From the NCBI GenBank assembly GCA_009103225.1, contig RHPI01001116.1, positions 482,463 through 514,156 on the forward strand: a stretch of 31,694 bases of DNA. Reading direction: 5' to 3'. This document shows positions 1-31,694 of the stretch, in pieces. Origin of the DNA: Chlorokybus atmophyticus. Taxonomy: Eukaryota; Plantae; Mesostigma and Chlorokybus algae. A program made the position numbers and the translations under genes. Position 1 is the first letter of the stretch. Every line of letters begins with the position of its first letter. The notes beneath the pieces were generated by a model. It made no database searches. It was not told the DNA's origin and worked only from the letters and a program-made list of their open reading frames with translations.

Positions 1-978
1 GGGGATTTATACATGTAAGGTTTGGGAGCACGGCGTAGTGCGCGGGTCGTTGGGTGGTTTGATGGCATGGTTCAAGAATTTGGATGTCTTGTGGAAGGAT
101 AATGTTGCGATCAAGCTCCGCACACAGTGGTCACAATAGCGGCATGAGGAAGTTTATTGATAGGTGTTGTGCGGGATTATAAGTTGCAGACTGCTACCAC
201 AAGCACGTCGCTGTGGTCGTCAAGTTGGTTGCAGGGTTGCTTGAGCCTGCTGCCTTGCCCACATATCAACAGAACGTAGCGCACTTGGTGGTAAGCGAGT
301 TGAAGGGCCCAAACGTTGCTTCTTTTTTGCAACACATGCGTGCTTGCGAGGTCTGCTTGCTTTGGAGTATGCGGGTATGCTATGCAGCTGTGTGCTGCGT
401 GCCATCAAAAGCATGAGCAGTCATGGTGATGCATGTTACCAAGAAGTTGAGTGATGAGATGTACTCATCCCATATGTATTCATCCCATACAATGCACAAA
501 CAATGTGAAACGGAAATGCACATGCTGCCTGAGCTATAGCACAAGTAGAGTCCTTGGGTCTGTATGCCGTTGGTGTAAACAACTCTGCCTTGGCCCCCGC
601 CTAATTGTTTGCCTTGTATTATGCTACTTGGACTGGCTTGAGCTTGCGCGCTTGCAACTAGCATACACATTCTTTGAGTGTGCCTAGCGCAACTCTTGTG
701 ATCTATGCATAGTGGCATGCACAGTCAGCTGCGCACATACACACCGTCTTGTTTCCTTCATGGTATGTTCTTATGATGCGGTTTCGTCAAGTTGAGCGCA
801 CAACTTACAGGTATAGTGCAATTCGTATACTTGGTTCAAGTCATTCCCATTTAGCATTGCATGTAGTTAGTTGCCATGTCAACATGTTCCAAACCCTGCG
901 TAATTTATTACAAATGAAATGGCTACAAGATAAATAACAATGGACTACATACAAATGAGAGGTGTGAGCGGAAATGTA

Positions 979-1110
979 CCGTATGTAACCGGATAGAAGC
1001 CCCCCAAAAGAAGCCCCCTCAATGGACTGCGTTGAAATAAACGTGATCCTTCCTTAATAGAGGGGTGGGGGGCTTCTGTAAAAAGGGGGGGCTTCTATCC
1101 CGGCAGACGG
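979..1110. mobile_element. 132-bp MITE, Tc1/mariner (pogo/Tigger-like) type
   Basis: TA at 977-978 and 1111-1112 flanks imperfect TIRs: left CCGTATGTAACCGGATAGAAGCCCCCC, right (reverse complement) CCGTCTGCCGGGATAGAAGCCCCCCC. A second AGAAGCCCCC copy sits inside each arm. TA|CCGT termini are typical of pogo-like elements. Confidence 0.75.
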
Positions 1111-1525
1111 TAACCATGGTCTTTGCTGAAGCGTGTCATCGTTGCTCAACGGGCCCCCATTGAGCAACCATGGGGTCAATGGCTGACAAAGCAAAGCAAA
1201 GGTGGAGCTGTTGCTGCATGTTTTTTGAAGGCCCAGATGATGTGTACGTACCAAAGCTGACGTGGCCGCGTGTTTTCTCTAAACACGGAACCGCACCCTC
1301 CGTCGCAACTGGACAGCCTAAACATCGCCAAACAGCCGTCAACCGTCTCAACTCAAACGCGTTCTCCACGCAGTCATTCGGTGCTTTCTCGCTGGGATGC
1401 AACAGCCGTTTGACCTGCCGTTAATGTCCGCATGAGCAGCCTTCTTCAGATCGCAGCGGCGCAGGCGCGGGCGGAGGCGGCAACGGCGGTCGAGGTGGCG
1501 GCAGGGCGAGTGCTGGTGGCAGGCT

Positions 1526-3024
1526 ATGCTGCAGGAGGGCTCATCGTTGAGCGTGTTCGTGAGGCCGTGTGCTGGAGAAGTTGATTTGCTGGTGCGTTGA
1601 GTGAGCAAGAAAGCGGGCGGAAACCCTAGCGGAGGCCCTCCCGATGTTGTTGAAGCTGGGGTGAGGAAGAAGCGCTTGGCTGCCTAGCTTGGGGTGTTGT
1701 TGGGCAGGGCTTTGTTTCTGGATGGATATCAAGGTCTCTCGTGCTGGCGGTGGGAGCGTGAGCATTGGGTCCGACGCGTCTGATCCGCACAAGCTCAGCA
1801 CACCAGAAACAAACATAGGTTGGTATGTTTGTGGTTGCTCATAAATTCCAAACAATAGAGTTTCAGCCAGCTCGCGCAGCAGCCTGCCTTGCATAGCACA
1901 TGCAGACAGCGATTGTGGCAGCATGCATGCGTGCTGCCGCAGTGTGCCTCTTCTGGAGTTATACGCATGTCTCGTTAATAACCTCTGTAGCTGCTTAGTA
2001 CCGTTTCTTTGCAGAACAACCTGCGTGCAGGTGTGACTGCATACGTTGGTTCGTGCACACCTTTCGCAGTGTCGTGTCGAGTTAAAGTAGTTCAGCGCTG
2101 GACACACATTGGCTGTTGCGTTGTAGTAATGTCCTTGTTTTCACCCGGGCAGCCAGCTCTGCAAGTATCTGTTGATCAAAGGTTATATCTGGTCAGTGTC
2201 TGCCTGTTCAACACAGTCGCTCCACATGCACTCTAGTGACGCTCACAGTTGCAGGTGGGCTGATAAATGCAGACCTGAAGGCAGCTGCCTGCATTGGTCA
2301 AACCTGCTGTTGTCATGTTGTTTACGCGTTGTTTCAACATTGTCGTCTCACATAGCTGGTAGTTTTCATGTAGTGGCTGGCCCATCAAGACAATAGCATC
2401 CCAGTTGCACGCTTGCAGGTCACATTGCAATTCATGCCATATGCTTGAACTTTGCATGTTGTGTTCGCAGGTGGTTTAGGTGGGTTCTTCCCGGGGCAGT
2501 CCCTGCCGTCGTATTTGCCCTCCTTTTCATGGGGCAAGTCTATGCTGTCCACGATTAGCGATAAGGCGAGCACTATTAGCCTGAAAGGCATCCCCTCGGC
2601 CATCCCGCTCAAGCGGTCCATGAACACCAGCACGACAATCCCGGAGCAGGACCCTGATCGCCACACCTACCGCAAGTCGTCCTCCGGCACAATGAAGTGC
2701 AGCTTCTGCTACGACTACAACATGGTAAGCACTGGCAATACTGCATCAATGTGGTGAGTAGCGTGTTCCGTGCAGTGTTGAGCAAATGTATCATAAGAGA
2801 TTGCAATCTCCAACATGTGGCGTCAATAATTACCAGCAGCACAATGGTTGCAAGATTTGTATCTGTGCGCTGCCTGTCGGCGTTGTTTGCAGTAGTCTCC
2901 TTGTGTGACTGCCTTTGCGTAACAGTCATTGTTTCGTTTGCAGGGTGTGACTGAGGGGAAGTGTGCTGTCTGTGGCAATCGGAATCCAATATTTGCAACA
3001 TGGAGCAGTGAGGATGACGACTAG
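1526..3024 (+). CDS. Small multi-exon protein with C-terminal RanBP2-like zinc finger (5' end tentative)
   Basis: Phase-consistent exons 2015-2048, 2255-2296, 2471-2724 and 2944-3024 (TAG), all with GT-AG introns. The tentative first exon is 1526-1591. Splicing builds KCSFCYDYNM|GVTEGKCAVCGNRNP (C-x2-C-x3-N-x7-C-x2-C), close to the RanBP2 finger pattern. Confidence 0.55.
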
Positions 3025-6000
3025 CCTGTACCTAACATCTGTAGATAAGCTGAGTTTTCTGTACATAACCTAGAATTTTATGCGTAAGCATTTGTATCTG
3101 CCCCAAGGCTATGTGTAGTCTTTACTCTGACTGCAATGTGTGAGAGTGATTATTGACTATGGTAACTTATGGTGGTTGTCAGGCACTCGTGCAAAAAAAA
3201 AAAACACAACAAAAAAAAAACATCTCGTGCAGTGCCTATGCATGCCTGACAGGTTGGGGCTGTAGCGGCATCATAGGTTGGGTAGTTCAACCCGATGGTC
3301 GTGCTTGCACTGGCGTGAAGTGAGTGTCCGTTGTTTAGTGTAGCTAAATGGTGTGCAAAGCATGTGGAACATGTTCGATGCACCAGTTGCACGCCGCCCT
3401 TCTCGCAGAGGAGGACGCCGTCCTTGCTGGAACATGGTGAGGGGTTTGAGTTTGTTGCATGTGTACGTGCGCTAGCGCAGTAGCGTAGGTGTACATGTGT
3501 TGGTTAGGCATGGACACATTGCTGGACCCTTGCTCGTGTTTCTGTTTAATGTACAAGCAATGCTTGTACTTCTCGCATTGCGTACTAGTAACTTATGTGA
3601 TATGCTCTGTTGTTGTGTTGCTATGGGCTGATTGCTGTGCTTGGCTGTAACTTTGCACACATCGACGACGCAATAGCCACGAGAAGTTCGTGGCGCAGAG
3701 TGGTAGTGGAGGCGGCGAGGGTGTAGGGGAGGGAGGGAGAGCTCACGTCCGCTGTTGCTGTTGTCGCTATTGCTGCAGCAAGGCCGCTAATTAAGACACA
3801 TGCGCAGGTGATCAACAGGACCGCTGCCGTGCATGCATGCCTAATTGGTGTGATTGCTATGTAAGTTGTCTATGCATGTATGATACCGTATGCATGACCA
3901 ACAGGGAGGCAGTAGTAGTAGGAGTAGAGGTGGAATAGAAGGTAGGCTTAGCCCGCTGGTCGTACTTGCAGGTGCTTGTGGTTGGCTATGTACTGTGTGG
4001 TGTGAAAATGCATGCTTTTAATAGCCTCGTGCTTATCCTGTATATTTATATTTTGTGCCTATTTTGATATATTGGTACTCTTTATACATAGTACTCTCTT
4101 GCATGCAAGAAGTCAACATGACACATACATTGTTCTTTGAGGTGTTTGTCATCATTGTTGATGGTTATGTTTCGGTAGCCGGTAGGATTGTCACATCATG
4201 GTTGTCGTAATATGATGACCAACCATTCATCACATTCTCATGAAAAAAAGCAATGTGAGGATTGCTCTTGCTCACGTGAGCAAGGGCCAGTACTTGTTGT
4301 GCAGTCCACGGAGGGAGTGCTGTAATGCCAGAGTTGTTTAATAGCCTCCCACATGCCGAGGGAGATCCATGGCCACAAATTGTTGTGTGCAGTACATTGT
4401 GTAGGCATAGCCATTTATGTAGCAAATGGTGTTTATTATTTATCTTGGGTTTGAGCCTCAAACCGGGTAAAATTCTATAAAACGCTACATGTAAGTCTAT
4501 TCACTTGTACTCTAAATGTACAAATGAATGTTGGCTGCTTGTGTATCAAAGGATGCTAAAGTTGAGTACAAAGGTAGTGTTGCTGTGCTCAAGATTATGC
4601 ACATAATGGCGTCGTGTGCAAAAAATCATTTTGGTTACTTTCATATTCATACATCTATCATTGAGGTATGAGGTTGCAATGCTCATGAGAAGCATTGCAA
4701 TTTGTGCGTACATGCATGTACTTTTGTGATCTTAACGGCGATTACAGAGTGTTGCTGCCACCTTGCCACACACCGCATTGCATATGGATAGAGGGGTCTC
4801 TTATCATCAGCACGCACACACTCAAGCCATCGAGTAAAAAGCATAAGCATAAGCAAGTCGCACACAACAACTACAACCACTGGTTGTAGCACCTTTATTA
4901 AGGGGCTGGCGGGAGTGCAAGGGCCAGTGACGCAAGCAAAGCAGGCAGTTAGGGACGGTGGGGAGTAGCAGGCCTGGGTGTACCTGCATGCACATAGCGT
5001 AGTTGTAGCAAGTGGATTGGGGGATTTATTTATTTGTGCTGGGTCTGCCTTTGTTTGCCTATGTTGCTGCTTGCACACCATGCTTGCCAAGTTGAACTGC
5101 TTGATTTATGTATGACTTGTGGATTGACCTATATTCTATGTAAGCGTGTGTGGTATGTTTCATTATAATAATATCAATGCCTTATCAAAAAGTCGCGTAT
5201 ATTAGCACGTGAGTATGATCATGTTAGCTGTCATGCAATCTCGTTGAATCGTGTTTTCATGATAAACATGTCAATGCGTAATTTGTTACCTTATCACCAT
5301 AGCATTGTAATTGTATGCATGAACAATTGGATGAGCGAACCATAATGACATCTTGTATTGTTTGCTTGAAGACTTAACAATGAGATGGCAACTGTACGAT
5401 TTTTAGTACACTACGAAAAGTATTAAAAATCGGACTTTCTTGGCCATCAAGTTGCAAACTGTGTCGTATCGACCTATAATCGTGCCACATATGGTTTCAA
5501 GCAGAATGTAAAGGCTTACGCGAGAACATTAGCGTTTGGATTTCTGGGTCTATGATATACTACGCCCAAAGTCATACCAAAATAAAGGCACAGCATGACC
5601 CAGTGGGTAATCATGCAATACTCATGCTATATTAAGCATATCATGGCGACCAACCTTGCAATAGCATTAACACATGCTAGCAAACGCATGTTATACTCAC
5701 TTGCACGCACATACTAGGTTTGAAATGTTGTACAAGTGATAACATTATGACACATTGCGCAAGCGCATGCTGCGCACTTATAAGGATGTATGGAATTTTC
5801 AGGCCATGCTCATGTGCTAATGAGCCCAACAAGTAATTTCTTATAGATGTTTACGTCATAACGGATGCCTTCCAAGAAGGCTAATTTGTTGAAGGTCTAT
5901 TTCTATGGTAGCATGTTACTTGTGTTGCATCCAATCAGTGCTGAATGCAGTACAATTACCGGCTAGCCTTGTGTTAAATGAACTTCACCTTATTACACTG

Positions 6001-7167
6001 GCCTCACCAATACAACACTCAGTGTATCCAAGCATTGGAGTGCAAGGCTTGCTGTCCAAAACGTGGATATGTTGCAAAGAGTAGACACGCACCAACTTAA
6101 ACATGTGGTTGGGGATGAAACGCGTAAGATTTGCATATAATGTTAAAATATAAACAAATGTTTTAAAACAATATACAATTGTGACTCACAACCGTGTGTT
6201 GTTAAAAACACCTTGTTTTTTAAGTGACAATCTTAGTGCTCCCGAGATCAAACCTCTTATGCATATCGAGTTAGTAGCATACATACAGTGCAAGGCACAT
6301 ATGTGCTAGGCAAGTTTTGAAATACAAGTTGGTTGTGAGCCTTTTAGTTGTTACACAAACTGCTATGTGTACCAAACATGCAAGGTGGATAATGCACATG
6401 TTGTCCAGGCCATGCTCACTTGTGGGAGGTACTGCTGTGGGGCCCAGCATACTCACATGCACAACATTGCATATTTTCTACACTGCTGATTTTATTGCTA
6501 TTGCGCTTGTTGTGTTTGGACGTTTAACTTTTACTTTGTTATCTACGTAACTTATCCTACCATGCTATTTAATCATGTGTGTGTGCATTGACATCATTGT
6601 CCTGCCGCTGTCTTTGCCTAAGTAAGTTACACTCACATGGCGCACATCCACACCTGATGGGGATGGGTGTAGTGGTAGAGGTCACATTGCGCAGTTGTTT
6701 GCAGTGTATGGCAGAAGACGATGATAAAAATGATACATCCTAGTAATGTTGTATGCATTGCTGCGTGTTAAATCCAAGTCCAAACGCCCTATGCAGCATG
6801 CACCGTATTTTACATTCAATGAGAAGTTCGTCATTGATGCATGAGCACATCCCCATCGACTTTCATTTACACTAAACTCACATATTCCTTCCACATTTAA
6901 ACTACCACTAAAGTTCACAGATTTATGAAAGAAGCGCTTGCCAAACAAGTTCCCACGACCTTGCTCAATAGCAGCATCATCAGATCATAAGTGCTGCCTA
7001 TGAACAGCACAACCTTCGAACATGACAACCTTTTCTGCACAGTTGCGAGACTTCACGATTGTACTGCTGCTTTACCACCCTAGCTACTTGCCGCCACCAT
7101 GTATTGCGGCCACCATGTAACAGATTGTGTACAATCACTGCTGCACCGAGCAATGACTACAGGCGCA

Positions 7168-9297
7168 TTACGCATCAGCCAGCTGGGTGTAAACTTCTGT
7201 CATGGTAGATGCACCACCCATGCCTGCCATGCCGGCATCCTCAGCAAAGGTGGTCAGCATGGGAAAATCACCGTCGTCACGTGGGGGACCATGGGGGCCA
7301 TCAGGACCATGAGGGCCATGAGGACCATGGGGGCCGTGAGGACCATGGGGGCCGTGAGGACCATGCGGCGGGGGCGGTCCAGATGGACAAACCTGCGCAA
7401 GCATGTGGCGATGCTCCAGAAGACACTGCACAAACATTATTGTAAAGGTCAGACTGTACTGCCAGCGGTTGTGTGGGTGGGTAATGTACAACATGTAAGC
7501 TTAGACCTGTGCGCCTGTTTGCAATGTTGTTTACGCAACAGACAATGGATTGGCAGGCACACAGGTACGTACCACAAGGAAGGCGGGGCGGCTTTCATCG
7601 AGGGTCTTGGCACAGAAGTAAGCAGAAGTCACGCCACAGTCGAACGCCTCTGCTTGCACTTTGGCCACCTGACAAGCCTGCCACATAGTAAAGTCAATAC
7701 AAGTTAGCACCTTACATGACTGCAACTGGACAGCTGGTGCTGTTGGTCCAAGCTGAAGAATTGCATACCCCGCTGGCAACTGTCTTGAAACAGGCGCGCT
7801 TGGCGAAGAATGGCACTTTCTCGCAAAAGCCTGTCAGTGCTGTTGCGCATTTCAAGTCCTCAAACAGGAGATGACGCTGAAGATCTCCTTCAGTTGCATT
7901 CCTGTGGCAGATTGTGTTTCAGTGCACTAGGGCAGACAGGCGGCAAATTGCATGGCCCACATACATAGTGGCTTGCATAATGCTGCTTACTTCTTGCATG
8001 CACACCACGTTGGTGCATGCCATGCATGCTGCAGTTTCAACCAATCTCATATCTAGATCGTGTACCTGGGAGGGCAAACTTTCTCAAGCTCTTTCTTGTG
8101 ACTGTCCAGGCAGTCATGGAACTCTTCATCGTGATGAGACTTAGGCAGACCACAGAGCTCAGCGACCTCGTGACCGCAAGCGAAGGCCTGCCTCTGTAGC
8201 ATGACGCCCTTGCAGACCTGCATGACAATATATCATGAAGCAAATGGCAAGATTAAAATCACACGAATAAGTGCGGACAGAGCTGGCGGGTAAAGACAAA
8301 CAAAATACTGGCATACCGGCCTGAGCTTTTCCTTGTTCCTTTTGATGCAATCCATGGTCTTGTTGTCTATGGAGGCAAAGGAGGCCCAGCTGGCATCATT
8401 GGAATGGTTGTGCCCACGCTCTCCGCACAGCTTCTCCAGCTCAAATCCACAAGCAAAGTCCATTCTGTGTACCACAAGCAGGCGCCAGAGTTACCAACAA
8501 CCATTGCCAATACCACGCGCACAAACAACAGGCACATGCACGCCTGTAAACACACGCACGCCTTTAGTACCTGAAAGGGCCTGGAGGGCCAGGCGGGCCA
8601 GGCGGGCCATGAGGGCAGTCGTAGAGGGCTTGGCTCAGGGTGTCCAAATCACGCATGAAGCCCGGAGGCGAGTCATCATTGCCAGGAAGGCTTCCAGCGA
8701 AGCCACCACCACTGACGACGTCGATGTTGTCACCATCAAATACAGAGTCCCATGTCGCCGCAACCTTCAACATTGCACGGATCAAGGTTTCTCCATGCAT
8801 ATGCGCGAATGCTTGCAGCGAACACAACAAGCATAACTATTCAACAAAGCATGCTTGCTCACAAGTAGCGAAGGTGCATGCTTGCACGGCAGTCAGTGAG
8901 CAAGCTGTGCTTTGTCAAAATCCAACAATGCAGCACTGCTCACCTCGCGGGCGATGTCTAACTGCGGAGCCTCCAGGCCGGGGCGGAAGAAGCTGCAAGG
9001 AAGCAGCCACAGTCAGGGCAAACAAAGTTGGCAGTGCAAGGCCTGCCTTCCTAAGCTATCGAGGGCAAGATTGTCTTCTGTAACAGCTTGCCAGAAAGGG
9101 GGTAGTCACAATCAGTTCACACTGAATGGCATGCAGCAGCAGCAAGTACATATGTACGCATTGCTAACCGCCTAGAATCTCAACAGCAGCGGCTGAGCTA
9201 CTACTCACCAGCCACCGGCAGGGCTGAAGGTCAGAGCAGCAACGGCGACCACCGCAAGGCCGATGAGTGCCACGACGCATGCCTTCTTCTTCCCCAT
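7168..9297 (-). CDS. 8-exon, 375-aa signal-anchored protein with four GLG1/Cys-rich-FGFR-like 4-Cys repeats and Gly-Pro-X (collagen-like) segments
   Basis: Exons 9297-9209, 8992-8944, 8764-8571, 8464-8317, 8217-8066, 7901-7769, 7677-7573 and 7425-7168 join in phase without stops (the exon 3 acceptor is an AAG and less certain). N-terminus is MGKKKACVVALIGLAVVAVAALTF. Repeats read C-x7-C...C-x11-C (e.g. CGHEVAELC...CLDSHKKELEKVC); two of them are completed only by splicing. Confidence 0.8.
7284..7365 (-). repeat. 9-bp coding tandem repeat encoding (GPH)n
   Basis: Plus-strand units such as GGACCATGG/GGGCCATGA/GGGCCGTGA read HGPHGPHGPHGPHGPHGPHGPDGPHGPP in the last exon of the Cys-rich gene. 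Confidence 0.9.
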
Positions 9298-10055
9298 AGC
9301 TGTAAGCACGGCGCAGCCAAGCGCAAACAATCAAGCAAACCAACTGGGCACGACTACAGGTAGCCTTGTTGCTGGGTTATGTGCATCAACTCATGTGACA
9401 AAGTTTGCTTTGAGACTGCAGTGTGGGGTTCGTTCGTGTTCGTCGCCACTGCCCAACGTGCGTTTACGTGATTACTTACGCACTGCTGCGCAAGTGGTTC
9501 AGGCAATGCGCAGTGCTATGCGTCCGTAACGTAAACTTTGCTTTCGTTATTGCTGGTGCTGGTGTCAGAACTGGTCATGTACTGGGGTTTGTTGACGTGG
9601 CTATCAGCTTTTGACACGTGTACAACTTATGCGAGGAGTACGGCAGTCATGATTTCGATTGTCTGGTACAATCGCATTTGTACAACTTGTACTGTATGTG
9701 TACCAGTGGTACTGTACGGGGCTGTCTGACCCTTCAAATTCTGCCAGCAGGTTGGGGTTGGGGATCCCTAATTGAGGGATCCACATGTTGTGACAGCAAC
9801 TGGCACTTGCACATCGATGTGATGTCACCAAGAAACAAAATGTCACCAAGAATGATCATTATATACATAATCAATTGCACTTTTTGGTAATTGCATGTGC
9901 AGTAGTTTGGTACATTGTTGTTATGTTCGTGTGTTCGCACTTTGCTTCACAGGTGAGAGGACGAGCCTGTCATCCTTAATCACAAAGCGGTCCGCTTAGA
10001 CAAAAATGACATCTTTCCTACCTGCAGAACCTAGGCCAAGCACATGAGTTCTTTC

Positions 10056-11022
10056 AGCTGTTGACCATGTTGGATGACGCAATATCTACGTGTAATCAAT
10101 TAGCGTTAAATGGTAGAGTGGATAAGTTAAAACGAGGTTGAGTGGTGGCGGCATGTCTTTGGGGTATGGGGCCTGCCCCGACCTCGTACCGCAAAAAATG
10201 GCGGCCGTTTTAACCACTAACAGTGCTGCAATTGCACTGAATCGCTAGCAACTTTGGGTCGCCGTTGGCAAGCAGTTGCCGCCGAGATAGTTTTCAGCAT
10301 CTTTTATGCATCTTTGCAATGACTGGTCAGTCTGCTGCCATTTTCAGCAACGGCTGTTGTCACCTTTGCGATCCCATTTTATTAAATTCATGCGTGACCA
10401 AATGGTGGCCTAACGACGCGATTCTTTGTTTAGTAACGTCAAGGTAACTCAGGTTAGCATTATTTTAATGGTACTAACCTTGGCATTTTTTACTGAAAAT
10501 CTTAGCACGTACCGTGGCGTGAACGTTACGTTGAATACTAACACGTAACTGCAGGTTGCTAGCCATAATGCACCATTCTTGACCATTAGGTAGCGTTAGA
10601 TATCGTCCATTGCGCTCAATCAGCGTAATCTCAATCCAGTACAACGCCCTCTTTCACATAGAGTGCCCCCCCCAAATACAATTACCCCCATAAATTTTGA
10701 GGGGGCAATATGTTGGAAGGGGGGCACTGTGAACGGGTAAATACGGTATGCATAATTTACCACCATAAGTGTCCATGTGCACACCGTTTGTGCTCGTACT
10801 GTGTTTTATCAGCAAGTATGAGCAATATTGTGATGTTGGGATGTGCTCTGGACGGCCAAGATGTAGATCCAACGGCTTGAGATTGGTAGTCGCCGCCCAG
10901 CCAATGGGCGGCAGGCGGGACGCATACAGCCGCGCAGCCCGCCAGTTGCGGGTGCCTATGTGTGATGGGCCAATGATGGCCGTGTGGGGATACATGTGTG
11001 ATGTGCCGGCCGGCCCGACCAA
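10056..11022 (+). repeat. Dispersed ~1-kb non-coding repeat, copy A (inverted relative to 29005-29843)
   Basis: Collinear by eye with the reverse complement of 29005-29843, from GCTGTTGACCATG to GCCGGCCGGCCCGACCAA, with many substitutions and indels. Interrupted by a small MITE absent from the other copy. Confidence 0.85.
10642..10746. mobile_element. Degenerate pogo-like MITE nested in repeat copy A
   Basis: The right end reads TA|CCGTATTTACCCGTTCACAGTGCCCCC on the reverse strand. The left end after TA(10640-41) retains TTCAC..AGTGCCCCC. The segment is missing from copy B. Confidence 0.5.
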
Positions 11023-11433
11023 ACAGCCGCACCACTCGTTGTACGTTAAAGACATCCAACAACCCCATTTGATAAACAAGTTGGATCACCTATTCACAAC
11101 GCCATATAACACGTCACCCTTGCCTTTTCATTGCACAAGCTCGCTGCAACTCTCCATGTGCAACCTGCAGCAGAGAAGGCTATCACTGTAGCGAGATCTA
11201 TCCCAATCATCATTAAAAAATAATAGTGATGATGACAAACTCTGTCGCAGCGCAGAATCAGGCATAAACAAGTCATGGCTTACAAAAAAATCGGACTGTT
11301 TGCAATGAACTTACATTTACAGCACTCAGTACGCGCACTGGACTCACGCTGAACGCTTTGGTTTGCACACGCTCGTTGCCATTCCATTAGCGCAGCCTCT
11401 TCTAGCGGCATCTCCTGCTGAGACGAGCATTAG

Positions 11434-11594
11434 CACACAGAGTCTCCACAGTGTTCAATCTTGTTACTGACTATTGTCTCATTAGTTGCACGCAGCCAAT
11501 GAGGGGTAAATAGTTGGCTGGGTATGTTGGGCACAATGGATTGCATTGATTGGAATGCGTTCCTCTGCGGTAGCATGCGCTACAAGTCTGCCCA
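11434..11594. repeat. DIRS split repeat B (terminal copy)
   Basis: Direct repeat of 12045-12205; 9 differences, 8 of them transitions. Confidence 0.95.
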
Positions 11595-11961
11595 GCTGCA
11601 ACCCAGTTGGTGAAAGACAGTGAAATCGTGCGGTGCTCAAGACAACGTGTCCGCACCGTCCAATTCACCAACACGCGAAATTGTCAAGGCCGTCCACAAC
11701 AAGCTGTTGGATCTAGCAACAGATTGCGCTCGACCTCGATATATGTCAGATCGCGATCGCGAAAACACCGGTGTATACAGTGTGAGGGAATCAGGGTGGG
11801 TGGGATACGACACTGTTCACACGCCGGTGCTTGCCGCCGCCTCCGCCGATAGCCTTAGCGACAGGCACATGGATGGCGGGGCCATACGGCGGTTGTGGTC
11901 AACGTGTGCGCACAACGAGCTTGTGCGCACAAGGTGCTCAGCGATGGCTGGCGCACAAGGG

Positions 11962-12205
11962 GTGCGATACGGCAGGTAAATCCTCTACGGCATTAAATGT
12001 ATGCCCAGAGCCAGCCAATTGCATAGCAACTCTGTATGAAAGAACACACAGAGTCTTCACGGTGTTCAATCTTGTTACAGACTATTGTCTCATTGGTTGC
12101 ACGCAGCCAATGAGGGGCAAACAGCTGGCTGGGTATGTTGGGCACAATGGATTGCATTGATTGAAATGCATTCCTCTGCGGTAGCATGCGCTACAAGTCT
12201 GCCCA
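11962..12205. repeat. DIRS internal A+B junction (overlapping at CACACAGAG, 12045-12053)
   Basis: 11962-12053 matches 15611-15702, and 12045-12205 matches 11434-11594. Confidence 0.95.
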
Positions 12206-12384
12206 ACTTCACTTACATGCTTGAACAGAGCAAGCATGCTAACAGATGCCCAACATACTTGCAGTTTCGCACAAGAACTGCAAAGGCAAGCAGTGCAAGA
12301 GAACTGGCGAGCATTGCAATAAGCAGCACCCGCGTGGGATGTCAACACTGCACAAGCTCGCGATGAAGCAAAAGTTGCATTTAA

Positions 12385-13290
12385 ATGCGCGCGCAAGCCA
12401 TAGCACGCAACGGCAACAGTGCAACTCACACTCATCGCCAAGGCAAAGAGTGGAGCGAGTTCGTTGCTTACTTGCGCGCAATCGAAGTGGAAGTAAGTGA
12501 GGTTACACCCGCTGTAGTTGTTGCATACATAGAGGGTGCATGGCACAGCAGACATGGCAAGCATGGTCGCGTTACCACGGCCAGCGGGCAGCGCAGACTA
12601 TCTAGTCGCATTGTGCGCAACGCCGTCAGCAAGTTGTCCATGAGCTTTACCCAACTGCGATTTGGACAACATTGGGACAGCCATCAGCAGCGCGGCAACC
12701 CTTGCAAGCGGGCATCACCATACAACAAGCCCACCCGTTGGGGTTGGAAGACATGCGCAAGCTGCTCGCGCACATGGAGCTGCGCATCAGTGCTAGCAAC
12801 GGACCCCAAAAGGTGAGGTTTACTCAGTCTGCACTCGCACGCAAACTTGTGACACCCAGTCTATGACGCAGGTACTATTGATGCGGGATAGGCTAATCTT
12901 TATTTGCCTATGGTTATCGTGGCAACGCGGAGCGGAGGGGTGCAAGTTGCAACTGGAGAGCATTTCACAGCAAGCAGAGGTATGAGCACGATGTCTCATT
13001 GCCAATGCCACCGGCATCAACACCGTTTGATGCAGGCAACGTGCAACCGGGGTTGCTGAAGAATTACAAGTCCAGCCCTGCACCTAGCATCACCTTTGGC
13101 AATGGCGGGCTGGACCTTGAGTTAAACGAGGAGTTACAGCAGTTTCAAGCCACTGCTGCAGGGCACCACCTAGCAATCAAGTCAGGCTATGTATTTCGTG
13201 CAATGCATCAGAGCCAAAAGAGCTGGGTAGATGGCCCCCTTGGGCGGGACGCAGAGTACGCAAGCTTCATCAAGCATGCATAAGCATGCG
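12385..13290 (+). pseudogene. Tyrosine recombinase of the DIRS, antisense to RT, C-terminally truncated
   Basis: N-terminal domain EWSEFVAYL...VTPAVVVAYIEGAW...GNPC, then AHPLGLEDMRKLL. A candidate 59-nt GT-AG intron (12813-12871) joins PQK|VLLMRDRLI; after a frameshift comes LWLSWQRGAE (first catalytic Arg). No HxxR or Tyr motifs appear before the RT junction. Confidence 0.75.
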
Positions 13291-13294
13291 GAAT

Positions 13295-14425
13295 CCATGC
13301 TGCCCCTATAAGCCATCGCCAAGTAACACCTGTCTGCCTTGCGCGCAGGGACGTGGTGATAACCACTCTTCATGTCGAATGTCGACTGGTATGCACCCAC
13401 CCCCGTGTAGTGCAGAACATCAGTCAAGCGCTCGTAGTGAAAAGGAATGTGTTCTAAGTACAAATTGACGTACCGCAGATCCATGATCAATCTAGGCTTG
13501 GGCTGATCGACAACACCAATGCCGGTCACAACGGTGACGTCCTCACGTCTCACCTCCTCCACCGCACCTGTCTCTACCAGGCTGGCCAGCTCTGCACACA
13601 CGAAGTCCTCATGCTGCAAGCTGGAATCGCAATTGGACATGTGCAGTGGTGGTGGCAGATTCTGGGCCAGCATGGCGTCGACTTCGTACATGGCCAGGCC
13701 CTCCTTCAGCAGAGTGTTCTTCACCTGGACGCGCTTGCGTGCTGCTGCTCCCGCGGTGCCAACGAAGCGGAGGGGGTAGCCATCCTGGAACCACTTGAGC
13801 ACTCTGCGCGCCAGAGGGTTGCTAGTTGCTGCACACCACATGCGCCACGCCTCCATGTGCTAGCTCGGCATACCCGCAAATCTGCCCGCATCGTGCATGA
13901 ATGCTGCCAGCATGGTATGCCACTCATGCTCATCAATAGCTGGCAGCTCCGGTTGATCCCCCACCTGCTTCAAGTTGTCTAAAACTTGCTGCACCTTGTG
14001 GGCTTGCCGTGCTACTAGCCAGGGCGCAGATGCCCGCACAGCTGGTAGCTGCCAGCGTTGGTCATGTGCGGACAGCAAGCCAACCGTCAGTAGCGGCTGT
14101 TCGTCTAGAGCATCAAAGAATGCGTCGCTGTCCGCATGCACAGCTCGCGGCGAGTGCACGACACCTTCGTCATCGCAGGCCCTGTCACAGCGGCCAGCGG
14201 TAGTGCTGGCGACCGATAGTAGACCAGCAGCAGCAAGCTGCAGCTCAGCAGCGGAGGCATGTACGTGGCCAGCAGCACCGAGGCCAGGGTCAGGCGCTGG
14301 GTCTGCTGAATGTGCAGGTGCGACGGCGCAAGCGACGGCGCTGCCCGGTGGAGCAGATGCAACTGCAAGGTGACTCCCGCTCCCAACGGGGATACCCCTG
14401 GAGCTTGCAAAAGACCAGAATCACA
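13295..14425 (-). pseudogene. DIRS pol (RT N-terminal half), truncated after motif A
   Basis: FAGMPS*HMEAW...VLKWFQDGYPLRF...ELASLVETGAVEEV...KPRLIMDLRYVN...TFDMKSGYHHV...RCYLAMAYRG, with one in-frame TAG at 13860-62. No LPFG, YxDD or RNase H follows. Confidence 0.88.
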
Positions 14426-14961
14426 CACGCTACGCGCTGAACGCCCCCCCAGACAGCATGCACGCAGGCACATGCCAAGCAGGCGCTGACACATGCAATG
14501 CGCACTCACAGCAGCGACTAGCAGGGAAAAGAAATGTAATAATTGAACAGAACAAAGAGAGGTTGATGTAGCTGCTAGCATAAAGAACTAAGCACACGGA
14601 AAAGAATAGCAAGAAACAACGTGACGCCTAACTACAACACAAGTACTACGACTGCCCAAAGCGCAGCAGCAAAGCTCATGCGACGGCGGTTGTCGCCTCT
14701 ATTGTTGTTGCCATTGTTGTTGCCGTTGTTGCCACCGTAGGTGGTGTTGCCATAGGGCTGAGTCCTTTGCTGCCTGCCTGACCTGTGGTAGCCATCGTCG
14801 CTGCCAGGATAGGTGTTGTTGTAGTTGTTGTTGTTGCGCACAGGGCCAGGTGCAGGCCTTCAAGTTCTGCTGAGTGGCAGCGCGAATTAGACAGGCGTTG
14901 CGCTCGGCCTCTCGCTGCGCGAGACAGCCGGCTGCAGATGCAGCGTGCACATGCGCAGCTG

Positions 14962-15144
14962 CCCAGATGACGGGACAACCGGCTGACGAATAGGTTACCC
15001 AAGCAAGGCAACCCGAATAGCGGGACAACCTGCAACTGCACAGCTACCCGAATAACGGGACGGCTAGCTGAAGAACAGGACGAGCAAGCACAGTCGCCCG
15101 AATAGCGGGACAGCCGGCCGAGCTAGCTGCCCGAACAACGGGAC
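14962..15144. repeat. ~85-bp tandem repeat of CCCG-N5-CGGGAC mini-hairpins in the DIRS leader/gag region
   Basis: Units at 14962 (degenerate), 15012, 15047, 15097 and 15130; spacings 50, 35, 50, 33. Confidence 0.8.
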
Positions 15145-15610
15145 AACCGCTGACGACATCGTTTTACGGGTGTGCTTGCAGCCATCTGAGTGACGAGACA
15201 TAGGAAGGAAGTAGTGCGAAGGCGCATGCGTGACAGCCGGTGACGCCGACAGCTGATGAGGATGACGCTAGCGCTCTACCGCTGAGCTGCACGACCGCAT
15301 GCAGGGACAAGTGCGAAAGCACCGTTCCCAGTAGCTAGCACAGGACACTAGGCTAGGTACGCAGCTACACAGCAGGCTACAAGCAGTTGCGGGTAGCGGC
15401 CCTGGCAGCTACGACATGCACGGCCATTTCATACAAGGCTCAAAGGTTGGGAACAAAGAAAATAGTAATAACATGAAACATACACCACCTTTGTTTACAT
15501 ACCTCAACTCGTTTTTCCCCGGCTCCATCGCCGCATGCGATTTCTTCTTTCCAAAGATGGCGAGCACCTCTTCAATGAGGAGACAACCCTCACCACCGGT
15601 GCACGTGCAC

Positions 15611-15702
15611 GTGCGATACGGCAGGTAAGTCCTCTACGGCATTAAATGTATGCCCAGAGCCAGCCTATTGCATAGCAACTCTATATGAAGGAACACACAG
15701 AG
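15611..15702. repeat. DIRS split repeat A (terminal copy)
   Basis: Direct repeat of 11962-12053, ending in CACACAGAG. Confidence 0.95.
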
Positions 15703-17417
15703 ACAGCGTGAAATCGGCAATGACAAGCTTTGCATAGTGCAAGGTTGCAGGAAGACTTTCTCATCTTCCGATGCTGCTTGAGGACTCATAATCAATCACA
15801 GATTAGCATATGCTGAATACAAGGAAACCATCCCAAGCTTATCAAGATAATAAAACTCGCTAAGTGCAACTTGCTCAATATTCTGGTTTACAATAAATGT
15901 ATTACTACTTATCAACATGTGCCGTTATTGTTATAGTAATAACATATAATATAATATATGCAAGATTCTGTCATATGCATAACTTAATGGATCTTTGCCC
16001 GTTTGGTAAGCGCCCTCGTTCATGTATATACACTTACATTTTAAATAATAAATAACTTCTGCAGAAGCGCTATCAAGGACGAAAAAGATGCCGTTGGACT
16101 CTTAAACCAGGGACTTGCAATAAGTGCAATTGCTCAATGTTTGGCAATGTAATGATGTTATAAACAAAATAAAGTTTTAAGATTTTGCTAATTTCAAATG
16201 GTTTGATGACAGCGTCACGACACACGTAATGCAACACAGTATTTGCACTTGGCTGAAGGTCGGCAACATGCAAATTACAACAAACATGATTTGCCTTTAT
16301 GTGTGAGAGCTTCGCCTACCAGTTACCAGACAGTATTGTGTGCTAACAAATGTGAGAATCTTTTCAACACCATCATATATGTTAATTGCATGCACATCTT
16401 CACCAACAAGGTATCTTTAAGTAAATGCTGTCGAATTAACATTCGGTTTGCAGTGCAATGCACTTGAGCCTACTGCACGTACAAATCACACCACGCAAGA
16501 TTACATATAATACATGATGGAATAATGCAGCAAGTATTGTACCATACGGGCCAGTACGTATGTGTAAATGTGCAAGTGCGCAAAGTTTCAAGTTTGCATG
16601 TATGATACGTTGCTTATGTAATATCATCATATCTAATACATGTAAAACATTTACATTATATAATTACAACCATATGCGCAACACGTGAGGGAGCGGACTA
16701 GCAATATGTACATTACATAATTGATTCTAACTTCAATGTAAAACTGAGTGCTAAATGTATGATACCATAAAAGTCAAGTGCAACAAGTGATGTGAACAAA
16801 ATTATGCCAACATTATGCTTAATAAGATTAATTATAATGCATACATACTGTAAAAAAGTACAACACAATACCATAAAAGCAATTAAAACACTTTAATGAG
16901 GTTTGATGTTACAACGCGCTTCATATGTATACCTTAAGTATGTGCTAAGTAATAGAAGATGTAATAAGCTGAAATTTGAGTCATATTAAATTGCGTACAC
17001 ATAATATCTTGTATGCCACGTGTGCACAATATGAACACCCGCTTGCATGATTACAATTACGCATGTTGAAATATCCTTCACATGCTGCTGCTATGAGATG
17101 CCTTTACGTCACACCTGCTCCCTAACAATAATGCAAGTCCTTACCATAATGGTGCCTGTTGGCAAGGTTTTCATGCTGTACCGTTGCGTTTCATGCTTTG
17201 CAAATTGCAACCCCTGCAGGTTGCAACTTGCAAAGCTTGTATTGCATGATGATGTTGATTGCATTCCCTCAGCGAGGCCACGATGTGTCTGCATTCACAT
17301 CACGCCGCGTGGCACCAGGACAGGACAGCGGCGGCGGCAGCGGAGCATGAGGACACGGTGGGGCCGGACCAAGGGTGGGCAGAATGAGCTTGTTACCTGG
17401 ACCTGGGCTGATTCAAA

Positions 17418-17461
17418 GTAATTGCAACTGACCAATTAATTGCTTGGTCAGTTGCACTTAC
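17418..17461. other. Isolated 13-bp perfect (18-bp with one mismatch) inverted repeat
   Basis: TGCAACTGACCAA-TTAATTGC-TTGGTCAGTTGCA. Confidence 0.85.
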
Positions 17462-17863
17462 TACAGTCAAGATAGCAGCAGGGGTCACTCTTAATAGCGC
17501 GCTTAGCGGCTGCATGGTGAGGGGCGTGTGGTTTAAAGCAATGAGCACAGAACTGCGTCATTGTCAGTTGGTTTGATGGTATCTTGCCTTTACAACGTTG
17601 CTTTGATTTACCAGTCTTAAGCACGCCTGGTCGGTTTCCTGCTTATGCTGCTCGCGCATGTTGCTGCTATCGGATCAACAGCTATGTATCAGCTTGGGAC
17701 TGCTTGTCTTGCAAGACACAAGCACCTGACTGCGCCCTTGTACCAACACGTTTGTTCTATTGTCAGCAGGTCACTCATTGTGCTGTTCAAAGCTAGCAGT
17801 ACTGGTCGAGTTCATCCCACAAGCATGGTGCTGGGTTTGCTCAACTAAGTAGGGCTTGCTGGC

Positions 17864-20118
17864 ATGCTGCGGACTGTTGTTGCAGCTGTTGTTTGGCTGC
17901 TAGTAGTAGGAACAGTTGCTTCAGCGGCGTCCAAAAGCACTCGCTTCTGGCAGGCAAAGCCACTACAGGTGCGCAGCATGCATGTGAACTATGCATTGTA
18001 ACCGTTCACGTGGATTGAGCAGCGCGTTGTGCTTGTCAGTATACAGAGAGTGAACTCACAGCAGGATGCGCTGTTCTAATCACTATGACAGTCTCGTAAT
18101 CCTAGGACAGACTCGCACATCAGCATGATGTCAATTGCCTGCAGCAGTGAAGCTGCTCTCTCTTGCTTTCTTGTCATGGCTTCTGATGGTGACGTTTCAG
18201 GACAAGCTCCTTGCACATGCCACGAAAGTTCTCTCTAGGATTGACCTTGATTAGTGCTTGACACATTGTTGACAGCAGAGCCGGCGAGCTCTAGAGGAAG
18301 ATGGAGGCATTGTGCCACTCGTACTGCCAGCCATGCAAGCCGTGCAGTTCCTTACAACTACAGTGCTTCAAAACGGTGTGCCGCAGACGAGCACTGAAAC
18401 CACTCCGGTGTCGACAGTGTTCTTAGATGTATGTCGAATGCACTTCCAAGTGACCAGAACTACTGCCTCGTATATCATGTGATGACGCCGCGGAAACTCA
18501 GACTTGCGGCTATCAATTGACTGGTTCACATGTGATGGACTGGTCCACAGGTTGCTTTCCAGATATCCAGTGAAGCACTGCATACGGCAGCTCTCGCAAG
18601 CACACTCAATGGTACCAGTCCAGTTGACACATACCAGCTGGCACTGGTACAATTGCAGGAAAAGCAACAGCTGGAGTCCTTGACCACACCTGAGGTATCG
18701 GCTGTTCTTGAAGTCGCACCACTCCCGTGCTGCGTTGTTGTGTTGAAATGGATACAGCTTACTTGTGCGCGCCAGCTGACAACATCAGTCATGTATTGTG
18801 GTTTAGTTTAATGTCATTTTTATTGTGTGCACAGGATCCGCTTTTGTATGCTGCTGATCTCACCCTGGCAGCCAGCAACGCCTTGGCAGCTGAGCTCAAC
18901 AACACTGCTGCAACTGAGTTGCAGTCCGGGTTGCTAACCATTGCGCTGACGGCTTTCAGTTTTGACAATATTCTAAGTGCAGCCTCGTATGCGACTCAAT
19001 CCAACATTGTCCAGCAGGTATTGTCCCCTACAATATCACTGCGGCTCGACTCTCTCCCCATCGCAACTTGTGGTTGACGTTGTTATTGTTGCAGGCCCAA
19101 CAACAGGGAGCCACATATTGCAACAGGGAGGCTCCGGCGCTGAGCAACTATCTTTGCATGCAGTACTACATGGGGATGTTGATGCTGGTGCGCATGTTCT
19201 CCGCGGGCGTGTTGACGGTTACCGGGACAGCCTCCAATTCCTACTGCCTGGCCAGGCTGATAGACGGACAGCTCGGCAGCTTTGACTACAACAATGCGGA
19301 CTCCGAGTCCAATCTGCTGCTCATTGACAGCACGCTGACCTACATCGCTGGCTATGACGTGAACAGGCCGTCGGTAAGTACCTCACGGTTGCAGCTGGAT
19401 TTCTCTTGTTGGGTCAGCTCTGAACATTGCTTCTAACTAGTTGTATACATTGCAGAAGCAGTTTCACTCTGGGCCTGTGCCGAACGGCTGCTTAGTGACC
19501 AAGTCTTTCACGAGCGATCCGCAATGCTACAACAATTGCATCAAAGCTTACACCGGTTTCGCTGCACCGAGGCCGTACTGGATTCTTATCTTCCTTGGTG
19601 TTGGAGTTATCCTTCTCATACTCACGGGCCTTCACGCCACAAATGTGTGTCTGAAAAGGCGGCGAGCAAGGCGCAGAGCTCGCGAGCGCGTGAACGCCGC
19701 CCCTGACGCGCCTTCACTACATGTTGAGTTTGATGAAGAGGCCCCCGCCAGCACGCACGTGTGGTCGGTCATCGTGCAACCAGACGGCAAACCCACATTG
19801 GGCATCGTGTCCGAGTCCGACAGCAAGTTTGGTGATGATGGTGCTGATCCAGGTAAGGGTTACGGCAAAAAGCAGGTTGATGCAAGCAAGCAGATTGATG
19901 ATGCTCCGTATGAGGGCCTGCTGCTTGTTGTGCCCGCGCGTGCACACCTGGCGGGCAGGAGTGAAGTGCGCCCACCGGTCTCACCCGTCTCGAGTGCAAA
20001 CCAACAACAAGAAGCACAGCAGCAGCAGCAACAAACACAACAACCGCCAAGCAGTGCTACCAGCACTGCCAGCTTCAACGCGCAATCTTCTGCGTATGGC
20101 TACAGTGCATACTTGTAA
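17864..20118 (+). CDS. 7-exon, 511-aa type I membrane protein of unknown function
   Basis: Exons 17864-17968, 18092-18188, 18364-18428, 18551-18694, 18835-19017, 19095-19373 and 19456-20118 are phase-consistent with GT-AG introns. Signal peptide MLRTVVAAVVWLLVVGTVASA; Cys-containing ectodomain; TM helix YWILIFLGVGVILLILTGL; basic stop-transfer KRRRARRRAR; Gln/Ser-rich tail. Confidence 0.8.
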
Positions 20119-20904
20119 CAGTCACAAAGGTCAATGTGTAGATTACTGTCATGTGTTGCAGTTGTCTGATAGTGTTTATACTATCTTATCTAGGTAGTTG
20201 ACATTGAATAAAGTCGATGACATACTGTGTATAGTATTCATGCGCGGCATGTCGCAATCTATAGACAGTGAATGCAGAAAAACGTGTTGGCAGTGATGGT
20301 AGGGGCCTGGGGTAAATTTATTGCCGGAAAAACCCCTATGAGACAGCACACAAACACAGCCGAAGCATAGTGATGCAACTGATGGTTGTTGCAACAGCAG
20401 CGGCCAAGTAGGGTCACAGAGCAAGTGGCATTACAAGGCAAACAACAGCATACAACACAAGAGCGCCTGACACAGACTGGGTGGGGGCCCACTAAGCTTA
20501 GCTAAATGAACTAGACACGAGAGTGGGGGTGCGTGGGGCATGGGGTGGGGGAAGGTGAAGACACGGGGAGAAGTTCACCTGCCAACACTGCGCAGGAGAT
20601 GTCAGCGATGCCCTCGCCACCAGCAGCATACACGTCCGGACTTCTACGGCCCCAAAAGGTTGCGCCGCCAGCCCAGGCCTTCATAGTCCTGCACTACTCA
20701 CAACGGCTCTTCGCTTGGCACAGTGCACAGTGCTAAGCAGTTGTGAATTGCATAACAGGGCATTGCATGAGTGTGCAGTGTGAGTAGGCAGTAGGTCAGC
20801 AGTTAGTAGTAGCAGCACGACCTGACTTGCATGCGGGCAGTGATCTGCTCCGCGCACTTGACTCTGAACAGAGCTTACCTGGACTTACCTGTCACCCGCC
20901 TCCG

Positions 20905-23560
20905 TTGGTCATTGCTTAGCGTCCAACTTTTGCACAAGCATCGTGTACAGCTGCCTGCAGTTGGTGTCATACCCTCTCGGGCATGTTCCACAACTTTCCT
21001 CTCAGTCTCCGCAAGAGTTGTCTCTGATTGTGTCCATCTCTGCACATGTCCTCTAGCAGCTGCAGCATCTCAGCCAACAATTGTGATCTGTATGTGCAGA
21101 TGCGCATGAAGCTGATGCACTGCGCCACGACCACTCCCTGCTTTGTGGTTCTTGCAATGTTGGAGTGAGGATGTGGTGCACGCTTGACCAGGATGCCTTC
21201 ATAGGCTGGGAGCAGTCGCTTGTTGTAGACCTTCATGCACAGCCCCATATTTTGGGTCTGGAACACATGTAAGTCCAAAAACGGCACAGCTACCCCTGCC
21301 GCTGACTGCGTCACTGTCAGCATGCCTTGCGGGTAGATACCTGCAAGTGCTGTAAGTGACAAGTAAAGCGCACTTTGCAGTTCATCGACCCCCGCCATAA
21401 ACAAGTCATCCACATAGCGTACTATGCATGTGGCAAAGCATAGCAACAATGCAGGGTTACCCAAAGCCTTGAACCGAATGATGAAGTCTAAGCTCGTGTG
21501 TGAAAAGCGTGTTGTTCGCCAAGTAGACCGCCGCACTACTTCCCATTGGTATTCCTATGCACTGCCTTTACACGCCATCTGCTGATGTCTGCACAAACAG
21601 ATTAGCCAGCACAAACTGCAGCAAAGCATGCAGCTGTGCTGCAGTGAAAGTACGTGTGCTTCCCTCCGTGCTTGTCACTGTGGCACCACACACCCACTTG
21701 TGTGTGGTTTCCCCTTGGAGCAACGTGATATGTAGGTGTGTGGCCCTGTGCACAGCATGCATCTTCGCGAACACCTTGTCCAAGCTACACATCCGTTGCC
21801 ACAAGTCTGGCTGCTGCAGTTTGGTATACAAGGTAGTGAAGTCCCAGCGTTGTCCTGGCGGTGTTGAGGTGTTGTCTCAACCGACCGAATGCGAGGGAAT
21901 CCTTGAGAATCCAGCTGTGCCTAGCCTCTGGCAACCCCACAGCTTTCTGCCATAACATGTCCACCACATCTTCCGTTGCTTTGTATGCTCTGGTCAGCCA
22001 TTGACTGGCCTCCGTCAGCGATGTGTTGAAGGCAGCAGCGATGAAACGTGGGGCTGGTGGCGACTTGTGCACCTTGATGGTGAGGTACATGTGCGGTGTA
22101 CATTGGGTGCTGCCAGGTGGGGCTGTACGAAAGTCATGCTGCTGGTTAAACTCTTGATGCAGCTGCAGAATGACCTGCATGCTGTCACTCTGCAGCTGGT
22201 AAGTATCAGTCTGCAATTCAGCACGCAAGCATGCCAAATAGTAAGCTCTGCAAACCACAGCAAACGTCCCAGCACACTTATCTACTTCTGTAATAATGAA
22301 ATGGCTGTGCAGTTGCTTGTTGTTGGCATTGGCCATGGCATCTACTTTGTAGCTGGAGAGGTCAGTGGCTGGCAACAAGTGCATGCGCATAGAAATATGA
22401 GACATAATCTCTTGAATGACTGCTTGCACCCATTGCTGCAGTACCCCTGGCTGGTTGTGCTCCGTTGATGAGCCTCTGCATACTCGTACAGACTCTTAGT
22501 CACTGCTGGTACACATACTGCAAAATTCGCCTTGATGAGCATCTCAAACTTAACCCCGCATTTGAGTAAAGTTTGCCACACCGGTGACAATGCCAATGCA
22601 TAATCACACGACACATTATGCTGCAAAGTAGGAAGAGCAAACTCTGCATATTCAGATGTCATGCATACGCATGCACATTTATCCTGCTGCTCCCTTGTTG
22701 GTGTTGTTGGTGTTGTGACGAAAGGCCCGCGATGCACAGCGATTTCCCCAGCACTTCGTCAAACTTCCACACCACTCGTGGCTGCTGCCAAGTCCTTTGC
22801 AGGTGTTGTGGGATTGCTGCTATCATGGGTGCCGCATCCAAGCATGCCTGCAAGCACATCACATCTGCTGCCACGTTTGGAGAAGCACATGTTGAGCATC
22901 TTCGAGAGGTTCCTGTGTTTGTACGCGTGAAGAGTGCAACGAAAGCGTCTGGCAAACATCTGATCCTGTATGAAACGCAAACGGCGTGCGTAGTTTCTGT
23001 AAGCAAAGATGCGCACATAGACATAATCTGGGACGACAACAGGTGGACGAAAGTGACGACCACGCAACACCACTCCATCTTAGCTCTGAAGTATGCTGGT
23101 CGTGATATGCGTGCTCATTTGGGTTCCTTATTGAAGCCCTTGGGAGCGTGGGTCTGAAATGCCTGAATCCACTTGCATTCCCTGCCACTCGCCACCTTCT
23201 GCCATTGCGCATCAGTCATCCCACCAAAATGAATGTGTTCAATCGGGGAGACCCCCCGTTAGCCACTCCCCTTCTGCGCATGTCTTTCTCGACTGGGGTT
23301 GTGTTGGCTGCTGCTGCGCGCTGCGCATGCTGTTTGAAACGCTCAAACGCAGTGTTGGAGGTTGGTTCCACTTGATATTTGCCATCTAGAGGGTATATCA
23401 TATAGATGCCATGTGTGTCTTCAGCTGGATGCAAAGCATTATGCAATTTTAGAAGGCTACATTGGTTCTCACAAGATCTTTGGAGGATAGGGAGTTTGGA
23501 GCCATGGCATGTTATCCATATGCGAGGCAGGTCGCAAATCATATACTTGACTGAGTACAT
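20905..23560 (-). mobile_element. Degenerate Penelope-like retroelement, Naiad/Chlamys type (N-terminal GIY-YIG + RT)
   Basis: In order across at least five frameshifts/stops: HGIYMIY...ERFKQH (GIY at 23410-23402); IEHI...RECKWIQAFQTHAPKGFN; CACVC...QH...LLKCGVKF; VDKCAGTFAVVCRAYY; WDFTTLYT (21846-21823); V*RQCIGIPMG; RYVDD (21416-21405); VPFLDL...HSNI...KQGVV...RIC thumb. Outer boundaries were not defined. Confidence 0.9.
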
Positions 23561-23774
23561 AGATATAGGAGCTTAGCTGACTACCTCTGGCTACTGTTGT
23601 ATAAACGTTGCTAAGACTATCATCAGCGAGCCTAACTACGTACTACAACTTATATAGAGCGCTCAAGCTCTCTATAGTACGCAAGCCATGCAACTGACTA
23701 CAAAATCCCTGTATATCAAGCGTGTAGCCAACCAAAATGGTATCACAGCCACCCAAATGGCTGCACCGGATGAA

Positions 23775-25920
<2,146 letters not shown>

Positions 25921-25924
<4 letters not shown>

Positions 25925-26362
25925 CGCTCACAACACCCGCGTGAGTGACGCTGGTGCGCCTGTAATGGAACTGAACAGTCCATGTCATGACATGACCTTG
26001 CCCATTCATAGGGTTGCCAATTGGATGTTACAGAACGCACGCGGGAAAAAGCAGCACGGTAAGCCGCCGGCATGATGATGCCGATAAGTTATGCCGTTCC
26101 GTACCATGCAGCAGCTTAGTTTGCAGTCTAACCTCGTTATGTGCATACCATCGGGTCAACAACACCCGAGTGAGTGACGCTGGTGCGCCTGTCATGGGTC
26201 TGACAGTCCATTATCATGAAAAATGAACTTGCCATTCATGCCAATTGGATGTTACGCAACGCGGAAAAAAGCAGCACGGTATGCCGCTGGCATGATGATG
26301 CTGTTCGGTACTATGCGGCAGCTTAGTTTGCAATCTAACCTCGTCGGCGCATACCATCGGGC
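25921..26362. repeat. Tandem duplication (~227 and ~206 bp) of the nucleosidase 5' flank
   Basis: Two diverged copies of CAACACCCG.GTGAGTGACGCTGGTGCGCCTGT...GCATACCATCGG; CCATCG occurs at 25921, 26148 and 26354. Confidence 0.88.
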
Positions 26363-27050
26363 TTGAATATGCGCATATCGAGTTCATGCGCACGCGTCGA
26401 GTGCGTAACTTGTCGATTCTCCTTAAGTGCATGAGATATGCGCAATTGGCGCTAATTTTACGTGCATAGATCTTGCACTAAGGAGTAGCTCTAACCTTCA
26501 CCTTAACCTTTTGGTGAGTGGTAGCAATAGTATAAACGTACATGCTCGTCAAGCTTAATCTGCCAATATAACAACGGTTGATGTATCTAATCATGTGCGG
26601 AGACACGCAAGAGTTCAAGCACCTTGCAAAGTGCATTGATGAATTTTTAACAAGATGCATGCGGCGCACCTTCTTTTATTCAATTAAAAAGTTCATGTGC
26701 TAAAGGCAACGGTGTCGTAGCATAAGTGATTATGAGACATATATACTCTGCTACTATTGCTTGTACGTGCGCATGCTGTCCTTGTATTCATGCCATAGAA
26801 AGCGGATGCACACAACACAATATGGCTCTTTTTATGTCTCTAATGACTTATACTGTCATGTAGTCATGGCCAAGGTGCAAAGTTGCATACAAGGTGTCAC
26901 CTCTAAGAACAGCGATACTAGGTACATTTATGCACTTAGCGCGGATATGCACTATTAATATTGGATTGTGCTGTAGAATAGTCCTAAGAACAATCATGTG
27001 GCATCCGGCCACCCACTTCACGCATGTCACTCGCATGCCCTGTTAGATAA

Positions 27051-27378
27051 CAGGGCCGCCGCCAGCCGTGGTACGTTGGCGCCCGGTCGCCGCAGCGGCA
27101 CTTTTGCGTACCAGTGCTGCTTTAGTGCACTAACCACGGCTGGCGGCGGTGTACCGGAGAATCTAGGCTGCCGGCTAACTGACAGTGGCTTAATTCGGTC
27201 AGTTAGCCGTAGTTAGGCCGCACATGTTGCTCTGGTATGAAGGTCGGTTACTTGGCCGCGGTCAAGTCGCACCTTTTGCTCCTTGGCTCCATCAAGTAAC
27301 CGGCTACCGCGGTACCGACCGCGGTAGCCGCGGTTGGTGCCGCGGTTCAGCTCGGTCGCTACTGCGATCGACCGAGTT
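27051..27378. other. GC-rich cassette of five stem-loops (candidate structured RNA or transposon end)
   Basis: Stems: 27056-72/27133-49 (17 bp), 27172-83/27198-209 (12 bp), 27245-54/27293-302 (10 bp), 27301-13/27318-30 (13 bp) and 27351-58/27369-76 (8 bp). CCGCGG occurs five times. Confidence 0.8.
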
Positions 27379-27677
27379 TCAACAATAATTTGTATTAGGG
27401 TTATCTAGCCTGACTGTATATGTTTTTATCTTGCGGACATGGTTGCATGAATTGTGTAGTATCGCAGATGGCAAGGGCAAGTGACGCCAGTTAAGTAAGT
27501 ATAAGGCAGTCAACTCCTAATCGGTTAAACTCAATTTACCCCCCTCCCCATGAAAAAGCGCACCATTCAGTGCATTTGCGGGGACTCGGACGGCTCGAAC
27601 CCAGGCGCGCAGCATCGTCACCAGCCGCCTTGCCTGGTTCGGTTTTCGGGGGACCATGGGACAATTACGTACTGTTA

Positions 27678-27788
27678 GGACCAGCCTGGTCCCCGCGTGC
27701 AGACCAAGGCGGGGGGGGACCCTGGTCCGGACCTTAAGCCGCCCGGGCAACTTGGCCCTGGTCCGTACGCGCGGACCAGGGCTGGTCC
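27678..27788. mobile_element. 111-bp MITE-like element built from GGACCAG/CTGGTCC motifs
   Basis: Left arm GGACCAGC-CTGGTCCCCGCGTGC versus right arm (reverse complement) GGACCAGCCCTGGTCCGCGCGTAC, 21/24. Internal 10-bp hairpin at 27756-27781. No TSD seen. Confidence 0.5.
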
Positions 27789-28361
27789 GCGGGAAAGTAT
27801 GTATTATCAGATAACATCGCAACACTTCTTGCAATGCAAGTCTTACGTGTATACGGTATGAGAGATGTGAAAAATGGTCTTGATATGAGCCACATGCAAG
27901 AATAGCCACACAACTTGCACTCAATCTGGTAGCAAATGTGCTCAAGCAGAAAGGGGCCAAATGTGTTGCACACCAGTGCACGCATGCATAGTACAAGTGA
28001 GAAGCAAACAACAAGCAGGCAGTGATAGACTAGGCGGTGGCCAAGGCAGAGCTTGTACAACTTAACTTTGACCGCATATACCTAGACAATAAGACCCTCA
28101 AGCAGGCAATAGGAGTGGCCAAGGCAGGGCAGCACAGCAAGAAGCAACCATCTGCGTAAAGCAGGGAGCCTCCCTGTTTGGTACATGTGGTTTGAGACCA
28201 CGTGTACCAATCGGCCAACCAATAAAGCACATATACTCTATAGTTTAACCAAGGGGAATAGCTTACACACACTCCCACCATAACCCTCTAAGCTATGTGC
28301 GTGCCGTAGTAGTGGATGGGATGAGGAAATGTACCGTACACTTCCTTTGTAACAGTGCAGC

Positions 28362-28882
28362 TGTAACGGGAAGGTACATTAAGTAACCACAACTCGATCA
28401 TAAAAGCACCAAGTGTTTTATGGTTGAATGGGCTGTAACATTGGTCATCGGAGCTTGAGACCCGAGTTCGATTCCTGCCTTGCACACACGAATTTCGTGG
28501 TCGTTGTTTCTCGATCTAATAATATTGTAAATGGTCACTTCATAAGTGGCATCATCGATGGGTCGCGACTTGCTTAATGGCGGTTGCACCGACGTTCAAT
28601 TGGCGCTGCAGGCAAAACCTGCCTGTCGCGATGCGATCGTTGAAACCGGCAGCGGTGCGCTATGCGCGCGTTAACCGGTATGGGCCTAAATTGGCCGGTC
28701 CTTGACCATGGGGCCGGTGCCTGACCCAACAAACCCCTGGGATAATTCCCCAGCTGAGCATACGCAGCTGTCGAGGACGTCAGCGTTCGAAAGTGGGGGG
28801 GAATGTAACGGGAAGGTACATTAATTAAATTACCACAAATCGACCATAAAAGCACCAAGTCTTTTATGGTCGAGTGGGCTGT
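28362..28882 (+). mobile_element. TRIM-like miniature LTR retroelement, 3' LTR truncated
   Basis: 5' LTR TG...CA at 28362-28598 (237 bp), then AT, then PBS-like TGGCGCTGCAGGCA (28601-14), a 205-bp non-coding interior and a G7AA polypurine tract. A second LTR starts TGTAACGGGAAGGTACATTAA at 28804 and is cut off at 28882. Confidence 0.72.
28413..28484 (+). promoter_or_regulatory. tRNA-derived Pol III A-box/B-box unit inside the LTR
   Basis: TGGTTGAATGG at 28421 (TGGTCGAGTGG in the second LTR) and GAGTTCGATTCC at 28464-75, at tRNA-like spacing. Cloverleaf stems are degenerate, so this is not called a tRNA gene. Confidence 0.6.
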
Positions 28883-28895
28883 GCCTCAAAAATCG

Positions 28896-28963
28896 TATGC
28901 TCTTGGAAGGGTTATGCTCTTGGCGACTAAGAGCATAAGATGCTCTTGAACGTTAAGAGCATA
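28896..28963. repeat. Array of five ATGCTCTT/AAGAGCAT half-sites
   Basis: Half-sites at 28896, 28913, 28929 (inverted), 28940 and 28955 (inverted); two inverted pairs each have a 7-nt spacer. Confidence 0.85.
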
Positions 28964-29004
28964 CATATGCTATAAGCGCAGATTCATTACGCCCATCACG
29001 CCTA

Positions 29005-29843
29005 TTGGTCGGGCCGGCCGGCCTGTCGGCATTCAACCTACATCACATCCCGCGCCATAGGGCCATCACACGGTACCCGGGCTGCGCGGCAGTATGTGCG
29101 GCCCGCCTGCTTCTCATTGGCTAGGCGGCGAGAACAAGCGTTACACCGTTAGATCTGTTCAAAAACGATCCTGGCCGTCCAAAGCACATCCAATTGTTAA
29201 AACGCATGCCAATAAATGTACAATTGAGCACAGTTCTGCATACGTGGCCGCTTATGGCTGCATGTTGATCATTTAAATGTGTTACAGTAATAATATTGAT
29301 AAATATGCTGCAATATGATGCAATATGGCTAGCAACCTGCAGTTAAGTGTTACAAAACTTAATCCAACGTAATGTTCACGCCACGGTACGTGCCAACATA
29401 TTCAGTACGTAATGCCAAGGTTACCATCATTAAAATAATGCTAACCTGAATTACCTTCATGTTAAGATTCAACTAAACGAAAAATCGCATCGTTAGGCCA
29501 CCATTTGGTCACGCATGAATTTGATCAAATGGGATCGCAACGGTGACAACAGCCGTTGCTGAAAAAGGCAACAAAGTGGCCAATCATTGCAAAGATGCTG
29601 AAAACAATCTCTGCAGCAACTGCTTACCAACGGCGACCAAAAGTCGCTAGGGATTCGGTGCAATTGCAGCACAGTCAGTGGTTAAAACGGCCGCGTTTTT
29701 GGCGGTACGAGGTCGGGGCAGGCCCCATACCCCAAAGACATGCCGCCACTACTCACCCTCGTTCTAACTGATCCACTCTACCATGTAACGCTAATTGATT
29801 ACACGCTATAGTTACTGCGTCATCAAACATGGTCAACAGCCGA
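29005..29843 (-). repeat. Dispersed non-coding repeat, copy B (inverted relative to 10056-11022)
   Basis: See copy A. Confidence 0.85.
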
Positions 29844-29990
29844 ATGAGCATCTGCATTTACATAATGTGTGTATGTTATGTAAGCATCTCATATATTTAT
29901 TATTTTCAATGATTCGACGTTATAAGCTTAGCATACATGTTGGCATGCTATGAATCGTAATCACCGGCATAGTTTATAGTCTAAACTACA

Positions 29991-31657
29991 TCACACCTCA
30001 AGCGTAAGGTTTACAACATTCATTTTCGTATCTGGCGCCCCCCTCAACCCCGCGACGTACTGCACTCGCTTCGGCATCTTCGTATGCCGACTCACCCCAG
30101 TATTCGTCGCCACCTAAGAGCAACAAGTGTCATGCTCACATCCACTTCAGTCACACTTACACAAGCACACACGCATACACATGAGGACATCCGTGATACA
30201 CACGCATGCTCACATACGCACAAGCGCGCGCACACACGCACACACACACGCACACACACACACATGCGCGCACAACAACAACAACAACAACAACAATAAC
30301 AACAGCAACAACAACAACAGCAACAGCAACAACAGCCACAGCCACACCTGCTTCGGCAGCCACGTCTGCGAGTCATTCTCCCGTCTGAAGTGGCTCTCGT
30401 GCGTCTGCTGCGACGTGGTCTTCTTGTGCGTGAGGTCGGTCAGTCGCAGCAGCCGCCGCCGTAGCGCCCACTCGCTGAACTCGTAGCTGGGGTCCACACG
30501 ACGCTCGGTTGGGTGGACCACGGTCTGCGCACCAAAGTCACACCTGAAGGAACAACGAGATGTGTTAACATGCACACACGCATGTGTGTATGCACGTGGC
30601 TGCGCTTGAACATGCCTTTGCACGTGTATACAGACACCCGTATCCACACCTACGCACAAACGCGCATTCGTAGGCACGTATTCGCGTGCGTGCGTACGTA
30701 CTTGTATCTGTGCGTGCACGTGTGCATGTGTGTGTAGGTGTGCACGCATGTGTGTTGTGTGTGTACGTAAGTGTCGTGTGCCCGCATATGCGCATGCGCG
30801 TATGTGTGCAAGTTCATGTGGGCATACATCAATGGCGTTGACGTGAGCGAAAGGCGTATGCGTGTGAGCGCAAGTTGAGGCGCGCAGTCATCAGTAATGC
30901 CGAGCAGCCGGAGGAGGGCCGGTAACTTGGTCAGGCGCTTGTGAAAGAGGGAAGAAGAGGGAGAGGGACCGATGGTCATGTTGGGGAGGTACAGCGCGGG
31001 AGTCTCGCAGAACAACGCCAGCGCACGCGCGTTACTCATGGCATAGTAATTCCCCTGAGACAACAAAAGCAGAGTCTGTCAACAACGACATCCCAGCTGT
31101 AACAACTTCATACACATCCCTACATATAGGCACTTCCTCCCACCTGGAACTTGGCCACTTCGACGCCAGAAGTGTCGCCCCTTATAGGTACGCCTCGCAC
31201 GGCGAGCGCGACAGGGCAGAAGCCTTCAAGCTCAAGGCGCGGCGGGTCCACATTGTTCACCTCCTCTTTGTTGTCACCCTCACCACTTGGTGCTGATACT
31301 GTTGTGCACACATCCGCCCAACTCACCCTCTCAACACCACTCTCTGGAATGGATGTTGGCAAGGAACCCAACAGCGTGAGCTTGCGCTCTTCTGCGCCTT
31401 TGGCGAAGGACTGAACCTCTTTCAAATCCTGTGTGTGGAGTAAACAACAACAAGAGGGTTACCCAAGATTGTTGAATTTGGTGCAATGTGTGTCTTTGTG
31501 TGTGTGTCCTCCTTACCTGTTTTGTGATGACGGTATTAAAGGGCAGTTTGTCTCCCTGCGGTAGAGTCTTGGCGGCAGCCACGCGCACGTCCAGAGCGGC
31601 CTTCTCCTCCACCATGGCCAGATGAAGCCTTGCCATAGCTTGAAAGATGGGAAACAC
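29991..31657 (-). CDS. CFAP206: Cilia- and flagella-associated protein 206 (3' five exons; gene continues beyond window)
   Basis: Exons 31657-31517, 31428-31144, 31054-30828, 30543-30348 and 30113-29991 are in phase. Recognised C-terminus: PLMCDFGAQT...DPSYEFSEWALRRR...HFRRENDSQTWLPK...YVAGLRG.PDTKMNVVNLTL. Confidence 0.9.
30230..30340. repeat. (CA)n plus (CAA/CAG)n microsatellite in the last CFAP206 intron
   Basis: Direct reading; it lies between donor 30347 and acceptor 30114. Confidence 0.9.
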
Positions 31658-31694
31658 CTAACAGACACAACAGGTGTTGCAACATAACAAAACC

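Follow-up and report, generated by a model that had tools for sequence, protein, structure and literature searches.

Nine bases, CACACAGAG, stand at both ends of a 4,269-bp element (11434-15702) and once more at a joint between its internal repeats. We asked whether this arrangement records the integration of a circular intermediate at a chromosomal site that already carried the same bases and, if so, how long an identity between circle and target would be required. All positions refer to the window, the whole stretch of 31,694 nucleotides of Chlorokybus atmophyticus DNA that was analyzed.

The element is a dead PAT-type retrotransposon

The element is a single old, dead, and internally deleted copy of a PAT-type retrotransposon of the DIRS order. 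Its repeats are arranged along the plus strand of the window as follows.

11434-11600, plus strand: repeat A1, about 161-167 bp, the 3'-terminal repeat in the minus-strand coding orientation
11601-11961, no strand assigned: spacer x, a unique 361 bp between A1 and B1, with nothing similar elsewhere in the window
11962-12053, plus strand: repeat B1, 92 bp, its last bases being the internal 9-mer
12045-12211, plus strand: repeat A2, the second copy of A
14941-15110, no strand assigned: tandem duplication inside the element with an 85-bp unit (71% identity)
15611-15702, plus strand: repeat B2, the 5' terminus in coding orientation, its last bases being the right-end 9-mer

The two copies of A (11434-11600 and 12045-12211) are 93% identical (161 nucleotides at 94.4% by blastn), and those of B (11962-12053 and 15611-15702) are 96% identical. 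Together they form the split direct repeats A1...B1A2...B2 with abutting internal copies that distinguish PAT-type elements. As also expected for this type, there is no target-site duplication apart from the junction sequence: the 9-mer flanking the element is the 9-mer of the internal junction. Neither end was found in inverted form at the opposite end or in the interior, so that the inverted terminal repeats plus internal complementary region of DIRS1-like elements are lacking. The name "DIRS" used in the earlier note is therefore loose for this element. A blastn comparison of the element and 300-bp flanks with the whole window returned the A and B pairs alone, without further copies of either repeat or of the body, and the open reading frames of the flanks gave no informative Pfam matches. 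Neither the 28-nt conserved motif of B nor an alignment of four sequences retrieved any match or related locus from metagenome contigs or viral contigs.

Three stretches of the element have coding character.

13260-13853, minus strand: N-terminal half of a reverse transcriptase (RT), reaching the D-x-K-S-G-Y-H-H-V motif and ending before the YxDD region
13863-14420, minus strand: gag/pre-RT reading frame, upstream of the RT and in the same frame
12385-13280, plus strand: possible tyrosine-recombinase remnant, antisense to the RT and tail-to-tail with it, catalytic part absent

In an exhaustive search of 1.84 billion representatives, the RT piece was 35-38% identical to proteins carrying Pfam RVT_1 (E 7e-25). 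These relatives are about 800 amino acids long, and neither an integrase nor a protease domain was detected in them. Since no better identity was obtained, the family or the genome is absent from that library; a word search with the RT piece likewise returned no proteins of the same family. RT homology stops near 13260, at an internal deletion near 13260-13280, and a single in-frame stop (13860-13862) separates the RT from the gag/pre-RT frame. The plus-strand reading frame may be the remnant of a recombinase N terminus. It consists of a core-binding-like N-terminal piece (12439-12729) followed by at least three frame changes, with later pieces at 12606-12863, 12797-12982, and 12897-13280. A protein language-model look-alike search, which offers a lead only, placed 12385-12813 with Phage_int_SAM clusters at 0.96 and gave no look-alike for the second piece. 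Nothing was found for the candidate in Pfam (E up to 10), by PDB sequence search, or by word search, and its single-sequence AlphaFold model (pLDDT 57) yielded nothing below E 0.6 in Foldseek. The C terminus of the RT, RNase H, the methyltransferase-like domain (MT) that follows RNase H in PAT-type elements, and the catalytic domain of the recombinase, which would hold the R-H-R-Y residues, are deleted from this copy.

Read along the minus strand, and with A and B named by that coding orientation, the order becomes A1 (92), gag, RT, the deletion, the antisense recombinase remnant, B1 (167) abutting A2 (92), x (361), and B2 (167). PAT-type elements with an inverted recombinase, namely kangaroo of Volvox and a "novel" form of Daphnia pulex, have the same split direct repeats (PMC4157794), and in our element the candidate recombinase is antisense to the RT as well. 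The internal repeats of kangaroo lie between MT and the inverted recombinase gene (PMC4157794), whereas here they (11962-12211) lie beyond the candidate remnant (12385-13280) and adjoin the terminal repeat. This position agrees with that of the Daphnia pulex form, in which the internal repeats lie past the recombinase and directly precede the 3' terminal repeat (PMC4157794). The RT sets our copy apart, being just 35-38% identical to the best library proteins. A limited literature search found no report on the length of the junction overlap in PAT-type elements.

The nine-base identity ends exactly at its edges

The 9-mer occupies three places in the element.

11434-11442, plus strand: left-end 9-mer CACACAGAG, the first nine bases of repeat A1
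12045-12053, plus strand: internal 9-mer, overlap of the end of B1 with the start of A2, the presumed template of the circle junction
15694-15702, plus strand: right-end 9-mer, the last bases of repeat B2

In the repeat alignment, the internal copy comprises precisely the bases shared by B1 and A2, being the last nine of the one and the first nine of the other. Immediately outside the 9-mer the element ends differ from this junction, with G instead of A at base -1 on the left and A instead of T at base +1 on the right. Further out, the left flank agrees with the junction at 3, 3, 3, and 4 of the first 10, 15, 20, and 30 bases, and the right flank at 3, 4, 5, and 6, which is chance level on both sides. 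The earlier note had described the 9-mer at both ends and at the internal overlap, with identity to the junction ending at its edges; the exact matches at 11434, 12045, and 15694 and the mismatched neighboring bases confirm this description.

An exact-match count over the plus strand gave four occurrences of CACACAGAG against 0.52 expected (at least four in 1 of 100 shuffles). The fourth, at 24737-24745, is unrelated to the element and lies in unique sequence upstream of a (GA)n array; a link between the 9-mer and this array was rejected on account of that position.

An inverted repeat at the internal junction

The junction contains an inverted repeat that has the 9-mer plus one base, the first following base of A, as its right arm.

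12029-12054, no strand assigned: 10-6-10 inverted repeat of ACTCTGTATG, spacer AAAGAA, and CACACAGAGT, 9/10 complementary

This feature goes beyond the description in the earlier note. The chance of finding such a partner within 45 nt is 0.011 with shuffled flanks and 0.014 over all 10-mers of the window (p about 0.01). At the right end of the element the repeat is down to 7/10, owing to two G-to-A changes and to a tenth position that is occupied by flanking sequence. Centered on the 9-mer itself, strict symmetry amounts to 3/10. A stable hairpin structure was rejected, as the fold of the junction is no better than that of shuffled sequences (z -0.78), and the target flanks have no arm-like similarity to the junction.

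Simple tyrosine-recombinase sites consist of inverted arms around a short spacer, and phage att sites share a common core. The junction resembles such sites in its 10-6-10 geometry and in that element and target share a run of identical bases, but differs from them in that the identity falls into an arm and not into the spacer, and in that the target has no second arm. Arms of 11-13 bp and spacers of 6-8 bp are typical of simple sites (PMC3212892).

Proposed integration of a circle at a matching chromosomal site

We favor, with a probability of roughly 0.5, that the circle junction (B-9mer-A) recombined with a chromosomal site already holding the 9-mer, through a tyrosine recombinase that the family presumably uses. 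The internal B-A joint would act as a template for joining the cDNA ends, and the joined ends would close a circle in which one CACACAGAG links B to A. A recombinase supplied by an intact copy of the family would then carry out a reciprocal crossover between this joint and a chromosomal site with the same bases, leaving one 9-mer at each end, one of them of target origin, and no target-site duplication. The predicted pre-insertion site is ...GAGCATTAG-CACACAGAG-ACAGCGTG... Since a crossover at matching bases leaves one 9-mer per end, the 9-mer would delimit the stretch of strand exchange.

Several observations argue for this reading. The three 9-mers lie exactly at the boundaries of A and B with only chance-level identity outside, and the crossover point falls on an arm of an inverted repeat with the geometry of a simple tyrosine-recombinase site. 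Moreover, the internal template runs unbroken from B into A, so that ends exactly at the edges of the 9-mer seem to require cutting or crossover at a specific site. The RVT_1-type relatives of the minus-strand frame, in which no integrase domain turned up, and the likeness of the plus-strand frame to recombinase core-binding domains in language-model features point the same way, as does the low probability of a 9-bp overlap if little or no identity were required. Other observations argue against it. The best inverted repeat has the 9-mer in its arm and not in its spacer, which does not fit a textbook crossover inside the 9-mer, and at 24737-24746 ten bases that match the junction arm stand unoccupied. 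In addition, the target flanks lack arm-like similarity to the junction, the Pfam, PDB, word, and fold searches for a recombinase in this copy were blank, and the case is built on a single copy.

The same filled site would result if both 9-mers had been brought in by the element, that is, if a linear mobile DNA started and ended with CACACAGAG and entered a target without the 9-mer, for which the pre-insertion site is predicted to be ...GAGCATTAG-ACAGCGTG... The 9-mer does pair with the end of B (9/10, with a loop of 6 nt), and a B-end hairpin of ACTCTGTATG-AAAGAA-CACACAGAG could self-prime second-strand synthesis. The cDNA of DIRS-1 is mostly linear and single-stranded, and priming from a terminal hairpin has been suggested (PMC7192593). 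Nevertheless, we consider such terminal redundancy unlikely, although it is the most serious of the competing explanations. The template is continuous through B-9mer-A, which leaves the exact stop of a linear molecule at both outer edges unexplained; a fill-in duplication is not what a recombinase leaves behind; and both the unremarkable junction fold and the decay of the right-end hairpin to 7/10 speak against a functional hairpin.

The favored crossover is in essence the published integration model for DIRS1-like elements, in which the internal joint recombines with an identical genomic sequence at a 3-bp circular junction (PMC3266345, PMC7192593). As in those elements, the end-to-end joint is recorded internally, the bases of the joint are repeated at both ends, and there is no target-site duplication. 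In contrast, the overlap of DIRS1-like elements measures 3 bp (usually NTT) and their repeats are inverted terminal ones, combined with an internal complementary region, whereas our copy has split direct repeats and an overlap of 9 bp. The 3-bp circular junction model is reportedly also credited to Cappello (1985) and to Goodwin and Poulter. The reciprocal crossover put forward in the earlier note thus agrees with the structure of the filled site, but its mechanism has already been published for DIRS elements, and element-borne 9-mers would produce the same structure. Therefore, only the length of the identity would be new, and the finding is best taken as a lead, from a single dead copy that agrees with the textbook model but has an identity of unusual length.

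How long an identity is required?

If no identity were required, an apparent overlap of at least 9 bp would arise with a probability of 3e-5. This value rises to 1.3e-3 (about 1 in 750 insertions) for a requirement of 3 bp, 4.6e-3 for 4 bp, 1.6e-2 for 5 bp, and 5e-2 for 6 bp. Of 7,878 placements anchored on a 3-mer elsewhere in the window, 7 extended to at least 9 bp, all at one site. Because nine identical bases are improbable under a 3-bp rule, a longer requirement is favored, most likely of about 6-9 bp, which would be typical of the overlap regions of tyrosine recombinases and not of the 3 bp of DIRS1-like elements.

It could also be that only 3-5 bp are needed, as in DIRS1-like elements and Cryptons, and that the other bases of the 9-mer match by chance at this one target. 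Published overlaps are indeed short, with 3 bp in DIRS1-like elements (PMC3266345) and 4-6 bp in Cryptons (PMC3212892). The terminal repeats of Cryptons have been interpreted as recombination substrates (PMC3212892, PMC13465315). Cryptons and Starships resemble our element in that their short terminal direct repeats are interpreted as microhomology between circle and target and not as a target-site duplication (PMC3212892, PMC13465315), but these DNA transposons have neither an RT nor split repeats. The length argument, in turn, comes from a single copy that was chosen post hoc, for its striking look, among many DIRS-type candidates of the genome, and with ~100 DIRS-type copies screened, a 1-in-750 extension is not negligible. 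Given the probabilities above, we nevertheless regard a short requirement as improbable. Thus, the longer core proposed in the earlier note stands insofar as the identity far exceeds chance for requirements of 0-3 bp, but one old, dead copy picked as striking cannot establish a need for all nine bases.

The inverted repeat suggests yet another role for the 9-mer, as a recombinase-binding arm shared by element and target. Strands would then be exchanged across the 6-bp spacer of the 10-6-10 palindrome despite its heterology (AAAGAA in the element, CATTAG in the target), with the target recognized via one good half-site and the heteroduplex resolved by replication. The geometry of the repeat agrees with this, the left breakpoint falls exactly on the boundary between spacer and right arm, and the target spacer on the left together with the element spacer on the right would represent one daughter strand of such a heteroduplex. 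However, most tyrosine recombinases do not tolerate heterology in the spacer, the would-be left arm of the target matches at only 1/10 positions, and the inverted repeat itself reaches only p about 0.01. We rate this explanation marginally below a short requirement.

A single crossover by host homologous or microhomology-mediated recombination, joining a cDNA circle to a site that happens to match it over 9 bp, would need no site-specific enzyme. An A...BA...B copy would arise from a crossover anywhere within the duplicated 250-bp B-A segment of the circle, and geometry by itself is therefore no proof of a fixed site. Since 9 bp are very short for homologous recombination and the coincidence with a palindrome arm argues otherwise, this route is very improbable. 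Finally, although identical direct repeats on both sides of an element could suggest a 9-bp target-site duplication from staggered cleavage, we dismiss this origin almost entirely, because the internal B-A joint carries the same 9-mer once, which would otherwise be a 4^-9 coincidence, and because Pfam searches revealed no integrase or transposase remnant in the element.

Implications for target choice in DIRS-order elements

To our knowledge, the sole sequence evidence on target choice in the DIRS order has been the 3-bp overlap in DIRS1-like families. The specificity of DIRS recombinases has had no experimental investigation to date (PMC7192593). A far-reaching interpretation of our data is that the PAT-type family integrates in a phage-like manner, its recombinase needing a defined 9-10-bp sequence in the chromosome, CACACAGAG(T), which forms one arm of a palindromic junction site. 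We consider this possible but rather doubtful. If true, it would represent a eukaryotic retrotransposon with real att-like, sequence-specific targeting, whose core has three times the length described for DIRS1-like elements. If the family needs 6-9 identical bases, its targets would be predictable and could be listed genome-wide, and it would lend itself well to a plasmid integration assay. A green-lineage genome would then provide a natural example of a Cre/Xer-like enzyme that carries out site-specific retrotransposition.

Nine-base identity at the ends and the internal junction

The 9-mer CACACAGAG was found at four sites on the plus strand of the window (11434, 12045, 15694, and 24737; 0.52 expected), a number reached in only 1 of 100 shuffles. 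The first three belong to the two repeat pairs of the element.

Repeat pairs of the element
A1 11434-11600 vs A2 12045-12211: 93% identity over 167 nt; 94.4% over 161 nt (blastn)
B1 11962-12053 vs B2 15611-15702: 96% identity

Since the same nine bases end B1 and open A2, the two repeats overlap in exactly the internal 9-mer. The base preceding the 9-mer at the left end mismatches the internal copy, and so does the base following it at the right end. Further outward, matches to the junction are at chance level both for the left flank (3/10 and 4/30) and the right flank (3/10 and 6/30). The earlier note, which had placed the 9-mer at both ends and the internal junction with identity stopping at its edges, was correct to the base.

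The fourth site (24737-24746) is the sole further occurrence of CACACAGAGT in the window, an unoccupied 10-bp match to the junction arm without insertion. The sequence around it is unique, and a nearly perfect (GA)n microsatellite (24760-25051, ~290 bp, one N at 24843) lies shortly downstream; the repeat search scored this array as 37 overlapping copies at 8-nt spacing.

Layout and decay of the element

The element (11434-15702, 4,269 bp) is a decayed retrotransposon with its coding strand on minus.

Coding features of the element
~14420 to 13185, minus: gag/RT-side frame, one in-frame stop (13860-13862)
13182-13856, minus: last ORF of this frame, 224 aa
12385-12816, plus: candidate recombinase ORF, 143 aa, tail-to-tail with RT

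Read in coding orientation, which exchanges the letters A and B, the element runs A1(92)-ORFs-antisense recombinase remnant-B1(167)A2(92)-x(361)-B2(167), where x is a 361-bp spacer. This is the PAT-type split-direct-repeat plan. The internal repeats neighbour the 3' repeat, an arrangement shared with the 'novel' Daphnia form but not with kangaroo (PMC4157794). In contrast to DIRS1-like elements, no inverted terminal repeats were found in this element, which is therefore not DIRS1-like.

The 224-aa ORF matches proteins carrying Pfam RVT_1 (E down to 7e-25, 35-38% identity) over the pre-RT region and the first RT motifs, and the alignment ends past the D-x-K-S-G-Y-H-H-V motif, near 13260. Relatives ~800-990 aa long carry RVT_1; two of them also match RNase H-type domains weakly (E 0.036, 0.057), and neither an integrase nor a protease domain was found. 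By its features, the 143-aa ORF is similar to the SAM-like core-binding domain present in tyrosine recombinases (look-alike score 0.96, no more than a lead); its identity as a recombinase was not supported by Pfam, PDB, word search, Foldseek, or a single-sequence fold (pLDDT 57). At least three frame changes follow downstream of it, and the candidate recombinase sequence stops near 13280. Missing from the copy are the RT C-terminus, RNase H, any methyltransferase, and the recombinase catalytic domain, a loss that an internal deletion near 13260-13280 would explain. The repeat partners diverge by 4-6%, mostly by transitions, and the insertion would be old if they were identical at insertion. 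In coding orientation, an 85-bp tandem duplication within the element (14941-15110, 71% identity) precedes the gag-like frame.

The window holds no second copy of the element. The family was not found in protein collections with RT and recombinase queries, and two metagenome and two viral scans yielded no DNA of relatives. DIRS and Ngaro families have been reported from Chara braunii and Klebsormidium nitens (bioRxiv 10.1101/835561). We regard the element as a new, very divergent, dead representative of a known retrotransposon type.

The window contains other repeats. Inverted repeats of ~450 bp (10089-10536 and 29362-29805; 82-95% complementary, 19 kb apart) enclose the element and much else, the left one stopping ~900 bp before the insertion; they could be opposite-orientation copies of another repeat or mark the limits of a large element. 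At 25930-26344, three segments of 43-47 nt each recur at a spacing of 207-229 nt (89-93% identity), suggesting a tandem duplication of roughly 220 bp. Two direct repeats of 59 nt (88%, 446 nt apart) are located at 28378-28882.

Proposed crossover between circle and target

If the ends were joined, the circle would read D-x-D-body, with the 250-bp segment D (B-9mer-A) present twice. Wherever in D a crossover took place, the product would be an A...BA...B copy with its ends meeting at an 'internal junction'. Because any crossover within D gives the same layout, the A/B boundary would be set by the crossover and not pre-fixed. Geometry alone proves no fixed site, a point absent from the earlier note, which had proposed tyrosine-recombinase crossover with a chromosomal 9-mer at a longer, att-like core. 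For DIRS1-like elements, the published mechanism is recombination of a 3-bp circular junction with an identical stretch of the genome, leaving no TSD (PMC3266345, PMC7192593); the mechanism proposed in the earlier note is this one, with an overlap of 9 bp in place of 3 bp. The 4-6-bp terminal repeats of Cryptons are interpreted likewise (PMC3212892, PMC13465315). Base-level junction overlaps of split-repeat elements are not given in PMC4157794, PMC6681497, PMC8547959, or PMC9210276.

We computed the probability of an identity of 9 bp or more under a model in which c identical bases are needed for integration and further matches arise by chance.

Probability of 9 bp or more for each required identity
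c=0: 3e-5
c=3: 1.3e-3
c=4: 4.6e-3
c=5: 1.6e-2
c=6: 5e-2
c=7: 0.16
c=8: 0.44

As an empirical check, all 3-mer anchored sites in the window outside the element were used: 7 of 7,878 placements gave an identity of at least nine bases, all seven from the 24737 site. As a single draw, the identity favours a requirement of ~6-9 bp over the DIRS1-like 3 bp. This argument is weakened by a selection effect, since the one copy at hand was picked for its striking look. The crossover interpretation is supported in part, the identity being improbable if 3 bp were needed, but its mechanism was already published, and a requirement of 9 bp is unproven.

CACACAGAGT at the junction (12045-12054; the 9-mer extended by the opening base of A) is complementary at 9 of 10 positions to ACTCTGTATG (12029-12038), from which it is separated by the 6-nt spacer AAAGAA. 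Shuffled flanks offered an equally good partner within 45 nt in 1.1% of cases, and when all window 10-mers were tried the share was 1.4%. The geometry resembles that of simple tyrosine-recombinase sites, for which 11-13-bp arms and a 6-8-bp spacer are given (PMC3212892). The inverted repeat supports a specific site, yet the 9-mer falls in the arm and not in the spacer. Either the 9-mer would be the exchange region and the palindrome would have another role, e.g., as a terminal hairpin, or the 9-mer would be a binding half-site common to the target, with exchange across a heterologous spacer. The left breakpoint coincides exactly with the spacer/arm boundary, and the spacers seen, CATTAG at the left end and AAGGAA at the right end, would be as expected from one heteroduplex daughter. 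A second short inverted repeat at the junction, GAACAC / GTGTTC (12042-12047 and 12062-12067, 14 nt apart), is preserved in A1/B2 as well as in A2/B1; its 6 bp are too few for significance.

Both 9-mers could instead be element-borne, forming either a terminal redundancy or the arm that closes a hairpin at the end of linear cDNA (compare PMC7192593). The filled site would be identical, but the empty site would lack the 9-mer, whereas both forms of the crossover model predict an empty site with one 9-mer. We rate terminal redundancy lower because the internal template is unbroken through B-9mer-A, with nothing to end a linear molecule at the outer edges of the 9-mer, and because the junction folds no better than shuffles. 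A TSD reading of the terminal 9-mers is excluded by the copy at the internal junction. For crossover between circle and target, a 9-bp requirement, unproven as it is, would if true represent a quantitative variant of the known model.
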